64,000 nucleotides of DNA, from NCBI GenBank assembly GCA_030691735.1, contig JAUYDS010000118.1, positions 21,536-85,535 on the forward strand, written 5' to 3'. The position numbers were made by a program, and so were the translations under genes. Positions 1 through 64,000 of the stretch are shown here, one piece after another (within the stretch, counting starts at the first letter, position 1; every line of letters starts with the position of its first letter). The notes beneath the pieces are model-generated. The model made no database searches. It worked only from the letters and a program-made list of their open reading frames with translations, and was not told where the DNA came from. The DNA comes from Candidatus Aminicenantes bacterium. Lineage in GTDB: Bacteria > Acidobacteriota > Aminicenantia > Aminicenantales > UBA4085.

Positions 1-1580
1 CGGAACGCCCAGCAGCCAGGGGACGGGGATCCGGGCCAGGCCGAGGAGGACCTTCGATTCCAGGCTTTTGAACTGCGTGCTCCAGAGAACGGAATTGAAA
101 AAATAGCTGACGGGACGGAGGTCCGAGTTCAATCCCGCCGGCCCCGCCTCGATCTTCGTCCGAAGGGCCTCGACCCGCAGGGGATGGAGACGCGCCGGAA
201 GCCGTTCCGGCGTCACGTAGCGGTTTTTCAGGCCGAACCGTCGCATCGTCCCGATCAGGTCCTCGGCTTCCACCGTCAGCGGCCCGGCGGACGCCAGGAA
301 AACGTTGGAATCGCCGGGCACGACCTTGACCATGGGGAACGCCTGCCGCAGCGTGTTGGCCATGATCGACAGGAATTTTTGGAGCTCCGGACCGATATAG
401 TTTTCGGCCGACGGCACGCGGAACGAGAAGACCCCGCCCTCGGCCAGCTTGTCTCGAACGCGAGCGAAGAATTCCTGCGTATAGAAGCGGTTGATCTGGG
501 CGGTGGCCGGTTCGGGAAGGTTCAGGATTACGGCGTCATAGACAGCCGCAGTCTCTTCCAAAAACGCCCGGCCGTCGTCATAAACAAGATGAACTCGTGG
601 GTTTCGAAGGGATCCCTTCGCGGCGTCGGGCTGGAAGCGCTCGGACAGCCGGATGATCTCGGGATCGAGCTCGACGTAATCCACGTCGGTCCGGGGATAT
701 TTGAGGATCTCGGCCAGGCTTCCGCCGGCGCCGCCCCCGATCAACAAGACCCGCCCGGCCTCGGGCCTCTGGAGCAGGGCGAAATGCACGGATTCTTCGG
801 CGGAAGCGAGGTCGGGGATGGAGTGGACGCGCAGCGAGTTGTTATAGAGGGTGACCTGTTCGGACGTTCGAATGACCTGCAGCTTGCCGTAGAGGCTGTC
901 TTTGGTTTGGATGAGGGCGAAGGGACGCCAGGCGAGCTTTTGGCTGGCAATGTCGGAAAAGAAAAGGGCGGCGTGGGCGGCCAAGGCCAGAGAGAAGACG
1001 AGAGCCGCCTTCCTGCCGTCCAAAAAGAAAAACACGGCTGTCGCCGAGACCGCCCCGACGACGGCCAGCGCCTGCCAATTGGACAACAGAGGGATGAGGG
1101 CGAGATAGGTCAGGAGACCGCCGGCGGCGGCGCCGATCGATTCCCAGAAATAGACCCGCGGCAGATGACCGTCGCTCTTAACCGTGAAAACGAAGATCGC
1201 CCCCAAAGGAAAATTCAAAAAGAAGGAGAGAACGAAAGCGAAGAGAAGGATCGGCCCGAGACCGATCAATTCTCCCGGCAAAATGCCCAGGATGAACCGG
1301 GAAAACCGCAGGCCCGCGAAACAGCCGGGGGCGACGAGGAGGACGCCGAGAAATAAGACCGCCAACCCCTTTCGTCCGGCCTCCCGCCCCGAGGCCCATA
1401 GGCTCCCGCATCCGCCCCACAAGAGCCAGGAGGCCAGGACGAGCCCGAAAACCAGCTCGTTGCCGTAGAACTGGGCGGCGAATTCCCTGAGGAGAAAGAT
1501 CTGGAACGAGGCGGCCAGTAGGCCGAGGAGCACAGCCGGCGGGGAGAACTTCAGGTCCAGATCCCCGGGACCTGATTCTG
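1..1580 (-). CDS. Polyamine aminopropyltransferase (spermidine synthase)-like protein with polytopic membrane N-terminal domain; 5' part of gene at ~1500-1580, gene continues past window start
   Basis: Minus-strand reading frame open from ~1580 to position 1 (absent from the ORF track because it is edge-truncated). Hand translation gives hydrophobic TM segments (IFLLREFAAQFYGNELVFGL) and a spermidine-synthase-like region (VKVVPGDSNVF...). The plus-strand ORF 184..1356 is its antisense shadow. Confidence 0.55.
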
Positions 1581-2672
1581 ACAGTTTGGACACGTCCCTT
1601 GCCTCAGATCGTTCCTGACGATCTTGTAGCCGCTTCTCTCGATGACCATCTTCCGGCATTTCGGACAGAAGGTGTTCTCGCCTTCGTGGCCGGGGATGTT
1701 TCCAGTGTAAACGTAGTGGAGACCCTCTTGGAGGGCGGTCTGCCGGAGCCTTTCGAGGGTCGAGATCGGCGTCGGGGGAAGGTTCTTGATGAGATACATG
1801 GGATGGAACTGGGTGAAGTGGAGCGGAACTTCCGGACCGATCTCCCGATGGAGCCATTGGGACATTCTCCGGATGTCCTCGACGGCGTCGTTCAAGGTCG
1901 GGATGACGAGATAGACGATCTCCATCCAGATCTTGGCCTTGGCGATGATCTTGATGGCCTCGAGGACCGGTTTTAATTCGCCCCGGACGTACGTCTTATA
2001 GAAGTCCTCGTCGAAGGACTTAAGATCGATCTTGATGGCCTCCACGACCTTGGTCAGGGCTTCGAGGGGCTCGGGATTGATGTGCCCGCCCGAGACGACG
2101 ACGCTCCGGACGCCTTGGCGCTTGGCTTCGACGGCGGTGTCGACCATGTATTCATAAAAGACCGTCGGCTCGGAGTATGTGTAGGCGATCGTGGGACAGC
2201 GATATTTGACCGCCGCGTCGGCGACGGCGCGGGGAGGAAAGTCCATGGCCTGGACCTGTTCCGGCCGGGCCTGCGAGATCTCCCAATTCTGGCAGAACTT
2301 GCAGTTGACGTTGCAGCCGGCCGTGGCGATGGACAGGGCGTCCGACCCCGGCAGGACGTGGAAAAAGGGCTTTTTTTCGATGGGATCGACGTTGACCGAG
2401 CAGGCTTTGCCGTAGACGAGCGTGTAATATGTCCCGCCGTCGTTCTGGCGGACGCCGCAGTAGCCTCGCTCCTTATCGCCCAGCTTGCAGCGTCGGGGAC
2501 AGAGGTCGCATTCGATCTCCCGGTCGGCCAGGCGCTTGTAATAGCGCGCCTCGACATGGGACAGGTTGACCGTCTGGCCGAAGGCGTAGAGATGATGAAG
2601 CGCCGGCCCGGGATCCGCGCTCAGAACGGCTCCCGCGCCGGCCGCCGTCCGGAAGAAAATCCGTCTTTTCAT
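1551..2672 (-). CDS. AmmeMemoRadiSam-system-type radical SAM enzyme (PFL-activating-enzyme-like) with twin-arginine-like N-terminal extension
   Basis: CNVNCKFC (Cx3Cx2C) radical SAM motif; conserved YYKRL...CDLCPRRC...DPIEKKPFFH...; C-terminal CPKC...CPNC zinc ribbon; N-terminus MKRRIFFRTAAGAGAVLSA resembles a Tat signal. Confidence 0.8.
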   Translation of the reverse strand: MKRRIFFRTAAGAGAVLSADPGPALHHLYAFGQTVNLSHVEARYYKRLADREIECDLCPRRCKLGDKERGYCGVRQNDGGTYYTLVYGKACSVNVDPIEKKPFFHVLPGSDALSIATAGCNVNCKFCQNWEISQARPEQVQAMDFPPRAVADAAVKYRCPTIAYTYSEPTVFYEYMVDTAVEAKRQGVRSVVVSGGHINPEPLEALTKVVEAIKIDLKSFDEDFYKTYVRGELKPVLEAIKIIAKAKIWMEIVYLVIPTLNDAVEDIRRMSQWLHREIGPEVPLHFTQFHPMYLIKNLPPTPISTLERLRQTALQEGLHYVYTGNIPGHEGENTFCPKCRKMVIERSGYKIVRNDLRQGTCPNCQNQVPGIWT

Positions 2673-2688
2673 GGGCTTGCTCGATCCC

Positions 2689-3594
2689 TCAGGCCGTTTC
2701 CTCGACGATCTGGATCCCCGAAAGCGTCGCCGTTCCCAGCCCCATCCGTTCCGCCGTCCGGAGATAAAGCGGTGCCCGCTTGTCTTCTTCCAAAGAGGGA
2801 AGCCCTTTCGCTTTCCGGAGATCCTCGACGATCCGCCAGCCGACGAAATCCGCCGCCACGGGGTCCAGGCTGAAGATCAACGCTTCATAGGTTTCCGCCC
2901 AGCGGGCGTGGTAGGAAGGGCCTCGATGGTATTGAACGACCAGGGCGTCCAGGATCGTCAGCCGGTGTTTCGATTTGATCGACGGAACGTCGAAGAGCTC
3001 GGCGACGAAGGGATTGCAGTTGTCGTCATGGTATTTGTTGGGATTATGGATGGCGCCATAATAGTTTTTCAAGCCGGCCGTGATCCCGGCCGTCCCATGG
3101 TCTTTCAGCACGGCCAGGCTGACCGACGCGGTGACGAAGCTCGACTGGATGGCCGAGAACAGGCTTCCGATGTTGAGATGAATGATCGGCTCGCCGGGGT
3201 AACCCATACCGGCCGTGTCCGTCCCCATGATCTGAAAGACATCACCGCCGGAATTCAGGCGGTATCGAGCTTCCTTGAGCTCGCGGTTCGTCCGGTCCCA
3301 GACGACGATCTGTTTCTCTCGGATCCCCGCCGCGACCATGAGGCGGGCGAGGGGCAAGCTGACTTCGGGGGGCGTCGAGAGCTCGGGGGCGGCGATCGCG
3401 TTGACCTTGATCCCGACGCGATCGGCAGGCGCGAAGATCGTCCGCAGCCCCGCAACGCCATCGTTCTGGCCGGTGAGAAGACGGAAGCCGCGCTCGTACA
3501 TGTTCGCGAGGACCTTCGGCTCGACCTCGCCTTTTCGCGGAATAACCCCTTTTCCCCGGACGATCACGACCTTCGAGGCGGCCATCGGTGTCAA
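2689..3594 (-). CDS. DUF362 domain protein
   Basis: VVIVRGKG...IKVN...; the size and sequence pattern are typical of the DUF362 family; co-directional and adjacent to the radical SAM gene. Confidence 0.6.
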   Translation of the reverse strand: MTPMAASKVVIVRGKGVIPRKGEVEPKVLANMYERGFRLLTGQNDGVAGLRTIFAPADRVGIKVNAIAAPELSTPPEVSLPLARLMVAAGIREKQIVVWDRTNRELKEARYRLNSGGDVFQIMGTDTAGMGYPGEPIIHLNIGSLFSAIQSSFVTASVSLAVLKDHGTAGITAGLKNYYGAIHNPNKYHDDNCNPFVAELFDVPSIKSKHRLTILDALVVQYHRGPSYHARWAETYEALIFSLDPVAADFVGWRIVEDLRKAKGLPSLEEDKRAPLYLRTAERMGLGTATLSGIQIVEETA

Positions 3595-3677
3595 ATTACC
3601 CCAGCCGGCCGAGACTTGTCAATGCGGTCCGTTGCGGTTATATTAAGAGCCGGGACCTGAATCGATAGGAGTCAAGC

Positions 3678-4589
3678 ATGGAGAGGAAGATGTCGAGAAA
3701 AGAAATCGTCCTGATCCTGGCCCTGGCGGCGGCGCTCACTCCGCCGGCGCCGGGCTCTCAAAAAATCGGGGCGTCGTCCCTGACGTCGCTTCTTCCCCAG
3801 GTCGCCAATTGGAAGGCCGCGGAGGGCGTCCAACGCTATAGTCCGGAAACCCTTTACGAATTCATCGACGGGGCGGCCGAGGCGTATATCAGCTACGATT
3901 TCAAGGAGTTGATCGTCGCCGAGTTCCAGGGCGGCCGGACGAAAACGTCGCTGACGACCGAGATCTACGACATGGGATCGGAGCTGAACGCGTTCGGCAT
4001 CTACAGCGCCGAGCGCTTTTCCGAGAGCCGTTTCATCCCGGTCGGCGTTCAAGGCTACATCGAAGAGGGGACCTTGAATTTCCTGGCCGGCCGCTATTAT
4101 GTCAAGCTGATGGGCTATGAAGGCGGCGGCCAGACCGAGGAATTCCTGAAGCTTTTCGCCGAAGCCATCGTCGACAAGATAAAGAACCCGGGAGGTTTTC
4201 CGGTCCCTCTGCGGGCCTTTCCGAAGGAGGGGCTCGTCGCCAACAGCGAAAAGTTCATCCTGCGCAATGTCATGGGCTTCAAGTTCCTTAAGAACGGCTT
4301 CATCGCCAACTATAAGCAGGCCGGCCAGGAATTCGATGCCTTTCTCATCGACGGGAGGACCGCGGAAGAGGCCGAGGCGATGCTTAAGCAATACCTGGAT
4401 CATTTCGCCAAGAGCGACCCGGCCGCCGACAAGAGGACCACCGGAGCACATGTCAAGGACCCTTATCTTAAGAACGTCTTTGTGGCCAGAGCGGGTTCCT
4501 ATATCTGCGGCGTGACGAAGATCAAGGACGGCCAGGACGCGCTGGGAGAGAAAGTCCTGGCCGCGCTGGTCGACGGCTTGAAAAAATAG
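3678..4589 (+). CDS. Hypothetical secreted protein (N-terminal signal peptide)
   Basis: ORF with RBS (aggag) upstream; hydrophobic N-terminus LILALAAALTPPAPG; no recognised domain. Confidence 0.5.
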   Translation: MERKMSRKEIVLILALAAALTPPAPGSQKIGASSLTSLLPQVANWKAAEGVQRYSPETLYEFIDGAAEAYISYDFKELIVAEFQGGRTKTSLTTEIYDMGSELNAFGIYSAERFSESRFIPVGVQGYIEEGTLNFLAGRYYVKLMGYEGGGQTEEFLKLFAEAIVDKIKNPGGFPVPLRAFPKEGLVANSEKFILRNVMGFKFLKNGFIANYKQAGQEFDAFLIDGRTAEEAEAMLKQYLDHFAKSDPAADKRTTGAHVKDPYLKNVFVARAGSYICGVTKIKDGQDALGEKVLAALVDGLKK

Positions 4590-4632
4590 CTGCGCTTGGA
4601 CAAAAGGGTTTCCTCTCGTCTAAAATGATGCC

Positions 4633-5655
4633 GTGGAAAAGAACAAAGTCCTGACGATCTCGAGCGCGATCATGGCGATCTTCGTCGTGGGCGTCGTCCT
4701 CCGTCTGGCCAAATCGGTTCTCTTTCCGTTCTTCCTGGCCATCTTCTTCTACTTCGTTCTTTCACCCGCCCTGGATTTCCTGACGCGCAAGGCCAGGTTC
4801 CCCAAGAGCCTGGCCTTGGTCGTCATCATTCTGTTCACTTTTCTGGCCTTGTATCTGATGGGGCTGTTGTTCTATTCGAGCGGAGAAACGTTCGCCGCGG
4901 AGGTCCCCAAATACGGCCAGAAATTCAACCGCATGATCGAATCCCTTCAGGTCCAGCTCAAACTTCCCAAATCCAAGGTGGACCCGTTGGCCTGGCTGGG
5001 AGGACTCGATATCACCAAGATCAGATCGTTCTTCCTGTCATCGGTGGGCACGGTCATGACCTTCCTCTCCAACTTGTTCCTCGTCCTGATCTTTCTGATC
5101 TTCATGCTTGCCGGCCGGGGCAAGTTGAACGTCAAGATTAAGAGTTCCTTCGACTCACGGCGCTCCGCTCAGCTGATCAAGATCGTCGAGAACATCGACC
5201 GCCAGGTTCAGAAATACCTGGCCCTCAAGACCGTCAGCTGCATCGTCTCCGGGCTCCTGGCGGGGCTCATCATGGTCGTTTTCGGCCTGAATTTCGCCAT
5301 CCTTTTCGGGTTCCTGACGTTTCTCCTGAACTACATTCCCAACATCGGAGCGCTGATCGCCAAGATCCTGCCGTTCTTGTTCGCCCTGCTTCAGTTCGAC
5401 AGGCCCTGGCAGGCGATCTGGATGCTTGTCGTCCTCTTAGTGGTCGACGCCTTCATCGGTATGGTGGCCGAACCGAAGATGATGGGCACGAGATTGGGGC
5501 TCAGCCCGCTGGCCATTCTCTTCGCTCTCTTTTTCTGGGGCTGGCTGTGGGGCATCCCGGGCATGATCCTGTCCGTGCCGATGATGGTCATCCTGAAGAT
5601 CGTCTGTGCCAATATCCCCGAGCTGAAATTCATGGACGTGCTGCTCAAGCAATAG
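4633..5655 (+). CDS. AI-2E family transporter (PerM/UPF0118)
   Basis: Eight predicted TM segments; C-terminal WGWLWGIPGMILSVPMM motif typical of the family; GTG start. Confidence 0.8.
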   Translation: MEKNKVLTISSAIMAIFVVGVVLRLAKSVLFPFFLAIFFYFVLSPALDFLTRKARFPKSLALVVIILFTFLALYLMGLLFYSSGETFAAEVPKYGQKFNRMIESLQVQLKLPKSKVDPLAWLGGLDITKIRSFFLSSVGTVMTFLSNLFLVLIFLIFMLAGRGKLNVKIKSSFDSRRSAQLIKIVENIDRQVQKYLALKTVSCIVSGLLAGLIMVVFGLNFAILFGFLTFLLNYIPNIGALIAKILPFLFALLQFDRPWQAIWMLVVLLVVDAFIGMVAEPKMMGTRLGLSPLAILFALFFWGWLWGIPGMILSVPMMVILKIVCANIPELKFMDVLLKQ

Positions 5656-5669
5656 AGCGCCGTCCGCGG

Positions 5670-5835
5670 TCAAGGGACGAGCCTTCGCGGCGGAAGTACT
5701 CACCCATGTCTTATATTTACGGGTGAGTACGGCGGAAACGGATCCCCAGACGAAGTCTGGGGCCCCTGCCGCCGTGGACCCCCGGGCAAAGCCCGGGGCC
5801 CCGGGCTTTCCCTTGGCGGCCGACGGATCGCTCGG
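5670..5835 (-). repeat. Mosaic palindromic repeat element family A, copy 1 (reverse orientation), intergenic
   Basis: Contains the same modules as copies at 18305, 18636, 29501, 30124 and 49703: the GTCAAGGGACGAGCCTTCG end, a CCCCGGGC-AAA-GCCCGGGG hairpin, and a GTACTCACCC...GGGTGAGTAC hairpin. Confidence 0.85.
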
Positions 5836-5849
5836 CCGTGAGGGGACGA

Positions 5850-6620
5850 TCACTTCTTGAAGATGAACGTCTCCTGGGTCAGGGCTTTGATCTTTTGGCC
5901 GAAGAAGCTCTTGAGGGCCTTCTCGGCCGCCTTGAGCTCGGCCGCTTTCCGCGAGAGGCCGCTGGCCTTGGCCAGGGGTGTCTTGTTGACGAAGACTTCG
6001 ACGACGAATTCCTTTTTGTGATCGGGTCCGGTCGATTTCAGCAACTTATAGTGGGGGGCCGGAAGGTCCTCTTTTTGGAGGAATTCCTGGAGGGCCGATT
6101 TATAATTGTTGATGTCGAGCTGCTCCTCGTCCTTGATCTTCTTGAACGATCCGCGGAGGAGCTTCAGGTAGACATCCTGAGCCGCTTTGTAGCCGCCGTC
6201 GATGAAGATGGCGCCCACCACCGCTTCGAACGTCCCGGCCAGGATGCTCTCCTTCTTCCTGCCTCCGCTCTTCTCCTCGCCCCGGCCGACGCGCATGAAG
6301 TGGTCGAGCCGGATCTGCCGGGCATACTCCGCCAGGGCGATCGTGCTCGTCGCCGAGGATTTCAACTTCGACAGATCGCCCTCGGTGACCTCGGGGTAGG
6401 ATCCGTAGAAGAACGCGGCGGCGATCAGGCCGACGACGGAATCGCCCAGGAACTCCATCAATTCGTTGTCCCTGAACTTTTCGGCGTTCTCGTAGGCGAA
6501 GGAGCTGTGCGTCAGCGCCTGGAGGAGGAGGTCTTTGTTCCGAAACTGATAGCAAAGCTCACGTTCGAGCTCCGAGACGACGCTTGGTTTTTTTCTTTTT
6601 CTCAAGATGTTCCTCATCAT
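5850..6620 (-). CDS. rnc: Ribonuclease III
   Basis: NELMEFLGDS signature (ERLEFLGDA-like); C-terminal dsRBD. Confidence 0.9.
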   Translation of the reverse strand: MMRNILRKRKKPSVVSELERELCYQFRNKDLLLQALTHSSFAYENAEKFRDNELMEFLGDSVVGLIAAAFFYGSYPEVTEGDLSKLKSSATSTIALAEYARQIRLDHFMRVGRGEEKSGGRKKESILAGTFEAVVGAIFIDGGYKAAQDVYLKLLRGSFKKIKDEEQLDINNYKSALQEFLQKEDLPAPHYKLLKSTGPDHKKEFVVEVFVNKTPLAKASGLSRKAAELKAAEKALKSFFGQKIKALTQETFIFKK

Positions 6621-7900
6621 GATGGGAAAGGATAAACGACGCGGCCGCCGACGATCGTCATCACGGGGGCTCCTTTCAGCTTCCAGCCGTGAAAGGGGCT
6701 GTTCCGGCCTTTCGAAGCGAACGCCCCGGCGTCGACCACGACGTTCTGGTGCAGGTTGAGAATCGTCAGATCGGCGTCGGCTCCCACGGCGATCCGGCCT
6801 TTGGCCTGGAGGGAGAGGAGCTGAGCCGGTTTCGTCGAAATCATCTCGATGAAGCGCATGATCGAAATGATGTTCTTGTTGACCAGCCGGTCGAGGAGAA
6901 GAGACACGGCCGTCTCCAGCCCGACCATTCCGAACGGCGCCTTTTCGATCGGCGCGTCCTTCTCCTTGGTCGTATGCGGCGCATGGTCCGTGACGAAGAC
7001 GTCCACCGTGCCGTCCTTGACCGCGGCGATCAGAGCCCGGACGTCCTCGGCGCTCCGCAAAGGGGGGTTCACTTTGAGGGACGTCTCCCGTTTTTCCAGA
7101 TCCCCGTCGTCGAGGAGAAGATGATGCGGGGTGACCTCGGCGCTGATCCTTACGCCCCGCGACTTCGCTTCCCGGACGAAATGGGCCGCGCCTTTGGTGC
7201 TGAGGTGGGCGATATGGACCCGGGTCTCCAACGCTTCGGCCAGGATGATATCCCGGGCGACCATGATTTCCTCGGCCGCCGCCGGGATGCCCGGCAGTCC
7301 GAGCCGCCGCGACGCCGGCCCTTCGTGCATGACCCCGCCTTCCCAGAGCGGCCGGTCCTCGCAGTGGTCGATGACGAGCGCGCCCAGCGACTTCGCCGTT
7401 TCGAGCGCCCGTCGCATGACCCGATTATCCTGGACGCATCTCCCGTCGTCGGAGAAGGCGATGGCTCCGGCTGCGACGAGGTCGGCCATGTCCGTCACCT
7501 CCCAACCCAGAAGCCCCTTGGTCAGGGCTCCGATCGGGTAGACGTTCACGACGGCCTTCTTGGCGGCTTGGGCCAGAATGAATTCGGTCACGGCCCGCTC
7601 ATCGTTGGCCGGTTTCGTGTTCGGCATGGCGCAGACGGAGGTGAATCCTCCTCGGGCGGCCGCCCGGGCCCCCGTCTCGATGGTCTCCTTGGATGTCTGC
7701 CCGGGCTCGCGCAGGTGCGCATGCATATCGATGAAACCGGGCGCGACGACGAGGCGCGCGGCGTCGATGACGGTCGCGTCCCTGGCTTTGATCGAAGGTT
7801 TGATGTCGGCGATCCTGCCGCCGTCGATTAGAATGTCGAGGGTTTCGTCGACGGCGGACTTGGGATCGACGACCCGGCCGTTCTTGATCAGGATTTTCAC
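6617..7900 (-). CDS. pyrC: Dihydroorotase (cyclic amidohydrolase)
   Basis: PGFIDMHAHLREPG metal-binding HxH motif; ~427 aa; adjacent to pyrR. Confidence 0.8.
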   Translation of the reverse strand: MKILIKNGRVVDPKSAVDETLDILIDGGRIADIKPSIKARDATVIDAARLVVAPGFIDMHAHLREPGQTSKETIETGARAAARGGFTSVCAMPNTKPANDERAVTEFILAQAAKKAVVNVYPIGALTKGLLGWEVTDMADLVAAGAIAFSDDGRCVQDNRVMRRALETAKSLGALVIDHCEDRPLWEGGVMHEGPASRRLGLPGIPAAAEEIMVARDIILAEALETRVHIAHLSTKGAAHFVREAKSRGVRISAEVTPHHLLLDDGDLEKRETSLKVNPPLRSAEDVRALIAAVKDGTVDVFVTDHAPHTTKEKDAPIEKAPFGMVGLETAVSLLLDRLVNKNIISIMRFIEMISTKPAQLLSLQAKGRIAVGADADLTILNLHQNVVVDAGAFASKGRNSPFHGWKLKGAPVMTIVGGRVVYPFPS

Positions 7901-7952
7901 GCGGGGTCTCCTCGGAGACGCCGTTCTCCGGCCATATTCGGAACCTCTCCTG

Positions 7953-8507
7953 TCATTTCAGCGCAACGGGCTCCGTGATGAGGACCTCGTCGCGGCTGTC
8001 GATCTCTTTGAGGCGAACCTTGATGATCTCGCGCCGGGAGGAGGGGAGCTGCTTGCCGATATAGTCGGCGCGGATGGGAAGTTCGCGGTGGCCGCGGTCG
8101 ATGAGGACGAGCAGTTGGATCGATCTCGGCCGGCCCAAATCGAACAGGCCTTCCATGGCCGCCCGGATCGTGCGGCCGGTCATCAGGACGTCGTCGACGA
8201 GGATGACGTCCTTTTTGGCGATGGGGAAGGGGATGTCCGTCTTGGTCCCCTTGTGCGGCGTCTCGTTCTTCGAAAAATCGTCGCGGTAGCGGGTGATGTC
8301 CATGATGCCCACGGGGATATCCACGGCCTCCGTCTCCTTGATGATCCTGGAGATGCGCTTACCGATATAGATGCCGCGCGTGCGGATCCCGACGATGACG
8401 AGGGCTTTGAGGTTGCGGTTGCGTTCAAGGATCTCGGTGGCCATGCGGTCGATGACGCGCCGGATCTTCGTCGCGTCCATGACGCTGGCCTTGATCTTTT
8501 CAGTCAT
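7953..8507 (-). CDS. pyrR: Bifunctional pyrimidine operon regulator / uracil phosphoribosyltransferase PyrR
   Basis: PRTase motif VILVDDVLMTGRTIRAA; ~180 aa. Confidence 0.88.
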   Translation of the reverse strand: MTEKIKASVMDATKIRRVIDRMATEILERNRNLKALVIVGIRTRGIYIGKRISRIIKETEAVDIPVGIMDITRYRDDFSKNETPHKGTKTDIPFPIAKKDVILVDDVLMTGRTIRAAMEGLFDLGRPRSIQLLVLIDRGHRELPIRADYIGKQLPSSRREIIKVRLKEIDSRDEVLITEPVALK

Positions 8508-8527
8508 AATCCAACTCCTGGCCTATG

Positions 8528-9490
8528 TTATACCATATTTCGCGGAGACGAGATCTCATTCTTTTCGAAATACCTCCGGGCGTCCTCAAGGTCCTTGTGG
8601 ATCCGGGCCGCCAGCTCCCCGGCGTCGTGAAACGTCCGCTCGTCCCGGATCTTCTTCAAAAAGAACAGTTTGACGGCGGCGCCGTAGATGTTCTTCTTGA
8701 AATCGAGGATGTACGCCTCAATCGTGAGAGGGCGGGCGGCGCCGGGATCGGAGGGGAATGTCGGCCGGCTTCCCACGTTCGTCAGGGAACGGCGGTATTT
8801 TCCACCGATGTCCACGAGGGAGACGAACACGCCTTTGGGGATGATCTCGTTGGGGGTCTCGATATTGGCCGTGGGGAACCCGAGGCTTCGTCCCCGCGCC
8901 ACCCCCCGGACCACGTCGCCCTCGATATCGTACGGTCGACCGAGAAGTTGATTGGCGGTCCCGACATGGCCCAGCTTCAGAAGTTCGCGGATCGCGCTGG
9001 AGCTGACCACGAGGGATTTTTTGCGGACCGGCGGCACGACGAGGACGTCGAACCAGAGCCGTTTGCCGAATTTCCTTAGGGCCGGGATATCGCCGCGGCG
9101 GCCCTTGCCAAAACGGAAATCGGGGCCGACGATGACCGACCGGGCCTTCAGCTTCTTGACCAGGACCTTATGGACGAAATCCTTGCCGGAGAGACGGGCG
9201 AAGTCCGAGTTGAACGGAGCGACCAGGATCAGGTCGACGCCGAGGCCGGCGATGCCTTCGAGCCTCTGGTCGAGCGTCTGGATCATGCTGATCTTCTCGG
9301 AACCGAAGATCTTTTCGGGGTGGGGCGAAAAAGTGAGGACGCCGGAGAGGCAGTTTTTATCCGCGGCCTCGTTTACCACCAAGGACAGGATCTTCCGATG
9401 ACCCAAATGAAGGCCGTCGAAATTGCCAATGGCGAGAGCCGTTTTCCGGGGAAGGTCGGGCACTGCTTCGAGCGAGCGATAGATCTTCAT
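8528..9490 (-). CDS. ribF: Bifunctional riboflavin kinase / FMN adenylyltransferase
   Basis: GNFDGLHLGHRKIL N-terminal nucleotidyltransferase motif; C-terminal riboflavin kinase (GFPTANI). Confidence 0.9.
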   Translation of the reverse strand: MKIYRSLEAVPDLPRKTALAIGNFDGLHLGHRKILSLVVNEAADKNCLSGVLTFSPHPEKIFGSEKISMIQTLDQRLEGIAGLGVDLILVAPFNSDFARLSGKDFVHKVLVKKLKARSVIVGPDFRFGKGRRGDIPALRKFGKRLWFDVLVVPPVRKKSLVVSSSAIRELLKLGHVGTANQLLGRPYDIEGDVVRGVARGRSLGFPTANIETPNEIIPKGVFVSLVDIGGKYRRSLTNVGSRPTFPSDPGAARPLTIEAYILDFKKNIYGAAVKLFFLKKIRDERTFHDAGELAARIHKDLEDARRYFEKNEISSPRNMV

Positions 9491-9535
9491 GGGACTGATA
9501 TCATCCGGCGCTTGGGGCGGTGACCGCCCGCTTCA

Positions 9536-9832
9536 TCACATTTTTATGATGTTGGCCTGTTTCATGTAATTCATTTTGAGCTGGAGGAGACAGGATTCGA
9601 GGAACTTCTCTTCCTCCTCGTTGAGGTTGCCCTTAGTCCGGTCCTTGAGAAGGTCGAGCAAGTCGATGAGCCGTTTGGCGAAATCCAGGTTCCCCTCGGC
9701 CGTCTTTTTAAGCGGATCCTCCATCAGGCCGAGCTTGACCAGAGCTTGCGTATAGAAGGGGAAGACGATGGAGCTGAAATCGAGCGGCGGCAGGAATTCC
9801 TTGTCCTCGTCGTGTTGGTGTTCGTCGCTCAT
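9536..9832 (-). CDS. DUF1844 domain protein
   Basis: PPLDFSSIVFPFYTQALVKLGL..DP....NLD.A...IDLLDLLKDRTKGNL.EEEEKFLE..L..L matches the DUF1844 pattern; only the 3' part of the ORF-track entry 9536..10279 is real. Confidence 0.7.
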   Translation of the reverse strand: MSDEHQHDEDKEFLPPLDFSSIVFPFYTQALVKLGLMEDPLKKTAEGNLDFAKRLIDLLDLLKDRTKGNLNEEEEKFLESCLLQLKMNYMKQANIIKM

Positions 9833-9931
9833 CTTCGATTCGTCCTTTGGCCTGAGTGATGAGCCCTCATCATACTTGGAATCAGGCGAAAATTCAAGAA
9901 AACGAGCGACCTCTTTTCTCTTTTCACTACC

Positions 9932-10759
9932 TTGGTTACAATGGAACGTCATCCGAAAGAGGTCATTATGAAAAAAGCCGATTCTGCCGGACTCGGGTTT
10001 CAAAAACTCGTCGCGATCCTGGCCGCGCTGCGCGGACCGGAGGGCTGCCCGTGGGACAAAGAGCAGGACGAACGGTCCATCGCCAATTATTTCCTGGAAG
10101 AGGTCTACGAGGCGATCGATGCGCTTTTTCGGAACGACGTCGCGGAGTTGGCCGAGGAATTGGGCGACGTCCTGATGGAAGTCGTCTTCTTGGCCCGGAT
10201 CTACGAGGAGAGGGGAGAGTTTACCATCTCCGACGCGCTGGACGGCATCAATCGGAAGATGATCCGCCGGCACCCCCATGTTTTCGGCGGCAAAAAGGTC
10301 GATTCATCTCAACGTGTCCTGGACGAGTGGATTCGCCGGAAGAAAGCCGAAAAAAAGCGGAAATCGCATTTTGAGGGCATCTCCCGGCAGGCCCCCTCGC
10401 TTCTGGCCGCGTTCCAGATCGGTCAGCGAGTGGCCCATTTTGGATTCGACTGGCCCTCGCCCGATGAGGCTCTCAAAAAGGTCCGGGAGGAGATCGGCGA
10501 GCTCGAAGAGACCATGGCCCGGACGAATGTCGGTCGGATCGAGGAAGAGCTCGGCGACTGCTTTTTCGCTTTGGCCAATGTCGCCCGGAAGCTGGGTCTG
10601 AATCCGGAGACAGCTTTACGCCGGGCGAACGATAAATTCATCGAAAGATTCGCGAGACTCGAGAGGAAGCTCAAAGAAAAGGGGATGAAGCTGGGAAAGG
10701 CGAGCCTCGCCGAAATGGACGCGGTCTGGGAGGACATCAAGAAAAAGCGAAGATCCTAG
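9932..10759 (+). CDS. mazG: Nucleoside triphosphate pyrophosphohydrolase MazG
   Basis: LRGPEGCPWDKEQ...EE.YE..DA...ELGD tandem MazG domains; true start may be the internal Met at ~9968. Confidence 0.88.
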   Translation: MVTMERHPKEVIMKKADSAGLGFQKLVAILAALRGPEGCPWDKEQDERSIANYFLEEVYEAIDALFRNDVAELAEELGDVLMEVVFLARIYEERGEFTISDALDGINRKMIRRHPHVFGGKKVDSSQRVLDEWIRRKKAEKKRKSHFEGISRQAPSLLAAFQIGQRVAHFGFDWPSPDEALKKVREEIGELEETMARTNVGRIEEELGDCFFALANVARKLGLNPETALRRANDKFIERFARLERKLKEKGMKLGKASLAEMDAVWEDIKKKRRS

Positions 10760-10821
10760 GAGAGGCAGGAACTTCGATGGAAAGGGGGGCCAGCCGCTAT
10801 ATAAATTAGACCCTCCGTTTT

Positions 10822-11956
10822 TTATCCCGCGGGTTTTGTTTTCCGCAGGACCAGGCTGGCCTTGATGAAATCGTCCAGGTCGCCGTCGAGGACTCTGTCG
10901 GTATCTCCGGTTTCGAGGCGCGTCCGGGTGTCCTTGACCATCTTGTAGGGGTGGAGGACGTACGACCGGATCTGGTTGCCCCAGGCGATATCCGTCTTGG
11001 AGTCCTCCAGCAGTTCAACCTTTTCCAGTTTCCTCTTCCGCTCGAGCTCGTAGAGACGGGCCTTGAGGACTTTCATGGCCGAGGCCTTGTTTTTGTGCTG
11101 GGAACGTTCGTTTTGGCACTGGACGACGATCCCGGTCGGGATATGGGTGATCCGGACGGCCGAGTCCGTCGTGTTGACGTGCTGACCGCCCTTGCCGCCC
11201 GCGCGATAAGTGTCGATGCGGAGCTCGTCCGGGTTGACCTTGATCTCGATGTCCTCGTCCACCTCCGGATAGACGAAGACCGCGACGAACGACGTATGCC
11301 GCCGCTTGTTGGCGTCGAACGGGGAAATGCGGACCAGCCGGTGGACCCCGGTCTCCTGGCTGAGGTTGCCGAAGACATAGTCGCCCTCGATCCGGATCGT
11401 CGCGCTTTTCAGCCCGGCCTCTTCGCCCGGCTGCATATCCAGGATCTCGGTCTTGTATCCTTTGCGCTCGGCGTAGCGGAGGTACATCCGCATCAGCATG
11501 GAGGCCCAGTCCTGGGACTCCGTCCCGCCCGCGCCCGGATGGATGGTCAGGATCGCGTTGCGAGGGTCGTCGACCTCATAATAGAGCGTCTGCAGTTCGG
11601 CCTCTTCGAGGTGTTTGCCGAACGCCGCCAGGGCTAGATCGAAGTCCTTGTCGACGTTCTCGCCTTCCTTGGCCAGCTCGAGCAGGACGTCGACATCTTC
11701 TTTTTTCTGGTAGAGGGCGCTCAGGAACTGGACGTCACGCTCCAGCCGTTTCTTGCTCTGCTGGAGCGACTGGGACCGCTTTTGATCCTGCCAAACCTCG
11801 GGAGAGCCGAGCTGGCGGCCCAAGGCCTCGACCTGGGTTTTCTTATTGTCGAGGTCAAAGAAAACCTCGAAGCTCTTCGAATTTAGCGAAGCGCTCGCGG
11901 GTCTTGGCTTCGAGGTCGCTGAAATGTTCGGCGGGCAGGTTGTTGTTGGGGTTCAT
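10822..11956 (-). CDS. prfB: Peptide chain release factor 2 with programmed +1 ribosomal frameshift
   Basis: SPF motif and GGQ (GGKGGQHVN); frame-0 leader MNPNNNLPAEHFSDLEAKTRERFAKFEELRGFL ends at the in-frame TGA within the canonical CTTTGAC shift site (complement of 11854-11860); the main ORF continues in the +1 frame. Confidence 0.9.
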
Positions 11957-13473
11957 GGTCGTCTCTTTAACGGAGACATAATAAAGAAGATAGCGCTGAT
12001 TGTCAAGCACAAAAGGGAAAAAGCGTCGCCCCACCGGGCATAAAAAGTCAGTTTTATTGAAGGCGTGATCGTTCCGGTCAGGAACGTCTTCGTCTTGATC
12101 TCGGACTCCGTGACGACCCGGCCGTAGGGATCGATGATCCCGCTGATGCCCGTCGTCGCCGCCCGGAGAAGGAAGCGCCGGTTCTCAACGGCGCGAAAGA
12201 CGGCGTTGGCGAAGTGTTGATAGGGCGCCGAGGTCGTCCCGTACCAGCCGTCGTTGGTAATGGTCACGAGGAAGGCGGCCCCCTTTTTCGCGAAACGGCG
12301 GACGAGATCGGGAAAAATGACCTCGTAGCAGATGGGGGAGCCGAATCGCCAGTCCTTGAAGGCATGAAGGACGGGCTCGGTCCCCGGAGTGATCTCGCCG
12401 ATGGCATGGGTCATTTTTTCGATGAAGCCGAAGACTTTCTTGTACGGCGTATATTCGCCGAACGGGACCAGGTGCATCTTGGCGTATTTCGAGATCTTCA
12501 GGTCCGGGCCCAGGCAGAGCGCGGTGTTGAAGTAGAGCTCCCGCCCCGGCGGACCGGCGGTCTCGTTTGTCCCCAAAAGAAGGGTGCACTGCGAATCCTG
12601 GACGAACTGGGACAGGATGCGTTTGAAGCTCTGGTAGATCGCGTCGTCGCAGGTGAAGCACATCGGAACGGTGAACTCAGGCCAGATGATGAGCTTCGCG
12701 CCTTTTTCCGACGCCTGCCGGGTCAGATCGAGATGCTCCTCGAACAAGGTCAGGATGTCCTTGGGCGAGACCTCGTTCCAGTAAATATCGGAAGACACGT
12801 TCCCCTGGATGACGGCGGCGGTGAAGGTCCCCTTCCCCTCGGGGACTTTTTTCAAGCTCAAGAATCCGCCCAAATGGACGAGGACGAGGACGATCAGCCC
12901 GAAGGCGAACGGCGGTCTTTTGGAAGCGCGGATGGAATAGACGAACAGGCTCTGAAAGAGGACGAGGACAAACGAAACGCCATACACCCCGGTGATGGCC
13001 GCGATCTGGATGAAGGACAGATTCCTAGACTGGCTGAGCCCAAGAAGTCCCCAGGGAAATCCCGTCAGGAGATGGCTGAGGATGTATTCGAAAGCCACCC
13101 ACAAGAACGGTGCCGCGAAAAACGCCGCCGCAGGATGTTTTCGATGGATCCGGGAAAAGACGAATCCGAAGAACGCCCAGGTCGAGGCGAGCAGGAGGAT
13201 CAACGCGAGATAGATCAGGAGGCTGAAGATCGTCGAAAGATGGCCGTAATGCGCCGGCACGGCGGGGATCCAATACAGGAGGATCCCGTAGAAAACCGTG
13301 CCCGCGATCCAACCGGTCAGAAACGAGCGGCCGGGAGTCAGACGCGAGATCAGAAAAAGAAAAGGGATGAAGGAGATCCAAACGAAGAAGGGCAGGCCGA
13401 TCTTGGGAAAAGCGACGGCGGTGAGAATACCGGAAACAACGGCGACGGCGATATCGGTGAGCTTCAGCTTCAC
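11953..13473 (-). CDS. lnt: Apolipoprotein N-acyltransferase
   Basis: N-terminal polytopic membrane domain plus C-terminal CN-hydrolase domain (..IIWPEF..); likely GTG start after the SPOR gene stop; ATGA overlap with the prfB start. Confidence 0.85.
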   Translation of the reverse strand: MKLKLTDIAVAVVSGILTAVAFPKIGLPFFVWISFIPFLFLISRLTPGRSFLTGWIAGTVFYGILLYWIPAVPAHYGHLSTIFSLLIYLALILLLASTWAFFGFVFSRIHRKHPAAAFFAAPFLWVAFEYILSHLLTGFPWGLLGLSQSRNLSFIQIAAITGVYGVSFVLVLFQSLFVYSIRASKRPPFAFGLIVLVLVHLGGFLSLKKVPEGKGTFTAAVIQGNVSSDIYWNEVSPKDILTLFEEHLDLTRQASEKGAKLIIWPEFTVPMCFTCDDAIYQSFKRILSQFVQDSQCTLLLGTNETAGPPGRELYFNTALCLGPDLKISKYAKMHLVPFGEYTPYKKVFGFIEKMTHAIGEITPGTEPVLHAFKDWRFGSPICYEVIFPDLVRRFAKKGAAFLVTITNDGWYGTTSAPYQHFANAVFRAVENRRFLLRAATTGISGIIDPYGRVVTESEIKTKTFLTGTITPSIKLTFYARWGDAFSLLCLTISAIFFIMSPLKRRP

Positions 13474-13487
13474 GGGCGCGCCGCGCG

Positions 13488-14165
13488 TCAACCCTTCACG
13501 ACGAAAAAGTCGGTCTTCTTTTTCTTCAGGTCGACGGCGATCTTGTCCTGAGCGTCGGCGGCGTCCTGTTTGCTCTCGTAGGGGCCGATCTGGATCCGGT
13601 AGACGGGTTTTTTGTCCTGGGCCAGAGGCATCAGGACGATGGTCGGGTAGCCCAATTTCTCGACTTTTTGGGCAAATCCGTCGGCGGCTTCCTTGTTGTT
13701 GACCGCGCTGATCTGGACATAGAAGATGCCTTCCTGTTTTGCCGCGGCCAACTTTTTCTCGTCCGGGGCCGGTTTGACTTCGGCGGGTTTGCCCGGAGCG
13801 GTCGGAGGCTTGACCTCGCTTTTGGTTTCGACTTTGGCCCCGCTCCCCTCGTTGGACTTTTTCTCGGCAGGTTTCACCTCGGTCTTCGTCTCTGTCGGCT
13901 TGGCTTGGGGTTGGGTCGCCTGGCCTTGGGTCGGCCGGATCGTGACCGTCGGCTGAGCGTCCGCGGGGAGAGGCGATTTCTGGGCTAAGGCCTCGGTTTT
14001 GACCGCGGGGGCGCCGCCGGACCCGGCGACAAGCTGGGTCTGTTTCTTGCCGACGGAGATGCCGAGGAGAAAAATGCACACGCCGAAGGCCAGGATCGCC
14101 AGAAAAACGACGGCGAGCTGGGTGCTCGTGAACTTCAATTCGCGGAATTGTTTTTCGTTTGTCAT
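13488..14165 (-). CDS. SPOR domain-containing membrane protein
   Basis: N-terminal TM segment, Pro/Lys/Glu-rich linker, C-terminal SPOR-like domain (IFYVQISAV...GYPTIV...YRIQIGPY). Confidence 0.7.
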   Translation of the reverse strand: MTNEKQFRELKFTSTQLAVVFLAILAFGVCIFLLGISVGKKQTQLVAGSGGAPAVKTEALAQKSPLPADAQPTVTIRPTQGQATQPQAKPTETKTEVKPAEKKSNEGSGAKVETKSEVKPPTAPGKPAEVKPAPDEKKLAAAKQEGIFYVQISAVNNKEAADGFAQKVEKLGYPTIVLMPLAQDKKPVYRIQIGPYESKQDAADAQDKIAVDLKKKKTDFFVVKG

Positions 14166-14368
14166 GGTGGACCTTATGCTTTCCTCATTATATCACGATC
14201 CGACGCGGGCGGAACGAAAGGCCAGATCGGCGTCTTCGCCGCCCTCGATTTCGAGGACCTCGAGACCGTTCATCCGAGGTTAAAAACGCTCCGGCCCGGA
14301 CCGCCCAAATGATTTTCTTCACGTTGATTCCATTATAGAAAGGAGTCCTCGATAAGTCAATAAATTGT

Positions 14369-14398
14369 CTTGACAAAACATCTTCAATAAATTAATTT
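14369..14398 (+). promoter_or_regulatory. Putative sigma70-type promoter for the HU/IHF gene (TTGACA -35)
   Basis: TTGACA at 14369-14374 with an AT-rich -10-like hexamer about 17 nt downstream, about 25 nt before the CDS. Confidence 0.35.
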
Positions 14399-14421
14399 TA
14401 TGTCCTGTTAAGGAGTTCCCC

Positions 14422-14700
14422 ATGATCAAGAACGACATTGCCCTCGCGATCGAAAAGAAATCCGAATTCAACGGGGCGAAGTCGTTGTTGATCGTCGAAA
14501 CGATCCTCGAATGTCTCAAGGACGCGCTGGCCAAGAAGGAGAAAGTGGAGATCCGGGGATTCGGGAGCTTCAAGGTCGTGGCCAAAAAGACGGGTTACGG
14601 CCGGGACATCCGCCGCAAAAAACAGATCCACATCACCCAGGGCAAACGGATCAAGTTCCGCTCCGGCCAGGAGCTGAAGAACATCGCCGCCAAGTCGTAG
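14422..14700 (+). CDS. HU/IHF family DNA-binding protein
   Basis: IRGFGSFKV...R.....I.......KF..G..LK beta-arm motif; 92 aa. Confidence 0.85.
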   Translation: MIKNDIALAIEKKSEFNGAKSLLIVETILECLKDALAKKEKVEIRGFGSFKVVAKKTGYGRDIRRKKQIHITQGKRIKFRSGQELKNIAAKS

Positions 14701-14757
14701 ACTTGAATCCGCTCGCCCTCTCGTTTTTACGGACATCTCGAGGCAAGGGGGTTTGAC

Positions 14758-15699
14758 GTGGCCTACAAGAAACGACCTCTGTCCCCGGACGGACTGACGA
14801 CCTATCCTCTCCGGTCCCGCTCAAGCAAGGTCCGCGTCGCGGATTTCGCCAAGGTCTCGCGACCGGGCGATTCCGTCGCCCGTTTCGTCCGAAGTCTTCC
14901 GCGTTTTCTCGCGGCCCAGGAACTCCGGGAGCTGACGGCCGCGATGACGAACGCCCGCCGCGGCCGGAAGGTTTTGATCTGGGCCATGGGCGCTCACGTC
15001 ATCAAGGTCGGGCTCAGTCCCGTTCTCATCGATTTGATGAAGAACGGCTGGATCTCCGCCGTGGCGCTCAACGGCGCCGGCATCATCCACGATTTCGAAT
15101 TGGCCTACGCCGGAGCGACCTCCGAGGACGTGGAAAGCCAGGTCAAGGCGGGCCGCTTCGGCATGGCCCGGGAGACGGGGGAACGGTTGAACGGCGCGAT
15201 CCGCCGCGGCGCCGAAGACGGCCTGGGGCTGGGCGAATCCGTGGGCCGGATGATCGCGGGGTCCGATTTTCCGTTCAAGAAATGGAGCCTCTTGGGGACC
15301 GCCTATCGCCTGGGCGTTCCGGTTACGGTCCATGTCGCTATCGGGACGGACGTCATCCACATGCATCCCAGCGTCAGCGGCGAAGCGCTCGGAGCGACTT
15401 CTTTAAAGGATTTTTTCCTCCTGGCCGCGCTCGTCCGGGGGCTGAACGGCGGGGGCGTGTTCCTCAACATCGGATCGGCGGTCGTTCTGCCCGAGGTCTT
15501 TCTCAAAGCGGTGTCGCTTGTCCGGAATCAAGGCCGGACGCTCGACGGCTTCACGACGGCCGTCTTCGATTTTCACCATCACTATCGGCCCGCCCAGAAC
15601 GTGACCCGCCGGCCCCTGGGGAAGAAGGGGAAAGGGTATTATTTCGTCGGCCACCATGAGATCATGATCCCGCTGCTCGCCGCCGCTCTGGGGACCTGA
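14758..15699 (+). CDS. Deoxyhypusine synthase-like family protein (hypothetical)
   Basis: LIDLMKNGWISAVALNGAGIIHD resembles the IRYLV..N.VDVLVTTAGGVEED segment of DHS-like proteins; weak, by recall only. Confidence 0.35.
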   Translation: MAYKKRPLSPDGLTTYPLRSRSSKVRVADFAKVSRPGDSVARFVRSLPRFLAAQELRELTAAMTNARRGRKVLIWAMGAHVIKVGLSPVLIDLMKNGWISAVALNGAGIIHDFELAYAGATSEDVESQVKAGRFGMARETGERLNGAIRRGAEDGLGLGESVGRMIAGSDFPFKKWSLLGTAYRLGVPVTVHVAIGTDVIHMHPSVSGEALGATSLKDFFLLAALVRGLNGGGVFLNIGSAVVLPEVFLKAVSLVRNQGRTLDGFTTAVFDFHHHYRPAQNVTRRPLGKKGKGYYFVGHHEIMIPLLAAALGT

Positions 15700-15714
15700 C
15701 GACCCGCCGCTGAA

Positions 15715-16341
15715 TTATCCAGCGGATCCGCTTTTGATCCGGCCGGCGAGGAGCAATTCCTCGTAAAGCTCTTCCGCTTGCTCGATGGTCTCTTCCATCG
15801 ATCCGGACGTATCCACGACGTAGTCGGCGTATTCCAGCTTTTCCTCGGCCGGCATCTGAGTCCGGATCCTACGGCAGGCCTCTTCGCAACCGATCGCGTC
15901 GCGGTCCATCAGGCGTCGGACCTGGACCTCCTCCGGGCAGTAAACGACGACGACCTCGTCGAAGAATTCGGCGAATCCGGCCTCGATGGTCAGGGCCGCT
16001 TCGGAGACGTAGATCTTGACTCGGCCCTCTTGATCGAGCCGGGCGATGGTCTTCCTCTTCTTCTTCATAACCAGAGGATGGATGAGGGCGTCGATAAAAC
16101 GCCTCGCGTCCGCGTCCCCGAAGATGATCGCGCCGAGCTTCTTGCGGTCAATCGACCGGTCGGATTTGAGGAGGTCCTGGCCGAAGCGGGCGACGATCTT
16201 TGTCCAGGCCGGACGGCCCGGGGCCATGATCTCGCGAGCGACTTCGTCGGATTTGTCGATATGGCATCCGCGCCGGCGGAGAACGTCCCCGACGATGGAT
16301 TTTCCGGAAGCGATGCCCCCCGTCAGGGCAACGGTCAACAT
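15715..16341 (-). CDS. coaE: Dephospho-CoA kinase
   Basis: P-loop GGIASGKS at N-terminus; ~200 aa. Confidence 0.88.
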   Translation of the reverse strand: MLTVALTGGIASGKSIVGDVLRRRGCHIDKSDEVAREIMAPGRPAWTKIVARFGQDLLKSDRSIDRKKLGAIIFGDADARRFIDALIHPLVMKKKRKTIARLDQEGRVKIYVSEAALTIEAGFAEFFDEVVVVYCPEEVQVRRLMDRDAIGCEEACRRIRTQMPAEEKLEYADYVVDTSGSMEETIEQAEELYEELLLAGRIKSGSAG

Positions 16342-16357
16342 GCGAGGTTCCGCCTAC

Positions 16358-16717
16358 CTATTTCTTAGAGCCGCGGATGAACTTGAACTCTTTGTCGAAG
16401 CGGACGGCCACGCCCTGTTTCTTGTTCTTCTTGTTCGGTTTTTCCAGACGGACGGTCATCCCCCCGATCTGCAGCTTGAGACCCTGGCTCTCGGTGAGTT
16501 CCTTGGGCAGCTCGATGATGATGTTGAGCTTGGAGCCGACCACGACGCCCGAGTCCAGGCAGAGATAGGCGCCGGTCGAGCTGATGTTCTCGAGCTTCGC
16601 CACTTCCTTGAAATTCTTGCCCTGAGGCAGCGTGCCCTCGACGATGGCCGTCAGAGGCAGTTCGAAGCGCCATTCCCGGCGGCGATTAATGTCGACGGGC
16701 ACGCGGATCTTTTTCAC
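16358..16717 (-). CDS. PilZ domain protein (canonical c-di-GMP binding motifs)
   Basis: RRREWR (RxxxR) and NISSTG (D/NxSxxG) motifs. Confidence 0.75.
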   Translation of the reverse strand: MKKIRVPVDINRRREWRFELPLTAIVEGTLPQGKNFKEVAKLENISSTGAYLCLDSGVVVGSKLNIIIELPKELTESQGLKLQIGGMTVRLEKPNKKNKKQGVAVRFDKEFKFIRGSKK

Positions 16718-16788
16718 GAGCGTCCGGCCCTTGGGGGTTTTTTTGCGGCTGATGTGTTCATGGCGTTTCCACCCTTGTCCTTTCGATC

Positions 16789-17481
16789 TTAGAAGAGGGC
16801 CGAGTTGATGGCGTAGAGCGCCAGCTGGAGCCGGCTGTGCGTGTCGAGCTTGGCGTAGATGCTCTTGATGTGCGAGCGGACCGTGTTCTTGCTGATGAAG
16901 AGGATCTCGGCGATGTCGTCGTTGCTCTTGCCCTGGCCGATGAGCTTGAGGACCTGGAACTCGGTCGGCGTGAGCTGGTCGAGGGTCTTCTCCTTCATGT
17001 CGCGTCCGACGACCGAGATAATCCGGTCCATGATGCTGCTCATCTTGTCTCGCGGCAGCCAGATCTCGCCGCGGTGGATGACCCGGACGGCCTCCGGGAG
17101 CTGTCCCGAGGGGTCGTTCAAGTCGAAATAGCCTCGCGCCCCGACGTTGATGAGGCTGACGATCTCCTCGTGCGAGGGGATGTTCCCGATGAGGAGCATC
17201 TGCGATTTGAGCTGGTCCTTGGAGATCTCGCGGATCGCCTTGCAGATCTCGCGCATGTTGGGGAGCGTTTCGGTGCTGGCGAACAGGATGACGTGGGGTC
17301 GGAGCTTGCGGATCGAGTCCATGAAGGACTCGATGGTGTTCTTTTCGATGGTCACGACCTCGATCTGCGGGTCGATTTCAAGGGCCTTCAGGATCCCGGA
17401 CAGGATCAGGTCCGACGGGCAAAAGATGAGGACCTTGACCGTCGTCGCGTCCGAAGAAGACGGGAGTTTCTTTTTATTCAT
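16789..17481 (-). CDS. LuxR/NarL-family transcriptional regulator with atypical (Asp-less) receiver domain
   Basis: C-terminal HTH (LTPTEFQVLKLIGQGKSNDDIAEILFISKNTVRSHIKSIY); the receiver-like N-domain lacks the DD pair (LIFCPSD) and the phospho-acceptor Asp (ILFAST instead of LLDL). Confidence 0.7.
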   Translation of the reverse strand: MNKKKLPSSSDATTVKVLIFCPSDLILSGILKALEIDPQIEVVTIEKNTIESFMDSIRKLRPHVILFASTETLPNMREICKAIREISKDQLKSQMLLIGNIPSHEEIVSLINVGARGYFDLNDPSGQLPEAVRVIHRGEIWLPRDKMSSIMDRIISVVGRDMKEKTLDQLTPTEFQVLKLIGQGKSNDDIAEILFISKNTVRSHIKSIYAKLDTHSRLQLALYAINSALF

Positions 17482-17588
17482 GTGTTTTTGTGTCCCTTAG
17501 GCAATTTCGGTCCTGGCATTTCTCTCTGATTGGATGGAATTCTAATAAAACGAATCCGGGATGTCAACCCGCGGATGGGCGCGGCCTC

Positions 17589-17969
17589 TTACGGCTGGAC
17601 CTGGAAATTCCTGTCGAGCTTCACCGAAACGAGCTGGCTCCGGCTTTTGATCGAAACGTCCGATTTGACGAACGCGACTGTCCCGGAAAGACAAAGGTCG
17701 AACCGCTTTTCGAGAAAAAAGGTCTGCGGGACCCTGAGGCAAAGCAGGAGCTTGGTCCCGATCATCACCTTGGATTGAAGGCAGAGAACGGCCTCTTGGG
17801 CGCTGAGCGACGAGACTTCCGTCTGTTCCGAAAATTCCCGTTCGGCGGCGTCGAAGCCTTTGACCAGCGCGGGAAGAGAGAGCTCGAAGGACCGCTCCCT
17901 CTTCCGCGTTTCGGAAAAACCTTGAATGGAAGAGGTGCCGTTTATGTTCATATCCATGAGAGTGATCAA
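17589..17969 (-). CDS. PilZ domain protein (partially degenerate motifs)
   Basis: RKRER (RxxxR) present; second motif EVSSLS deviates from D/NxSxxG. Confidence 0.65.
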   Translation of the reverse strand: MITLMDMNINGTSSIQGFSETRKRERSFELSLPALVKGFDAAEREFSEQTEVSSLSAQEAVLCLQSKVMIGTKLLLCLRVPQTFFLEKRFDLCLSGTVAFVKSDVSIKSRSQLVSVKLDRNFQVQP

Positions 17970-18466
17970 GCCTCGGGTCGGATGATGTATTTGCTGTCGA
18001 ACTTGATCGTGACCTTCTGGCGGATGAGACGGTCGCGGTCGGCTTCGACTTGGGTCACTTTGCCTTTGATGACCATTTTCAGGGACTTGTCCTGGGCGAG
18101 CTTCTCCGGCAGGTCGATGATCAGTTTCAACCGCATGCCGATATTGATCGGATTCTTGAGGTAAAACGTCGATCCCTCGTGACTGATGTAGGTCAGGACC
18201 GTGTCCTCGGCGAATTCTTTTCCCTGGGCGTTCAAGCCCTCGACTTGGGTCGGCAGGGGAAAGGTGAATCCCTGATCCCGACCTGCCGGGGTGTGCGGAC
18301 CTTCGACGGCGGCCGGGGCGGCGGCAGGGGCCCCAGGCTTTGTCTGGGGATCCGTTTCCGCCGTACTCAGCCGCGTATTTACATCGCGGGTGAGTGCCCC
18401 GGGCTTTGCCCGGGGTTCCACTTCCGCCGCGAAGGCTCGTCCCTTGACATATGGCTCTTTTGTCAT
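17966..18466 (-). CDS. PilZ domain protein carrying an in-frame family A repeat insertion in its N-terminal region
   Basis: C-terminal PilZ fold (MRLKLIIDLPE...KGKVTQVE...VTIKFD); N-terminal residues 10-55 (RAFAAEVEPRAKPGALTRDVNTRLSTAETDPQTKPGAPAAAPAAV) are encoded by repeat element 18305..18448; RxxxR motif absent. Confidence 0.6.
   Translation of the reverse strand: MTKEPYVKGRAFAAEVEPRAKPGALTRDVNTRLSTAETDPQTKPGAPAAAPAAVEGPHTPAGRDQGFTFPLPTQVEGLNAQGKEFAEDTVLTYISHEGSTFYLKNPINIGMRLKLIIDLPEKLAQDKSLKMVIKGKVTQVEADRDRLIRQKVTIKFDSKYIIRPEA
18305..18448 (+). repeat. Mosaic palindromic repeat element family A, copy 2 (inside the PilZ gene 17966..18466)
   Basis: Shares the CCCCGGGCTTTGCCCGGGG hairpin, the GTACTCAGCCGCG...CGCGGGTGAGTG hairpin and the GAAGGCTCGTCCCTTGAC end with the other copies. 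Confidence 0.85.
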
Positions 18467-18635
18467 GATCGCTTCCTTATTCCGAATTCCTTTTCCTTGG
18501 CCTCGCCGTCAGCTTAAATCGGCCTCCAAGAGGGGTCAATCACCCCTAAAGATGAAAAAAGGGGTGATATTTCCCTTGGGGATTGTCACCTCCCGCATTG
18601 ACGATGAAGCAAGCTTCGTTTAACATGGAGGCCAC

Positions 18636-18774
18636 AGCGGCCGGGGCCCCGGGCTTTGCAGTCCTCATTCGCGAAGCGAATGAGGGCGGGCTTTGCTCGG
18701 GGGTCCACTTCCGCCGTACTCGCCCGTGAATATAAGCCACGGGCGAGTGGCGAGCCGAAGGCTCGTCCCTTGAC
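18636..18774 (+). repeat. Mosaic palindromic repeat element family A, copy 3 (intergenic)
   Basis: Modules: GGCCGGGGCCCCGGGCTTTG, the CCTCATTCGC-GAA-GCGAATGAGG hairpin, the GTACTCGCCCGTG...CACGGGCGAGTGG hairpin, and the GAAGGCTCGTCCCTTGAC end. Confidence 0.85.
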
Positions 18775-18794
18775 TGACGATTCGGAGAGTGGAT

Positions 18795-20609
18795 ATGCAA
18801 GCAGTCATTTTAGCCGCGGGCATGGGCAAACGCCTGGGAGATCTCACCCGGCATTCCACGAAATGCATGGTCAAGGTCAACGGCAAGCGCCTCATCGAAC
18901 ACGCCTTGGACGCCCTTTTGGCGGCCGGCATCCGGCATGTGGTGATGGTCGTCGGCCACGGCGCCGACGAGCTCAAAGCCTTCCTGGGAGACGCGTACAA
19001 GGGCGCCAGAGTCGATTATGTTCTCAATCCCATCTACGCGAAGAGCAATAACATTTATTCGCTGTTCCTCGTTCGCGCCTTCATGGAGGCCGATGATTCC
19101 CTTCTCCTTGAGAGCGACGTCATCTTCGACCCCGCCATCATCGAAGACTGTTTGGCCGATCCTTCGCCCAACCTGGCCATCGTGGCCAAGTTCCAGTCCT
19201 GGATGGACGGCACGGTCACCAAGCTCGATGACCGGGAATTCATCTCCTGTTTCGTTTCGAAGAAGGAGATCGTCTGGAGCGACCTGGATCAATATTTCAA
19301 GACCGTCAACATCTATAAACTGTCCAAGGCGTTCAGCAAGGAGAGGTTTTTCCCTTTTCTCGAGGTCTATATCCGGGCCAAGGGGCTCAATGAATATTAC
19401 GAGGAGGTCCTCAAAATCCTGACCTTCATCGATCAGGGAAGCATCAAAGCCTTCGACATCAGCGACAGGCTCTGGTATGAGATCGACGACCTCCAAGACC
19501 TCGACATCGCCGATGCCTTGTTCTCCCGCGGCTTGGACAAGCTCAAGGCTTTGTATCAGAGATTCGGCGGGTATTGGAGGTTCCCGGCGCTCAAGGATTT
19601 CTGCTATCTGGTCAATCCCTATTTTCCCGCGCCGCGGATGGTCCACGAGATGATCCGCAGCTTCCCCCAGCTCCTGACGAGCTATCCCTCGGGCCAAAAG
19701 GTCCAGAACCTGTTGGGCTCTAAGCTGCTCGGCTGTCCCCCCCAGCAGGTGCTCGTGGGCAACGGCGCCTCGGAGCTGATCAAAGGCCTCGTGCCGGAAT
19801 GCGGGGGACCGTTGGCCTTGTCCGTTCCGACGTTCGATGAATATCGGGCCGGCGCTCCCAAAGACCAATGGCGCGTTTTTTATCCGGCCCCCGGGACGTT
19901 CGACTATTCCGGCGATCAGCTGGCCGATTTCTGCGCCGCCCAGAAGGTCTCGACGCTGATTCTGATCAACCCCGACAACCCCAGCGGCCATTTTCTGGCG
20001 AAGTCGGATGTCCTCAGGCTCCTCGAGAGACTTCGGACGATGAACGTCCGGCTGATCCATGACGAATCCTTTGCCGATTTCGTCGACGGAACGACCGATC
20101 ACTCCCTGATCTCACCCGACATCCTGGACCGCTTTCCGAATCTCGTGGCGGTCAAGAGCATCAGCAAGTCCTACGGTGTGCCGGGTCTCCGCCTGGGGAT
20201 CATCGCCTCGGGGGATCTCGGTCTCCTGGAACGGGTGAAGAATCGCCTGTCCATCTGGAACATCAATTCCTTCGCCGAGCATTTCCTCCAGATCATCGAC
20301 AAATACAACCATGATTTCCGCCACGCCTGCCGCAACATCGGCGCGGAGAGAGAGCATCTGTTCGAACGGCTCCGGGAGATCTCCTTCCTCCGTCCGATTC
20401 CTTCCAAGGCGAATTATATTCTGTGCGAGGTCAAGGCGCCCTGGACCCCGACGCGTCTGGCCGAGACTCTCTTGAACGCCTCCTGGCTCTTCATCAAGGA
20501 CTGCACGGGGAAGATCGGTTTCGAAAAAACGCCCTGCATCCGGTTGACGGTTCGCGATCGGAACGATAACGAGTTTCTCATCTCGGCCTTGAAAGCCCTC
20601 GACAAGTAG
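18795..20609 (+). CDS. Bifunctional protein: N-terminal LicC-like CTP:phospho-alcohol cytidylyltransferase fused to C-terminal PLP-dependent class I/II aminotransferase-fold enzyme (CobD/HisC-like)
   Basis: N-domain: QAVILAAGMGKRL, NPIYAKSNNIYSLFL, LWYEIDDLQDLD (LicC-like). C-domain: VAVKSISKSYGVPGLRLGI PLP-lysine motif, INPDNPSG. Likely ATG at 18795 (GTG at 18789 possible). Confidence 0.7.
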   Translation: MQAVILAAGMGKRLGDLTRHSTKCMVKVNGKRLIEHALDALLAAGIRHVVMVVGHGADELKAFLGDAYKGARVDYVLNPIYAKSNNIYSLFLVRAFMEADDSLLLESDVIFDPAIIEDCLADPSPNLAIVAKFQSWMDGTVTKLDDREFISCFVSKKEIVWSDLDQYFKTVNIYKLSKAFSKERFFPFLEVYIRAKGLNEYYEEVLKILTFIDQGSIKAFDISDRLWYEIDDLQDLDIADALFSRGLDKLKALYQRFGGYWRFPALKDFCYLVNPYFPAPRMVHEMIRSFPQLLTSYPSGQKVQNLLGSKLLGCPPQQVLVGNGASELIKGLVPECGGPLALSVPTFDEYRAGAPKDQWRVFYPAPGTFDYSGDQLADFCAAQKVSTLILINPDNPSGHFLAKSDVLRLLERLRTMNVRLIHDESFADFVDGTTDHSLISPDILDRFPNLVAVKSISKSYGVPGLRLGIIASGDLGLLERVKNRLSIWNINSFAEHFLQIIDKYNHDFRHACRNIGAEREHLFERLREISFLRPIPSKANYILCEVKAPWTPTRLAETLLNASWLFIKDCTGKIGFEKTPCIRLTVRDRNDNEFLISALKALDK

Positions 20610-20686
20610 CTCCGGCGGCTTTTCGGTTGGCCGATCGATAAAGCGAGGGATATACCTTTTGATCTGGTCTCCCATCCTATATGTCG

Positions 20687-20715
20687 TTGACAAATCAAGG
20701 GATGGACGATAGAAT
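20687..20715 (+). promoter_or_regulatory. Sigma70-like promoter upstream of proS (TTGACA-17-TAGAAT)
   Basis: TTGACA 20687-20692, 17-nt spacer, TAGAAT 20710-20715, about 30 nt upstream of the GTG start. Confidence 0.5.
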
Positions 20716-20744
20716 GTCTGGAGATTTCACCCCTGGAGAAGATC

Positions 20745-22199
20745 GTGAGCAAAGACGAACGACAGGTCAAGAAGATCACCCCGAAGACCGAGGATTTTTC
20801 CCGCTGGTATGTCGAGATCGTCCAGAAGGCGGAACTTGCCGATTACACGCCGATGAAGGGGATGATGGTCATCCGGCCGTACGGCTATGCCATATGGGAG
20901 AACATCCAGCGGCTGATGGACCAGCGGATCAAGGCGACCGGACACGTCAACGCTTATTTTCCGCTTTTCATTCCGGAGAGCTTTCTGAAAAAAGAGGCCG
21001 AGCATGTCGCCGGATTCACGCCCGAGGTGGCTTGGGTCACCATGGGCGGCAAGGAAGAACTGGAAGAAAGACTGGCCGTCCGCCCCACGTCCGAGGCCAT
21101 CATCGGCTATATGTACTCGAAGTGGATCAAATCCTGGCGCGATCTGCCGATCTTATATAATCAATGGGCCAACATCGTCCGCTGGGAGAAAGTGACGCGG
21201 CCCTTTCTCCGGACGACCGAGTTCCTCTGGCAGGAAGGCCATACTTGCCACGAGACCGCCGAGGAGGCCGAGGCCGAGACGCTCAAGGTCCTGGGCTTCT
21301 ACAAGGAATTCTGCGAGACCGAATTAGCCATCCCCGTCCTCGCCGGGCGCAAGACCCTTCGAGAGAAGTTCGCCGGCGCCCAAATGACCTACGCCATAGA
21401 AGCGTTGATGTCGGACGGGAAAGCGCTTCAGATGGGAACGTCGCACAACCTGGGCCAACATTTTTCCAAGGCTTTCGACATCAAGTTCGAGGACCGCAGC
21501 CAGACCCTCCAGTACGTCTGGCAGACCTCCTGGGGCACGACGACCCGCATGATCGGAGCGCTGATCATGGCCCATGGAGATGACTCCGGGCTGAGACTGC
21601 CTCCCCGCGTCGCGCCGATCCAGGCCGTGATCGTGCCTATCTCCATGGGCAACTGGAAAGAAAGCATCTTGCCAAAGGCCCGCGCCGTCGAAGACAATCT
21701 GAAGAAAGCCGGCGTCCGAGTCTCCCTGGACGCTCGGGAGGAGTTCACCCCGGGTTGGAAATTCTCCGAGCACGAAATGCGGGGCATCCCCCTGAGGATC
21801 GAGATCGGGCCCCGGGATGTCGCGGCCGGCCAGGCGGTCCTCGTCCGCAGGGACAGGAAGACCAAGGAGACGGCGCCGCTGGATGTGCTGACGGTCAAAG
21901 TGCCGGCCCTGCTCGACGAGATCCAGGCCTCCCTGTTCCAGGAAGCGACGAAGTTTCTCGCGGACAACACGCGCGCGGCCGGAACATATGAGGAATTCAA
22001 GGACATCCTCGAAAACAAAAAAGGATTCGTGACAAGCCTGTGGTGCGGATCCGAATCCTGCGAGGACAAGATCAAGAACGAGACCATGGCCACGATCCGG
22101 ATCATCCCGCTCGAAAACGAAGAGCGGTCCGGCCGGGGCGCCTGCGTTTGCTGCGGCCAGGAGGCGAAGATCCTGGCCTATTTCGCCCGGGCCTACTAG
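20745..22199 (+). CDS. proS: Proline--tRNA ligase (archaeal/eukaryotic-type short form)
   Basis: Class II aaRS motifs; ~480 aa without INS editing domain; C-terminal zinc-binding-like domain; GTG start. Confidence 0.88.
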   Translation: MSKDERQVKKITPKTEDFSRWYVEIVQKAELADYTPMKGMMVIRPYGYAIWENIQRLMDQRIKATGHVNAYFPLFIPESFLKKEAEHVAGFTPEVAWVTMGGKEELEERLAVRPTSEAIIGYMYSKWIKSWRDLPILYNQWANIVRWEKVTRPFLRTTEFLWQEGHTCHETAEEAEAETLKVLGFYKEFCETELAIPVLAGRKTLREKFAGAQMTYAIEALMSDGKALQMGTSHNLGQHFSKAFDIKFEDRSQTLQYVWQTSWGTTTRMIGALIMAHGDDSGLRLPPRVAPIQAVIVPISMGNWKESILPKARAVEDNLKKAGVRVSLDAREEFTPGWKFSEHEMRGIPLRIEIGPRDVAAGQAVLVRRDRKTKETAPLDVLTVKVPALLDEIQASLFQEATKFLADNTRAAGTYEEFKDILENKKGFVTSLWCGSESCEDKIKNETMATIRIIPLENEERSGRGACVCCGQEAKILAYFARAY

Positions 22200-22207
22200 A
22201 AAAGAGA

Positions 22208-22840
22208 ATGCGCAACGATTTTTCCTCCCTCCGGGAGAAAATGGTCGAGGTCCAGATCGCGGGGCGGGGGATCAGAGACCTCAAAGTCCTCGAGGCCATG
22301 CGCGGCGTCCCTCGCGATGCGTTCGTGCCCGAGGACTTGAAGGGCCTCGCTTACGCCGATGAACCCTTGCCGATCGGACATGGGCAGACTATTTCCCAGC
22401 CCTACATCGTCGCCTATATGACCGACGTCCTCGAGCTCAAAGGCGGGGAGAGCGTGCTGGAGATCGGAACGGGTTCGGGGTATCAAACGGCCGTGCTGGC
22501 CAGCATCGCCAAGGAGGTTCGTACGGTCGAGACCGTCGCCGCCCTGTCTGAGGGGGCTCAGGGCTTGTTGAACAGCTTGGGATTCACGAACATCCGTTTC
22601 AAGATCGGGGACGGGACGTTCGGCTGGGAGGAGTTCGCGCCCTATGACGCGATCATGGTCACGGCCGCGCCGGCGGCCATCCCCAAAGCCCTGAAGGAAC
22701 AGCTCCGCATCGGCGGACGAATGATCGTCCCCGTCGGTGCCGAAGATCAACAGCTCGTTCTGATCCGCCGCGAGGAGACCTCGTTCCCGGAAACGCGTCT
22801 GCTGCCCGTTCGATTCGTCCCCCTCGTCTCGGTCCATTGA
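22208..22840 (+). CDS. pcm: Protein-L-isoaspartate O-methyltransferase
   Basis: SAM-binding VLEIGTGSGYQTAVLA; ISQPYIVA motif; start at the internal Met of ORF 22040..22840. Confidence 0.88.
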   Translation: MRNDFSSLREKMVEVQIAGRGIRDLKVLEAMRGVPRDAFVPEDLKGLAYADEPLPIGHGQTISQPYIVAYMTDVLELKGGESVLEIGTGSGYQTAVLASIAKEVRTVETVAALSEGAQGLLNSLGFTNIRFKIGDGTFGWEEFAPYDAIMVTAAPAAIPKALKEQLRIGGRMIVPVGAEDQQLVLIRREETSFPETRLLPVRFVPLVSVH

Positions 22841-22929
22841 AGCGGAGCGGGGATCCCTCCCGATCACCGAAAAAAAACCTTGCCGTGCGGTCCTTCTCGT
22901 TTTATGATTTAAAAACGACAGAGGTCAAG

Positions 22930-23400
22930 ATGACAAGACGAATGACGGGCTCATTTCTTTTAACGCTCCTCGCCGGCAGCCTGCTCTTCTGTCAAGGGGT
23001 CCGCCGCGACAAGTTCATCAAGATCTACCTTCCCGATGGACGATCCGTCACAGCCGAGCTGGCCGTGTCGGACGAGGAACGCCAGCGCGGTCTGATGTTC
23101 CGGGAAAAGCTCCAGCTTGATCAGGGGATGCTGTTCGTGTTCGAAAGGGAATCCGCATATGCCTTCTGGATGAAGAACACGCTGATCCCGCTGGACATGT
23201 TGTGGGTTGACAAAGACCGGAGGATCGTTCACATCTGGCGGAACGTCCCGCCCTGCAAGGAGGATCCCTGTCCTTCCTATGCGCCGGACCGGCCCGGGCT
23301 TTATGTGCTCGAGCTCGCGGCCGGCGCGTCCGACCGCTTCGGGCTCAAGCTGTTCGATCGGCTCGAATTCACGCTTCCCAAGATCAAGCCGCGTTCATGA
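22930..23400 (+). CDS. DUF192 domain protein (secreted)
   Basis: Signal peptide plus conserved IPLDMLWVDKDRRIV / GxxxVLEL pattern of DUF192 (COG1430). Confidence 0.65.
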   Translation: MTRRMTGSFLLTLLAGSLLFCQGVRRDKFIKIYLPDGRSVTAELAVSDEERQRGLMFREKLQLDQGMLFVFERESAYAFWMKNTLIPLDMLWVDKDRRIVHIWRNVPPCKEDPCPSYAPDRPGLYVLELAAGASDRFGLKLFDRLEFTLPKIKPRS

Positions 23401-24281
23401 GCGTTCTGGCCGGATATATTAAATCTCTCAAACGCCTCGAGGTCGAGGAGCTGGCCGATATCTATATCTATCGTCCCCTGGCCTTTCTCCTGGTCAAAGG
23501 CATCTACCGGACCAATATCACCCCCAATCAGATCACCATGGTCTCCCTGCTCGTCGGCATCTTGGCCGGCATCAGCTTCGGAGTGGGCTGTCGCCCGGCC
23601 GTCATTTTTGGCGGGATGATCTATGGACTGTCCATCGTCCTCGACTGCGCCGACGGTCAGCTCGCCCGGCTTAAAAAGAACGGGACGCGGCTGGGCCGGA
23701 TCCTGGACGGTCTGATCGATTACATCGTCACCGTGGCCGTTTATCTCGGGATCGGCATTGGTCTCGCGCCCGCTTCGGACCATCCTCTCCTGTGGTGGGT
23801 CATCCTCGCCGCGACCGGGGCCAGCCACGTTTTCCATTCCCTCTCGGTCGATTACTACCGAAGCCGTTTTCTCGATCATGTCGAGGGTTCGTCCGCTTCC
23901 GACGAGGACGACTTCCGGTCGTTTAAAGCCGATCTGGACGCTCTCAGCGCGAGCCAAGGCCAGCTCCTTCGCAAAGCGGTTATCGGCCTGTACCTGAGAT
24001 ATCTGAACCTTCAGAAGAGAATGACCTCCCGGGCGGCCGGCGCCGGCCGAGGCCGACGGGTCAGCGCGGACGCGTTTTACGCCAGGAACAAGACGGCCAT
24101 GCGCGGCTGGACTCTTCTCGGCTCGTCCATGGGAGGCCTGCTGCTGATCATATCGGCCTTCCTTGGGCGGTTCGATATCTATTTCTGGGGGAGGATCGTC
24201 GTGATGAACCTCTGGGCGGCGGTCATGTATATCGTCCAGTTCAGGATCGATCACGGCCCGGCCGAAGAAACCGCGCCTTAG
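23397..24281 (+). CDS. CDP-alcohol phosphatidyltransferase family protein
   Basis: DCADGQLARLKKNGTRLGRILDGLIDYI matches D-G-x2-A-R-x8-G-x3-D-x3-D; multiple TM segments. Confidence 0.8.
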   Translation: MSVLAGYIKSLKRLEVEELADIYIYRPLAFLLVKGIYRTNITPNQITMVSLLVGILAGISFGVGCRPAVIFGGMIYGLSIVLDCADGQLARLKKNGTRLGRILDGLIDYIVTVAVYLGIGIGLAPASDHPLLWWVILAATGASHVFHSLSVDYYRSRFLDHVEGSSASDEDDFRSFKADLDALSASQGQLLRKAVIGLYLRYLNLQKRMTSRAAGAGRGRRVSADAFYARNKTAMRGWTLLGSSMGGLLLIISAFLGRFDIYFWGRIVVMNLWAAVMYIVQFRIDHGPAEETAP

Positions 24282-24287
24282 CTCGGG

Positions 24288-25427
24288 TCAGCTTGAACGG
24301 CGGATGAGCGCGTCGAGCTCGCCGGCGACGTTGGCCGAAGCCGAATCCCGTCCCAAGAGGGACTTAATCCGGCGGAACTCGTCTTTCATCGCCGACCGGA
24401 TATCCTCGGACCCAAGGATCGTCTTTACTTCGCGGACGAGATTGTCGGCCGTGAAATCCCGTTGGATGAGTTCCGCAACGATCCTTTTCCCGGCGAGGAT
24501 ATTGACGATGCTATAGTCCTTGACCTTGACCAGCTTCACTCCGGCCTTGTACGTCAACGACGATAGGCGGTAGAAGGCGATCAGGGGGGTTTCGAGCAGG
24601 GCGGTTTCGAGGTTGGCCGTCCCGCACGCGGAGAGAACCAGGTCGGCGGCGGCCATCGCTTCGTACGCGTTCTCGCCCAGGATCTTGATGTCCGGAGCGT
24701 CGCGCGGCAGACGGGCCTGGAGAATGCCGGGGTCGAGGTTCTCGGCCAGCACGAATACGAATTGGGCCGGGATCTCTTGCCGGATCTTCTTCAGGGCTTC
24801 GACCAGGACCGGCATATGGAACCGGATCTCGCTCCGCCGGCTTCCCGGCATAATAACGATCAGTTTCTTGTCCGGATCCATCCCGTTCCTCGAGAGGAAC
24901 TCGTCCCGGCCGAACGCCGCGCGGACGCGTTCGAGGAGAGGATGGCCGACGAATCGGGCGGGGACGCCCGCCTTTCGGTAAATGTCCTCCTCGAAGGGAA
25001 AGATGAGGCACATTTCGCGGACGTATTTCTTGACGGTCTTCAGCCGGCCTTTTCTCCAAGCCCAGACGGTCGGGCCGATATAGTATAGAACGGGCACGCC
25101 GAGCCGGTGGAGCTTTTTGGCCAGGCGCAGGTTGAAATCGGGCGAATCGATGAGCACCGCGGCCGCCGGCCGACGGGTTTCGACCTCGCTCCGGATCCGG
25201 TTGAAGATCCGACGGATCCGGGGCAGGTGGGAGATGACTTCGAACAGTCCGACCACGGCCAGAGCGTCCATCGGAACGAGGATGTCCACCCCTTCCGCGG
25301 CCATCTTCGTCCCGCCGATACCGAAGAAGCGGATCCCGGGATGGAGGGCCCGGAAACAGCGGACGACCTCCGCGCCGTAGTTCTCGCCCGATTTTTCGCC
25401 GGCAATGATGAGCAGAGAATCGGTCAT
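24288..25427 (-). CDS. lpxB: Lipid-A-disaccharide synthase
   Basis: GT19 family; N-terminal LIIAGEKSGE and central motifs; start at internal Met (MTDSLLII) of ORF 24288..25697. Confidence 0.85.
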   Translation of the reverse strand: MTDSLLIIAGEKSGENYGAEVVRCFRALHPGIRFFGIGGTKMAAEGVDILVPMDALAVVGLFEVISHLPRIRRIFNRIRSEVETRRPAAAVLIDSPDFNLRLAKKLHRLGVPVLYYIGPTVWAWRKGRLKTVKKYVREMCLIFPFEEDIYRKAGVPARFVGHPLLERVRAAFGRDEFLSRNGMDPDKKLIVIMPGSRRSEIRFHMPVLVEALKKIRQEIPAQFVFVLAENLDPGILQARLPRDAPDIKILGENAYEAMAAADLVLSACGTANLETALLETPLIAFYRLSSLTYKAGVKLVKVKDYSIVNILAGKRIVAELIQRDFTADNLVREVKTILGSEDIRSAMKDEFRRIKSLLGRDSASANVAGELDALIRRSS

Positions 25428-25969
25428 TTCTTGTCCGGCCGTCCGTAATACGTGACCTCGGCCTTGACCTTGCCGTCCTGGCCGTAATAAAAGAACCATT
25501 TGTCGTAGGTGGTTTCCTCGTTGTAAGTCCTGATCGCGGTCTTTCCCGACGCGCTGACGACGCCGACGATGCCGACGTTCGAAACCGACGAGAGGTTGGC
25601 TTGGGGTACCGCCAGGAGCTGCAGACCGCCGGATTGAGATGGGGCGCCCGTCCTGGGGCCGCGCGTCATGCTCGTCTGTTGGACGAGGACGTCCCATTTT
25701 CCGTCCTTGGTCATAGGATCGGGAAAGAGGCGCCGCAGATACCTTTTTTTATACAGCTCGTCCATGGTCCGGGGGAATTGTCCGGGGTTCTTTGTCTGGT
25801 AACGGCGGATGGCCTCGACGTATTGGTTGCCGCGAAAGATGAGCTCGTCCTCGTTCTCCCGCTGGATCTGAGTCTGCCAGACGGGCACGGCGACGAGAAT
25901 GCCGATGGCCAGGACCGAGGCCGCCACGAGCAGCATGACGATGGTGTAGCCCTCGTTCCGCGACATCAC
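25424..25969 (-). CDS. Pseudopilin-like protein (atypical prepilin N-terminus)
   Basis: N-terminal GYTIVMLLVAASVLAIGIL hydrophobic helix resembling the class III signal but lacking Glu+5. Confidence 0.5.
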   Translation of the reverse strand: MMSRNEGYTIVMLLVAASVLAIGILVAVPVWQTQIQRENEDELIFRGNQYVEAIRRYQTKNPGQFPRTMDELYKKRYLRRLFPDPMTKDGKWDVLVQQTSMTRGPRTGAPSQSGGLQLLAVPQANLSSVSNVGIVGVVSASGKTAIRTYNEETTYDKWFFYYGQDGKVKAEVTYYGRPDKK

Positions 25970-26403
25970 CAGGTGTTGTAGGGCGTCCCGTCCAGACTTT
26001 TATCTTCCGAGCTCGAATGCACGTCCACGACCCCGAACGCTTGTCCGGGCTCGAGCTCGTCCACGGTCGGCTGTTCTTTGACCTCGATCCAAGCGTCGGA
26101 TTTGCCGGTGATGGGATCCGCCGGGATCTTTCTCAAATATTTCTCGTCCACGAGGGCTTGGAGCGAGTCCGGATATTTGCTCTTGTCCGTATAGTACTGG
26201 TCGATGAGCTTGCGCAGTACGAAGAGGGTCTCTTTGAGCACGGATTCGCGGGCTTTTTTCATGGCGTTTTGGTACTGGGGGAGGGCCAGGCCGACCAGAA
26301 TGCCGATCAGGGTGAAGACGATGACCATTTCGATCAGCGTGAAGCCTTTGGATTTGCGGCGAAACATCATGGGGTCCTCACCAGTCCCTGTAGTTGGTCC
26401 CAT
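25966..26403 (-). CDS. Type II secretion / type IV pilin-like pseudopilin (GspG-like)
   Basis: KGFTLIEMVIVFTLIGIL prepilin cleavage/methylation motif; ends ...DGTPYNTW as in GspG. Confidence 0.8.
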   Translation of the reverse strand: MGPTTGTGEDPMMFRRKSKGFTLIEMVIVFTLIGILVGLALPQYQNAMKKARESVLKETLFVLRKLIDQYYTDKSKYPDSLQALVDEKYLRKIPADPITGKSDAWIEVKEQPTVDELEPGQAFGVVDVHSSSEDKSLDGTPYNTW

Positions 26404-26866
26404 CGAGAGCCTTGCGGCGGCTCTTGGTGTAGACGTCGAAGATGTTCTGTTCGCCCCAGGACGAAGCGTCAGGAGCGTCCTGGCTCGACAGCAAGCCCCA
26501 TTCCGTCGATCGGGTCATGGGGTCCGAGGGGACACGGCGGAGGAACCTCATCAGCTTTTCCTCGCCCTTTTTGTTCTTGGCCTCGGATTTGATCTTGACG
26601 CCTTTGACGAGCGTCTCCAGGTCCGGCGGATACCCATCGGTGGAGTCATCCACTTCGATCCTCTTCTCGTCGGCCATCTTTTTATAATCGTCGATCGCTT
26701 CCCGAATGATCCGGAGATTGCGATGCAGTTCGATCTCCTTCTCCCGCTGGACGGCGATCTTGGTCAGGGGTAGGATGGCGCCGGCCAGGACGACCAGGAT
26801 GGCGGCCGCCACGAGAAGCTCCGTGAGGCTAAATCCGTCTTGCCGAGGCATTGTGCTCGTCCTCAT
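26378..26866 (-). CDS. Type II secretion / type IV pilin-like pseudopilin (GspG-like paralog)
   Basis: DGFSLTELLVAAAIL prepilin motif; C-terminal DGTNYRDW. Confidence 0.75.
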   Translation of the reverse strand: MRTSTMPRQDGFSLTELLVAAAILVVLAGAILPLTKIAVQREKEIELHRNLRIIREAIDDYKKMADEKRIEVDDSTDGYPPDLETLVKGVKIKSEAKNKKGEEKLMRFLRRVPSDPMTRSTEWGLLSSQDAPDASSWGEQNIFDVYTKSRRKALDGTNYRDW

Positions 26867-26918
26867 GACCCAAGGCGATCGGGCGAAGCCCCGATGGATC
26901 TATTGTCTTAGCGTGCGA

Positions 26919-29111
26919 TTAGTACCGGCCCCGGCGGTCGGAACGGGGGCCCGAGCCCTGGGGCTTTTTATATCGCGGTTCCTGGTCCCGGTTGGGCTGA
27001 CCTTCGCGGGGCGGCGCCTCTTCTCCGGGATTCGAGTTCTCTTCGAGGGCCTTCATACTTAGTTTTATCTTGCCGCCCTCTTCGACGTTAAGGACTTTGA
27101 CGCTGACGGTCTGTCCTATTTTCAGGACGTCGCGGACGCTCGAGACCCGGTAGTTGGCGATCTCGGAGACATGCATCAGTCCGACGAGGTTGGGCAGGAT
27201 CTCGACGAAGGCGCCGTATTCCTCGATGCGGACGACCTTGCCGGTGTAAGTCCGGCCGACCTCGGCCTCGGCGGTGATCTCGATGATCATCTGCTTGGCC
27301 TTCTCGGCCGCCTCCACGTCGGTCGAGGCGATGGTGATCTTGCCCGTCTCATCGACGTCGATCTTGGCCTTGGTCAGAGCGACGATGCGCTTGATGACCT
27401 TGCCCGCGGGTCCGATGACCTCGCCGATCTTCTCCGGGCTGATGAACAGAGTGAAGATATGGGGGGCATAGGGGGAAATGTCCGGGCGGGGCGCCGGGAT
27501 GGCTTCCTTCATCTTTTCGAGCACTTGGAGGCGGGCGACCCGCGCTTTGTCCAGAGCCTCGCGGATGATGTCCATGGAAATGCAGTCGAGCTTCAGGTCG
27601 AGCTGGATGGCCGTGACGCCCTTGTCCGTGCCGGAGACTTTAAAGTCCATGTCGCCGAAGTGGTCTTCCAGTCCGGCGATGTCGGTCAGGATGGCGTAGC
27701 GGTCGCCCTCCTTGACCAGGCCGATGGCGATGCCGGCGACGACCATGGATAGCGGCACTCCGGCGTCCATGAGCGCAAGCACTCCGCCGCAGACCGTGGC
27801 CATCGACGACGAGCCGTTCGATTCCATGATGTCGGAGACGATGCGGACCGTGTAGGGGAACTTCTCCTCGGTGGGCATGGCGGGCAGGATGGATTTCTCG
27901 GCCAGGGCGCCGTGACCGATCTCGCGCCGGCCGGGTCCGCGGAGGAAGCCCACTTCGCCGACCGAAAAGGGAGGGAAGTTATAATGGAGCATGAACCGCT
28001 TCTTGGTCTCCTCGCCCAGGCTGTCCAGCCGCTGGGCGTCCTCGGGCGTTCCCAAGGTCACGGTGGCCAGGCATTGTGTCTCGCCTCGGGTGAAGACGGC
28101 CGAGCCGTGCGTCCGAGGCAGCATCCCGATCTCAATCGAGATCGGCCGGATGTCGTCGAAGCCGCGGCCGTCCACGCGCCGGCGCTTGTCCAGGATCAGG
28201 CGGCGGGCGAGCTTTTCCTCGAGTTTATTGAAGAGTTCTTTTGTTTCGAAGCGCTCTTTGGCGTTCTCTTGGGGGATGGCCTCGATGAGGCCTTTCAGGA
28301 TCGCGGTTACGGCCTCTTCGCTGGCTTTCTTGCCGGGCGTCTGGATGGCCTCGAACAAGGTCGATCCGATCTTCGTTTCGATCTCGGCCAGTTTCGACGC
28401 GTCGGGCAGATTGGGGGTGAAGGTGCGTTTCTTGATGCCGAGCTTCTGGTAGAGCTCCTTCTGAATATCGATGATCTGGCGGATGGGACCCATGGCCGCG
28501 GCGATGGCGCCGAGGATCTTTTCCTCGTCGACCTCGTTGGCTCCGGCTTCGATCATGGTCACGCCTTCTCCCGTTCCGACCACGAGCAGGTTGAGGGGGC
28601 TGATTTCACGTTCCTTGGCCGTTGGGTTGATGACGTACCGATCGTTGATCAGGCCGACCTTGACCGCGCCGATGGGCGTGGTGAAGGGAATGTCGGAAAA
28701 GTACAGCGCCGCCGAAGCGCCGATGAGGCCGAGCGTATCGGGCTCGTTCTCGATGTCGGCCGACAGGAGCAGGCCGACGACCTGCGTCTCGAAGAAATAG
28801 CCGTCGGGGAAAAGGGATCGGACGGGCCGGTCGATCAGCCGGGCGACGAGGATCTCGCGCTCCGAAGGCCGGCCTTCGCGCTTGAAAAAGCCCCCGGGGA
28901 TCTTCCCGGCGGAGTAGGTGTTCTCCCGGTAATCGACGATCAGGGGAAGAAAGGGCTTGTCCTCTTTGGCCTCCCGTTTGGAGGTCGCGGCGACGAACAT
29001 GACCGTATCGCCGTAGCGAACGAGCGCGGAGCCGTCCGCCTGTTTGGCGATCTTGCCGATCTCTATGGATAAGATGCGCTGATTGATCTCAAGACTGATT
29101 GTGTGAGACAT
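26919..29111 (-). CDS. pnp: Polyribonucleotide nucleotidyltransferase (PNPase)
   Basis: Two RNase PH domains, KH and S1 domains; 730 aa. Confidence 0.92.
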   Translation of the reverse strand: MSHTISLEINQRILSIEIGKIAKQADGSALVRYGDTVMFVAATSKREAKEDKPFLPLIVDYRENTYSAGKIPGGFFKREGRPSEREILVARLIDRPVRSLFPDGYFFETQVVGLLLSADIENEPDTLGLIGASAALYFSDIPFTTPIGAVKVGLINDRYVINPTAKEREISPLNLLVVGTGEGVTMIEAGANEVDEEKILGAIAAAMGPIRQIIDIQKELYQKLGIKKRTFTPNLPDASKLAEIETKIGSTLFEAIQTPGKKASEEAVTAILKGLIEAIPQENAKERFETKELFNKLEEKLARRLILDKRRRVDGRGFDDIRPISIEIGMLPRTHGSAVFTRGETQCLATVTLGTPEDAQRLDSLGEETKKRFMLHYNFPPFSVGEVGFLRGPGRREIGHGALAEKSILPAMPTEEKFPYTVRIVSDIMESNGSSSMATVCGGVLALMDAGVPLSMVVAGIAIGLVKEGDRYAILTDIAGLEDHFGDMDFKVSGTDKGVTAIQLDLKLDCISMDIIREALDKARVARLQVLEKMKEAIPAPRPDISPYAPHIFTLFISPEKIGEVIGPAGKVIKRIVALTKAKIDVDETGKITIASTDVEAAEKAKQMIIEITAEAEVGRTYTGKVVRIEEYGAFVEILPNLVGLMHVSEIANYRVSSVRDVLKIGQTVSVKVLNVEEGGKIKLSMKALEENSNPGEEAPPREGQPNRDQEPRYKKPQGSGPRSDRRGRY

Positions 29112-29132
29112 GGTTTTCGGTGAAGGGGGCCT

Positions 29133-29399
29133 TTACTTGCGAAGCCCGAGCTTTTGGATCAGTTTTTCGTAGCGGCCGCTGTCTTCCTTTTTCAGGTAGG
29201 CCAGAAGCCGTTTCCGTTGCCCGACGAGCTTCATCATGCCCATAGGGGAATGATGGTCGGTCTTGAACGCGGTCATATGCCGGCTCAGCTGGCTGATCCG
29301 CTCGCTGAGGAGCGCGATCTGGACCTCGGCCGAGCCCGTGTCCGTCGGATGGACTTTGTTCTCGGTGATGAGCTTGTCTTTCTTGTCTTTCGTCAACAC
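29133..29399 (-). CDS. rpsO: 30S ribosomal protein S15
   Basis: 88 aa; GSAEVQIALLSERI...L..H....KD.HS..GL; conserved rpsO-pnp synteny. Confidence 0.92.
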   Translation of the reverse strand: MLTKDKKDKLITENKVHPTDTGSAEVQIALLSERISQLSRHMTAFKTDHHSPMGMMKLVGQRKRLLAYLKKEDSGRYEKLIQKLGLRK

Positions 29400-29500
29400 T
29401 TTAATTTTTCTCCTTTAAATCGTTGATATCATAGCAAAAATGGATGGGGATGTAAACCCGGGGAGACCCGCGGCGGGCCGGATAGGCGCCGGCCCATATG

Positions 29501-29568
29501 TCCACGGCGGCCGGGGCCCCGGGCTTTGCCCGGGGGTCCACTTCCGCCGCGAAGGCTCGTCCCTTGAC
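29501..29568 (+). repeat. Mosaic palindromic repeat element family A, copy 4 (minimal form, intergenic)
   Basis: TCCACGGCGGCCGGGGCCCCGGGCTTTGCCCGGGGGTCCACTTCCGCCGCGAAGGCTCGTCCCTTGAC: the two ends plus the core hairpin only. Confidence 0.85.
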
Positions 29569-29646
29569 GATCGCCGGGAATAGGGTTGTAGAAGGGAAGC
29601 AGCCCCTCTGTTCGTCGTTGGAAGGGTCAAGGTCGGTGGTTGCGGC

Positions 29647-29865
29647 TTACTTGGCCAGCGCTTTTTTGCGCTGCAGAAGCTGTTTGGCGTAGCGTGATCT
29701 CAGAAATCCCTGGGCGACCTTGACCTCGTTCAGCTTGACATCGATCTCGGCCAGGGTCATCTTGTTGATCTTCTTGTTGCCTTCCGCCTTATTCTGTTCG
29801 GCGTCGCCGGCGGCCTGGGCTTCGGCCTTTGGCCCGGGCTTGGCGGTCTCTTTTTTGTCTGCCAT
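29647..29865 (-). CDS. Hypothetical small Lys/Ala-rich protein
   Basis: 72-aa ORF upstream (in transcription) of rpsO-pnp; no recognised domain. Confidence 0.4.
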   Translation of the reverse strand: MADKKETAKPGPKAEAQAAGDAEQNKAEGNKKINKMTLAEIDVKLNEVKVAQGFLRSRYAKQLLQRKKALAK

Positions 29866-30016
29866 ACGTTTTTCCTTGTGTTTATTAATCTTTCTTTTTC
29901 CGAATGATGATAACAGAATTCTCCGTCCGGGTCAATATGATATCGCGAATACGCCGTTCATCTGCTATTGATGGATTTATATTCAGGCGAACAGGCTATG
30001 TCCAGGCGGCGGTTAT

Positions 30017-30121
30017 AATCCCCCCACACCCCCCCTTTACTTGGCGGGAAATCAGGTTCCCCCTTTCCTAAAGCGGGCAATCAGTTCCCCCCTTTTCTAA
30101 AGGGGGGTTAGGGGGGATTAT
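30017..30121 (+). repeat. Repeat family B: tandem C5-8/G5-8 clamp hairpins (CCCCCTTTTCTAAAGGGGGG...GGGGGGATTAT)
   Basis: About 40 nt nearly identical to 46612-46652; several CCCCC-(A/T-rich loop)-GGGGG hairpins. Confidence 0.7.
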
Positions 30122-30123
30122 CA

Positions 30124-30303
30124 ACGGCGGCCGGGGCGGCGGCAGGGGCCCCAGGCTTTGCAGTCCTCATTTGCGAAGCGAATGAGGGCAGGCTTTGTCT
30201 GGGGATCCGTTTCCGCCGTACTCAGCCGCGTATTTACATCGCGGGTGAGTGCCCCGGGCTTTGCCCGGGGGTCCACTTCCGCCGCGAAGGCTCGTCCCTT
30301 GAC
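30124..30303 (+). repeat. Mosaic palindromic repeat element family A, copy 5 (longest form, intergenic)
   Basis: Contains all modules (the CCTCATTTGCGAAGCGAATGAGG hairpin, the GTACTCAGCCGCG hairpin, the core CCCGGG hairpin and both ends). Confidence 0.85.
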
Positions 30304-30478
30304 CTTGGAGTTCCTCTCTAAAGACGACCGAATCTGGGAAAATAGAACCGTCCCCTGTTCCCATTTGACCCGCTTGAATTTAGGGATTGAGTTGTCTGTC
30401 ACCGAAATTGGGGAGCGAATTGACTTCCCCCTGGGCCTATGATATTTCTCAACCTACGTTTTTTGAGGAGGCTCGGGA

Positions 30479-32140
30479 ATGCAGGCCATCGGTCTCCAAT
30501 TCGTCGATTGGGTCATCATCCTCTTTTACTTCGCCTTCATCATCGGCATGGGCTTCTATCTGAAAAGATACACCAGGAGCGAGGAGGATTTCTTCCTGGC
30601 CGGCCGCCGCAACAGCGCTTGGGTGGCGGGCCTGGCCTTCCTCTCGGCCAATCTCGGCGCCCTCGAGCTCCTCGGCATGACCGGCAACACCTATAAGTAC
30701 GGGATGTACGTGGCCCACTTCTACTGGATCGGGGCCATCCCGGCCATGCTCTTCCTCGGCATCTTCATGATGCCGTTCTACTACAGCAGCCGGATCAAGT
30801 CCGTCCCCGGCTATCTTAAACTCCGCTTTGACGAGAAGACGCGCGTCCTCAACGGCTTCGCTTTCGCCATCATGACCCTCCTCGTTTCCGGGATCAACCT
30901 CTACGCCATGGCCCTCGTCCTGCACACGTTCGTCGGCTGGAACTGGGACGTGAGCATGTGGGCTTCGGCTGTGACCGTGGCCGCCTACGTCACGCTGAGC
31001 GGCCTGATGTCGGCCATCTTCACCGAGATCATCCAGTTCTTCCTCATCTGGTTCGGATTATTCCTGGTGTCCGTCCTGGGCATCGTCGAGATCGGTAGTC
31101 TGAGCGAAATCATGCGCCGCGTCCCGGAGGCCTTTTCCAAACTGTGGTCCACGTCGGGGGACCCGACCCAGAACGGAATGATGGTCACCTGGGGCGGGAT
31201 CGTCATGGGACTCGGGTTCGTCCTGTCTTTCGGGTACTGGACGACGGATTTCCTGGTCGTTCAGCGGGCGTTCTCGGCCAAAAATCTCCGCTCGGCGCGG
31301 ATGACCCCGATCATCGCCTCGTTCTTCAAGATGGCCGTGCCGTTCATCGTCATCGTCGCCGGGCTGCTCGCGCTCGTCCTGTCCAAGGATCCCAATTCCG
31401 GTTTCGCCCTGATGAGCGACGGCGGCAAACTGAACTACGACTCGGCTTTGCCCATGCTCATCGCCCGCTATTTCCCGCGCGGGCTGGCCGGCCTCGGCAT
31501 CACCGCCCTCCTGGCCGGGTTCATGGCCGGCCAGGCCGGCAACATCAGCGCTTTCAACACCGTCTGGACCTATGACATCTATCAGTCGGTCATCAACAAA
31601 AAAGCTTCGCCCAAGCACTTGTTGCGGATGGGCCGGATGGCCACCATCGTCGGGATAATCCTTAGCGTCGCCACGGCCTACTGGGCCAAGAGCATGCCCA
31701 CGATCATGGACTACATGCAGGCCATTTTCTCCTGGGTCAACGCGCCGCTGTTCGCGACCATGCTCCTGGGCATGTTCGTCAAGTGGATCACTCCGGCCGG
31801 GGCCTTCTGGGGCCTGATCGCCGGGATGGGCTCGTCGATCACGATGTACTTGGCGGTCAAGTTCGCCTGGATCCCCATGAGCGCCGTCACCCTGTCCAAG
31901 GTCGCCAGCGACATGGCCGCCAACTTCTGGAGGGCCTGGTGGGCTTGGCTCATCTGCTTCGTGGTCACGATCGGCGTCAGCCTGTTCACCAAGAAGAAGC
32001 CCGAGGCCGAGCTCGTCGGCCTGGTCAAGGGTCTGACCGCGGAGACGGTGGGGGAGGCGGGGCCCTGGTACAAGACCCCGGTGTTCTACGCCGTTCTGTC
32101 CCTGATCATTTTTGCCCTGTTGAATATCTATTTCTGGTAA
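30479..32140 (+). CDS. Sodium:solute symporter family (SSF) transporter
   Basis: 553 aa, 13-14 TM segments, SSF N-terminal signature (FFLAGRRNSAWVAGLAFLSANLGA). Confidence 0.85.
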   Translation: MQAIGLQFVDWVIILFYFAFIIGMGFYLKRYTRSEEDFFLAGRRNSAWVAGLAFLSANLGALELLGMTGNTYKYGMYVAHFYWIGAIPAMLFLGIFMMPFYYSSRIKSVPGYLKLRFDEKTRVLNGFAFAIMTLLVSGINLYAMALVLHTFVGWNWDVSMWASAVTVAAYVTLSGLMSAIFTEIIQFFLIWFGLFLVSVLGIVEIGSLSEIMRRVPEAFSKLWSTSGDPTQNGMMVTWGGIVMGLGFVLSFGYWTTDFLVVQRAFSAKNLRSARMTPIIASFFKMAVPFIVIVAGLLALVLSKDPNSGFALMSDGGKLNYDSALPMLIARYFPRGLAGLGITALLAGFMAGQAGNISAFNTVWTYDIYQSVINKKASPKHLLRMGRMATIVGIILSVATAYWAKSMPTIMDYMQAIFSWVNAPLFATMLLGMFVKWITPAGAFWGLIAGMGSSITMYLAVKFAWIPMSAVTLSKVASDMAANFWRAWWAWLICFVVTIGVSLFTKKKPEAELVGLVKGLTAETVGEAGPWYKTPVFYAVLSLIIFALLNIYFW

Positions 32141-32155
32141 AGAGGGAAGAAATCC

Positions 32156-32380
32156 ATGGCCGAGAACGTCAAAAAAATGAAACCGATTTGGTTTTTTGTC
32201 GGACTGGTCTTGCTCGTCATGGGCGGCGTGATCCTGGCCACGGGGCTGTACGACCTGATCGCGCGCGTCGAATCCAAGACCGTTCTGGCCCGCCTCCATC
32301 CGAACATCTGGTGGGGCTGCCTGATGGTCCTGGCCGGAGCGATCTTCGTTCTGACGAATAAAAATGCCAGCGTCGAATAA
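32156..32380 (+). CDS. Small two-TM membrane protein immediately downstream of the SSF transporter
   Basis: 74 aa, two hydrophobic helices; 15-nt gap to the symporter stop suggests co-translation. Confidence 0.5.
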   Translation: MAENVKKMKPIWFFVGLVLLVMGGVILATGLYDLIARVESKTVLARLHPNIWWGCLMVLAGAIFVLTNKNASVE

Positions 32381-32522
32381 ACAAGGCCCGCCGGTCACTC
32401 TTGGGAGAAAACCCTTGGCGCGGGTTTCCTCCCAACGGTCCGGCGGGAAAATCCCGCCGTCCCTGCCCTCCTTCCAAGGAGCTTCATGCCACGAATCGAT
32501 ACGGTCGGCCGATCAGGGCGTC

Positions 32523-33674
32523 TTGGTTCGCCAAATCCAGGCAAAATTCAGATCCCTTTTCAAGGACGAACCCATTCTGGTCCGCTCGCCCGGCCGGGTC
32601 AACCTCATCGGAGAACACACCGACTACAACGAAGGCTTTGTCCTGCCGGCCGCTGTCGATAAAGCCATCTACTTCGCCGTTGCGCCGAAAAAAGGCGCCG
32701 TGGGATCTCTTCATGCTTTTGATCTCGATCAGAGCCACGAGTTCGAAATCGCCCGGCCGGTCCGGAGCGACAAAGGCTGGCCGAACTACCTGATGGGCGT
32801 CGTCGATCAGCTCGGCAAGGCCGGCGCCGCGGTCGGGGGCTTCGCCTGCGTTTTCGGAGGTGATATCCCCATCGGCTCGGGGATGTCGTCGTCGGCGGCG
32901 ATCGAGGCCGGACTGGCCTTCTCTCTAAACCGGATCTTCAGCCTGGGGCTCGACCCGCTGAAGCTCGTCAAGCTGGCCCAAAAGGCCGAAAACGAGTTCG
33001 TCGGGGTCCGCTGCGGGATCATGGACCAGTTCATCAACATCTTCGGCCGGCCGAGATCGGTCCTCAAGCTCGACTGCCGGAGCCTGGATCATCAATATTT
33101 TCCCTTCGAACGGGCCGACCTGCGTATCGTCCTGTGCGACACGCTCGTCAAACGGGAACTGGCCGCCTCGGAATACAACGTCCGGCGGGCCCAGTGCGAA
33201 GCGGGAGTGAAAATCCTGGCCAAGCACGCACCGGGCCTCCTCAGCTTGCGGGACGTATCGCTCGAGCTCCTCGAAGCCCAACGCTCCGAATTCGATCCCA
33301 TCATCTATAAAAGATGCGATTACGTCGTGCACGAGAACTTGAGGGTCGAGGAAGCCTGTTCCGACCTGAAAAAGGGCGATTTCACCGCGTTCGGCCGCAG
33401 GATGAACGGCTCGCACGACGGTCTTCGCGACGATTATCAGGTGAGCTGTCGCGAACTGGACGTTCTCGTCGAGGCGGCGGGCGATGTCCCGGGCGTTCTC
33501 GGCGCCCGGATGATGGGCGCCGGATTCGGCGGCTGCACGATCAACCTCGTCGAAGAGACCGCGATCGAGGCGCTGAAAGAAGGGGTTGTCAAGTCCTATA
33601 AGGATATATTCGGCCGAGAGCCGAAAATCTATATCAGCAGCCTGAGATCAGGCACGGATATCATCAAAATCTAA
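32523..33674 (+). CDS. galK: Galactokinase
   Basis: PGRVNLIGEHTDYN signature; GHMP kinase motif PIGSGMSSSAA; start uncertain (TTG at 32523 proposed; no in-frame ATG before the conserved N-terminus). Confidence 0.8.
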   Translation: MVRQIQAKFRSLFKDEPILVRSPGRVNLIGEHTDYNEGFVLPAAVDKAIYFAVAPKKGAVGSLHAFDLDQSHEFEIARPVRSDKGWPNYLMGVVDQLGKAGAAVGGFACVFGGDIPIGSGMSSSAAIEAGLAFSLNRIFSLGLDPLKLVKLAQKAENEFVGVRCGIMDQFINIFGRPRSVLKLDCRSLDHQYFPFERADLRIVLCDTLVKRELAASEYNVRRAQCEAGVKILAKHAPGLLSLRDVSLELLEAQRSEFDPIIYKRCDYVVHENLRVEEACSDLKKGDFTAFGRRMNGSHDGLRDDYQVSCRELDVLVEAAGDVPGVLGARMMGAGFGGCTINLVEETAIEALKEGVVKSYKDIFGREPKIYISSLRSGTDIIKI

Positions 33675-33686
33675 TGGGAGGAGAAA

Positions 33687-36600
33687 TGATGTTTACAACG
33701 ATGAGGAGAGTCTCCATCGGCTTTTTTGTGGCGGCGGTTTGTTTCCTGGGCTTGTCTTTGACGAGCTACGCCCAGAGCCCGGTCACCACGGACGACTTCA
33801 ACCAGTTCACCTGGAGGTGGGTCGGCCCGGTAACGTTCTCGGGCCGGATCACGGAGTTCGCCGTGCCGCGCGGCCAGACGACGACCTACTATGTCCTGAC
33901 GGCCAGCGGCGGGTTGTGGAAGACCGAGGACAGCGGGACGCATTTCGAGCCCATCTTCGACAAGTACGGCAATATGAGCATGGGCTACATGGCGATCGCT
34001 CCGTCCAATCCGAACATCCTGTATCTGGGGACAGGCGAGCCGATGCACGCCCGCTCGAGCACCCACGGCAACGGCATGTGGAAATCCGCTGACGCCGGTA
34101 AGACCTGGGCCAAGATCGGCTTGGAAAAGAGCTATTTTATTCCCAGGGTCGCGGTGGATGCCAAGAACCCGGACATCGTCATCGTCGCCGCCGAGGGCAA
34201 GCTCTACGACAACGAGCCGGACTGCGAACGCGGCCTCTATAAAAGCACGGACGGCGGCAAGAGCTGGACGAACATCTTCCCGGTCAAGGACCGCGGGGTG
34301 GGCGACTTTGTCCTCGACCCGCGCAACTCCGATGTCATCATCGCCGCGGCGTACAAGACCTTCCGCCGGGCATGGACCTACATCGACCGGCAGGCGGGCA
34401 ACCACCTCTACAAGACGACCGACGGCGGAAAGACCTGGAAAAAGCTGACCAACGGCCTGCCCACGGACATGGACCTGGGCCGAACCGGTCTCAGCCTTTT
34501 CGAGAAGAACCCGAACATCCTGGTCGCCCGCCTCGATGAGGAGATAAACCTGGGTTTTCCTCTTCGCGACGGCGTGGCCAATTTCCGGGCCGCCGGAGGC
34601 CCCGGCGGGGGCGGTGGAATGGGCGGCGGGGCCGGTCTGTTCACCGATGAATACACTCTGGCCAAGTTCAAAACGTTCAAGGTCAATCCCGAGCTGGCCA
34701 AGCTGGCGCCTAAATTTACCCCGATCGTTGCCGAGACCGATGCCGACCTGGTCAAGAAACTGAACGAGCTCATCCAGGATAAGGATTTCCTGACGAAGAG
34801 CGGAGCGGATGTGGCCAAGATCAACGCCGCGGCCCGCAAGGTTTACGCTAAAAACGATAACCTCTTGGGCGCGATCACCGAGATCGATAAGCTCCTGAAG
34901 GCCGAAGCCCCAAAGCCGGATTCGGATGAGGCCAAGGGGCGGTTCCAAATCATTAACCGGCATGTCCTCGAGATGTTGTACGGCGGCGTCCTCCGCAACC
35001 AGCAGCCGACGAAACGGTCGGGCGTCATCTATCGGACCGAGGACCAGGGCGAGACCTGGAAGCGGATGACGGAATACAAGCTGTCGGGCGGCAGCGCTCA
35101 GGTCAACCAGACCGAGGGCGGCTATTATGGCCGGATCGTTCTCGACCAGATTAACGACCAGGTCATGTATTGCTCCGACACGAACGCCACGGTCTCCACC
35201 GACGGCGGCAAGACGTTCAAAGCGACCGGTTGGGACAGCGGCAACTACAAGCTCCACGTCGACCATCGCGGGATCTGGGTCGATCCGCAGAACGGCAACC
35301 ACATCCTGAGCGCGAACGACGGCGGGACGGGCGAAACCTGGGACGGCGGTAAGCACTGGAGCCAGAAGGCGACGATCAGCGCCCAGCAGTTCTACGATGT
35401 CTCCGCGGATAACCTCCAGCCGTACAACATCATGGGTGGGACCCAGGACAACGGCGCCTGGCTCGGACCTTCGCAGAACCGCAACAGCTACGGCGTTTAT
35501 GCGGCCGACTGGACCTATCTGCCGACGGGCGACGGCTTCTATGTCGTCCGCGACTGGTGGAATCCCGAATACGTTTACTATGAGAGCCAATTCGGCTCTT
35601 CGAGCCGGCAGAATCTGTCCAACGGCGAGACGATCTCGATGACCAAGAGGACAACGCCGGAGGAAGCGGCCGCCGGCGTGCCCGCCCAGCGCTACCAGTG
35701 GAACGCGCCGATCGTCCTGTCTCCCCACAACCCGGGTATCGTCTACATCTGTTCCCAGTTCGTCCACCGCTCCCTGAGCCGGGGAGAACGCGGCACGTTC
35801 GTCACGATCAGCCCCGACCTGACCAAGGCCAGCAAGGAGCGGATCGCCCTCTCAAAAAAGACCAATCTTCAATACGCGGCGATCTACAGCTTTGCCGAGT
35901 CAGCCAAGAAGCCCGGCCTCTATTGGGCGGGCACGGACGACGGCAACCTCCAGATGTCGCCCGACGGAGGAGTGACCTGGGTCAACATCACCGCCCAGTT
36001 CTACGACGCGGCGGGCAAACCGAAAAAGGACGTCAAGGGCGCCCTGATTCCCTACGACCGCTGGGTCAAGAAGGTCATGCCTTCTCAGCACGACGAAAAA
36101 ACGTGCTATGTCGCTTTCACCGGATACCGGACGCACAACGAGGACAAGACCTACGTCTATGTGACGCGCGACCTGGGAAAAACCTGGACGGACATCTCCG
36201 GCGGGCTGATGAATCCGCTCTTCGACCTCGAGGAGGACCCGGACAATCCGAACGTGCTTTATATCGCCGGTGACTACGGCATCCAGGTGACGATCGACCA
36301 GGGCAAGACCTGGACGAACTTCTCCACCGCGGCGCCCAGTGTCGTAGTCCGCGACCTCTTCATTCAGAAGCGCAACCGGGACCTCGTCATCGGGAGCTAC
36401 GGCCGCGGCATCTATATCGCCGACATCGCTCCGATCAAGGAGTTCAAGGCCGAGACGTTCCAGAAGGATGCTTATCTCTTCGACGTTGAGGACACGATCC
36501 GCTGGAACCGTTTCGAAAGGAGGGGCGAGACTCTGGGCGAGTTCGCCAAGGTCGACAATCCGCCGCTCGGCTCGACGATCTACTACTACCTGAAGGCGGA

Positions 36601-36883
36601 GCCCAAGTCGGTCAAGCTGACGGTCAAAGACCTCGAAGGCAACGTCATGCAAGAGATCACGGGAACGGCGAAAAAAGGCCTCCAGAAGGCGGCCTGGAAC
36701 CTGACCCGGACAACTCCGGGCGCCCCGGCCGGCGGCCAGCGCGGCGCGGGCGGAGGCGGCGGCCAGCGCGGCATGGGCGGCGCTCGGGCGGACGCCGGGA
36801 TTTACAAGGTCACCTTGAACGTGGACGGGAAGGACGTCGAGACCAAGAAGATGAATGTCCTTCCGGATCCGTTGTTTAAGTGA
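33687..36883 (+). CDS. Large secreted BNR/Asp-box repeat protein (sortilin/VPS10- or GH74-like beta-propeller) with Gly-rich low-complexity inserts
   Basis: At least ten S/T-x-D-x-G-x-T-W/F Asp-box motifs (KTEDSGTHF, KSADAGKTW, KSTDGGKSW, KTTDGGKTW, RTEDQGETW, ...); signal peptide; poly-Gly segments. Confidence 0.65.
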
Positions 36884-37200
36884 CAATTGTTGAATAATCG
36901 ATTTTCGGCGATGAAAAAGAGTCGATAGAGGATTCAATCGTATATTGAATAAATTAACGCGAGCGAAGATCCGGGAACGGCCGAAGCGACCATGGAGGGT
37001 TTAGCCTTTCCGAGCCGTCTTTCGAGGGCAGCCGATCCGGAAGAGATCGGCCGGCGAAGCATGTTTGAGCTTCCCGGCGAACTCCCGTAATTCGGAAGCC
37101 GGGAAGCGAGTTCTGAGCCGCCGAGAAGGACGGTGAGGAAACGGCGTTAAAAACCCGAGTCGGGAGCAAGGCCGATTCCGGATCTGAGCGAGGAGGATGA

Positions 37201-39288
37201 ATGAAGCGCAAAAACACAACAAGCGCGATCACGGCCGTGTTCGCGGCCCTGGCCTTCTTCGGCCTCGGCGCGACGGGAACGGCTCAGGATTTCACGAAAT
37301 ATCACAACTACGCGGAACTGTCGGCCATGCTCCAGAACCTGGCCGGCGCCAACAAGACCCTGGTCAAGCTGGAGTCCATCGGCAAGACGCTGGAGAAGCG
37401 CGATATCTGGGCGGTCCAGATCGCCAATCCCGGAGGCGTTCCGCTCGCGGAACGGCCCGGTCTGCTGATTGCGGCCAACTTCGAGGCAGACCATCTGATC
37501 GGCAGTGAACTGGCGATGTTCATCGCCGACTATCTCGTCAAGAACTACGCCTCGAATGCCAACGTCAAGCAGCGGCTGGATAACTCTGTCATTTATATCC
37601 TGCCCCGGATCAATCCCGACGGGGCCGAGTTCATGTGGGCGCCTTTGAAATGGGCGCGTCGGACGAACACCCGGCCGTTCGACGACGACAACGACGGCCG
37701 CATCGACGAGGACGGGCCCGTGGACCTCAACAAGGACGGCCTTATCACCGTCATGCGGGTCAAGGACCCCAACGGCGATTACATCATCGACCCCGATGAA
37801 CCCCGCTTGATGCGGAAGGCCGATCCCAAGAAAGGCGAACGGGGCGAATACGCGATCTACCGCGAAGGGATCGACCAGGACAAGGACGGCTTCATCGGCG
37901 AGGACGGGCCCGGCGGCGTCAACGTCAACCGGAACTTCATGCACGAATATCCCTACACCAAGACGGAAGCCGGGCGCTACATGGTCAGCGAGAGCGAGAC
38001 GCGGGCCGTCCTGGAATGGATGTTGGCCCACCGCAACGTGGCCGCGATCCTGACCTTCGGCGAAAGCGACAATCTGATCGTCCCGCCGAACACGAGCGGA
38101 CGGCTCTCCTCTTCCAAACAGATCGACCTCGTCGAGTTCGCCAACGCGACCGTGGCCGGCGCCAACCGCGTCGGCATATTCGCGTCAGCCGGCGGATTCG
38201 GCGGACGGGGAGGAGGTCGTGGCGGCGGAGGGGGCGAAATGATCATCAGCGAGGAGATGCTGAGCCAGCTCATGGCCGCCGGCGGTGGCCAGTTCATCAT
38301 GGGCGGCGCAGGAGGCGGAGGACGCGGGGGCCAGCAGACGGCGGCTCAGCAGCCGGCCAGCGCCCGCGCCCAACAGCCGGCTCGGGCCGCGGCGACCACG
38401 GTCAACGCGGCCGATATCGACTATTTCCGGTTGATCGGCGCCAAATACGTCGAGCTGACCGGGATTCGGCAACAGCCGCTCGTCGTCAATCCCGAAGGCG
38501 CTTTCTTCCAATACGGATATTATCAATTCGGCGTTCCTTCTTTTTCGACGCCGGGCTGGGGTTTGCCTGAAGCTCAGCGCGGCCAAAGCATGGGCATGCC
38601 TGGAATGGGACAGGGAGGGCAGCTTCCCGCCGGCGGGCAGGCTCAGGCCGCGGCCATGATGGGCCAGCGCGGGGCCGGCGGCGGACAGAGAGGCGCCGGC
38701 ACGACTGGTATGACCGGAACCGCCGCCGCGGGCGGCGGCGAACAGGCTCAGTCTTACGACCGCCAGCTCCTGCAGTGGATGGACAAGGAGAAGATCGACG
38801 GCTTCGCGGCCTGGACCAAAACCAAACATCCGGATCTCGGCGAGGTCGAGATCGGCGGGTTCAAGCCCTATGTTTCGGTCGATCCTCCCGCGGCTAAGAT
38901 CGCCGAACTGGGCAAGTCCCACGCCGAGTTCGCTCTCTATCTGTCGTCGATTTTCCCGAAGGTCGGCATCGCCAAGCTCGAGGCCACGAACCACGGCGGC
39001 GGCATTTTCCGGATCAAGGCCGAAGTCGAGAACAGCGGCTTCCTGCCGACCGCTCTCGGACAGGGCGTTACGACCCGGGCGGTTAAGGCGACCATGGTCC
39101 AACTTCAGGTCGCCCCGGAATCGATCATCTCCGGAAACGCGAAAACGAACAGCGTCCAAACGCTGGCCGGCTCCGGCGACCGGGTGAAGTTCGAATGGCT
39201 GATCAAGGCCAAGGCCGGCGACGCCATCGAGCTCAAAGTCGTGTCCCAGAAGGCGGGCGCGGACAAGCGGTCGGTGGTCCTGAAGTGA
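37201..39288 (+). CDS. Peptidase M14 (zinc carboxypeptidase)-family protein with Ca-binding-like DxDxDG inserts and Gly-rich region
   Basis: N-terminal YHNYAEL...IG.T.E.R.IW fold start typical of M14; FDDDNDGRIDEDGPVDLNKDG and DQDKDGFIGEDG motifs; first zinc motif reads EADH rather than HxxE. Confidence 0.6.
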   Translation: MKRKNTTSAITAVFAALAFFGLGATGTAQDFTKYHNYAELSAMLQNLAGANKTLVKLESIGKTLEKRDIWAVQIANPGGVPLAERPGLLIAANFEADHLIGSELAMFIADYLVKNYASNANVKQRLDNSVIYILPRINPDGAEFMWAPLKWARRTNTRPFDDDNDGRIDEDGPVDLNKDGLITVMRVKDPNGDYIIDPDEPRLMRKADPKKGERGEYAIYREGIDQDKDGFIGEDGPGGVNVNRNFMHEYPYTKTEAGRYMVSESETRAVLEWMLAHRNVAAILTFGESDNLIVPPNTSGRLSSSKQIDLVEFANATVAGANRVGIFASAGGFGGRGGGRGGGGGEMIISEEMLSQLMAAGGGQFIMGGAGGGGRGGQQTAAQQPASARAQQPARAAATTVNAADIDYFRLIGAKYVELTGIRQQPLVVNPEGAFFQYGYYQFGVPSFSTPGWGLPEAQRGQSMGMPGMGQGGQLPAGGQAQAAAMMGQRGAGGGQRGAGTTGMTGTAAAGGGEQAQSYDRQLLQWMDKEKIDGFAAWTKTKHPDLGEVEIGGFKPYVSVDPPAAKIAELGKSHAEFALYLSSIFPKVGIAKLEATNHGGGIFRIKAEVENSGFLPTALGQGVTTRAVKATMVQLQVAPESIISGNAKTNSVQTLAGSGDRVKFEWLIKAKAGDAIELKVVSQKAGADKRSVVLK

Positions 39289-39299
39289 GGAGGCGAGAG

Positions 39300-41117
39300 A
39301 TGAACAACCAGACAATCAACAACAGGAAAGGGACCTTCCGCGTCGTCAAGTCTCTCCTCGCCGTGTTGGCCCTGCTGGCCCTGATCCCCCAGGGCGGATT
39401 GACCCAGAAGTTCGCTTCGGACCCGCCGTTCAAGGTCAAGATCGATTTTAACCGCTGGCACGACACGGCTGAGATGTACGCCGACATGCGGCGGATGGAG
39501 CAGGCCTGGCCGAAGTTCGTCAAGGTCAACGTGATCGGCAAGAGCTACGAAGGCCGCGACATCATCGCCGTGACGATCAACAACCCCGACACGGGATCGG
39601 ACCTGAGCAAGGCGGCCATGATGATCGAGGCCAACGTCCACGGAAACGAGATCCAGGGCGGCGAGATCTGTCTTTATACGGTCTGGTATCTCATGGAGAA
39701 TTACGGCCGGCTCGATCAGGTCACCAGGCTCGTCAACGAGCGCGTTTTCTACATCATCCCGACGATCAACCCCGACGGCCGGCAGTACTTCTTCGAGAGC
39801 CCCAGCGCCAGCGCCCGGTCCGGCCATGTGCCGACGGACGACGACAGCGACTTCCAGTTCGACGAGGACAAGCCGGACGACCTCAACGGCAACGGCGTTA
39901 TCGAGCAGATGCGGAAATACCTGCCCGGTAAGGGAAACTACCGGCCGAGCGCGGTCGACCCGCGGATGATGGAAGCCTCTCCCTTCGGTGAGAAGGGTGA
40001 CTACATCATGCTCGGCTCGGAGGGTATCGATAGCGACCACGACGGCCGCGTGGACGAGGACGCCGCCGGCGGCTACGACGGGAACCGGAACTATCCCTTC
40101 GACTGGCAGCCGAACTACATCCAGAGCGGGGCCATGGATTTCCCGACCCAGCTCCCCGAGGCCAAGGCCGAAGTCGATTTCATCTTCGCTCACCCCAACA
40201 TCTCCGGCGTCCAGTCTTATCACAACAACGGCGGCATGATCCTGCGCGGCCCCGGCGCGGAAGCCGTGGGAGATTATCCGACGAGCGACATCCGGGCCTA
40301 TGACGAGCTCGGACGGATGGGCGAGAGGATCCTGCCGTTCTATCGCTATATCGTCATCTGGAGCGGCCTCTACACCGTCCACGGAGGGTTCATCGATTGG
40401 ACCAACGACGGCATGGGCATCCTGTCGTTCTCCAACGAGCTGTGGAGCGGCGAGCAGTACTTCACCAGCCCCGAGCTCAAGGAGCAGCAGAAGGACCCCA
40501 ACAGCCCGATCGCGCCCCAGAAGTCGCGCTATTTTTTCAACGACAAGGTCGAGTTCGGCGCCCAGTTCATGGAGTGGAAGAAGTTCAATCATCCCCAGTT
40601 CGGCGAGGTCGAGATCGGCGGCACGTGGAGGAAATTCACCAGCCGCGTCCCGCCCCGGTTCATGAACGAGGAACTCTGTCACCGCAACATGGCCTTCACC
40701 TTGATCCAGGCCGACGAGATGCCGATGATCAAGATGGGCGGGGCGGCGGCGGCGGAGAAGATCGGCGGCGACGTCTACCGCCTCTTCGTGAACATCGCCA
40801 ATCCCAAGGTTGCGCCGACGATCCTGGAGCGGGTCGCCCCGAACGGAATCATCCGGCCCGACCTGCTGACCCTCGACGGCAAAAACGTCGAAATCATTTC
40901 CGCGAGCTGGATCAGCGACGAGGAGACCTACAAAGTGAAGCCGGCCGTGACCCAGTTCATCGACCAGAAGAACCTGAAGCGGATCATGCTCCGGAACGGA
41001 CTGGCCGGCAGGACGGCCCGGACGATCATGTACATCGTCAAAGGCTCGGGCGAGGTGACGGTCAAATACGACTCCGTCAAGGGAGGAACCGCCAGCAAGA
41101 CATTGAAGCTGCAATAA
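39300..41117 (+). CDS. Peptidase M14 (zinc carboxypeptidase)-family protein, paralog with canonical HGNE zinc motif
   Basis: IEANVHGNE (HxxE); signal peptide; DDDSDFQFDEDKPDDLNGNG and DSDHDGRVDEDAAGGYDGN Ca-binding-like loops; start at the internal Met of ORF 39195..41117 with RBS. Confidence 0.7.
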   Translation: MNNQTINNRKGTFRVVKSLLAVLALLALIPQGGLTQKFASDPPFKVKIDFNRWHDTAEMYADMRRMEQAWPKFVKVNVIGKSYEGRDIIAVTINNPDTGSDLSKAAMMIEANVHGNEIQGGEICLYTVWYLMENYGRLDQVTRLVNERVFYIIPTINPDGRQYFFESPSASARSGHVPTDDDSDFQFDEDKPDDLNGNGVIEQMRKYLPGKGNYRPSAVDPRMMEASPFGEKGDYIMLGSEGIDSDHDGRVDEDAAGGYDGNRNYPFDWQPNYIQSGAMDFPTQLPEAKAEVDFIFAHPNISGVQSYHNNGGMILRGPGAEAVGDYPTSDIRAYDELGRMGERILPFYRYIVIWSGLYTVHGGFIDWTNDGMGILSFSNELWSGEQYFTSPELKEQQKDPNSPIAPQKSRYFFNDKVEFGAQFMEWKKFNHPQFGEVEIGGTWRKFTSRVPPRFMNEELCHRNMAFTLIQADEMPMIKMGGAAAAEKIGGDVYRLFVNIANPKVAPTILERVAPNGIIRPDLLTLDGKNVEIISASWISDEETYKVKPAVTQFIDQKNLKRIMLRNGLAGRTARTIMYIVKGSGEVTVKYDSVKGGTASKTLKLQ

Positions 41118-41135
41118 AAAAATAGGAAAAATAGG

Positions 41136-41214
41136 AGACACATATGGAATTCCTCAGTATTTGCGAAAATCGAGTATCCATACCGAATTCTAAAGAATTC
41201 GGTATATGTCCCCA
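41136..41214 (+). repeat. Repeat family C hairpin (ATACCGAATTC-TAAA-GAATTCGGTAT) upstream of tRNA-Gly
   Basis: Perfect 11-bp inverted repeat containing EcoRI sites; related copies at 41411 and 47093. Confidence 0.7.
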
Positions 41215-41317
41215 ATCTCTTGGATCTCCTCCAGGTTGACAAGAGGGGCGTTTCCGTTTAAATTCTATCTCCCGCCGGCCGACGACGACTCTTTCCGGGG
41301 GAGGGAGAGCGGGCATA

Positions 41318-41389
41318 GCTCAATGGTAGAGTACGGGCTTCCCAAGCCCGGAGTTGTGGGTTCGAGTCCCATTGCCCGCTCTATCTCCC
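41318..41389 (+). tRNA. tRNA-Gly (anticodon CCC)
   Basis: Cloverleaf: acceptor GCGGGCA/TGCCCGC, anticodon stem CGGGC/GCCCG with loop TTCCCAA, T-arm GTGGGTTCGAGTCCCAT. Confidence 0.85.
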
Positions 41390-41410
41390 CCAGTTTAAAG
41401 GTGATGAAGA

Positions 41411-41452
41411 GGGGACACGTACCGAATTCTCCGGAATTCGGCACAGGTCCCT
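41411..41452 (+). repeat. Repeat family C hairpin (GGGGACACGTACCGAATTC-TCCG-GAATTCGGCACAGGTCCC) downstream of tRNA-Gly
   Basis: About 18-bp imperfect inverted repeat, 22 nt after the tRNA; could act as a terminator. Confidence 0.65.
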
Positions 41453-41481
41453 CCGTTGAAAATGTGTCCTCTTGTTTTAAA

Positions 41482-42306
41482 ATGAAGACCTGGCACCTGC
41501 TCATCGAACCCGCCCCCTTGACAGGCTCCCTCAACATGGCCGTCGATGATTTCCTGTTCCATTCCGCGGTGTCGACGGGCCGCACGTTTCTTCGGTTCTA
41601 CCAGTGGCAGCGGCCGACGGCCTCCCTCGGAGCGACGCAGAACGTGGCCAAGGTCATCGACCTCGATTTCTGCCGCAATCATGGGATCGATGTCGTCCGC
41701 CGGATCACCGGGGGCAAGCTCGTCCTCCACCATCGGGAGATCACCTATTCGATCTGTTCCTCTGATGAGGCGACGTTCACGCCGACCCTGGCCGGCTCGT
41801 ACAAGCTCATTTCCCGGGCGCTTCTCCGCGGCCTGGAAAAAATGGGGATTCGGCCCTCGTCGGCCGAACAGGCGCCGCCGTTCTACGCGAAGAGCGATCT
41901 GCCCTGTTTCTCTCATCCGGCCCGGGATGAGATCGAAGTCGACGGCAAGAAGATCATCGGCAGCGCCCAGAAAAGGACCGGGAGCCGGTTCCTTCAGCAC
42001 GGCTCAATCCCGCTGGCCCATGATGAAGGCCTGCTCAAAGCCGTATCGCTCCGGGGAGCGGACCCGGCCGAGATCCGGATGACCTCTCTTTCCGAGGTCT
42101 TGGGCCGGCCCGTCGATTTCGCTTGGGCGGTCGAGCGGCTGGCCGTGGGATTCAAAGAGTTCTTCGGAGTTCGGTTCGAGCCGTTGGCGTTCGGAGCCGA
42201 GGACCTGGTCCGCATCCGCGATATCCAACGGTCTAAATACGATGACGAGGAATGGACGCTCCGCGGCAGGACCCGCGTCGGGGCCCCGACAGACCTTGAT
42301 TCCTGA
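41482..42306 (+). CDS. Lipoate-protein ligase A / octanoyltransferase family (BPL_LplA_LipB catalytic domain)
   Basis: Catalytic-domain-only protein (~275 aa) with the conserved lysine region (KKIIGSAQKRTGSRFLQHGSI). Confidence 0.7.
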   Translation: MKTWHLLIEPAPLTGSLNMAVDDFLFHSAVSTGRTFLRFYQWQRPTASLGATQNVAKVIDLDFCRNHGIDVVRRITGGKLVLHHREITYSICSSDEATFTPTLAGSYKLISRALLRGLEKMGIRPSSAEQAPPFYAKSDLPCFSHPARDEIEVDGKKIIGSAQKRTGSRFLQHGSIPLAHDEGLLKAVSLRGADPAEIRMTSLSEVLGRPVDFAWAVERLAVGFKEFFGVRFEPLAFGAEDLVRIRDIQRSKYDDEEWTLRGRTRVGAPTDLDS

Positions 42307-42353
42307 TCCGTCCGGTGCTACTATCTTGTTGACAGAACGAATGAGGGACGCCC

Positions 42354-43247
42354 ATGAACGAAGCCGATGAACTCCTCAAGCTCGACCTCAAAGACCTTCC
42401 GGTCCTCAAGCCCCTGGCTTACGACGATCTCCATCAGAAGGCCTTGAAGAACCTCTACTTGGAGCTCGGAACGGGCGCAGTGAACTTTCTTCTTTCGCCG
42501 TCCTATTCCGTCCTCCACCCCGCGCCCAACGAGACGATCAACGAGCTCATCACCCAGAAGGAGGGGCTCCTCGACTACCTCAAGGAATGCCTCATTCAGA
42601 ACTTGGCCGCCTATTCCGTGCTGATCGAGGTCAACAGCTATTTCATCGAACAGAACAACTACCTCCTGCTGGCCCGACTGAGGGAAAAGGACTCGGGCGG
42701 CCGGCGCTACGAGATCAAGTTCTATACCCACGCCCCGATGGAGATCCTGACCCATTACGAGGACAAGATCTACATCGGCCGCGACTTCGTCGAAATCTAC
42801 AATTTCAAACGGAAATATTTCGGCATCCGGGAGCTCATCGTCTCGCTCAAGGACCAATCGGAGAAGCTCGAGCGCAAAGCCTCAGAGAAGCTGACCAAGC
42901 CGCTGGGCTACAAGTCGTTCTTTCAGGAGATCAAGGAATCCGTCGGCGAACTGAACGCCGAATGTCTGGCGATCCTCGAGCCGCTGCCGCCCTATCTCGA
43001 TTTCGCCAAGCTTGGCGAGCAGGACCTGATCGACATCAACGCCCAGTACCGGTCCATCAACCACTACCTCATCGAGCTCCACGACGAGGTCGGGGAATTC
43101 GAGAACCTGCTCCGGTTCAAGATGGAGATCGACTTTGTCCGCTACGTGACGAAGTACAAGAAGGACCTGACCAACCTGATCTCGTATTTCAACATCAAGA
43201 TCAACGGCGCCCTGTCGCAGCGCATCTTCCATTCCCGCCATAAATAG
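42354..43247 (+). CDS. Hypothetical protein (no recognised domain)
   Basis: 297-aa ORF with typical codon usage; predicted helical, Lys/Glu-rich. Confidence 0.45.
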   Translation: MNEADELLKLDLKDLPVLKPLAYDDLHQKALKNLYLELGTGAVNFLLSPSYSVLHPAPNETINELITQKEGLLDYLKECLIQNLAAYSVLIEVNSYFIEQNNYLLLARLREKDSGGRRYEIKFYTHAPMEILTHYEDKIYIGRDFVEIYNFKRKYFGIRELIVSLKDQSEKLERKASEKLTKPLGYKSFFQEIKESVGELNAECLAILEPLPPYLDFAKLGEQDLIDINAQYRSINHYLIELHDEVGEFENLLRFKMEIDFVRYVTKYKKDLTNLISYFNIKINGALSQRIFHSRHK

Positions 43248-43264
43248 GCCTGAGGTCCCGTTCC

Positions 43265-44590
43265 TCAGATCGTTTTGGCGGGCCTTTTGATCTCTTCGAT
43301 GCGGATGTCGGCGTAGGACGTGGACAGCGTGATCGAGGGCTTTCCCGTTTCTTCCTGGAAAGCCTTGATCAGGGATTCCCCGTTGGTCTCCTCGAGCGAA
43401 GGCCTTTCGGCCAGGTTCCATAGAATGCGGGCGGACCTTGTCCGGCCTTCGAACGGGAACCGCCCTCCCGCCGGCCAGCCGAAGCGGATCGCGGCATAAG
43501 TGGCTTGAACGTCGATCGGCCCGGTCACGGCATCCGGCTCGAGGACCAGGTCGCCGTGGTTCAGGCGGACGGTGGTTTTCCCGGTGAAACCCAGGATTTC
43601 GACGTTCTGGTTGGAGGTTTTGATGCGGATCTCCCCGGCCGCGACGGATCGGGCCCGGATCTCCATGTTGGTCCCCTCGATCCGGAGATCGCCCTTCAGA
43701 TCGTCCAGCAGGACGCGGGCGTAGTTGTCAGTGATCAAGAGGGAACCGGCGACGGCCCTGACTTCGATGTCGGAGTGGTGACCGCGGATCGTCGTCGGCC
43801 CGACCTCGGTCAGGACAATGGGTTCATAGGAGCTTCCGACCTCGACCTCGGCCTTGAGCCCCTTGCCCGTCACCCGCGAATGCGAGCCCTTGACGACGAC
43901 CTTCCCGGCGATATTCTCCAGCTCCACGTCGCCGTAGCTGTGGTCGAGGAGCAGTCCGCCCCGGACGCCAATCACGGTGATCTTGGCGTGCGGGCAGGTG
44001 ACCTGGCAGTCGGTCCGGGCATTGAGGATCGACACATCCTCATAGCTGCTGCTGACGATCAGCCCCCCGGCGATGTCCGACGCTTGAATCTCGCCGTGGG
44101 GATTGACGATGTCCGTCTTTCCCGTCCCGGCGGTTTTGACCAATCCATAGGAATTCTTGACCAGGACCTCCATCCCGGCGGGGACCGAGATCTTGAAATG
44201 GGTCTCGAAGTTCTTGCGCTTGAACGCCTCGCGGTTCGTCGACAGGACGAGCGTCGGCTCGCTCCGGTTGACGACCATCTTCATCTGGTCCGCGATTTTC
44301 CGGGCTTCGTCCCCGTTCTTGCGGGTGATGCTCTTTTTGAACACGATCGTGATCTTGTCGGTCTCCGTTCCCTGGATCTCGACGCTGCCATGGGCGTTGA
44401 TCACCTGGAGCTCCCGGGGAAGGGGGGCGGAGATCTCCTGCGATTCCTCGAAGACGAACTCCTCGCCCCGTCCGAACAGAAAAAGATCGCCTCCGTCCCA
44501 GGCGATGTCGAGCTTCCCCGTCTTGGCGTAGTAAATGAAAATGCCGGCGCCGATGATCAATAAGACGAGGAAGATCTCCCGGGCTTTCAT
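43265..44590 (-). CDS. DUF4097 (LiaG/YvlB-like putative adhesin) domain protein with N-terminal TM anchor
   Basis: Repetitive beta-strand-rich G-x-I/V-x-V pattern typical of DUF4097; N-terminal TM helix. Confidence 0.65.
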   Translation of the reverse strand: MKAREIFLVLLIIGAGIFIYYAKTGKLDIAWDGGDLFLFGRGEEFVFEESQEISAPLPRELQVINAHGSVEIQGTETDKITIVFKKSITRKNGDEARKIADQMKMVVNRSEPTLVLSTNREAFKRKNFETHFKISVPAGMEVLVKNSYGLVKTAGTGKTDIVNPHGEIQASDIAGGLIVSSSYEDVSILNARTDCQVTCPHAKITVIGVRGGLLLDHSYGDVELENIAGKVVVKGSHSRVTGKGLKAEVEVGSSYEPIVLTEVGPTTIRGHHSDIEVRAVAGSLLITDNYARVLLDDLKGDLRIEGTNMEIRARSVAAGEIRIKTSNQNVEILGFTGKTTVRLNHGDLVLEPDAVTGPIDVQATYAAIRFGWPAGGRFPFEGRTRSARILWNLAERPSLEETNGESLIKAFQEETGKPSITLSTSYADIRIEEIKRPAKTI

Positions 44591-44817
44591 GGTTTAGCCT
44601 GCGGCCCAGGGCCGGGCGTCTCTCCCTCCCGGTTCTCTTTCTTCTCCTGGAGCCCGTTATAGAGCTTGAGCCCGCCCCAGACGATGAGGATCACGGGCCA
44701 GAGCTTCCAAAGGGTATCCCAGATACGGATGTCGAAATTCTCGAGGAAGAAGATCGCCCCGATGACGATCAGGATCACTCCCCAAACGAGCGGGTCTTTG
44801 CGGCGATGCTGTGACAT
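44587..44817 (-). CDS. Small membrane protein with LiaF/LiaI-like TM region (DUF5668-like)
   Basis: LENFDIRIWDTLWKLWPVILIVWGGLKL motif shared with the C-terminus of the next gene. Confidence 0.55.
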   Translation of the reverse strand: MSQHRRKDPLVWGVILIVIGAIFFLENFDIRIWDTLWKLWPVILIVWGGLKLYNGLQEKKENREGETPGPGPQAKP

Positions 44818-44830
44818 GGTGACTCCTTTG

Positions 44831-45328
44831 TCAGGCTTTCTTTTTGATGAAATAATCGGAGATCATTTTCAGGCCGATGACGATGATGATCACGGGCCAG
44901 AACTCGAAGATCCGGTCGTAATCGATGATCTCAAAATTGCTCAAGAGGAAAATGACGCCCAAGCCCATCAGAACGAGACCCCAGAAAGCCGAGCCTGACC
45001 GCGGGGCCAGCCGGGTGTCGGCCGCGCCCGGCGGCGGCGCGGCTTGAGCGGGCTCCGCCTCCGACAGGGCCTTTTGGTTGATCGCCTTGGCCGTCTGCAC
45101 GGCCTCAAGGATCTGATAGATGTAGAATGCGGCGAAGACGAGGGGCAGAAAGGGATGCGGGCCGTGCGGCATCATGGAGATGGCGCCGGCGAAGATGATG
45201 AAGAATAAGAGGGCCTTCGTCGGCTCGCCGTTGTAAAGCTGGCCGGCTCCGGGGAAGAACCCCGAGAGGATGCCGGCGGCTGCGGGCGACTTCGGCGGTC
45301 TTTTTTGAATGATGATCGAGTCGGTCAT
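44831..45328 (-). CDS. Membrane protein with TM2-like N-domain and LiaF/LiaI-like C-terminal TM region
   Basis: GFFPGAGQLYNG (TM2/DUF5683-like) plus LSNFEIIDYDRIFEFWPVIIIVIGLKMI. Confidence 0.55.
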   Translation of the reverse strand: MTDSIIIQKRPPKSPAAAGILSGFFPGAGQLYNGEPTKALLFFIIFAGAISMMPHGPHPFLPLVFAAFYIYQILEAVQTAKAINQKALSEAEPAQAAPPPGAADTRLAPRSGSAFWGLVLMGLGVIFLLSNFEIIDYDRIFEFWPVIIIVIGLKMISDYFIKKKA

Positions 45329-45350
45329 GTTATACCTCCATGGTTGAGTT

Positions 45351-45845
45351 TCATTCGTCGGTCTTGCCTAAAGGATTGACCTTCTTGAGCGAGACGAGAA
45401 CGTTGTCGGCCACGCCGCCAAGGCTGTCCGTGAGCGACCCGGCCTTGGCGTAAAGTTTTTCGACCTGGCTGTAGCCCAGGTGGAGTTGACGGTTGATGGC
45501 CTTGTTGATCTGGGTCTTGGCCGGGCTAAAGACGTAGAAGGTGAACAGGGTGAGGACAACGGCCGCGGCGGCGAAGGCGGGTTGGAGCGAAGGCCGGAGC
45601 AGAACATCCAGGCCGAACCTGAATCTCCGGCGGGCGGGGATGGCATAGAGCGTCTCGCGCAGGTCCGCGGGCGGCTCGACCTCGGGGAAGCGGGACAGAG
45701 ACGCATCCGCCGTCCTCAGGGAGGCCAGGAGCGCCGCGCAGTCCGGACAGGCGTCGAGGTGCCGTTCGACGGCGGCCCACTCGTCGGGACCGAGTTCGGC
45801 GTCGGCGTAAGCCGCTAGAAGATCCTCGATCTTGTCACAGGTCAT
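45351..45845 (-). CDS. Anti-sigma factor (zf-HC2 type) with one TM segment
   Basis: N-terminal H-x3-C-x2-C (HLDACPDCAA) motif; central TM helix; overlaps the sigma gene stop. Confidence 0.75.
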   Translation of the reverse strand: MTCDKIEDLLAAYADAELGPDEWAAVERHLDACPDCAALLASLRTADASLSRFPEVEPPADLRETLYAIPARRRFRFGLDVLLRPSLQPAFAAAAVVLTLFTFYVFSPAKTQINKAINRQLHLGYSQVEKLYAKAGSLTDSLGGVADNVLVSLKKVNPLGKTDE

Positions 45846-46395
45846 GGGCGTTCTCCTTGCGGTTCCGCAAGATCTTGGCCAGTTGGAGCCGGCCGCGATT
45901 GATGCGCGACTTCACCGTTCCGACCGGAAGGGTCAGGATTTCCGCGACCTCTTCGTAGGTCTTGCCCTGGAGCTCCTTGAGGATGATGGCCATCCGCATG
46001 TCGTTGGGCAGGTCGTTCAGCCCCCGCCACAGCATCTTCCGGTTTTCTTCCTCGACAAGGCCGCGCTCCGGATCATCGGCGGCCGCCGCGCTCTGGATAT
46101 GCTCGTCGAAGTCATCCCGCTGTTTCTTCTCCCATTTCGTCCGGCGGTATTCGTCGATGAGGTGGTTCTTGGCCAGGGTCAGGAACCAGACCGTGAAATT
46201 CCTGCCGAAATCGTATTTGGACAGAGCGTGATGGAGCTTGACGAAGATGTCCTGGGTCAGGTCCTGGGCCTCCTGGAAGCTGCCGGCGAACTGATAGGAC
46301 ATATTGAAGATCTTCTTAGAGTAGAGGTCGACGAGCATTTTCCAGGCTCCTTCCCGGCCGTCCAGGCAATCTCGGATGATCGCTTCCAAGTTCAT
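45835..46395 (-). CDS. RNA polymerase ECF-type sigma factor
   Basis: Sigma70 region 2 (TQDIFVKL...YD....F..WF) and region 4 (TYEEVAEILTLPVGTVKSRI). Confidence 0.85.
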   Translation of the reverse strand: MNLEAIIRDCLDGREGAWKMLVDLYSKKIFNMSYQFAGSFQEAQDLTQDIFVKLHHALSKYDFGRNFTVWFLTLAKNHLIDEYRRTKWEKKQRDDFDEHIQSAAAADDPERGLVEEENRKMLWRGLNDLPNDMRMAIILKELQGKTYEEVAEILTLPVGTVKSRINRGRLQLAKILRNRKENAHDL

Positions 46396-46507
46396 TCACG
46401 ACATCCCGATAGACGATAAACGGAGCCCGAGAGTTCCCTGACGGCTTGATGGATGGTCAGATATTTCCTGCGTCGGCCTATGGGCCCAATTTTCATGGAT
46501 GCGCCTA

Positions 46508-46652
46508 ATCCCCCTTGATCCCCCTTTAGAAAAGGGGGATTCCGAGAATTGACCCAGCTATTATAAAGGAGGATCTGAGATTTTATCCCCCCTTTTCTAA
46601 AAAGGGAGTCCCAGCTTCTTTCCCCCCCTTCTAAAGGGGGGAGGGGGGATTA
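46508..46652 (+). repeat. Repeat family B: tandem C/G-clamp hairpins (second locus)
   Basis: CCCCCTTTAGAAAAGGGGG, CCCCCCTTTTCTAAAAAGGGAG, CCCCCCCTTCTAAAGGGGGGAGGGGGGATTAT; the terminal ~40 nt match the 30082-30121 locus. Confidence 0.7.
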
Positions 46653-47036
46653 TTTCTTTTTCGAGGGAACCGTCAGCGTTTCCAGAGTATTCCCTTTTAT
46701 ATCAATAACTTTCAGGTCGATGGAGATGGCCGTCACGTCGGCCCGGATGAAGGCGTCCTGGGGACCACCAATGATGGGAAACGCGTTTTTCCCGGGCTCT
46801 GGATCGAACTTGAAAAGCCGGTGGTAATGGCCGGATATAGCTAAATCTATCCCGCCTTCGTTCAGGAGCGGCCCGTGGATGATGGCCGGCTTCGCCGCGT
46901 TCTGGAGATGGGCATGCAGGGGAGCGATGAGAGCGGAGATGATCAAGAGCCGGGCGATGGATTTCCAGTGGTCCGACATGGCGGCCGCCTTTCGTCGATG
47001 ACGTTCGAATCCTCGGGGGAACATTAACAAATTCAA
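46650..47036 (-). pseudogene. C-terminal fragment of a calcineurin-like metallophosphoesterase (possible gene remnant)
   Basis: Contains only the late GHYH (GHxH) motif region of metallophosphoesterases, ~110-128 aa; flanked on both sides by repeat families B and C. Confidence 0.4.
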
Positions 47037-47092
47037 GAAACGGGGTCAAACCGATGCGGCCCCAAGGCTGACCGTCGAACAGTTTCCAAGAC

Positions 47093-47200
47093 GAGGGGGG
47101 ACACGATACCCAGGAGAAAAGAATTTGTAGAGAATTCGCAGACACATACCGAATTCAGAGCGAAGCGAGGAATTCGGTATGTGTCTGCGAATTCCCCCCA
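47093..47200 (+). repeat. Repeat family C long hairpin (25-bp perfect inverted repeat GAATTCGCAGACACATACCGAATTC / GAATTCGGTATGTGTCTGCGAATTC)
   Basis: Perfect 25-bp arms with 13-nt loop, flanked by a G7/C7 outer inverted repeat; related to 41136 and 41411. Confidence 0.75.
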
Positions 47201-47332
47201 TGGTCTCCAACGGGGCAGGGAATCATGTCCCCGAAACTGTTCGACGGTCAGGCCCCGGGAGGCGATTGACATTTCTATATTCGACTATTATTATATAAAA
47301 AGTAGGAATTAACAATTCGAGGAGATACGCTC

Positions 47333-48178
47333 ATGAACGCGACGCGGACCATCCGGCAGGTCTTTTCCGGCCGGCCCACGCTCGAAGGGGCCGGCGTCCG
47401 GCTGAAAAGGATCTTCGGATTCAACGAGGTCCCCGTCTTCGATCCTTTTCTGATGATGGACGATTTCGGCGCGTCCGACCCGGAGGATTATGTCGCGGGA
47501 TTCCCCTGGCATCCGCACCGCGGGATCGAGACGGTGACATACATGCTCCACGGGACGGTCGAGCACGGGGACAGCCTGGGCAACAAAGGGACGATCGGGG
47601 ACGGCCAGGTCCAGTGGATGACGGCCGGCTGCGGCATCATCCATCAGGAGATGCCGCAGCCGCAGGAGGATTATCTCCGCGGACTGCAGCTCTGGGTAAA
47701 CCTTCCGGCCAAGAACAAAATGATGCCGCCCCGATACCGGGACATCCGGGCCGCCGATATCCCCGACCACAAGGACAAGAACGGGGTCAGGGTCAAAGTG
47801 ATCGCCGGCCGGTATAAGGACGCCATCGGTCCGGTCAAAGACATCGTCCGCGGCCCCGAATATCTGGATGTTCACCTGCCCGCCGGGAAACCGTTCGAGC
47901 ACGGCATCGCTCGAGGACAGACCGTCTTCGTCTACGTGCTCGAGGGCGAAGGCGCGTTCGACGCGGGAAAAAAGACGATCACGGCCGGACGACTCGCGCT
48001 TTACGGCGACGGCGAAAGGATCTCGGTCGAAGCGGGTCGGGATGGCGTCCGGTTCGTCTGCATTTCGGGACAGCCGATCGGCGAGCCCGTGGCCTGGGGC
48101 GGCCCCATCGTCATGAACATACAGGAGGAGCTGGACCTGGCCTTCCGGGAATACCGGAACGGGACGTTCATCAAATAG
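47333..48178 (+). CDS. Pirin family protein
   Basis: Cupin metal-binding motifs HPHRGIETVTYMLHG...H; ~280 aa. Confidence 0.88.
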   Translation: MNATRTIRQVFSGRPTLEGAGVRLKRIFGFNEVPVFDPFLMMDDFGASDPEDYVAGFPWHPHRGIETVTYMLHGTVEHGDSLGNKGTIGDGQVQWMTAGCGIIHQEMPQPQEDYLRGLQLWVNLPAKNKMMPPRYRDIRAADIPDHKDKNGVRVKVIAGRYKDAIGPVKDIVRGPEYLDVHLPAGKPFEHGIARGQTVFVYVLEGEGAFDAGKKTITAGRLALYGDGERISVEAGRDGVRFVCISGQPIGEPVAWGGPIVMNIQEELDLAFREYRNGTFIK

Positions 48179-48191
48179 GCCAGATTAGGGA

Positions 48192-48232
48192 CACAGACCG
48201 TAAGTGGACCTAGGTCCACTTACGGTCTGTGG
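48192..48232. terminator. Bidirectional hairpin between convergent pirin and GH28 genes
   Basis: Perfect 19-bp inverted repeat CACAGACCGTAAGTGGACC-TA-GGTCCACTTACGGTCTGTG. Confidence 0.6.
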
Positions 48233-49977
48233 ACATGTTTTGCTCGGGGAGGAATGTTATTGAGTTCGCGAACGGTGGACGGGCCGACCTCCGGTTCTAT
48301 TTTGACGGCCGATCGGGCCGGCCGGAAATCGTTGCCGCTGAGGACGATGTCGTTCGTCCGCCGACCCGAGAACCGGAAGAACTCATCTGTTCCCAGAGCG
48401 GCCCGGCAGTTCCGGACCAGAGCCCCTTCGACCTGATGGAAAAGCACCGCCGGCGCGGTCTTGGCTTTTTCTGTCGCGGCCTGGCGCCCCACAAACCCGT
48501 CCAATTCGAGGCCCTGGACCTCATCCAGGCACAGAGCGCTTTCCCACTTCGCGTATTCCAGGCCGTCCCAGACGATCTCGACGTTCCTCAGCTTGAGGTT
48601 CCGGGCCCATTTGAACGTCAGGGCGTGAACGGCCTTATCGTAAGGCGCGGCTGGGTCGTGGGCGATGAACAGCGTCACGTTGTCCATCGTGATCCCCTCC
48701 AGCCAGCTGTCGGGATGCCCGTTGCAGACGCTGGCGCCCTGGCCGCGGGCGATGACGTTGGTGATCTTCACGTTCCGGATCCGCCCGGCCGGCCGGTCGT
48801 CCTCTTTTTTCCAATTCTTGTGCACCTCGCTCCGTTTCTTGATGTTGAAATGGAACGGCTCGCCGTCGCCCCACCAGAACCAGGCATAGCGGACGCAGTC
48901 GATGGTCAGATTGGACAGGACGACGTTCTCCACCACGCCGCCGTCGAAGTTCATGAAGGAGATGCCGCGATTGGCCTTGGTGATCACGCAGTTGTCGATG
49001 GTGACGTTCCGGACCGCGTTCATGTTGCCGTCGCAGAACTTGATGGCGCTCGAGGCGGAGGAGAGGCGGCAGTTGGTCACGGTGATGTTCTCGCAGGGGA
49101 GGGCCGGGCCGAACCAGTTCATGGAATAAAAGACGAGCGCGTCGTCGCCGGTTTCGATGGTGCAGTTCGAGATGCGGAGGTCCCTGCAGCCGTCAGGATC
49201 GATGCCGTCGGCCCAGACGCCGTCCTTGAGGCTGGAGCGGATGAATACGCCGTCGATGACCGTCCGTTCACAGCCGTAGAGATGCATGGTCCAAGACGGG
49301 GAATCGATGAAATTCAGGCCGCTGATGCGGACGTCCCGGCAGCGCAGCAAAAGAACGAGCTTCCCGAACTGGTCCTCCTTGGGGAAGCTGCGGACGAGCG
49401 GTTTGCCGAGCTTTTCCATCTCGACCTGGTTCGGGTAAATGAAGTCGTCGTGAAAATCTCCCTTCGGCCGGTAAACATAGCCGCCCTGGCCGTCGATGGT
49501 GCCCCGGCCTTCCAGGCTGATCTGGGTCAGGTCTTCGCCGTAGAACAGGGCGTCCTTGTCGAACGCCGCTTTGTTTTTGATCGAATAGATCGTCGCCCCC
49601 GCTTCGACGAAGAAACGGACATGGCTGCGGAGATGGATCGTCCCCGTCGCATATTGCCCCGGCGGAACATAGACCTGGCCGCCGCCCGCCGCGGCGCAAG
49701 CGTCCACGGCGGCCGGGGCCCCGGGCTTTGCCCGGGGGTCCACTTCCGCCGTACTCGCCCGTGGATACAAGCCACGGGCGAGTGGCGAGCCGAAGGCTCG
49801 TCCCTTGACCGCCTTTTGGATCGCCGCTTGAGCGCTCCCGGCCTTCGTTCCCGTCGCCCCGAAGTCCCGGATGTTGAAGATTTTTTGGCCCGACTGGCCG
49901 GCGAGGGCGGAAGGAATGAAAACGATCCCTCCCCAAACGATGATCCCGATCATTCTTCTGGCGAGCACGGTTCTCAT
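48220..49977 (-). CDS. Glycoside hydrolase family 28 (polygalacturonase-like) secreted enzyme carrying an in-frame family A repeat insertion
   Basis: GH28 parallel beta-helix motifs (NFIDSPSWTMHL, DGIDPDGCRDLRISNC, TGDDALVF); signal peptide; 34 extra residues (VKGRAFGSPLARGLYPRASTAEVDPRAKPGAPAA) between the conserved AIQKA and VDACAAAGGG. Confidence 0.8.
   Translation of the reverse strand: MRTVLARRMIGIIVWGGIVFIPSALAGQSGQKIFNIRDFGATGTKAGSAQAAIQKAVKGRAFGSPLARGLYPRASTAEVDPRAKPGAPAAVDACAAAGGGQVYVPPGQYATGTIHLRSHVRFFVEAGATIYSIKNKAAFDKDALFYGEDLTQISLEGRGTIDGQGGYVYRPKGDFHDDFIYPNQVEMEKLGKPLVRSFPKEDQFGKLVLLLRCRDVRISGLNFIDSPSWTMHLYGCERTVIDGVFIRSSLKDGVWADGIDPDGCRDLRISNCTIETGDDALVFYSMNWFGPALPCENITVTNCRLSSASSAIKFCDGNMNAVRNVTIDNCVITKANRGISFMNFDGGVVENVVLSNLTIDCVRYAWFWWGDGEPFHFNIKKRSEVHKNWKKEDDRPAGRIRNVKITNVIARGQGASVCNGHPDSWLEGITMDNVTLFIAHDPAAPYDKAVHALTFKWARNLKLRNVEIVWDGLEYAKWESALCLDEVQGLELDGFVGRQAATEKAKTAPAVLFHQVEGALVRNCRAALGTDEFFRFSGRRTNDIVLSGNDFRPARSAVKIEPEVGPSTVRELNNIPPRAKHVHRP
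49703..49809 (+). repeat. Mosaic palindromic repeat element family A, copy 6 (inside the GH28 gene)
   Basis: TCCACGGCGGCCGGGGCCCCGGGCTTTGCCCGGGGGTCCACTTCCGCC-GTACTCGCCCGTG...CACGGGCGAGTGG-...GAAGGCTCGTCCCTTGAC. Confidence 0.85.
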
Positions 49978-50245
49978 CGCCCGGCCTCCTTGTTCAAAGG
50001 CATTGTCCCTATCATTGCGATGTCGCCGGCGGTTGTCAAGGCGGGGGCCCAATCCCGCGGCTCCGCCTCATTCATCCGGGGGATATGCGGCCCTGCCCTT
50101 GCTATTTGGATGCGAAATGCATAGAATTAATGGCAATTTTGAGAGTAGAAACGCTGGACCGATCGTTAAGCGCGAAGCGATATGATCACGTCTGACTTTC
50201 AAACTCTCAAAAGGATGTCATGTCGACTCGGGTGAGAGGTATAGT

Positions 50246-51334
50246 TTGAAGAGTCTGAACATCGGTGAATTGACGGCAAGGATCCCGATCATCCAGGGCG
50301 GTATGGGCGTCCGGATCTCTTTGTCCGGCCTGGCCGCGGCCGTAGCCAACGAAGGCGGCATCGGCGTCATCGCTACGGCCGGACTCGGCATGTTCGAACC
50401 GGATCTGTTCACGGCATTCCTGGAGGCGAACTCCCGGGCCCTGCGAAAAGAGATCCGTAAGGCCAGAGAAATGACCAAGGGCCTCTTGGGGGTCAATATC
50501 ATGGTGGCGCTGTCCAACTACGCCGAACTGGTCCGCACCGCCGTGGAGGAAAAGATCGATATCATCTTCTCCGGCGCGGGTCTGCCGCTGAACCTGCCGG
50601 AATTCGTCACGAACACCGGCGGGACGAAACTCGCCCCGATCGTGTCCTCGGCCCGGGCGGCCGGCATCATCATTCGCAAATGGTTTGGGAAATACGGCTA
50701 TCTCCCGGATGCATTCGTCGTCGAAGGCCCCTTGGCCGGAGGACATCTCGGCTTCAAAAAAGAACAGATCGAGGATCCCGGGTTCTCGCTGGAGAAGCTG
50801 ATCCCCGAGGTCATCGCCGAGGTGCGGCCCTACGAAGAGAAGCATCAGAGGAGGATCCCGGTGATCGCGGCCGGCGGAATCTATACGGGCGCTGATATCT
50901 GCCGCTTCATGAATATGGGCGCTTCGGGCGTCCAGATGGCCACGCGCTTCGTCTGCACGGACGAATGCGACGCCTCCGCCGAATTCAAACAGGCCTTCTT
51001 GGAATCCAAAAAGGACGACCTGGTCATCATCCAAAGCCCGGTCGGGATGCCGGGGCGGGCTATCCAGAACCAATTTCTCGAGGATGTCCGGGCCGGTATG
51101 AAAAAACCTTTCAGCTGCCCCTATCACTGCATCATCACCTGCAACCCGGAGACCAGCCCTTACTGCATCGCCCTGGCGCTCGCCAGCGCATGCAACGGAA
51201 AACTCAACCGCGGGTTCGCCTTCGCCGGAGCGAACGCCTACCGCTGTGATCGGATCATCTCGGTGCGGGAACTCTTTGCCGAACTCTCGGCCGAATATAA
51301 CGCCGCCGCCCAAACTCAAACGGCCCGGCTTTAG
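50246..51334 (+). CDS. NAD(P)H-dependent flavin oxidoreductase, nitronate monooxygenase / FabK-like family
   Basis: IIQGGMGV... TIM-barrel FMN-binding signature; GGHLG motif. Confidence 0.75.
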   Translation: MKSLNIGELTARIPIIQGGMGVRISLSGLAAAVANEGGIGVIATAGLGMFEPDLFTAFLEANSRALRKEIRKAREMTKGLLGVNIMVALSNYAELVRTAVEEKIDIIFSGAGLPLNLPEFVTNTGGTKLAPIVSSARAAGIIIRKWFGKYGYLPDAFVVEGPLAGGHLGFKKEQIEDPGFSLEKLIPEVIAEVRPYEEKHQRRIPVIAAGGIYTGADICRFMNMGASGVQMATRFVCTDECDASAEFKQAFLESKKDDLVIIQSPVGMPGRAIQNQFLEDVRAGMKKPFSCPYHCIITCNPETSPYCIALALASACNGKLNRGFAFAGANAYRCDRIISVRELFAELSAEYNAAAQTQTARL

Positions 51335-52383
51335 TGTTCGTGGCGGTGATGAACGTCCGGCCAGTGGCCGTGGACGTGGTCCAACTCTTCGTGCTCATGT
51401 TCGTGCGCGTGCGGCTCCGCCCCAGGCCCCTTGTGCGCGTGGAAGTGGTGTGAGTCGCCGTGTGTATGGGCATGTTCGTGGACGAGACGCTCATGACGGT
51501 GCCGGTGCGCATGTCTTTCGCTGATGATCAGAGCGACGCCGAGACCCATGAGGATTGCGCCCGGGACGAGGACCCAGCGGGCCGGCTCGGGCAGAACGAG
51601 GAGCGAGACCAGCGTGCCGACGAAGGGGGCGAAACTGAAGAAAGCCCCCGTCCGGAACGCCCCGATCCCTCGTAACGCCTTGATGAAAAAAACCAGGCTG
51701 AGGCCATAGCTGAACGCGCCGAGGACGAGTCCGGCCGCGGCCGCGACCCAGGAAGACATCTTCGATCCCAGGGCGATGGCCGTCCCCAGAGAAAAAACCC
51801 CCGCGGCCAGGCCTTTGATCCGGGTGATCTGGACCGGGCTCTTGTCCGAGATCTTGCGCATGAGATTGTTGTCGAGCCCCCAGCCTATGATGGCGGCCAG
51901 GACGAGAAGCGATCCGGTCACGGCGAATTCGTTCCGTCCGGGGTCCCAGCTTAGAAAAACGCCGGCGCAGGTCATGAAGACAAGAGCCAGCCAGATCCTC
52001 CGTCCCGCGCTTTCCTTGAAGATGAACACGGCGATCAGAGCCGTAGCGATCCCCTCCAGATTGAGGAGCAGGGACGCGGCATATCCGGACAACCGGTCCA
52101 GCCCGAACATCAGACAAACGGGCGCGACGATGCCGCCCGCCAGGATCGATCCGGCCAGCCAGGGCCAATCGTGTTTTCGCAGCGGAGGAGACGGATCTTC
52201 TTTGTTCTTGAGGAAAACTTTGTGGCCGATGGAATAGAGGGTCAAGCCGACCGATGCACCCAGATAGAGCAATCCGGCCAAAGCGAGAGGCGACAGGTCC
52301 TCGAGGAGCAGTTTGGAAAGCGGCGTGCTCAGACCGAACAGGACCGCGGAGGCGATGACATTAAGATAAGGGCGCTTACTCAA
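51331..52383 (-). CDS. DMT superfamily (EamA-like) transporter with His-rich C-terminal tail
   Basis: Ten TM segments; the C-terminal ~55 aa contain more than 20 His (HAHRHRHERLVHEHAHTHGDSHHFHAH...HEHEHEELDHVHGHWPDVHHRHEH). Confidence 0.7.
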   Translation of the reverse strand: MSKRPYLNVIASAVLFGLSTPLSKLLLEDLSPLALAGLLYLGASVGLTLYSIGHKVFLKNKEDPSPPLRKHDWPWLAGSILAGGIVAPVCLMFGLDRLSGYAASLLLNLEGIATALIAVFIFKESAGRRIWLALVFMTCAGVFLSWDPGRNEFAVTGSLLVLAAIIGWGLDNNLMRKISDKSPVQITRIKGLAAGVFSLGTAIALGSKMSSWVAAAAGLVLGAFSYGLSLVFFIKALRGIGAFRTGAFFSFAPFVGTLVSLLVLPEPARWVLVPGAILMGLGVALIISERHAHRHRHERLVHEHAHTHGDSHHFHAHKGPGAEPHAHEHEHEELDHVHGHWPDVHHRHEH

Positions 52384-52453
52384 TCCGTTGCCTACGGTCG
52401 ATTATACGAACGAAGGCCTCCGCGGGCAAGCGCGGGGTCAGCGAAAATAAAGC

Positions 52454-52482
52454 TTGCAATACCGACGGATTTCGCCTATACT
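52454..52482 (+). promoter_or_regulatory. Sigma70-like promoter upstream of the DEAD-box helicase (TTGCAA-17-TATACT)
   Basis: Good match to consensus with 17-nt spacer, ~120 nt upstream of the start. Confidence 0.45.
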
Positions 52483-52600
52483 CCCTTTCTAGACATCTGG
52501 TAGGAAATAGTCAAAACCGCTTATTCTTCCCTCCTCGAGAGATAGTTGAGTCTGACGAAGATCCCCCTTATTCTGGAATTTAAATTACAAAGGATTTGTG

Positions 52601-53869
52601 ATGTTATTCAATGAACTGAACTTGAACCCCAAGCTTCTGCGCGGAATCGCGGAGCGGGGTTATACCGAGCTGACGGCCGTCCAGGAACGGACCCTCGCCG
52701 TCACGCTACGAGGGCGCGACGCGGCCGTCCAGTCCCAGACCGGGACCGGCAAGACGGCGGCCTTTTTGATCACACTGTTCGAGAGCCTGCTCGGCGGCGA
52801 CGCGCAGAGATGGCGGAGCGCCTTGATCATCGTCCCGACGCGCGAGCTGGCCGTCCAGATCGAAGGCGAAGCGCGTCTCTTGAACCGCCACCTCGGTTTC
52901 ACCATCGGTTGCTTTTACGGCGGCGTGGGATACGAGCTGCAGCAGGATCTGCTCCGCAAGGGCGTGAACATCATCATCGGCACACCCGGCCGGCTGATCG
53001 ACCTTAGTGAAAAAGGGCTTATGAAGCTGAAAGAGGTCGGGCTCCTCGTCATCGACGAGGCCGACCGCCTGTTCGACATGGGTTTTCTGCCCGATATAAA
53101 AAAACTTCTGCAGAAGATGACCTCGCCCCGCGTCCGACAGAGCATGCTCTTCAGCGCGACGCTCAGCCGGATCTCGCGGAAGGTCGCCGCGGACCATATG
53201 AACCGTCCGGAGTTCATCGAGTTGACGCCCGAGAACCTGACCGTGGACACGATCACCCAGGAGCTCTACCACGTCAAGAGCCATATCAAGCTCAACCTGC
53301 TGCTCGGCATCCTCCGCAAGGAGAATCCGCGCAACGCCCTGATCTTCGTCAACATGAGGCACTCCGCCTTTAAACTGGCCAAAAAGCTCGAGATCAACGG
53401 CTTTCGCGCCCGCTATATCTCCGGGGACCTGCCCCAGGTCAAGCGGCTGAAGGTCATCGACGACTTCATGACCGGCAAGTTCGCAATCCTTGTCGCCACC
53501 GACGTCGCCGCCCGAGGCCTCCACATCGAAGGTCTGGAGATGGTCGTCAACTACGACCTGCCCCAGGACCACGAGAATTATGTGCACCGCATCGGCCGGA
53601 CGGCCCGGGCCGGGAACACGGGCAAGGCCGTCTCCCTCGCCTGCGAGAAGTATTCGGAGCACCTGTACGGCATCGAGAACTTCATCAAGATGAGGATCCC
53701 GGAAAAGACCGCGGGCCTCGATATGTTCGCCACGGACCGGAGCCTGGAATACGCGCCCGAAAAACGGGACCGCCAGGACGGGGGCAAAAGATTCGGGTCC
53801 GGCCGAGGGGATGGAAAGCGGCCCGAACGGTCCGGCCCGCGTTTCCAACGGCGCCCGTCCATGGCCTGA
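52601..53869 (+). CDS. DEAD-box ATP-dependent RNA helicase
   Basis: Q motif, AQSQTGTGKT (motif I), VIDEAD (motif II), SAT, HRIGRTAR (motif VI); basic Arg/Gly-rich C-tail. Confidence 0.9.
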   Translation: MLFNELNLNPKLLRGIAERGYTELTAVQERTLAVTLRGRDAAVQSQTGTGKTAAFLITLFESLLGGDAQRWRSALIIVPTRELAVQIEGEARLLNRHLGFTIGCFYGGVGYELQQDLLRKGVNIIIGTPGRLIDLSEKGLMKLKEVGLLVIDEADRLFDMGFLPDIKKLLQKMTSPRVRQSMLFSATLSRISRKVAADHMNRPEFIELTPENLTVDTITQELYHVKSHIKLNLLLGILRKENPRNALIFVNMRHSAFKLAKKLEINGFRARYISGDLPQVKRLKVIDDFMTGKFAILVATDVAARGLHIEGLEMVVNYDLPQDHENYVHRIGRTARAGNTGKAVSLACEKYSEHLYGIENFIKMRIPEKTAGLDMFATDRSLEYAPEKRDRQDGGKRFGSGRGDGKRPERSGPRFQRRPSMA

Positions 53870-53872
53870 CGT

Positions 53873-54982
53873 TCAGCGTTTCTTCAGTTCCGCGCAGCTG
53901 ATGCCGCGGGGATTGAAGCACTTGTTGCAGGAAATGCATTCCGATTTTCCAATCTCTCCCGCCCGGAATTTCTTGACCAGATAGGGCTCGCGGATGAACG
54001 GCCGGCTCAGGGAGATCAGGTCGGCCTTCCCCTCCCGGACGAATTTTTCCATGACGGCGAACGTCCGGTTCCCTCCGAGCCCGAAGACCGGGACGCGGAC
54101 CGCGCGCTTGACCGCCGCAGCGTTCTCCACGAAATAGCCTTCCTCATCCTCCGCTCTCAGCCCTTTCCAGACCGAGCCTTGGCCGGCCTCGGCCATGCCG
54201 CCGCTGACCTCGATCCCGTCGATCCCTTCGTTTTCGAGCCTCCGGGCGATCTCCACACTGTCCTCGAGATGGAGGCCGGTCGGAAAAAAATCGGTCGAAT
54301 TGAGCTTGACGATCAGCGGGAAATCCGGTCCGGCGATCCGTTTGATCCCCCGGACGATCTCGACGACGATCCGGGCGCGGCCGGCCGTGGATCCGCCCCA
54401 TTCGTCCGTCCGCCGGTTGGTGTGCGGCGAGATGAAGCTGCTGAGCAGATAGCCATGGGCGACGTGGAGCTGGGCGCCGTCGAATCCCGCCTCTCTCGCC
54501 CGCCGCCCGGCCTGGACGAAATCCCGGATGGTTCCCCGGATGTCCGCGTCCGTCATCTCGCGCGGCGTGGTCTTGACCGTCGGATCATAGACGGCGGAAG
54601 GGGCCATGGGAGTGCAGCCGCACAGCTTTTCCTTGGTCTGGCGGCCGGCGTGGGCGATCTGAAGGAAGATCTTGGTGGGGAAGGGGCGGACAGCTTCGGT
54701 GATCCTCCTCAGTCCTTCGACGAACCGGTCGTCGTAGACCCCGGTCTGTTTGGGGCTGGCCTTGCCGTTCGGGTTCACGTAGGCGTGTCCGGTGATGATC
54801 AGCCCGACCTCGCCCTCGGCCAGGCGCCTGTAGAGCTCGACGTGGCGGTCGGTCGCCGTCCCGTCGTCCTCGGCCATGAACTCGTGCGTGGCCGAGCGGA
54901 CGAACCGGTTCGCGACCAATAGCCCTCCGATCCTGATCGGCGCGAAAAGAACGGATTGTTCGTTCGATCTAATCATTGGCAT
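53873..54982 (-). CDS. NADH:flavin oxidoreductase (Old Yellow Enzyme family)
   Basis: OYE TIM-barrel motifs (RFVRSATHE, LQIAHAGRQ, GFDGAQLHVAHGYLL). Confidence 0.85.
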   Translation of the reverse strand: MPMIRSNEQSVLFAPIRIGGLLVANRFVRSATHEFMAEDDGTATDRHVELYRRLAEGEVGLIITGHAYVNPNGKASPKQTGVYDDRFVEGLRRITEAVRPFPTKIFLQIAHAGRQTKEKLCGCTPMAPSAVYDPTVKTTPREMTDADIRGTIRDFVQAGRRAREAGFDGAQLHVAHGYLLSSFISPHTNRRTDEWGGSTAGRARIVVEIVRGIKRIAGPDFPLIVKLNSTDFFPTGLHLEDSVEIARRLENEGIDGIEVSGGMAEAGQGSVWKGLRAEDEEGYFVENAAAVKRAVRVPVFGLGGNRTFAVMEKFVREGKADLISLSRPFIREPYLVKKFRAGEIGKSECISCNKCFNPRGISCAELKKR

Positions 54983-55169
54983 TTCCTTGTCGCGCGGCTG
55001 ATCCCCCTCTTTGCCGCCTCTGAAAAGAGGCCGTGAGGGCTGCCGACGTCGCTATTTCCGGCTTATTTTATTGAAAATCGACCGAAATTGATACCGGAAT
55101 TCCCGGAACGGCTTGAATTGGCCCGATTTTCGCTGTATTTTAGCCTGGAATGCAACGATTTTTTGATCC

Positions 55170-55772
55170 TTGGGGTTTTTGACTATGAAGATGGACGAGC
55201 AAGAACTGATCGGCCGGATTCAGGCGGGCGACGAGTCCGCCTTCGCCGAGATCGTCCATATTTACAAGGACAAGATCGTGAATTTTTTATATCAGGTGAC
55301 GGGCGATTACCAGAGGGCCGTGGACCTCTCCCAGGAGACCTTTCTCCGGGTCTATTTCAAGGCCCATAAATACAAGCCCATCGCCCCGTTCTCGTCCTGG
55401 GTCTATGCGATCGCCTCGAACCTGGCCAAGACGGATCTAAAGAAAAAGTACCGGATGAACCAGGTCTCTCTCGACGACGTCCAGTACAGTGTCGAGGTCA
55501 GCACGCCGAGCGAGGAAAAGGCGGATTCCGGGCTGGTCCGGAACCTCCGCCAGGCGCTCGACGTTCTCAGCCCGCGATACCGCATCCCCGTCGTCCTCAA
55601 GGACATGGAGGGCTATTCGCAGGAGGAGATCGCCCGGATCATCAACCGGCCCATCGGGACGGTCAAGGCCAGGATCAGCCGGGGCCGGACCATGCTCAAG
55701 AAACAACTGGAGAAAGCGACGAGAGAGAATCCGACCTTCCAAAAAAGGGAGATCTTCGATGGACGATATTAG
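55170..55772 (+). CDS. RNA polymerase ECF-type sigma factor
   Basis: Region 2 (SQETFLRVYFKAHKYK...FSSWVYAIA) and region 4 (SQEEIARIINRPIGTVKARI). Confidence 0.85.
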   Translation: MGFLTMKMDEQELIGRIQAGDESAFAEIVHIYKDKIVNFLYQVTGDYQRAVDLSQETFLRVYFKAHKYKPIAPFSSWVYAIASNLAKTDLKKKYRMNQVSLDDVQYSVEVSTPSEEKADSGLVRNLRQALDVLSPRYRIPVVLKDMEGYSQEEIARIINRPIGTVKARISRGRTMLKKQLEKATRENPTFQKREIFDGRY

Positions 55773-56145
55773 TCTTCTCAGGAAGCTCGAGCGGGCCGCC
55801 GCGCCGCCGGATTTCGAACGGCGGGTGATGGCCCAGCTGGCGCGGAGACGGGCGGAACTTCCGCAGGTCCGTCGGGCCCAGGTCTTTCGGTATTCGCTGG
55901 CGGGAGCCGCGGCCGCGCTCCTCGTCTGTTTCCTGGCCCTCAACGTCTTTGTCCTGCGGAGCGGCCCGGACCGGCTGATGATAGCCGGCCGGGACAGGCT
56001 GGAATCGGCGTCTGCCGGCGGCGTCGTCTCCATCACCGAACCGCTGAGCTACAGGAACGAGGTCCGCAGCGTCTCCTATGAGCCGCAGACCGTCTATATT
56101 TTGGAGCAGGTCTCCAACGCTTCCAATAAATATATTCGTTATTAA
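55760..56145 (+). CDS. Putative anti-sigma factor (single TM)
   Basis: Small ORF overlapping the sigma gene end; one TM helix (AALLVCFLALNVFVL); positional inference. Confidence 0.55.
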
Positions 56146-56160
56146 GGAGGATTTCAGCCT

Positions 56161-57840
56161 ATGATGACAAGAACCATAAAAACCATCGCCCTTCCGGCCG
56201 CCTTCCTGATGATCGCGACCCTCGGCGCGCAGGCCGCGCCGATCGATCCGGCGAAGTCGGGCCTCGGCGAACAGAAGATCGAAGAGATCACCAAGATGGT
56301 CGCGCCGTCCGTCGTCCGGGTCGAAGCCCGCAACGGCATGCGCAAGGTCGCCACGGGCGTCGTCATCAACAAGGACGGCTATATCGTCACGACCGCCCTC
56401 ATCTCCCCGCGCGACGAGGAGATCAGCGTCCTGACCACGGACGGAAAACGGCTCAAGGCCGAATTCAAGGGCCTCGACACGCAGACCCACGTCGCCTTGA
56501 TCCAAGTGAAGGAAAAAGGGCTGACGCCGATCGCCCTGGGCAAGGCGGCCGACATGAAGCCGGGCGCCTGGATCGGCGTCGTCGGCCTGTCGCCGGAGAA
56601 CACCGCGGCCGTGACGCAGGGCATCGTCAGCTCGGTCGCCGCCGACAAGCTGCGGCTGAACGTCTGGGTCGTCCCCGGCATGAGCGGCAGTCCCGTGGTC
56701 AACGGGTCCGGCCAGATGGTCGGCCTGCTCCGCGGCGCCTACACGGACGAACAGCCCTTCGTCTTCGAGTTCCGGGAGCAGCAGGTCGTCGGCTCCGGGA
56801 CGGTCATCAGCCGGGCCGAGGCTCCCTCCTCCGGCATGGCCCTGGCCGTTCCCGTCGACATCGTTCAGTCCATCGCTTCGGACCTCGAAAAGAAAGGCAA
56901 GGTCGAGCGCGGCTGGCTGGGCGTCCAGGCCGGGGAGCGGCAGGACGGCAAGCTCGAGGTCGCCGAGGTCGAGCCCAAGAGCCCGGCCGAGCTGGCCAAA
57001 ATCAAAGAAGGCGATGTCATCGTCAAGATCGACGGCAAGGACATCGCTTCAGGCGAAGCGCTGCAGTGGGAGATCCGGAGCCGGAAGCCCGGCCAGGACA
57101 TCACGGTCAGGATCGAGCGCAACGGCAAGCCGCAGGACCTCAAGGTCAAACTCGGCGAATACACCGAAGAGGACGCCAAGAGGGAGCTGTTCCAAGCCTT
57201 CCCAAGGCTCTTCCCGCCGGAAACCCCGGCTCCCGGACGCTCCGCTCCTCAGGCCCAGCCCAAGGTCTGGGCCCTGCCCAAAGGCAAGTTGGGCATCCTT
57301 CCGTTCGCCTGGGAATCGAGAAAATTCATCGGCGTGACGCTCCAGGAACTGAACAAAGACTCGGTCGGGGCGCTGTTCGGGATCAAGGACGGGATCGGCC
57401 TCCTCGTGGCCGAGATCACCGCCGACGGACCGGCCGCCAAAGCCGGTCTCAAGGTCGGCGACCTCATCCTGAAGGCCGACGGCAAGCGCCTCCAGGCCGT
57501 GAGCGAACTGAGCGATATGCTCCAGGACAAGAAAAAAGGCGACAAGGTCAAGATCGAGCTCATGCGGGACAAGAAGACGATGACCTTGGACATCGAGATC
57601 GGAGAAGAAGAGAGCGGTCCGGAGGAACTCCTTTTCCGCGGTCTCAGCGATTATTCCACGACCATGCCGGAGCTTCTGAAGCGAAACGATGAGTCGAGCA
57701 AGAAGCAGATCGAGGAGTTCTTTCGGAAGAACGAAGAGACGGTCAAAAAGTTCCAGGACGAGCTGAAAAAGAAATCGACGATCCGGAATGAATACGGAAA
57801 GATCATCCGCATTATCAGTGATTCCGGCGAGATCGAATAA
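56161..57840 (+). CDS. HtrA/DegP-like trypsin-fold protein with two PDZ domains, non-canonical catalytic residues
   Basis: Signal peptide; trypsin-like domain with GMSGSP (Ser present) but YIVTTALIS in place of YVVTNNHVV (His->Leu) and THVALIQ in place of SDIALIQ (Asp->His); two PDZ domains. Confidence 0.65.
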   Translation: MMTRTIKTIALPAAFLMIATLGAQAAPIDPAKSGLGEQKIEEITKMVAPSVVRVEARNGMRKVATGVVINKDGYIVTTALISPRDEEISVLTTDGKRLKAEFKGLDTQTHVALIQVKEKGLTPIALGKAADMKPGAWIGVVGLSPENTAAVTQGIVSSVAADKLRLNVWVVPGMSGSPVVNGSGQMVGLLRGAYTDEQPFVFEFREQQVVGSGTVISRAEAPSSGMALAVPVDIVQSIASDLEKKGKVERGWLGVQAGERQDGKLEVAEVEPKSPAELAKIKEGDVIVKIDGKDIASGEALQWEIRSRKPGQDITVRIERNGKPQDLKVKLGEYTEEDAKRELFQAFPRLFPPETPAPGRSAPQAQPKVWALPKGKLGILPFAWESRKFIGVTLQELNKDSVGALFGIKDGIGLLVAEITADGPAAKAGLKVGDLILKADGKRLQAVSELSDMLQDKKKGDKVKIELMRDKKTMTLDIEIGEEESGPEELLFRGLSDYSTTMPELLKRNDESSKKQIEEFFRKNEETVKKFQDELKKKSTIRNEYGKIIRIISDSGEIE

Positions 57841-57980
57841 AATAAATGCAAGGAATAGAGTGTCGTCGTAATGACAATTAGGAAAAGGTGTGATTGCCAC
57901 GTCATCACGCTCTCGCGTGATGGCTCGCAATGACTTTAAAAATTATAATGTCATCGTCATTCTCCCTTCGGTCGCCTTTT

Positions 57981-58562
57981 TTACAGATCAAGCCATTTAT
58001 CGAGATACTCTTCGAATTCCTCGGGTGAAAGCCGCGGGCCCTCGAACAATCCCTTGCCCAGCCTCTGCCGCAGGGCTTCATAGAGAATGATCCCCACCGA
58101 GACCGACAGATTCAGGCTCTGGACCATCCCAAACATAGGGATCTTGATCTTGTAGTCGGCGTATCGCAGCGCCTCGAGCGAGATGCCTTCGGATTCACTG
58201 CCGAAGACGACGGCGAGCGGCTGGGTATAATCCACTTGGGTGTGGAAAACGGCGTCCGGGCCGAGATGCGTGGCGGCGATCTTGAAACCCTGCTTCTTAA
58301 GCTCGAGCAGGCAATCCTTGGTCTTGGGGTAGAAATGAAAATTCAGCCATTTGTCGGCGCGGGTGGTGATCGCCTGGTTGATGGGCAGGGGATCCTCGCT
58401 CGAGCCGATGACGTCCACGTGCATGATCCCGGCCGCGTCGCAGGTCCGGAGCGCGGCGCTGGCGTTGTGAGCGTTGGTGACCTGTTCGAGGACGACCCGC
58501 AGGTCGGGTTGACGGAGGGACAGGACCCGCCTGACCTTCGCCATGCGTTCTTCGGTCGGCAT
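57981..58562 (-). CDS. trmH: tRNA (guanosine-2'-O)-methyltransferase, SpoU/TrmH family
   Basis: SPOUT motifs (NLGAILRTADAAG-like NASAALRTCDAAG; VVFGSESEGIS; IPMFGMVQSLNLSV). Confidence 0.85.
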   Translation of the reverse strand: MPTEERMAKVRRVLSLRQPDLRVVLEQVTNAHNASAALRTCDAAGIMHVDVIGSSEDPLPINQAITTRADKWLNFHFYPKTKDCLLELKKQGFKIAATHLGPDAVFHTQVDYTQPLAVVFGSESEGISLEALRYADYKIKIPMFGMVQSLNLSVSVGIILYEALRQRLGKGLFEGPRLSPEEFEEYLDKWLDL

Positions 58563-58638
58563 AGCTTGACTATAGCAGAGTCATTTCGGCGGGGTCAAAC
58601 CTCATTTTCAGGAAAAGCGGATGTCCATCCGCCTCGCT

Positions 58639-59193
58639 TTAGGGAAGGAGGAGCAATTTGGCGATCAGGATGCCATAAGTGATGAGGGAGCCGGCGAGTG
58701 CCCGGTATTCCTTGTTCTTTTGATAGAGCGCCCCGTCGAATTTCGTTCCGCCCGGACCCATGACCCGCTTCCACCGGGGCAAGAACAGCGGGACTTTCTT
58801 TCTATATTCCTCGTACTCCTTGGGGAAAAGCCGTTTCATGCGCTCCCGTTCCTCGAGGATGACCGGCGGGTAGAAGATGAGGAAATAGGCGACGAAAAGC
58901 CCCCCGCACCACCAGGAGTGAGTGGCGAGGGCGATGCTCAGACCAAGGAGGAAGTTCCCGAAATAGAGGGGATTCCGGGTGTATCGATACGGCCCGGACA
59001 CGGCCAGCGATTTTTCTTTTCGGATGTGGCCCGAGGCCCAGGCCCGGATGAACAGGCCGAGGGCGCAGACGGCGAGACCGATGAAAATCGACCGCCAGGT
59101 CGGCCTGGCCAGGACGAGGATCGCGACGAGGACGAACAACCCGGACCGGACCCGCCACCGGTAGATCGTCCTGGCGGTCTTGGATTCAGGCAT
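58639..59193 (-). CDS. Isoprenylcysteine carboxyl methyltransferase (ICMT/PEMT) family membrane methyltransferase
   Basis: SGPYRYTRNPLYFG motif; 4-5 TM segments. Confidence 0.75.
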   Translation of the reverse strand: MPESKTARTIYRWRVRSGLFVLVAILVLARPTWRSIFIGLAVCALGLFIRAWASGHIRKEKSLAVSGPYRYTRNPLYFGNFLLGLSIALATHSWWCGGLFVAYFLIFYPPVILEERERMKRLFPKEYEEYRKKVPLFLPRWKRVMGPGGTKFDGALYQKNKEYRALAGSLITYGILIAKLLLLP

Positions 59194-60172
59194 TTTCCTT
59201 GAGACTCAGTCGGACCATGGCCGAAACTTCCGCGGGCGTCACGAGCTTCAGGCACTCCATGGAATCACAGGAGCGCTTGTAGCACGAACTGCAGGCGATC
59301 TCATGATAAACGAACTTGTCCCGCGAATGAAAGGGGCCGTTCCTTTTCGGGGTCGTCGGGCCGAAGATCCCGACGACCGGAACGGACAGGGCACAGGCCG
59401 CCTGCATGGCGAACGTGTCGCCGCTCACGACGAGCGCCGACTCCTTGATCAAGGCTAGACTTTCCTGGACAGAGAGAAACGGGGCCAGGGGAACGCCCGT
59501 GGCTTGGTTCACGCGCTTGGCTAGGGTTTCTTCCTCCGGGGTTCCCCACAGGAGTAGGGGAGTCATGGACTCGTTCTTGAGGTCATTAAGGACGGCGATC
59601 CAGCTCTCGGGAAACCAGCGCTTCGTCGGCCAGGCCGCGCCGACGTTGAACAGCACGAGCTGTTTGCTCGCGGGGGGGATGATGTCCGCGATTTTTTTCT
59701 TCATGGAATTCCGGAGGGTCTCCGGGAGATCGAGTGGAAATTCATATTTGTCTTCGCTGATCCCCGCCAAGCGGAGGAGCCGCAGGTTCTTGCCGATGAC
59801 ATGGCCGGTTTCGGAGGCCTCTTCGAGCCGGTCGGTATAGAACAAGGCGGCCGAAGGCTCTTTCAGGTTCTTGCGATGGAACCCGAACCGTTTCCGGGAA
59901 CCGGATATCCGGGTGATGAATCCGGACTTGAGGAGACCCTGGAAGTCGAATGCGGCCTGATCGGGATTCCTGAGCTTTTTTCGCCAGCCGGGCGATCCGA
60001 CGACGACGATCTCGTCGATGCCGCGAACAAAGTCGAGGATGTCCTTGCCTTTGGGCTCGACGACCCAGGCGATGCGAGCGGCCGGAAAATTCTTGCGCAA
60101 AGCCGCGAACGCCGGCAGGGTGTGGATGATATCGCCCAGCGAACTCATCCGGATGATCAGGATGTTTTGCAT
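59186..60172 (-). CDS. Glycosyltransferase family 9 (ADP-heptose:LPS heptosyltransferase)
   Basis: ILIIRMSSLGDIIHTLPAF N-terminal signature of GT9. Confidence 0.85.
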   Translation of the reverse strand: MQNILIIRMSSLGDIIHTLPAFAALRKNFPAARIAWVVEPKGKDILDFVRGIDEIVVVGSPGWRKKLRNPDQAAFDFQGLLKSGFITRISGSRKRFGFHRKNLKEPSAALFYTDRLEEASETGHVIGKNLRLLRLAGISEDKYEFPLDLPETLRNSMKKKIADIIPPASKQLVLFNVGAAWPTKRWFPESWIAVLNDLKNESMTPLLLWGTPEEETLAKRVNQATGVPLAPFLSVQESLALIKESALVVSGDTFAMQAACALSVPVVGIFGPTTPKRNGPFHSRDKFVYHEIACSSCYKRSCDSMECLKLVTPAEVSAMVRLSLKENA

Positions 60173-60175
60173 GAC

Positions 60176-60676
60176 CTAGATGCGGGATCTCCGTCGCCGC
60201 TTGTTGAATTTGCCTAAAATGCGGGGGATGACCTCGGACGTGGAGCGGATCTTCGGCCCGCCGGCAATGGCGATCCGCCCTCCGTAGGCCAGAACGGTCT
60301 CTCTCTCCGGAACGGTTTTTTTGGTGTAATCCGAGCCCTTGGCATGGACGTCCGGTTTGAGCGTCCTCAGGATCCTTTCGACGTTCGGCTCCTTGAAGAT
60401 CGTGAGATAGTCGATGCAGGCGAACGCGGCGAGGATCTCGGCGCGCTCTCGCTCGGGCAGGATGGGCCGCCCCGGTCCTTTGAGCCTCCGGATCGAGGCA
60501 TCGCTGTTGAGGGCGACGATCAGGACGTCGCCGCATTTTTTGGCGGCCAGCAGATACCGGATATGCCCGGCGTGGACGAGGTCGAAGCCTCCGTTGGCCA
60601 GGACGATGGTCCGGCCTCTGTTCCGTTCCCGGCGGACGATCTCCCGGAGCCGGGAGAGAGATTTGAGCTTCTTCAC
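60176..60676 (-). CDS. D-glycero-beta-D-manno-heptose 1-phosphate adenylyltransferase (HldE domain II as separate gene)
   Basis: Cytidylyltransferase-like motif IVLANGGFDLVHAGHIRYL; GTG start overlapping the stop of the upstream kinase gene (GTGA). Confidence 0.8.
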   Translation of the reverse strand: MKKLKSLSRLREIVRRERNRGRTIVLANGGFDLVHAGHIRYLLAAKKCGDVLIVALNSDASIRRLKGPGRPILPERERAEILAAFACIDYLTIFKEPNVERILRTLKPDVHAKGSDYTKKTVPERETVLAYGGRIAIAGGPKIRSTSEVIPRILGKFNKRRRRSRI

Positions 60677-61680
60677 TGTTCGGCGACGATGGCCTGTTTG
60701 AGTTCGAGCGGCGTCACTGTGGCCGTCCCTTTCTTCATGACCACGATGCCGCCGGCGAAGTTGGCCAAACGGGCGGCCTGGAGGAACGTTGCCCCGCAGG
60801 CCAGGGCGGCCGTGAAGACGCTGATGACGGTGTCGCCGGCGCCCGTGACGTCGACGATGTCCGTCGTCCCGAAGATGGGAAGATGGACCGGCGGCTTGCC
60901 CTTCTGAAAAAGGGCCATCCCTTTGGACCCCCGGGTGATGAGAAGCGCGGGCGATTGAAGCTTTTTGAGAAGTATTCGTCCGGCCTCGACCAACCGATCC
61001 GGGTCGTCGTCGAGCCGGATCTTCAGGGCTTCTTCGACTTCGGGCTCGTTGGGCGTGGCGATGGTGACGCCGGCGAAGCGGAGGAGCCTGAACCGGGAGT
61101 CCAGCGCCACCGCCAGACCGGCTTTTTTGAGCGACGGGAGCGCGGCCTTGAAGAGGTCCTCTTTGACCGTATCGTAGTGGTAATCCGAGATGAGCAGGGC
61201 GTCGCACTCCTTCTCCGCCTTATGGAGGGCTTGCCGGATCTTCTGTTTTAGGGCGGCGGTATCCGGGACGCGGCCTTCGCGGTCGATGCGCAGGATCTGC
61301 TGCTTCTTCGTGTTCTCCTCGCCGGCCAGGATACGAGTTTTGAGGGGAGTAGCGTAGCCTCTTTCCACGATCAAGCCGTCCGTGGCGATGCCGCGTTTTT
61401 TCAGGATATTCCTGACGGCCCGTCCCGATTCGTCGGCGCCGACGACGCCGATGGGAACCGGCTCTACGCCGAGCGCCCGCAGGTTGAGGAGCGAATTGCC
61501 CGCGCCGCCCAGGGTGAATTCTTTTTTGTGATAGGACAGGATCAGCACCGGAGCTTCACGCGAGATCCGCCGCGTGGTCCCGAAGAGATATTCGTCCAAG
61601 ATGATATCGCCCCAGACCGCGATGCGGACAAGAGGGAATTTGTCGATGACGGCGAACAGTTCCCGGATGTGCTCTTTCAT
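60673..61680 (-). CDS. D-glycero-beta-D-manno-heptose 7-phosphate kinase (HldE domain I / RfaE1, PfkB family)
   Basis: PfkB carbohydrate kinase motifs (GGAGN..., DVTGAGDT); start at the internal Met MKEHIREL of ORF 60673..61809. Confidence 0.8.
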   Translation of the reverse strand: MKEHIRELFAVIDKFPLVRIAVWGDIILDEYLFGTTRRISREAPVLILSYHKKEFTLGGAGNSLLNLRALGVEPVPIGVVGADESGRAVRNILKKRGIATDGLIVERGYATPLKTRILAGEENTKKQQILRIDREGRVPDTAALKQKIRQALHKAEKECDALLISDYHYDTVKEDLFKAALPSLKKAGLAVALDSRFRLLRFAGVTIATPNEPEVEEALKIRLDDDPDRLVEAGRILLKKLQSPALLITRGSKGMALFQKGKPPVHLPIFGTTDIVDVTGAGDTVISVFTAALACGATFLQAARLANFAGGIVVMKKGTATVTPLELKQAIVAEQ

Positions 61681-61772
61681 GGGCGTGTTCTGTCTCAAAT
61701 TTTTATCAGAATTGGGGGAAAAGGTCAAATTCCGTTGAAAAAGCCGCCGAAATCGACTATAACTTAACGCGC

Positions 61773-61858
61773 GCCGGAGTGGCGGAACTGGCAGACGCGC
61801 TGGACTCAAAATCCAGTCCCTGGAAACAGGGGTGTGGGTTCGATTCCCTCCTCCGGCA
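61773..61858 (+). tRNA. tRNA-Leu (anticodon CAA)
   Basis: Acceptor GCCGGAG/CTCCGGC, anticodon loop CTCAAAA, long variable arm, T-arm GGTTCGATTCC. Confidence 0.85.
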
Positions 61859-62274
61859 CACTCTCAACACTTTATAAATAAGTAAGTTACGAGGGCCTCC
61901 GAATAGGTCCGTCCCCCTCTTTCGGTTCATGGTCAATGGAGCCAAAATACCATAAAATACGCAAGTTTCAACCCTCAACACAAAAGGTGAGACGAAAGGT
62001 CGTTTTCCCTCGCCCCCGCAAAAAAGCGGAAAGAAAATGGAGTGTCTTTTTTCGCCATAGATTCGGCCAATGAATCTATTCGACGTTGGACATCGCCGGC
62101 CACGTCAAATTTTGTTCGCATTTTCGGGGCCATCGTTCCTTCTTCAATTGGCTGCCTGTAACATGACGAGATCGTAAGCTCGAGCCATTGAGCGATGAAC
62201 CTTTATCTCTTCTTTATTATGGGCTTTACGCCAATGCCCACCGGGGAAAGGTGCGGAAAGCGGGCGTCTCCCCC

Positions 62275-62310
62275 TTGACTCATTACGGCCACAAAGAAGT
62301 ATAATGACCA
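62275..62310 (+). promoter_or_regulatory. Near-consensus sigma70 promoter (TTGACT...TATAAT) in the AT-rich islet
   Basis: TTGACT 62275-62280, TATAAT 62300-62305 (18-19 nt spacer). Confidence 0.4.
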
Positions 62311-62398
62311 TCCAGCGTCGCTTCGCTCCGATCAGTGGCCGTTTTGAACCGGAATCACTGGCCGGATTGACCGGAATATACAAGAAGGGGAGGTTATA

Positions 62399-62560
62399 AT
62401 GGGAGTCCTTCACAACGGGAAAGAAAAGTTAGAAAATCTTATAAGAAAAACTAGAATTCAAAGGAACGAGCAGAAAAAGAGGACACAAAGAAAGAGCGAA
62501 AAAAATAAGCTTATATTGCAGCTTACGATTCCTTCCCGTCGGGGAAGAAGAAAAAAATGA
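62399..62560 (+). CDS. Hypothetical small highly basic protein (53 aa, Lys/Arg-rich, rare codons)
   Basis: RBS AAGGGGAGG 6 nt upstream of ATG; below the 60-aa cut-off of the ORF track; AGA/AGG/ATA/TTA codons atypical for the rest of the window. Confidence 0.3.
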   Translation: MGVLHNGKEKLENLIRKTRIQRNEQKKRTQRKSEKNKLILQLTIPSRRGRRKK

Positions 62561-62615
62561 TTACAGTCAATAATCTTGATTGAAAAAAACAATTTAAGCT
62601 TTAAAGGAGTTAACA

Positions 62616-62852
62616 GTGAAAGAACTCGTTGAAATGATTGTCAAATCATTAGTGGACAAGCCAGACCAAGTGAAGGTTTCCCAATTAGACGGCCAACAGA
62701 GCTCAATCATCGAATTAAATGTTGCTCCGGAAGATGTAGGTAAGGTTATTGGGAAGCAGGGAAGAAACGTTCAGGCCATCAGAGTTATTTTGGGTGCTGC
62801 AGGAATGAAGCTGAAAAAGAGAATTAATCTCGAGATTATAGAAAAAAGATAA
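62616..62852 (+). CDS. KH-domain RNA-binding protein KhpA-like
   Basis: MKELVEMIVKSLVDKPDQVKVSQ......IELNVAPEDVGKVIGKQGRNVQAIRVIL matches the KhpA/UPF0109 KH fold (GKQG = GxxG loop); RBS AAAGGAG. Confidence 0.7.
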   Translation: MKELVEMIVKSLVDKPDQVKVSQLDGQQSSIIELNVAPEDVGKVIGKQGRNVQAIRVILGAAGMKLKKRINLEIIEKR

Positions 62853-63537
62853 CTTGGTCAGGATGGGAAAATGATTGTCTGTTGGCGTTGATTGTCGTTT
62901 GGCATAAGGGGAAAAAAGAGGAATCACCAAAAAAAGAAGCAAATCAATGACAAAAGAAAAAGAGAAAAGAGACAGAGAAAAAAAAGAAAAGGCGAAAAGA
63001 AAAAGAGAAAAAAGCGGGAAAGAGAAAAATAGAACTTCAAAGGATAAGAATTTCGTTTTCCGCTACACTGGCTGAATAAGCATTCATCCGCCGGTTTTAC
63101 CTCGTCCCATCCTCAGGGATGATAAATCGTGACAAGATGGGATTTCAAATCGAGTTTAAAATAGCGGAAGGCGGGCCAAGGAACCGCGGGCAAGCTCAAG
63201 AACGCCGGACTCCCTGCTGCCTACGTCGAAACGGAACTTCAGCCAGTTAAACAATATCTCCTTCCGTTCGTTGGGGCCTACGAGATCGCCACGTCGCTTC
63301 GCTCCTCGCGATGACAGGCTCTATCGGCAATTTTGGGCTCCGTCAGAAGACTTGCTCCCGCCGCAGATTGTCATTAAACTTAAGTTCTAATCTTCATAGA
63401 AAACATGGACAGCAAGAGAATGGGGACTTCTAGGAAAATCCTGGCAGCTTATCTCGTCCTGCCGCTTATAGGGTCACCACTCCAGAATTACCGTAACACC
63501 GATATTTTTATTTAGATGGAAGCCTAAAGGGGGAGGG

Positions 63538-64000
63538 ATGGGATTAGGAGCAATGATTAAGAAGGGGAAGGGTAATCTTCTCCAAAAAACGGCCCTGGCC
63601 GCATATAAGCTGGCGGTTGTGTTTGCCGCGCTAATTGTCACTCCGGCGGCCGGCCGGGCGGAACCGTGTCCCGGCCCCCAAGCTGCCGCGGAACACATCC
63701 CAGGCCTTTCCGTCCGGCTGACTTCTCCCAACGGCGGCGAAGTCTGGAAAGCCGGAGAAAAGCGGACGATTACCTGGCTTGTTTCTGAAGGGGCTGACAT
63801 CACAGGCATCACCATCCTCTACTCCACGGATTCCGGATCCACGACGGAGCTTGTAAAGAGCCTTCAGGAGAATCCTGCTTCCTTTACCTGGAACGTCCCG
63901 CATCTCGCGTCAACGGGCTGCCTTGTGTTGATCGAAGTGTCCGACTTGAAGGGCAACCGCGCCCGGGATCAAAGTGACTCAACCTTCACCATCACGAAGC
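63538..64000 (+). CDS. Hypothetical secreted protein (N-terminal part; continues past window end)
   Basis: Open frame from ATG 63538 to the window end; signal peptide (LAVVFAALIVTPAAGRA); repeated ...SP.GGE.W..G....I.W... / Y.W.VP pattern of a small beta-sandwich domain. Confidence 0.5.
   Translation, partial: MGLGAMIKKGKGNLLQKTALAAYKLAVVFAALIVTPAAGRAEPCPGPQAAAEHIPGLSVRLTSPNGGEVWKAGEKRTITWLVSEGADITGITILYSTDSGSTTELVKSLQENPASFTWNVPHLASTGCLVLIEVSDLKGNRARDQSDSTFTITK

Follow-up and report, generated by a model that had tools for sequence, protein, structure and literature searches.

The window, as we call the whole 64-kb stretch of DNA analysed, contains at 17966..18466 on the minus strand a gene that carries a repeat copy close to its 5' end. 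The ORF and its translation are as the original prediction described, and the repeat is genuine and in frame. The features of the gene are the following.

17966..18466, minus strand: predicted PilZ-fold ORF of 166 aa, a 119-aa gene plus a 47-codon insert (NCBI MDP2915261.1)
17981..18271, minus strand: region encoding the modelled six-stranded barrel, with PilZ domains as best matches
18303..18307, minus strand: GTCGA, the target pentamer (Val-Glu codons), which directly follows the insert when the coding strand is read and is already present in the empty sites
18308..18448, minus strand: in-frame 141-nt repeat copy between codons 6 and 7, reading VKGRAFAAEVEPRAKPGALTRDVNTRLSTAETDPQTKPGAPAAAPAA (residues 7-53), as seen from the empty sites of L001 and L002 and from the protein gap
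18320..18397: 78-nt module, nested or added, by which the 141-nt variant differs from the 63-nt unit; it holds hairpin 2 at 18365-18395 and hairpin 3 at 18331-18349
18397..18415: hairpin 1, CCCCGGGC-TTT-GCCCGGGG, at the core of the basic 63-nt unit
18464..18478, minus strand: native ATG (18464-18466) and Shine-Dalgarno sequence AAGGAAG (18472-18478), conserved in element-free orthologous loci

NCBI record MDP2915261.1 is the identical protein, annotated as "hypothetical protein" Q8O91_07390 of a Candidatus Aminicenantes MAG and encoded on a 93.9-kb contig. The window protein had no Pfam match to PF07238 at E values up to 1, NCBIfam gave no match, and a sequence-profile search of the PDB with the family profile matched no solved structure. 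Because nothing significant came from Pfam, NCBIfam or the PDB profile search, the PilZ label was tested by fold. The AlphaFold2 model, made with the orthologue alignment, has a barrel of six strands at residues 66-162 with pLDDT mostly >90, of which the first strand is residues 71-78. Residues 1-65, which include the entire insert, gave pLDDT values of 47-58 and lacked secondary structure in the model. By use of Foldseek against the PDB, the top matches were MotI/DgrA (5vx6), Alg44 (4rt0/4xrn), BcsA (5ej1), and YcgR (5y6g) with E values of 1e-4 to 1e-3, and split-barrel flavoproteins ranked below the PilZ domains as more distant matches. PF07238 was weakly matched by 5 of 22 aligned family members (best E value 3e-4), and some orthologues are named 'PilZ domain-containing' by NCBI. 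The modelled structure supports the assignment as a PilZ-fold protein: the six-stranded barrel is shared with the PilZ domain proteins of PF07238 and PilZ domains that bind c-di-GMP are its closest structural matches. Gene order in two orthologous loci is that of the window: a divergent NTP-transferase/aminotransferase gene and then, in turn, the PilZ-fold gene, a 122-aa paralogue, a regulator of the LuxR type, and a weak-PilZ gene. This neighbourhood includes further PilZ-like genes.

By protein search, 82 orthologues were retrieved from Aminicenantes and related metagenomes, and nearly every one is 116-127 aa long. In all 21 of the orthologues aligned, M(T)KEPY is directly followed by VE/AE...GFTFPLP. 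Compared with these 21, the window protein has a clean block of 47 residues after residue 6 and before VE, and the element-free reading is MTKEPY joined to VE..GRDQGFTFPLP. The DNA of two syntenic orthologous loci runs from ATGACGAAAGAGCCATAT directly into GTCGAAGAT, and the window DNA reads ...CCATAT, then 141 nt (GTCAAGGG...GGCCGCC), then GTCGAAGG. Comparison with orthologous PilZ genes lacking the element, the check that the original prediction had proposed, gave a clean 47-residue gap in the protein and 141-nt empty sites at two loci. The insertion that had been placed at 18305-18448 is real, but its length of 144 nt must be corrected to 141 nt. The boundary is ambiguous by 3 nt, 18308-18448 being equivalent to 18305-18445, with GTC at both junctions. 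Nothing longer than GT(C) is found as a target duplication at this site, and the frame and sequence downstream of the insert are intact. The predicted junction peptides are MTKEPYVKGRAF and APAAVEGPHTP.

In a 90%-identity cluster of 11 members the insert was found only in the allele of the window genome, the other ten proteins being of 119-134 aa. Three of these cluster mates were inspected, including that of 134 aa, and all were without the block; the lengths of the remainder leave no room for it. The exact junction, GAGCCATATGTCAAGGGACGAGCC, had no match in JGI metagenome contigs. The ORF copy is identical to another copy in the window, at 30189-30303, at 114 of 115 positions, and because of this near identity the insertion is judged recent; as far as the available sequences go it is private to the window genome. 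The window derives from a MAG and the repeat, with 6 copies in 64 kb, is abundant, which are the circumstances in which a metagenome assembler might have spliced a repeat into a gene. However, both flanks are collinear with the orthologous loci, the junctions are base-exact, in frame, and adjoin GTSGA, the target usual in this family (149 other copies), and independent assemblies have the same kind of insertion in many genes. We consider the chance of an assembly artefact to be close to negligible.

The Shine-Dalgarno sequence AAGGAAG lies five bases 5' of the ATG, which is 18 nt upstream of the insert. Shine-Dalgarno sequence, ATG, and the first six codons (MTKEPY) are kept in element-free loci, all upstream of the insertion point, and the NCBI pipeline picked the same ATG. 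A different arrangement would have the true start codon downstream of the element, which would then be an untranslated upstream sequence. Such a reading draws on the observation that a repeat at the N-terminus of a gene is in many cases an artefact of annotation, a point made for REPs (PMC3733652), and several other surveyed copies proved to lie just upstream of real starts (in L028, L133, and L173 the real start is downstream of the copy). Against it, no ATG, GTG, or TTG occurs in frame from the end of the insert to strand 1. Downstream of the element the frame next offers a TTG (residue 78) and then an ATG (residue 111), neither of which precedes the end of the first strand, and use of either would give a truncated barrel. 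The check for downstream starts suggested in the original prediction found none before the barrel, and the GTG start envisaged there at VEGPHTP fails, the Val codon being GTC. A GTG inside the element (residue 16) is a possible alternative start, from which most of the element would still be translated. Given also that the ATG, Shine-Dalgarno sequence, and MTKEPY of the orthologues are conserved 5' of the insertion point, a start downstream of the element is extremely improbable.

The 18-nt end of the repeat, GAAGGCTCGTCCCTTGAC, occurs six times in the 64-kb window, compared with 0.04 occurrences expected. The window copies other than that in the PilZ-fold gene are as follows.

5669..5773: oppositely oriented copy, with a partial unit after it, flanked by convergent genes
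18636..18774: second copy, 139 nt, in a divergent intergenic region, ending 20 nt before the ATG (18795) of the neighbouring gene; absent from the orthologous loci
29506..29568: basic 63-nt unit, intergenic
30126..30303: composite copy of 178 nt, intergenic; the 115 nt at 30189-30303 are those matching the ORF copy at 114
49708..49809, minus strand: 102-nt in-frame copy in a GH28 gene, splitting AAIQKA from VDACAAAGGG; same reading frame as the PilZ copy

The GH28 gene occupies 48220..49977 on the minus strand, within an ORF of 48220-50052 whose real start is the ATG at 49977. Pfam finds GH28, pectate-lyase-like, and beta-helix domains in this ORF. Fourteen orthologues read AAIQK followed by AVDACAAAGGG, where the window protein has 34 extra residues. 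The nearest orthologous DNA (L204) has both flanks identical and exactly 102 nt fewer: L204 reads ...AAAAGGCG directly joined to GTGGACGCT, and the window reads ...AAAAGGCG, then GTCAAGGG...GGCCGCC, then GTGGACGCT. The in-frame GH28 insertion that had been predicted to share the frame of the PilZ copy is therefore confirmed by 14 element-free orthologues and by an exact empty site.

The repeat family was surveyed by use of a DNA anchor, and hence without bias as to frame, in one genome per species and in the JGI metagenomes. These sources listed at least 79 and at least 120 stretches, respectively. After removal of duplicates there were at least 215 unique copies, and nearly all of the named records were Aminicenantes or Aminicenantales MAGs; at least one match (L083, Verrucomicrobia) arose by chance. 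The family is modular. The basic unit is 63 nt, GTCAAGGGACGAGCCTTCGCGGCGGAAGTGGACCCCCGGGCAAAGCCCGGGGCCCCGGCCGCC, and the commonest form among the copies listed is 102 nt, in which a 39-nt hairpin module is joined to the 63-nt unit. In the PilZ variant of 141 nt the 63-nt unit is joined by a 78-nt module with two hairpins, and a 180-nt form is the 102-nt form plus the 78-nt module. All of these canonical lengths (63, 102, 141, and 180) are multiples of three. Off-length variants, for example of 101 nt, are common among the copies outside the verified genic set.

Terminal inverted repeats of 15-30 bp were sought at the ends of the element and none were found, the ends GTCAAGGGACGA... and ...CCCCGGCCGCC not being inverted copies of one another. 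The end pair is GGCGGCC...CCCTTGAC, and the subterminal complementarity of the ends is limited to a short GGCGG/CCGCC. Among 149 copies the right flank was strongly biased (frequencies of G.92, T.79, C/G.84, G.85, A.61) and the left flank was random. This GTSGA sequence pre-exists in both base-exact empty sites, those of the PilZ and GH28 genes. In these two empty/filled pairs no target-site duplication was seen beyond the GT (GH28) or GTC (PilZ) that is shared. A known RNA family was considered and rejected, because an Rfam scan of 17400-19000 at E values up to 1 gave only two sub-threshold chance matches. With lengths of ~60-180 nt, the element has no room for a transposase gene. A phmmer search with approximate IS608-TnpA-like and RAYT-like queries found no Y1/RAYT-like gene among the ORFs of at least 70 aa in 1.37 Mb of flanking DNA, and no long autonomous versions (a left end with a distant right end) were found in the surveyed DNA.

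A copy was scored as genic if Pfam domains span or flank it, or if element-free orthologues show the insertion. A codon-usage classifier for the flanks was too noisy, and we used Pfam checks of spanning ORFs in its place: readings that ran through a copy without a stop and extended far on either side were all checked against Pfam. Among the copies listed, 19 of 215 (~9%) were verified as genic, and they distribute over the reading frames as follows.

F0 (VKGRAF...PGAPAA), 12 copies: PilZ, GH28, NuoN-like (L031), LigA (L033), DPP4 (L040), LeuRS (L098), amine oxidase (L105), beta-CASP nuclease (L130), methyltransferases (L131 and L190), DUF1015 (L139), alpha-galactosidase (L193)
R1, opposite strand (TAAGAPGFARGSTSAAKARPLT), 5 copies: TolB-like (L032), histidine kinase (L064), GT9 (L080), GH38 (L087), PIG-L (L149)
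R0, opposite strand (GRGPGLCPGVHFRREGSSLD), 2 copies: GH38 (L126), SecA (L203)
F1 and F2: none of the 19 verified genic copies

One F2 insertion was seen when P0092 was compared with its homologue P0088. Long spanning ORFs in F1, F2, or R0 at L027, L072, L019, L022, L048, L011, L016, L152, and L168, and those of L193 in F2 and L098 in R0, matched no Pfam family and were discarded as spurious. In L028, L173, L141, L133, and L111 a domain lies only downstream of the copy, and these were counted as intergenic or as ambiguous N-terminal cases.

All 15 genic copies with a well-defined end have lengths that are multiples of three, as read-through requires. The original prediction took the shared frame of the PilZ and GH28 copies as a sign that the element has an ORF-compatible frame. 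The shared frame stands, but a single such frame does not: genic copies are read in F0, R1, R0, and once in F2. The basic unit is open in five of the six frames and the 141-nt variant in four, and because stops close only one frame of the former and two of the latter, the notion of one compatible frame is too simple. Under equal use of the three open frames the finding that 12 of 12 forward copies are in F0 would have a probability of ~2e-6. However, in the long ORFs of the surveyed loci, where GC3 is 0.72, GTSGA occurs 1385 times, and 1039 of these occurrences (75%) fall in codon phase 0. Target choice alone predicts 75% F0, and 0.75^12 is 0.03. Hence, the predominance of F0 is largely explained by the phase bias of GTSGA: forward insertions read VKGRAF...PGAPAA because the target is usually a phase-0 Val-Asp/Glu codon pair in GC3-rich coding DNA. 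On the reverse strand the commonest target phase predicts R0, yet R1 (five copies) exceeds R0 (two). Many 102-nt copies have a loop TAA that puts a stop in R0, which accounts for only part of the R1 excess. Target choice and codon bias together can produce a common frame, which need not come from peptide selection alone.

According to the original prediction the insertion sits where the c-di-GMP-binding RxxxR motif should be, which would explain the absence of the motif, and may have inactivated or rewired the PilZ protein. The insert does fall in the N-terminal segment before strand 1, the general region of RxxxR in PilZ domains, and the NCBI PilZ name is lost with the insert, a 119-aa cluster mate being so named. 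However, when the 25 residues before strand 1 were searched, RxxxR was found in 0 of 78 element-free orthologues, and it is absent from the window protein also. Moreover, the insert lies in the N-terminal tail ~8-13 residues upstream of the expected RxxxR position, between ancestral residues 6 and 7 and upstream of the GRDQ segment that adjoins strand 1. Because none of the 78 orthologues carries the motif, its loss predates the insert: the lack of RxxxR is an ancestral trait of the PilZ subfamily, with which the insertion has nothing to do. The second motif, D/NxSxxG, also appears non-canonical across the family, where its position reads [YF]I[SND]H[EQ]GS; the G is invariant, the S is frequent, and the D/N position is aromatic in one register. 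In lacking RxxxR, and apparently in this second motif, the subfamily differs from the PilZ domain proteins of PF07238. With the barrel also untouched in the AlphaFold2 model, replacement or disruption of an RxxxR segment by the insertion, with inactivation or rewiring of the protein, is very improbable. The N-terminal tail varies among the orthologues already.

The RNA of the element has a predicted fold of -92 kcal/mol (z = -4.2 versus shuffled sequences), with structure beginning ~24 nt downstream of the A of the ATG. An mRNA structure of such stability could lower translation. In the extreme case hairpins just past the start codon would have silenced the gene, by blocking translation or destabilizing the mRNA, and the gene would be a very young pseudogene that has yet to decay, which is in keeping with the recent date of the insertion and with an allele known from one MAG only. 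We consider such silencing unlikely. In the predicted fold the start region is free, neither the start codon nor the Shine-Dalgarno region being sequestered, and a promoter and terminator scan found no terminator-like site in the genic copy. Furthermore, the same family is read through in the essential genes LigA, LeuRS, and SecA, which must be expressed. The intact downstream ORF is uninformative as to continued function because the insertion is so recent.

The reading that we prefer, and consider probable, is a recent in-frame insertion of a selfish repeat that is translated through and nearly neutral, in a permissive N-terminal tail. A non-autonomous, GC-rich repeat built of hairpins and found throughout the Aminicenantes recently entered a PilZ-fold gene of 119 codons near its start, directly before a GTCGA that was already there. 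The gene would then be translated through the element, giving 47 extra residues rich in Ala, Pro, Thr, and Arg in an unstructured and variable N-terminal tail. As the barrel is unchanged in the model, the insertion would be neutral or nearly so, selfish DNA that is tolerated in a permissive spot. This tolerance would derive from three properties of the family: canonical lengths that are multiples of three, frames that are mostly free of stops, and insertion adjacent to GTSGA. To judge from the model, the insertion most likely does no more than lengthen a floppy N-terminus. For the PilZ-fold gene itself this would mean little change, in that its subfamily never had a canonical c-di-GMP motif and the protein now has a floppy stretch of 47 residues in addition.

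A way of life like that of the Rickettsia RPEs, proposed in the original prediction, is borne out by in-frame copies in the PilZ and GH28 genes and in 17 further genes. According to PMC10969869 and PMC3733652, RPEs (Ogata et al. 2000) are palindromic repeats found in frame in unrelated protein genes, and such in-frame colonization is their defining mark. In-frame colonization of genes has also been described for ERIC, QMITE1, and other MITEs (PMC10969869), and GTAG- and CGTC-tagged REPs lie inside genes in several phyla, often in replication or repair genes (Di Nocera et al. 2013, PMC3733652). With the RPEs the Aminicenantes family shares short palindromic repeats (~100-150 nt) that lie in frame in unrelated genes, a conserved peptide, and the presence of both genic and intergenic copies. 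Insertion where the fold tolerates it is a further likeness, here modelled for the PilZ gene only, the tail of which is modelled as disordered. However, the host belongs to an unrelated phylum and is free-living and uncultivated, and the element is GC-rich. The family is also modular (63 nt, +39, and +78), has a one-sided GTSGA target, and has 19 verified genic copies among the 215 listed. Phylum and base composition set it apart, and it is unlikely to be a member of the Rickettsia series RPE-1 to RPE-10, of which it is an analogue only.

The intragenic REPs are likewise small GC-rich hairpin units that form composites and are mostly extragenic, with some genic copies that include replication and repair genes. 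They add 20-30 or more residues to proteins, and the CGTC class is without a known dedicated transposase (PMC3733652). By-eye comparison with the published description of the tagged REPs indicates that the Aminicenantes element lacks a GTAG head. Its CGTC string (GGCTCGTCCC) overlaps a stem of 6 bp closed by a loop of 3 nt and is not a terminal tag, whereas CGTC-tagged REPs have a terminal tag on an AT-started stem of 8-9 bp, a loop of 4-5 nt, and a CCA tail. The Aminicenantes units are also longer and of fixed lengths that are multiples of three.

Members of the IS200/IS605 family insert next to a short specific sequence. The IS200/IS605 PATEs and the REP/RAYT systems share with the Aminicenantes repeat subterminal hairpins, the lack of terminal inverted repeats, the lack of a real target duplication, and a one-sided target. 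They differ in that no Y1/RAYT gene or autonomous copy was found near the Aminicenantes elements with our approximate queries, and that the repeat might be a non-autonomous element of the IS200/IS605 type is put forward only as a hypothesis. The classical MITEs (ERIC, Correia/NEMIS, and QMITE1) are also non-autonomous elements of <300 nt with many copies and the possibility of in-frame fusions (PMC10969869), but the Aminicenantes repeat is without their terminal inverted repeats of 15-30 bp and without a defined target duplication. Our literature search found no paper linking Aminicenantes with such repeats. The repeat is best described as an RPE-like or intragenic-REP-like element, and the phenomenon itself is already known.

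Potentially more original could be the modular lengths in multiples of three, the one-sided GTSGA target, and the insertions in LigA, LeuRS, and SecA. A bolder interpretation, which we offer tentatively and think somewhat less probable than otherwise, is that a distinct coding-compatible mobile repeat has colonized a whole uncultivated phylum. Its modules in multiples of three (63, +39, and +78), its lack of stops in most frames, and its phase-0 GTSGA target would pre-adapt it to enter genes harmlessly, LigA, LeuRS, SecA, and NuoN included; an enzyme that acts on DNA hairpins would move it, and Aminicenantes proteins would repeatedly acquire disordered linkers from it. The family provides a second large, clean, and very recent data set on selfish palindromic repeats that survive inside genes, one that lies outside Rickettsia, in free-living Aminicenantes, and has base-exact empty sites. 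Automatic annotation is also affected by the inserts, which cost the window protein its PilZ name and caused ORFs to be extended or bridged elsewhere. The repeat should be masked or recognized when Aminicenantes MAGs are annotated.

The PilZ-fold locus carries more than the in-frame 141-nt repeat copy in the 166-aa ORF (17966..18466, minus strand). Two further features lie beside that ORF:

18636-18774, a 139-nt copy of the main repeat family (the GC-rich palindromic element) in the divergent promoter region
17589-17969, minus strand, a 126-aa paralogue adjacent to the 166-aa ORF

Next to the 139-nt copy is a gene encoding an NTP-transferase/aminotransferase fusion; only 20 nt separate the end of the copy from the ATG of that gene (18795), and the copy stops just upstream of the gene's Shine-Dalgarno sequence. 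As this copy is missing at the orthologous loci, the PilZ-fold locus took two insertions. In the 126-aa paralogue, which had no match in Pfam, RKRER (that is, RxxxR) precedes the first strand; the 166-aa ORF lacks RxxxR at that position. The orthologous loci have a third gene, a weak PilZ, after a LuxR-type regulator.

The membrane protein P0092 has two insertions of the repeat family relative to P0088. The first is read in forward frame F0 (VKGRAF...PGAPAA) after residue 6 (MNPMNA|VKGRA...), the same as in the PilZ gene, and the second, in mid-protein, is read in forward frame F2 (QGTSQGGGSESPGKARSPIRRGR). Three other surveyed loci have copies in or beside genes:

L203:369-3215, plus strand, SecA with a repeat copy in the wing/scaffold domain
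L051:1885-3840, minus strand, a 652-codon stop-free reading across a 102-nt copy
L009:5257-6570, minus strand, RibBA with a 63-nt copy

Internal indels are present in the SecA copy, and hence the reading moves between element frames and then back. This switching suggests frame-restoring changes after insertion. In the L051 reading, the C-terminal portion of a Metalloenzyme-superfamily domain is followed by the 102-nt copy and by a segment with the phosphoglycerate mutase iPGM_N domain; the reading is either a fusion or two genes bridged by the element. In RibBA the 63-nt copy follows MKNKSATAT, and the DHBP-synthase domain begins only after it. A GTG in the flank of the copy could be the start codon, so the 63-nt copy may or may not be translated.

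In the GH28 gene of the window, the start lies downstream of the mechanical one:

48220-50052, minus strand, GH28 gene, mechanical ORF with start TTG 50052

This TTG lies too far upstream; the orthologues and NCBI MDP2915290.1 begin at ATG 49977. From that ATG the product has 585 residues, 34 of them repeat-derived.

Other repeats of the window are:

30002-30134 and 46506-46648, a second palindromic repeat family of the type CCCCCCTTTTCTAAAGGGGGG / GGGGGGATTA
37674-40086, repeated Asp-rich, DxDxDG-like coding motifs, e.g. DDDNDGRIDEDG

The second palindromic family is unrelated to the main one, and one of its clusters directly adjoins the main family's copy at 30126-30303. The DxDxDG-like motifs are found in two nearby regions, separated by about 2 kb, and their recurrence suggests calcium-binding-type repeats in paralogous genes.

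Follow-up and report, generated by a model that had tools for sequence, protein, structure and literature searches.

Do a gene fusion and the CDP-alcohol phosphotransferase gene downstream of it, both encoded in the 64-kb stretch of DNA from an uncultivated Aminicenantes bacterium analysed here (the window), act together to build and attach a head group, and if so, which head group and on which acceptor? A sequence-only reading had proposed a route to a CDP-activated amino-alcohol head group. Comparative sequence analysis supports that proposal, as the C-terminal domain of the fusion protein is nearer to CobD than to HisC and co-occurrence of the two genes in other genomes is strong. The domains were identified, their catalytic residues are intact, and the physical association of the three activities is conserved across phyla; the substrates, the reaction order, and the acceptor are what we infer.

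Domain architecture of the fusion protein

The fusion gene (18795..20609, plus strand) encodes a predicted 604-aa bifunctional protein, as judged from its translation, from Pfam, NCBIfam, and PDB matches, from an AlphaFold model (pLDDT 88.3, pTM 0.81), and from Foldseek. Its ORF spans 18789..20609 (+), and the likely start is the ATG at 18795, with a GGAG ahead of it. Pfam, PDB matches, and alignment delimit an N-terminal nucleotidyltransferase domain (aa 1 to about 245; 18795..19529, plus strand), and TIGR01140, the 6oux match, and Foldseek delimit a C-terminal fold-type I PLP domain (aa about 262-604; 19578..20606, plus strand). Pfam and NCBIfam profiles recovered both domains as well as the CDP-OH_P_transf domain of the downstream gene. 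The fusion matches NTP_transf_3 (E 5.6e-14, aa 3-134), NTP_transferase (E 1.7e-11), and Aminotran_1_2 (E 3.6e-22, aa 314-598), and the Pfam matches of both genes are far beyond chance expectation. At the level of profile and structure matches, the protein is confirmed as a LicC/PntC-like nucleotidyltransferase joined to a CobD/HisC-fold (CobD/SMUL_1544-like) PLP enzyme. By alignment, the two-domain architecture is conserved over its full length: among the top 120 homologs, most are about 600 aa long, identity is 49-93%, and nearly all span 96-100% of the query. Mean column identity is 64% in an alignment covering Aminicenantes, Margulisbacteria, Thiomargarita, Clostridia, Bacteroidota, and Methanosarcina.

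The N-terminal domain had been described as closely resembling LicC. It is LicC-like, and the strings on which that description was based are present (QAVILAAGMGKRL at aa 2-14, NNIYSLFL at aa 85-92, and LWYEIDDLQD at aa 226-235), but the likeness is moderate (E about 3e-13) rather than close. In a PDB search, its nearest relatives were LicC (1jyk, E 3.6e-14) and the phosphonate cytidylyltransferase PntC (Tde-PntC, 6pd1, E 9.9e-14), both over aa 2-239. The nucleotidyltransferase motifs, i.e., a G-x-G-x-R loop (aa 9-13), K23, NNIYSL (85-90), ESD (106-108), and WYEIDD (227-232), are intact, not inactive: they do not vary in an alignment of 15 homologs from bacteria and one archaeon, including the signature residues G9, G11, R13, K23, E106-S-D108, and E229-I-D231.

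The expected placement of the C-terminal domain in the class I/II aminotransferase-fold group, with an SxSK lysine, holds: besides the Aminotran_1_2 match, the protein has SISK at aa 455-458, which includes the Schiff-base lysine K458 (codon 20166..20168). K458, NPDNPSG (392-398), DESF (423-426), and R466 are invariant in the homolog alignment. Against NCBIfam models, the domain scores 153.8 bits with TIGR01140 (CobD threonine-phosphate decarboxylase; aa 262-600) and 117.6 bits with hisC, below cut-off in both cases; the CobD cut-off is 290.55 bits, and the domain is therefore no CobD equivalog. Its best solved relative is SMUL_1544 (PDB 6oux, E 5.6e-41, 29% identity, aa 267-602), deposited as 'a decarboxylase from Sulfurospirillum multivorans', whereas HisC and Salmonella CobD structures match at about 1e-19 to 1e-22 and identity to Salmonella CobD is 21%. 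SMUL_1544 makes ethanolamine phosphate from serine phosphate, thereby governing norcobamide synthesis. Foldseek gave TM scores of 0.78-0.84 to 6oux and 0.86 to 1lc5.

The CDP-alcohol phosphotransferase and its association with the fusion

The CDP-alcohol phosphatidyltransferase that the sequence-only reading had placed 2.8 kb downstream is encoded at 23397..24281 (plus strand), and is a 294-aa integral membrane protein according to Pfam PF01066, hydropathy, AlphaFold, and Foldseek. It matches CDP-OH_P_transf (PF01066) with E 5.8e-12 and 46.7 bits (cut-off 22). Its intact catalytic motif, DCADGQLARLKKNGTRLGRILDGLID (23643..23720, plus strand), laid out as D83-x2-D86-G87-x2-A90-R91-x8-G100-x3-D104-x3-D108, is the only match in a six-frame regex scan of the window and is invariant in 14 orthologs. 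From the hydropathy profile, about six TM helices are predicted, with a cytosolic insert of 85 aa between TM4 and TM5. The AlphaFold model (pLDDT 84.1) has AF2299 as its top Foldseek match, and AF2299 also heads the solved proteins found by sequence (E 2.9e-9), with PIPS at 1.5e-6 and IPCT-DIPPS at 5.1e-6; likeness to CEPT1/CPT1 is faint (E 0.1-0.3; CEPT1 0.11).

The nearest solved relatives, AF2299 and IPCT-DIPPS (Archaeoglobus fulgidus), have the 6-TM core and catalytic motif in common with the window transferase, although identity is only 13-18%; the window transferase is without their N-terminal cytosolic domain and has instead the TM4-TM5 insert. The solved AF2299 structures contain CMP or CDP, and IPCT-DIPPS has its own fused CTP:inositol-1-phosphate cytidylyltransferase. 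These two relatives, together with the soluble LicC-like nucleotidyltransferase that accompanies the transferase, argue for a CDP-head-group donor rather than CDP-diacylglycerol.

Three genes lie in the 2,787-bp gap between fusion and transferase: ProRS (20745..22199), a PCMT methyltransferase (22205..22840), and DUF192 (22837..23400), the stop of which overlaps the transferase start by 4 bp. A sigma-70-like site matching at 11/12 positions lies ahead of ProRS, and a second promoter-like site ahead of DUF192. Because three unrelated genes and the strong promoter-like site before ProRS intervene, the fusion and transferase are probably not co-transcribed here. A scan of window ORFs with a minimum length of about 90-200 aa, which took in most of 1..50 kb, gave housekeeping genes.

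Other genomes bring the two genes together. In L009, a locus of another Aminicenantes genome, a fusion 65% identical to that of the window is followed, after a 3-bp gap, by a 46%-identical transferase ortholog. Three deltaproteobacterial loci have a CDP-OH transferase directly after the fusion (in L019 with an 8-bp overlap), and a Campylobacterales operon combines the fusion with a CDP-OH transferase whose neighbors are LicD and two GT4 genes. Transferase orthologs with 46-49% identity from Bacteroidota, Ignavibacteria, and an Acidobacteriota-labelled MAG are found in Aminotran_1_2/CDP-OH_P_transf/NTP_transferase cassettes with 4-bp overlaps. When 80 metagenomic loci were collected with the transferase alone as query, 39 contained a tight PLP-enzyme/transferase/nucleotidyltransferase cassette, 6 had the fusion directly upstream of the transferase, and 13 were compatible partial loci at contig ends; one partner adjoined the transferase in 5, and neither in 7. 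Two close transferase relatives (L095 and L097) had no partner within 6 kb. Synteny alone does not explain the association, since it recurs across phyla, fused and unfused, and in different gene orders. Because their relatives adjoin in so many unrelated genomes, the fusion and transferase probably cooperate, one producing a CDP-activated amino alcohol and the other attaching it, and functional coupling of the fusion to the window transferase is likely.

The unfused PLP partner in the commonest cassette has 23-27% identity to the fusion C-terminal domain and scores 207-233 bits with hisC versus 127-137 with CobD; its best PDB match is a plant HisC (3.7e-44). Being HisC-like, it may be a transaminase making a different amino alcohol, which makes it less certain that phosphoethanolamine is the product in every version.

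Head group, acceptor, and competing explanations

We lean toward a three-activity head-group module that follows Kennedy-type logic. The PLP domain, with K458 as the Schiff base, would decarboxylate an O-phospho-amino acid, the likeliest being O-phospho-L-serine from the serine pathway. The LicC-like domain would move CMP from CTP to the phosphate, and the fusion would release a CDP-amino alcohol, most likely CDP-ethanolamine. By analogy with FrbH, cytidylylation may precede decarboxylation, with phosphoserine converted to CDP-serine and then CDP-ethanolamine. The 6-TM transferase would pass the phospho-amino-alcohol from the CDP donor to a membrane-bound hydroxyl acceptor, with CMP leaving; diacylglycerol would be the simplest acceptor, giving phosphatidylethanolamine without PssA/Psd. 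It is very likely that the fusion yields a CDP- or CMP-activated amino compound. Phosphoethanolamine as head group is evenly balanced, and diacylglycerol as acceptor, with phosphatidylethanolamine as product, is a tentative assignment. Because LicD glycan loci hold most of the fusion family and the unfused PLP partner is HisC-like, we word both head group and acceptor conditionally.

The same module could carry another head group, which we consider rather unlikely, if the PLP enzyme made an unusual amino alcohol instead of ethanolamine. O-phospho-L-threonine might be decarboxylated in a CobD-like manner to (R)-1-aminopropan-2-yl phosphate, or a HisC-type transamination of a keto-alcohol phosphate might yield, e.g., serinol phosphate from dihydroxyacetone phosphate or an aminopentanetetrol phosphate from a ketopentose phosphate. 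The best curated model for the C-terminal domain is indeed the threonine-phosphate decarboxylase CobD, solved CobD structures (TM 0.84-0.86) superpose as well as SMUL_1544, and the unfused partner of the orthologous transferases is HisC-like. Furthermore, the clade holds both reaction types, represented by the Campylobacter decarboxylase Cj1436 and transaminase Cj1437. Against this, sequence identity is highest to SMUL_1544, and chemical reasoning makes the natural substrate of FrbH a C-P isostere of phosphoserine rather than of phosphothreonine. Neither a threonine kinase (PduX/BluE type) nor a choline kinase adjoins the fusion, here or in most loci of its family, which fits a substrate taken straight from central metabolism, namely, phosphoserine.

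A use other than bulk lipid synthesis is also unlikely; the transferase would then decorate a glycolipid, lipopolysaccharide, lipid-linked glycan, or ceramide, or make a soluble phosphodiester on a soluble acceptor as IPCT-DIPPS does. The fusion family is present in at least 585 species genomes, and most of it lies in surface-glycan loci with LicD: 49 of 85 family loci have LicD no more than 4 kb away, accompanied by Wzx, Wzy, and glycosyltransferases; Methanosarcina fusion loci contain Glyphos_transf and AglB. The LicD, flippase, and glycosyltransferase genes around most of the family point to glycan rather than lipid targets, and most members would decorate glycans via LicD and not via a CDP-alcohol phosphotransferase. 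The Campylobacterales operon, with its LicD and GT4 genes, is in keeping with such a role, and among solved proteins the transferase is nearest to AF2299 and IPCT-DIPPS rather than to CEPT1/CPT1, which form lipids. LpxB is the convergent neighbor throughout Aminicenantes, but it is on the opposite strand and the adjacency is limited to Aminicenantes synteny. No glycosyltransferase, flippase, or LicD gene flanks the three-gene cassettes of Bacteroidota, Ignavibacteria, and Aminicenantes, and a 6-TM enzyme in a conserved, self-contained three-gene cassette fits a simple lipid acceptor.

Already disfavored, and highly improbable, is the absence of any functional link, with the fusion a cobamide (CobD plus CobY-like) or glycan enzyme and the transferase a CDP-diacylglycerol-dependent synthase of the PgsA/PIP-synthase kind, nearby through synteny. 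Some members bear the JGI name 'cobyric acid decarboxylase-like / GTP:adenosylcobinamide-phosphate guanylyltransferase', the transferase has inositol-phosphate-type synthases as its best, though weak, NCBIfam matches, three housekeeping genes as well as promoter-like sites intervene in the window, and L095 and L097 keep the transferase alone. However, the fusion has no cobamide genes around it in the window or any inspected locus, the N-terminal domain matches LicC and PntC and not a CobY model, and the recurrence of the three activities across phyla speaks for a link. A phosphonate route, in which an FrbH/PntC-like fusion would convert, e.g., phosphonoalanine to CMP-2-aminoethylphosphonate for a phosphonolipid, is the least probable: FrbH, the only characterized protein of such architecture, and PntC-AEPT, the best two-domain structural match, do act on phosphonates, but, as had been noted from the sequence, no PEP mutase is nearby (no EDKxxxxxNS motif in any frame of the 64-kb window, and just 2 of 88 family loci with one at most 10 kb from the fusion), and the PLP domain of PntC-AEPT is class V, not class I/II, with a 21 Å rmsd on the fusion model.

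Relationship to known systems

FrbH, from FR-900098 biosynthesis in Streptomyces rubellomurinus, is the closest characterized enzyme to the fusion. It is a bifunctional cytidylyltransferase and PLP decarboxylase that, compared by description, has the same order, with a MobA/LicC-like NTP transferase ahead of a class I/II PLP domain. FrbH couples CTP-dependent activation to decarboxylation of a 2-amino acid bearing a terminal phosphorus group. K458, K568, and K573 are quoted for FrbH or its S. roseosporus ortholog, and the invariant lysines of the fusion have the same numbers. FrbH acts on a phosphonate in an antibiotic gene cluster with a PEP mutase, whereas the window fusion is without phosphonate context and its family is mostly found in glycan loci or adjoining a CDP-alcohol phosphotransferase. 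By sequence and by structure, the C-terminal domain is best matched by SMUL_1544 (6oux) and CobD (1lc5). These share the PLP lysine and its surrounding motifs, but they are stand-alone proteins encoded in cob operons, with a product that is joined to the corrin ring; the fusion domain is attached to a cytidylyltransferase, falls below the CobD cut-off, and has no cob neighbors.

The LicC/LicD and PntC tailoring pathways follow an activate-then-transfer logic (PMC6697681). Their likeness to the module lies in the LicC/PntC-like N-terminal domain and in the LicD genes near so many family loci. The LicC pathway requires imported choline and a kinase (LicA/LicB) and the PntC pathway a PEP mutase, whereas the fusion, having its own PLP enzyme, can make its head group de novo; and the window transferase is a CDP-OH_P_transf enzyme where the LicC/LicD pathway uses LicD.

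In the literature searched, we did not find a description of a PLP-dependent HisC/CobD-fold supply enzyme combined with a cytidylyltransferase and a CDP-alcohol phosphotransferase; if the proposal is true, this would be a head-group route for bacterial membranes without an earlier description there. Treponema denticola LicCA with its choline phosphotransferase forms a bacterial Kennedy-like lipid route. Another is CDP-inositol-dependent inositol lipid synthesis in Rhodothermus, with a putative Bacteroides vulgatus-type cluster that is alike, where a soluble cytidylyltransferase adjoins a CDP-alcohol phosphotransferase and the CDP-activated head group is moved without use of CDP-diacylglycerol (PMC9246714). 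In these Kennedy-like routes a choline kinase or an inositol-phosphate synthase supplies the head group, and here a PLP-dependent HisC/CobD-fold protein would do so; we class the module as a variant of the known CDP-alcohol (Kennedy-type) logic.

The fusion protein and its surroundings

The fusion gene (18795..20609, + strand, from ORF translation, with GGAG before the ATG) encodes a protein of 604 aa, and the transferase gene (23397..24281, + strand, Pfam PF01066) encodes a CDP-alcohol phosphotransferase of 294 aa. Between them lie genes for prolyl-tRNA synthetase (ProRS), protein-isoaspartate methyltransferase (PCMT), and a DUF192 protein; LpxB is on the opposite strand, convergent with the transferase, and the minus-strand genes upstream (CoaE, PilZ, GerE regulator, Lnt, RF, MazG, and RibF) are housekeeping or regulatory. 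Promoter-like sites before ProRS (11/12) and DUF192 (9/12) suggest that in the window the fusion and transferase probably form separate transcription units. The Pfam scan of window ORFs reached ~50 kb, and ORFs beyond that point were covered by motif scan and Rfam. The closest public relatives among the matches listed are MAGs of Candidatus Aminicenantes.

The sequence-only reading had proposed a LicC-like cytidylyltransferase fused to a CobD/HisC-like PLP enzyme. Every motif that it quoted is present in the fusion translation, and Pfam domains match at both ends of the single protein: a MobA/LicC-type nucleotidyltransferase at the N terminus (NTP_transf_3, E 5.6e-14; NTP_transferase, E 1.7e-11) and a class I/II aminotransferase fold at the C terminus (E 3.6e-22). 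The N-domain matches pneumococcal LicC (1jyk) with E 3.6e-14 over its N-terminal half (aa 2-108), the second half aligning poorly, and the phosphonate cytidylyltransferase domain of Tde-PntC with E 9.9e-14 across the entire domain (aa 2-239). The best-scoring curated model for the C-domain is CobD (TIGR01140, 153.8 bits, below its cut-off of 290.55); the hisC model (TIGR01141) gave 117.6 bits, below both its cut-off of 276.55 and the CobD score. The best solved-structure match is 6oux (E 5.6e-41), labeled in the Foldseek library as SMUL_1544, a decarboxylase from Sulfurospirillum multivorans, with histidinol-phosphate aminotransferases and Salmonella CobD at ~1e-19 to 1e-22. A confident AlphaFold model of the fusion (pLDDT 88.3, pTM 0.81) was aligned by Foldseek to 6oux with TM 0.78-0.84 and 29% identity, to CobD with TM 0.86 and 21% identity, and to HisC with TM ~0.8 and 23-25% identity.

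The C-domain retains the fold-type I PLP fold and the Schiff-base lysine K458. Across 15 aligned homologs from at least seven phyla, including Methanosarcina, column identity averages 64%. The nucleotide-binding loop residues G9, G11, R13, and K23, the acidic residues E106, D108, E229, and D231, the PLP lysine K458, and also D423 and R466 are all invariant in this alignment, so that both domains look catalytically competent. The possibility raised earlier, a genuine HisC joined to an inactive nucleotidyltransferase, is contradicted by the higher CobD score, although both scores are below cut-off, and by the invariant nucleotidyltransferase motifs. No lic genes (licA kinase, licB permease, licD) were found among the scanned window ORFs, and no cobamide genes in the window or in the related loci inspected. 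As the scores fall below the cut-offs or the genomic context is absent, the fusion does not qualify as an equivalog of CobD, HisC, or LicC. For want of a cob context, and because its N-domain resembles LicC and PntC, a CobD-CobY cobamide reading of the fusion was rejected.

Immediately 5' of the fusion gene, positions 18627-18794 hold a GC-rich repeat with pronounced secondary structure (MFE -97.9 kcal/mol, z -6.2) that is ~99% identical in locus L006, a conservation exceeding that of the coding sequence. A second copy within the window, at 49708-49810, lacks the inner hairpin at ~18660-18697, and comparison of the repeat with Rfam gave no match. A riboswitch or leader specific to the fusion gene was rejected on these grounds, and the repeat is probably a REP/MITE-like element. 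Elsewhere in the window, G+C falls from ~0.60 to 0.47 in the final 2 kb (61773-64000), directly after a tRNA gene at 61773-61858, which may mark the boundary of an integrated element. Another tRNA gene (41309-41380, 69 bits) sits within the 5' part of the longest lipoate-protein ligase ORF (41206-42306); because the Pfam domain begins only at aa 109, the true start of the ligase gene is probably downstream of the tRNA.

The transferase clade and its partner genes

The CDP-alcohol phosphotransferase that had been read downstream of the fusion is confirmed by its PF01066 score of 46.7 bits (cut-off 22, E 5.8e-12) and by the catalytic motif DCADGQLARLKKNGTRLGRILDGLID, found by motif scan at 23643..23720 on the + strand. 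The pattern D-x2-D-G-x2-A-R-x8-G-x3-D-x3-D is invariant in 14 orthologs, and approximately six hydrophobic helices are predicted, plus a polar insert of 85 residues. With phmmer E values of 0.11 against CEPT1 and 0.28 against CPT1, and a Foldseek match to a eukaryote-type choline/ethanolamine phosphotransferase of E 0.03 and TM 0.37, the transferase is not a member of the CEPT1/CPT1/EPT1 subfamily; it may work like an EPT. Among solved structures AF2299, which has CMP or CDP bound, is the nearest relative; IPCT-DIPPS, an enzyme that carries a fused cytidylyltransferase of its own, likewise ranks among the closest matches. The transferases of ~294 aa are a distinct clade of CDP-alcohol phosphotransferases that occurs widely across Aminicenantes, Ignavibacteria, environmental Bacteroidota, and Acidobacteriota.

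L009 is an Aminicenantes MAG with a 65%-identical fusion; its genes run ProRS, PCMT, DUF192, fusion, transferase, and 3 bp separate the fusion from a 46%-identical ortholog of the window transferase. Three deltaproteobacterial loci have a more distant CDP-OH transferase directly 3' of the fusion, the two genes overlapping by 8 bp in L019, and another such transferase lies two genes 3' of the fusion in a Campylobacterales operon that also encodes a methyltransferase, LicD, and two GT4 proteins. Transferase orthologs with 46-49% identity were found in an Acidobacteriota-labeled MAG that shares the window's local synteny, a Bacteroidota MAG, and an Ignavibacteria MAG. Each is the central gene of an unfused cassette joined by 4-bp overlaps: Aminotran_1_2 (AT, ~350 aa), transferase, NTP_transferase (NT, ~245 aa). 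At the Aminicenantes site (GerE ... ProRS, PCMT, DUF192, transferase, convergent LpxB), comparison of the window with L009, L094, L089, L095, and L097 revealed four arrangements: fusion upstream of ProRS, as in the window; fusion abutting the transferase; AT and NT unfused, as a cassette; and a transferase lacking any partner within 6 kb.

A metagenome scan seeded solely with the transferase alignment found at least 502 loci, 80 of which were classified. The full cassette is present in 39 of the 80, and the fusion is directly upstream of the transferase in six. A further 13 are compatible but partial, cut by contig ends, and five have a single partner adjacent to the transferase; neither partner is present in seven loci with both flanks informative. 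The remainder are uninformative short contigs (6/80) or partly informative with no partner seen (4/80). The expectation that the two genes would co-occur across related genomes is thus borne out by the abutting pair in L009, the cassettes, and 39 + 6 of the 80 loci. Whether fused or not, the three activities occur together in several phyla and with several gene orders, an association that goes beyond synteny alone. At the level of comparative genomics, the interpretation first drawn from the sequence, a candidate Kennedy-like branch for a CDP-activated amino-alcohol head group, is supported.

The cassette (HisC-like AT, CDP-alcohol phosphotransferase, NT) occupies 6952-9625 in L089, 6940-9709 in L090, and 5269-7930 in L091, in addition to the 39 metagenome loci (L092-L169), and is widespread among MAGs of Bacteroidota, Ignavibacteria, and Aminicenantes-like type. 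In 17 loci it is flanked by a ~270-aa protein with a LysE-type translocator domain (e.g., L108 4084-4887). Identity to the corresponding fusion domain is only 23-27% for the AT and 31-42% for the NT, which rejects simple gene fission or fusion between the two versions; judged by these identities, the cassette AT and NT belong to subfamilies distinct from those of the fusion and were recruited to a shared transferase.

Head group, acceptor, and neighborhoods of the fusion family

Fusion homologs are numerous: a protein search returned at least 8,000 candidates, the best 120 of which are mostly ~600 aa and 49-93% identical, and a scan of GTDB species, each represented by a single genome, gave at least 585 confirmed relatives. 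Those listed are mostly from gut and rumen Bacteroidales, with some from Treponema, Akkermansia, Fibrobacter, deltaproteobacteria, Campylobacterales, and Clostridia, and in these lineages the gene is placed in surface-glycan loci. Unbiased neighbor clustering of 85 loci found a LicD phosphotransferase within 4 kb of the fusion in 49, a Wzx-type flippase in 18, and GT2 in 12. The immediate downstream gene encodes an Octopine_DH-family oxidoreductase in 32 of the 85 (e.g., L015 2424-3434; L028 11815-12837) and an OCD/mu-crystallin-family protein in 20 (e.g., L016 11815-12762; L002 11880-12821; L007 11800-12744), never both together (combined 52/85). These genes are on the same strand as the fusion, with a median gap of 6-15 bp, and LicD is usually nearby, an arrangement that suggests an opine-type reaction in which the head-group amine and a 2-oxo acid would be reductively condensed to give an N-(1-carboxyalkyl)ethanolamine phosphate glycan substituent. 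Groups of this type are known from Proteus O-antigens. In Methanosarcina, a TagF-type Glyphos_transf gene is directly upstream of the fusion. Considering the LicD, Glyphos_transf, and other neighborhoods, the fusion family appears in general to provide a CDP-activated primary-amine head group, made de novo, for whichever phosphotransferase is co-encoded. SAM-dependent methyltransferases adjoin the fusion in Margulisbacteria, Campylobacterales, and another lineage (L003/L004 9276-9980; L023 216-2003 and 3821-4510; L008 12009-12776), which would be compatible with N-methylation of the amino-alcohol head group, for instance in successive steps leading to phosphocholine with no external choline required.

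In the proposed mechanism, the fusion would convert O-phospho-L-serine and CTP into CDP-ethanolamine, CO2, and PPi, with cytidylylation possibly the first half-reaction, by analogy with FrbH of FR-900098 biosynthesis. By chemical reasoning, we take FrbH to act on the C-P isostere of O-phosphoserine and to yield the corresponding isostere of CDP-ethanolamine. This isostery, the highest identity being to SMUL_1544, and the finding of no dedicated kinase in the fusion neighborhood argue for phosphoserine as the substrate. The transferase would then pass phosphoethanolamine from CDP-ethanolamine to a membrane hydroxyl acceptor, releasing CMP. A CDP-head-group donor, rather than CDP-diacylglycerol, is argued for by the soluble LicC-like nucleotidyltransferase that is always in the module, by the CMP or CDP bound in AF2299 as solved, and by the fusion of IPCT-DIPPS to its own cytidylyltransferase.

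The main complication for the head group is the cassette PLP enzyme, which scores 207-233 bits against hisC (cut-off 276.55) and 127-137 against CobD, and whose best solved relative is a plant histidinol-phosphate aminotransferase. It is closer to true HisC than to CobD, and the amino alcohol made by the cassette version may therefore be a different one. This HisC-like enzyme may itself be a decarboxylase; otherwise the cassette and fusion modules would provide orthologous transferases with distinct, though related, amino-alcohol phosphates. Mainly because of this HisC-like, non-split PLP partner, we consider the assignment of phosphoethanolamine as the head group to be evenly poised. For the acceptor, diacylglycerol, giving phosphatidylethanolamine (PE), is the simplest reading of the self-contained cassettes, which lack glycan genes; ceramide, a glycolipid, LPS, or a soluble molecule may serve instead. 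More tentatively, and with the balance tilting somewhat against it, the module could be a self-contained, PssA/Psd-independent bacterial amino-phospholipid route running from phosphoserine through a CDP-amino-alcohol to diacylglycerol or ceramide via a previously unassigned transferase clade, the fused enzyme making CDP-ethanolamine and the unfused HisC-like and nucleotidyltransferase pair a related CDP-amino-alcohol. If true, bacteria would possess a de novo Kennedy pathway leading to PE or to a new head group.

Comparison with known systems

Bacterial PE is generally attributed to CDP-diacylglycerol via PssA and Psd, and to our knowledge bacterial CDP-head-group (Kennedy-type) routes are known for choline and inositol only. 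A conserved module of PLP enzyme, cytidylyltransferase, and CDP-alcohol phosphotransferase would extend these with an amino-alcohol branch formed de novo from a central metabolite; no description of it was found in the open-access full-text literature searched. If confirmed, it would give a function to a very large, generically annotated family (fusion in at least 585 species genomes, transferase in at least 502 metagenome loci) and would suggest how the antibiotic enzyme FrbH arose in evolution. It would also provide candidates, open to testing, for the amino-head-group lipids that are unexplained in uncultivated sediment phyla and for phosphoethanolamine-type decorations on gut Bacteroidales glycans. 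The finding draws its weight mostly from how strong and broad the three-gene association is and from how directly it can be tested.

FrbH is the closest characterized enzyme, with an N-terminal NTP transferase and a C-terminal class I/II PLP domain in one polypeptide. A review cites PLP-domain lysines K458, K568, and K573, attributed to FrbH or its S. roseosporus ortholog. Lysines at exactly 458, 568, and 573 are invariant in the window fusion and all 14 aligned homologs, which indirectly suggests that FrbH is a collinear member of the fusion family. The phosphonate context of FrbH, with its PEP mutase, is absent around the window fusion. As the sequence-only reading had observed, no PEP mutase is nearby: a motif scan found no Ppm motif in the window, and the EDKxxxxxNS motif occurs within 10 kb of the fusion in only 2 of 88 loci (L057 13698-13727; L060 12601-12630), glycan loci where phosphonate and phospho-amino-alcohol decoration may coexist. 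A phosphonate pathway was rejected on these scans.

PntC-AEPT (Tde1415) resembles the fusion in the N-domain only, its transaminase being class V whereas the C-domain here is class I/II; whole-chain superposition gave 21 Å rmsd and 16% identity. With LicC, the fusion N-domain shares the MobA/LicC-type fold, the G-x-G-x-R...K signature, and the acidic metal ligands. The module follows the same logic as the LicC/LicD and PntC tailoring pathways (PMC6697681) and as the Kennedy pathway and its bacterial choline and inositol analogs (PMC9246714). Unlike the Kennedy-type, LicC-LicD, and PntC systems, it has a built-in head-group source, a PLP-dependent enzyme of HisC/CobD fold, and a distinct clade of ~294-aa transferases.

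Follow-up and report, generated by a model that had tools for sequence, protein, structure and literature searches.

The segment at nt 49708–49809 of the window (the whole 64,000 nt stretch of Aminicenantes DNA analysed) is very probably a recent insertion of a non-autonomous, three-hairpin mobile repeat of 73% GC that is specific to Aminicenantes (Acidobacteriota). It lies within a GH28 polygalacturonase gene, where it adds 34 residues to the encoded protein without interrupting the reading frame.

A repeat copy within a GH28 gene

The features of the GH28 locus are as follows.

48220–49977, minus strand: GH28 glycoside hydrolase gene with the insert, 585 aa from ATG
49703–49707, plus strand: host pentanucleotide TCCAC, abutting the 5′ end of the element (motif consensus YCSAC)
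49708–49809, plus strand (element top strand): 102 nt repeat copy; the minus strand encodes the 34 residues VKGRAFGSPLARGLYPRASTAEVDPRAKPGAPAA
49706–49752, plus strand: hairpin 1, beginning at the left junction, with an outer stem CGGCGGC/GCCGCCG around GGGGCCCCGGGC-TTT-GCCCGGGGGTCC
49753–49783, plus strand: hairpin 2, ACTCGCCCGTGG-ATACAAG-CCACGGGCGAGT, within the 39 nt module of the 102 nt form
49784–49803, plus strand: hairpin 3, GGCGAGCC-GAA-GGCTCGTCC, ending 6 nt before the right end
49805–49809, plus strand: invariant 3′ terminus TTGAC, similar to the 5′ flanking motif, with no conservation beyond it

The host protein is matched by Pfam family PF00295 (68.7 bits against a cut-off of 22.9), and also by PF12708 and PF13229. 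Its AlphaFold2 model (mean pLDDT 89) conforms to the right-handed beta-helix expected of the family, and the best PDB matches of the model are the GH28 exopolygalacturonases 3jur and 2uve. A signal-like segment is present at the N-terminus, the DPDG, TGDD and AIKF motifs are unbroken, and the invariant columns D260/D262, G277-D278-D279 and K313 are all carried by the protein, from which activity can only be inferred.

The ORF reads ...SAQAAIQKA|VKGRAFGSPLARGLYPRASTAEVDPRAKPGAPAA|VDACAAAGGG..., with zero stop codons. Because the element is 3 × 34 nt long and is read in a stop-free frame, the ORF remains open and gains 34 residues, which are rich in Gly, Ala, Pro and Arg and are predicted to be disordered. 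Peptides covering the insert or its junctions are AFGSPLAR, ASTAEVDPR and AKPGAPAAVDACAAAGGGQVYVPPGQYATGTIHLR. The first-pass annotation had described an in-frame repeat of exactly 102 nt, without a stop codon, adding 34 residues between AIQKA and VDACAAAGGG, and this is correct. Its coordinates, 49703–49809, need trimming at one end: nt 49708–49809 are the element, while nt 49703–49707 are the host TCCAC and do not belong to it.

Alignment with GH28 homologues confirmed a single 34 aa insertion and bore out the earlier claim that the two flanking segments are normally contiguous, as none of 114 aligned sequences, drawn from many Aminicenantes, fills the 34 insert columns. The nearest homologue (P0001) is 551 aa long, i.e., 585 minus 34, and the contig that carries it (L001) provides an empty allele of 97.7% nucleotide identity that lacks exactly these 102 nt, the DNA alignment showing a single clean gap of that length. 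The empty site reads CAAAAGGCG|GTGGACGCT, with a junction ambiguity of 2 nt. TCCAC is already present there (AGCGTCCAC|CGCC), and is the complement of GTG GA within the Val-Asp codons (GTG GAC) of the gene. The filled site consists of TCCAC, the 102 nt ending in TTGAC, and CGCC; only AC is common to both sides. Compared with the consensus of 88 copies of 102 nt, the insert shows 1 mismatch, and it is identical to 13 of them. Two other empty/filled pairs were found beside that of the window and L001 (L071/L042 and L036/L021). Between the filled and empty GH28 alleles dN/dS is 0.24 and dS is 0.056, the ratio pooling both lineages as well as the time before the insertion.

It is hardly credible that the 34 residues are an ancestral segment lost from the other proteins by deletion, or that the insertion is an artefact of assembly or sequencing. 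The segment is missing from every one of the 114 homologues, its two flanks are collinear with one gene, and it closely matches the consensus of a dispersed repeat, about 180 other copies of which have junctions built in the same way. Equivalent intragenic insertions occur in independent assemblies, within an S9 peptidase gene (L036, L094) and an alpha-galactosidase gene (L088, L162). Against this, the exact 585 aa protein is absent from the protein collection, and an exact scan of JGI metagenome contigs with the 22-mer of the GH28 junction gave no match.

Copies and architecture of the repeat family

Membership of the GH28 insert in a dispersed family, proposed earlier from the window alone, is supported by six copies in the window (the GH28 copy and five others) and by 184 non-redundant copies in 1.37 Mb of Aminicenantes DNA. 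The two main sizes are 102 nt (88 copies) and 63 nt (45 copies), the longer form being the shorter one plus a 39 nt module, and composites of ~128–180 nt are also present. A multiple-of-3 length is seen in 148 of the 184 copies; a subfamily of 14 copies is 101 nt long and does not have this property. Right-end matches number 95 (the window and 78 GTDB loci, drawn from many metagenome-assembled Aminicenantes genomes), and 113 stretches with the repeat were recovered from JGI metagenomes. All repeat matches are in Aminicenantes/Acidobacteriota assemblies, and shuffled sequences gave 0.00 expected chance occurrences of the 23 nt repeat core. A scan of viral contigs with the right-end 19-mer gave no matches, and an Rfam search of the window at gathering thresholds returned two tRNAs only, with no match to the repeat. 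The other copies in the window are listed below.

~5669–5810, minus strand: composite between convergent genes, intergenic, with a second unit after an internal TCCAC
18308–18448, plus strand: 141 nt composite in a PilZ gene, preceded by TCGAC (18303–18307)
18636–18774, plus strand: 139 nt composite, intergenic, with an extra hairpin module CCTCATTCGC-GAA-GCGAATGAGG
29506–29568, plus strand: basic 63 nt form (hairpin 1 and the 3′ end), intergenic, preceded by TCCAC
30126–30303, plus strand: 178 nt composite, intergenic

Folded as single-stranded DNA, the GH28 element reaches −46.2 kcal/mol (z = −6.2 against shuffles, and −5.8 in a second fold). A subfamily variant (ACTCAGCCGCG...CGCGGGTGAGT) preserves the stem of hairpin 2 by changes on both sides, i.e., the changes are compensatory. 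The ends of the repeat are YCSAC|GGCGGCC... on the left and ...CCCTTGAC on the right, and the hairpins near them are unlike each other, the right one being minimal or weak in the 63 nt form. No terminal inverted repeats (TIRs) were detected, the left end (GGCGGCCGGGGCC) being dissimilar to the reverse complement of the right end (GTCAAGGGACGAG). Nor does the family show a clear duplication of its target, the nearest to one being an AC ambiguity of at most 2 nt.

The hairpins are strong and conserved, the repeat sequence is 94–100% conserved across genomes whose GH28 orthologues share only 65–85% identity, and about 85% of copies are intergenic, often directly after stop codons. All of these would be in keeping with REP/BIME-like structures that primarily serve the host, for instance by stabilising mRNA, terminating transcription or binding proteins, with intragenic copies as by-products. 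Such a primary role is distinctly improbable. The filled/empty polymorphism of near-identical alleles indicates ongoing mobility, an Rfam match is absent, and intragenic copies (~13–15%) are far commoner than expected of ‘extragenic’ elements, although selfish spread and host function are not mutually exclusive.

Target motif and reading frame

The motif YCSAC adjoins the 5′ end in 68% of repeat flanks, against a background of 0.56% per position. The 5′ flank logos of the GTDB loci (T53/C71/S72/A64/C76 of 83) and of the independent JGI loci (T60/C90/S89/A83/C92 of 94) are conserved up to the insertion point only, and the downstream logos of both sets show no conservation 3′ of it. Almost every copy has the dinucleotide AC at its two junctions.

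In the empty GH28 allele, 8 of the 11 template-strand motif sites (GTSGR) are in frame 0, on Val-Asp/Glu codon pairs. Four to five of the six frames of the repeat are open, compared with 3.4 expected at 73% GC. Statistics do not support the view that the element was ‘designed’ to be compatible with coding, and the near-expected number of open frames and the existence of the 101 nt subfamily indicate that it need not be. Codon-pair bias, multiple-of-3 lengths and four to five stop-free frames could be enough to make many intragenic insertions non-disruptive. Tolerated insertions would then be retained by purifying selection, giving an outcome like that of the Rickettsia palindromic elements (RPEs); both steps are inferred.

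In-frame copies in other genes

About two dozen other copies were found in-frame within real genes. One set of hosts comprises LigA, a NuoN-like protein, an S9 peptidase, AOR, PD40, GT9, BamA, a TonB receptor and an LptD-like protein. A histidine kinase is a further host, and a GNAT-containing ORF also has a copy, which lies outside the matched domain. To these are added an alpha-galactosidase, two histidine kinases, PMT_2, Zn-ADH, MeaB, a sulfatase-TPR protein, QueA, DUF2207, a methyltransferase, a tyrosine recombinase and a PIN-domain protein. A comparison with the E. coli enzyme (2owo) served as a check on the LigA insertion, query residues 184 and 246 pairing with chain residues 159 and 164.

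The search for additional copies within coding sequences also yielded one in the same window. The PilZ-domain gene (17966–18466, minus strand) carries a 47 aa in-frame insert after codon 6, derived from the copy at 18308–18448. The protein is 166 aa long compared with 116–120 aa for its homologues, and 7/7 aligned homologues lack the 47 residues between MTKEPY and VE.

A protein search with the 61 aa element peptide returned almost only short spurious ORFs on intergenic repeats, the exception being an integrase with an in-frame copy (P0159). Dozens of spurious ‘hypothetical proteins’ of 40–107 aa have been called on repeats in Aminicenantes assemblies. Host proteins that carry the repeat may be misjudged by length-based quality control.

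Predicted effect on the GH28 protein

AlphaFold2 predicts residues 50–62 of the empty allele as one continuous helix (pLDDT 94–98). In the model of the filled allele this helix is broken into residues 50–53 and 90–96, which are separated by a disordered segment of 34 residues, and residues 59–83 have a pLDDT below 50. The insert is thus placed by the models in the middle of the conserved N-terminal capping helix and not in a loop, so the extra surface loop suggested in the first-pass annotation is not supported. The accompanying suggestion that the enzyme is probably still functional has not been demonstrated either: activity remains unproven because the insert splits the conserved helix, and protein stability cannot be judged by AlphaFold2.

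A real insertion that nevertheless inactivates the enzyme has to be considered here, the open frame being a matter of luck and the gene a young pseudogene with no other lesions yet. What the insert cuts is the unbroken, confidently predicted helix of the empty allele, a frame without stops would be expected in about 57% of cases at 73% GC, and the insertion is so recent (1 mismatch to the consensus; dS of 0.056 to the empty allele) that decay would not yet be visible. This is nonetheless unlikely, if by no means negligible. The gene is full length, keeps its catalytic motifs and has a dN/dS of 0.24, and the capping helix lies at the protein surface. Members of the family also occur in-frame, without other lesions, in the hardly dispensable genes ligA, nuoN-like, bamA and queA, which indicates that such segments are often tolerated.

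Mobilisation of the repeat

The family may be moved by single-strand ‘peel-and-paste’ transposition, carried out in trans by an HUH/Y1 transposase, in the manner of miniature IS200/IS605 elements (PATEs) or of a REP/RAYT-like system. The one-sided motif, the similar motif at the 3′ end, the lack of TIRs and duplications, and the subterminal hairpins all fit such a mechanism. The inference is only tentative because no transposase was found. Searches by tblastn with IS608 TnpA, IS200 TnpA and E. coli RAYT gave nothing below E = 0.3 in 0.62 and 1.37 Mb of DNA, but the queries were approximate and the sample consists of fragments around repeat copies, making this a weak test. A weak RAYT-like match beside a repeat fragment in L003 lies in a dapF-like gene. 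When a full-length IS was sought in the sampled loci, no copy had its left and right ends separated by a gene; each lone left or right end was accounted for by truncation of a copy, by the end of a contig or by a different repeat context.

An orientation bias relative to GC skew is expected of IS200/IS605 elements. The strand of the repeat relative to the local GC skew was positive in 85 cases and negative in 73 (p = 0.38), giving no bias by this noisy proxy. This lack of bias, together with the failure of the approximate tblastn queries to find a Y1 or RAYT gene, leaves room for a different mode of mobility, either by a recombinase using an AC core or duplication (IS607 serine, IS110 DEDD or DDE) or by IS91 rolling-circle transposition. 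The AC at both junctions of nearly all copies could be a 2 bp duplication or crossover core, and IS91-like transposase remnants are present at several repeat-bearing loci. A mechanism of this kind is doubtful, since the absence of TIRs and the purely 5′ conservation misfit both DDE MITEs and the two-sided recognition of IS110-type elements, and the IS91-like remnants are themselves further insertion targets.

Several specific candidates were rejected. The IS91-like C-terminal remnants were excluded as the mobiliser, the element in L123 lying in-frame after ATCGAC inside such a remnant. An IS110-type two-sided target is ruled out by the lack of anything conserved 3′ of the insertion. The R′/R″ motifs of integron attC sites are absent from the repeat, and the insert, at only 34 aa and without the features of inteins or introns, is neither of these.

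Comparison with known elements

RPEs were described by Ogata et al. (2000, 2002) and are summarised in PMC10969869. Like the Aminicenantes repeat, they are short dispersed sequences (~100–150 bp) that can form palindromes and do not carry a gene. In both, a sizeable fraction of copies lies in-frame in unrelated housekeeping genes, where they add a conserved peptide segment, and neither has a known mobilising enzyme. They differ in that Rickettsia are obligate intracellular alpha-proteobacteria, whereas the hosts of the present repeat are free-living and uncultured. The Aminicenantes units have a modular make-up, a smaller size (63 and 102 nt) and a clear one-sided YCSAC motif, and the GH28 copy splits a helix and is not in an obvious loop. 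The intragenic fraction is also lower than the nearly half reported for R. conorii. The RPE-like behaviour proposed earlier holds as a description, through the recurrent in-frame copies in about two dozen genes. By analogy, the repeat can be said to ‘work like an RPE’, but it is not filed as a member; no sequence comparison was made, and a sequence relationship is not expected.

PATEs (PMC10055086, PMC3119063) resemble the repeat in having no TIR, no target-site duplication and no coding capacity, in the host pentanucleotide at the left end with a similar pentanucleotide closing the right end, and in the hairpins beside both ends. In the Aminicenantes repeat, however, no matching autonomous IS or Y1 gene was found in the 1.37 Mb of fragments, there is no replication-strand bias as judged by GC skew, and the left and right hairpins are dissimilar. 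Systematic in-frame intragenic insertion is not known for PATEs.

The likeness to REP/BIME/REPIN sequences lies in GC-rich hairpins of 20–40 nt in mosaic arrays, a high copy number, a mostly intergenic location and a short conserved motif beside the hairpin. REPs, extragenic by definition, are arranged around a RAYT gene in inverted pairs or clusters. The Aminicenantes repeat, in contrast, forms single oriented units with defined ends, of which at least 13% are intragenic, and no RAYT was found in the sampled fragments.

The classical bacterial MITEs ERIC, Correia/NEMIS, QMITE1 and those of Anabaena (PMC10969869, PMC3184786) are likewise small and non-autonomous, with occasional in-frame intragenic copies, and can form translational fusions within ORFs, but they have DDE-derived TIRs and duplications, which are absent here. 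With no TIR and a 5 nt motif on one side, the Aminicenantes repeat is not a classical inverted-repeat MITE.

Significance

In-frame ‘protein-coding palindromes’ have long been regarded as a peculiarity of Rickettsia. A 2024 review of MITEs goes no further than speculation that proteins evolve by this route in other organisms (PMC10969869). RPE-like behaviour is now seen at scale in an unrelated, free-living and uncultured lineage, with assets that the Rickettsia elements lack: filled and empty alleles that are ~98% identical, a defined target motif and defined element ends. These make it testable how the element moves, whether the frame is preserved by codon-pair targeting, by multiple-of-3 length or by selection after insertion, and how folded proteins, essential enzymes included, tolerate 21–60 extra residues.

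A broader proposal, possible but well short of established, is that the family represents an independently evolved, phylum-wide ‘protein-coding’ selfish hairpin DNA, a second system alongside RPEs, mobilised in trans by a single-strand transposase of the HUH/Y1 type. If this is true, the target motif (GTS-GAN on the opposite strand) would coincide with favoured Val-Asp/Glu codon pairs of a high-GC3 genome, and the multiple-of-3 lengths of most copies, with their stop-free frames, would let the repeat enter in-frame and persist even in the essential proteins LigA, the NuoN-like protein, BamA and QueA. The repeat would then keep supplying proteins with new peptide segments.

In-Frame Insertion in the GH28 Gene

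The insertion described here lies within a single glycoside hydrolase gene:

48220–49977, minus strand, GH28 glycoside hydrolase gene (585 aa, signal-like N-terminus)

The protein matches PF00295 with 68.7 bits (cut-off 22.9), its homologs in Aminicenantes assemblies are annotated as GH28 or polygalacturonase, and the best structural matches of its model are the GH28 exopolygalacturonases 3jur and 2uve. The match to PF12708, which spans residues 33–151 on only 86 profile positions, is itself a hint of an insertion. The minus strand translation reads without a stop through ...AIQKA-VKGRAFGSPLARGLYPRASTAEVDPRAKPGAPAA-VDACAAAGGG....

The closest homolog, P0001 (encoded on contig L001), is 34 residues shorter, at 551 aa, and shares 97% identity outside the gap. 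In the DNA alignment of the window with L001 there is one clean 102-nt gap: the empty site has CAAAAGGCG joined directly to GTGGACGCT, while the filled site reads CAAAAGGCG-GTCAAGGG...GGCCGCC-GTGGACGCT. Only a GT dinucleotide (AC on the plus strand) could be assigned to either side of the junction. Outside the insert the alleles share 97.7% nucleotide identity (dS 0.056, dN 0.0135, dN/dS 0.24). In an alignment of 115 sequences, none of the 114 homologs has residues in the 34 insert columns. The first-pass annotation had claimed a stop-free, in-frame insertion of 34 residues between AIQKA and VDACAAAGGG; the empty allele and the lack of these residues in the 114 homologs confirm this and, judged by these comparisons, the segment is an insertion and not ancestral.

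The Repeat Family

The insert had also been taken for a copy of a dispersed repeat, and this holds: the window carries six copies, and 184 non-redundant copies with both ends were recovered from 1.37 Mb of collected sequence.

Copies of the repeat family in the window
~5669–5810, minus strand, repeat copy
~18308–18448, repeat copy
~18636–18774, repeat copy
~29506–29568, repeat copy
~30126–30303, repeat copy
49708–49809, repeat copy in the GH28 gene

At least 78 stretches of GTDB genomes contain CGAAGGCTCGTCCCTTGAC, the invariant 19-mer of the right end, nearly all of those listed being Aminicenantes metagenome-assembled genomes of several species, and a 33-nt left-end probe matched 113 stretches of JGI metagenomes. 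The 19-mer was absent from the viral contigs scanned, and Rfam gave no match to the repeat. The main size classes among the 184 copies are 102 nt (88), 63 nt (45) and 101 nt (14), composites being rarer; adding a 39-nt hairpin module to the 63-nt form gives the 102-nt form. The GH28 copy has a single difference from the 102-nt consensus, in a loop, and 13 other copies share its exact sequence. As single-stranded DNA it forms three adjacent hairpins (−46 kcal/mol, z = −6.2), the other strand being similar, and in two subfamilies the stem of the middle hairpin is kept by changes on both sides.

In the 101-nt subfamily a TT loop replaces TTT in hairpin 1, and the length is not a multiple of 3. 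These copies (L011, L020, L022, L032, L042, L050 and L071–L073) are clustered in a few assemblies, and none was seen inside a verified gene. Hairpin 1 ends in a TCCAC internal to the element, and in the copy at 5669–5810 (minus strand; region 5774–5810) a second unit begins directly after such a TCCAC. Nested insertion may therefore be one origin of the mosaic forms.

Target Motif and Movement

The element has no terminal inverted repeats. Five positions upstream of its first base are conserved, with counts of T53, C71, C38/G34, A64 and C76 among 83 flanks of the GTDB set, and T60, C90, G59/C30, A83 and C92 among 94 of an independent JGI set, for which the left-end probe excluded the flank. 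The pentanucleotide YCSAC is present in 68% of flanks, against a background of 0.56% per position, and neither set shows conservation 3′ of the terminal TTGAC. Because TCCAC is already there in the empty GH28 allele, the motif is part of the target rather than of the element. Two further filled/empty pairs agree: L071/L042 (93.5% identity) has one mismatch in the motif, and in L036/L021 (74% identity) the motif position is followed directly by the downstream flank. Insertion is thus immediately 3′ of YCSAC, the element bringing along its own TTGAC end. Nothing beyond the 2-nt AC could count as a target duplication, and it is possible that the mobilising enzyme uses AC as a 2-nt core.

The reading preferred here, tentatively, is that an enzyme acting in trans would direct insertion to sites adjoining YCSAC, the HUH single-strand type being the likeliest. 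The element's one-sided host motif with a related terminal motif, its hairpins at both ends, and its lack of both inverted repeats and duplication are the hallmarks given for IS200/IS605 'peel-and-paste' elements and their miniatures (PMC10055086, PMC3119063), and not those of DDE MITEs (PMC10969869). Against membership of IS200/IS605, the two end hairpins are dissimilar and there is no orientation bias with respect to local GC skew. Also against it, neither a full-length element nor, using approximate query sequences, a Y1 or RAYT gene was found in the 1.37 Mb sampled. The preferred reading is thus no more than a possibility, short of an even chance.

Other In-Frame Copies

All copies were screened for stop-free read-through ORFs of at least 60–80 codons on each side, and candidates were examined with Pfam. 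Further copies within coding sequences were found in many genes, including LigA, BamA and QueA, and in a PilZ-domain gene of the window.

Located intragenic copies
L030 3202–5445, plus strand, LigA (essential NAD-dependent DNA ligase), 180-nt composite (60 aa) in the adenylation domain
L047 1885–3840, minus strand, phosphoglycerate mutase arrangement
Window 17966–18466, minus strand, PilZ-domain gene (166 aa; homologs 116–120 aa)

LigA residues 184 and 246 align with residues 159 and 164 of the E. coli LigA chain (2owo), which gives about 57 extra residues in the adenylation domain. In the PilZ gene, a 141-nt composite (18308–18448) adds 47 residues after codon 6, between MTKEPY and VE, and these are missing from all seven aligned homologs. 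The L047 ORF joins the C-terminal half of one cofactor-independent phosphoglycerate mutase, through a 102-nt element, to the N-terminal part of another; it could represent tandem genes fused via the repeat, or a rearrangement.

The other hosts are a nuoN-like antiporter subunit, S9/DPPIV peptidase, aldehyde:ferredoxin oxidoreductase, PD40 propeller protein, GT9 heptosyltransferase, BamA, TonB-dependent receptor, LptD-like protein, a histidine kinase and two further histidine kinases, alpha-galactosidase, PMT_2, Zn-dependent alcohol dehydrogenase, MeaB, sulfatase-TPR protein, QueA, DUF2207, methyltransferase, tyrosine recombinase and PIN-domain protein. Weaker cases, in which the matched domain does not cover the repeat or a partial sequence ends with it, are a GNAT-containing ORF, MsrB, CCA-adding enzyme, PilN, ribulokinase and glucokinase. 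Intragenic copies make up at least 13% of copies in each of two data sets, and use four of the six frames; the other two contain stops or were met only as shadow ORFs.

Frames used by intragenic copies
rc0, VKGRAF...APAA then V[DE]
rc1, SRDEPS...GPRP then PS
same1, AAGAPGF...ARPL then T
same0, GGRGPG...SSLD

Dozens of annotated 'hypothetical proteins' of 40–107 aa (P0121–P0197) are mere translations of intergenic copies, and in one Aminicenantes genome (NCBI locus tags Q8O91_) they number at least 35.

Four frames of the 102-nt consensus are free of stops, and five of the ATACAAG variant; as 3.4 open frames are expected at 73% GC, this alone is unremarkable. Length is a multiple of 3 in 148 of 184 copies. 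The target motif has GTSGA as its complement, and 8 of the 11 GTSGA sites in the empty GH28 allele lie in frame 0 (Val-Asp/Glu codon pairs), where an element in that orientation is read in the stop-free rc0 frame. Frame preservation is inferred to result from this match between motif and codon pair, together with multiple-of-3 lengths and the loss of disruptive insertions under selection.

Predicted Effect on the GH28 Fold

The AlphaFold2 model of the empty allele (mean pLDDT 91.9) has a continuous helix at residues 50–62 (AQAAIQKAVDACA, pLDDT 94–98). In the filled allele (mean pLDDT 89.1) this is split into 50–53 and 90–96, residues 59–83 fall below pLDDT 50, and the remaining beta-helix is as in the empty allele. 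The prediction is thus that the insert leaves the N-terminal capping helix midway as a disordered excursion and extends no existing loop. AlphaFold2, being alignment-driven, cannot show whether fold or activity survives the insertion. A functional GH28 would fit the intact motifs and the dN/dS of 0.24 but, because the insertion is recent, is not proved by them. The earlier reading is supported with these two corrections: the site is mid-helix and not a loop, and GH28 function is unproven.

Other Repeats and IS91-like Remnants

Other repeat families and IS91-like remnants
Window 30085–30120, 46506–46538, 46585–46648 and 47132–47194, other repeat families
L100 473–898, IS91-like remnant
L089 3852–4028, IS91-like remnant
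L152 990–1166, IS91-like remnant
L123 3396–3700, IS91-like remnant

One of the other families in the window consists of CCCCCCTTTTCTAAAGGGGGG-type units, and a further one is a perfect inverted repeat of 25 nt, GAATTCGCAGACACATACCGAATTC, whose spacer is 13 nt long. The JGI loci L089, L100 and L152 carry related GGGGACA..CCGAATTC..GAATTCGGTACGTGTCCCC palindromes. C-terminal remnants of an IS91-like transposase (CPHCGGKMRVIAFI...DRIIDHLKL) recur in repeat-bearing metagenome contigs and, in L123, a 102-nt element lies in-frame within such a remnant, after ATCGAC.

Relationship to Known Palindromic Repeats

For classical MITEs and for REP/BIMEs, the element lacks two defining features. It shares end anatomy with PATEs (miniature IS200/IS605 derivatives), but no transposase was found in the sampled sequence and strand bias is absent by the GC-skew measure. 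In the absence of homology data, and with a different host, it is not placed among the families of Rickettsia palindromic elements (RPE). In functional terms it is the RPE phenomenon, as the first-pass annotation had proposed, with in-frame insertion recurring in many unrelated genes. Such insertion is unusually frequent in Rickettsia and elsewhere only conjectured (2024 review, PMC10969869), and a full-text search found no published report of such elements in Aminicenantes. The Aminicenantes repeats belong to the in-frame, protein-coding palindromic repeats, with a mechanistic twist that is possibly informative.
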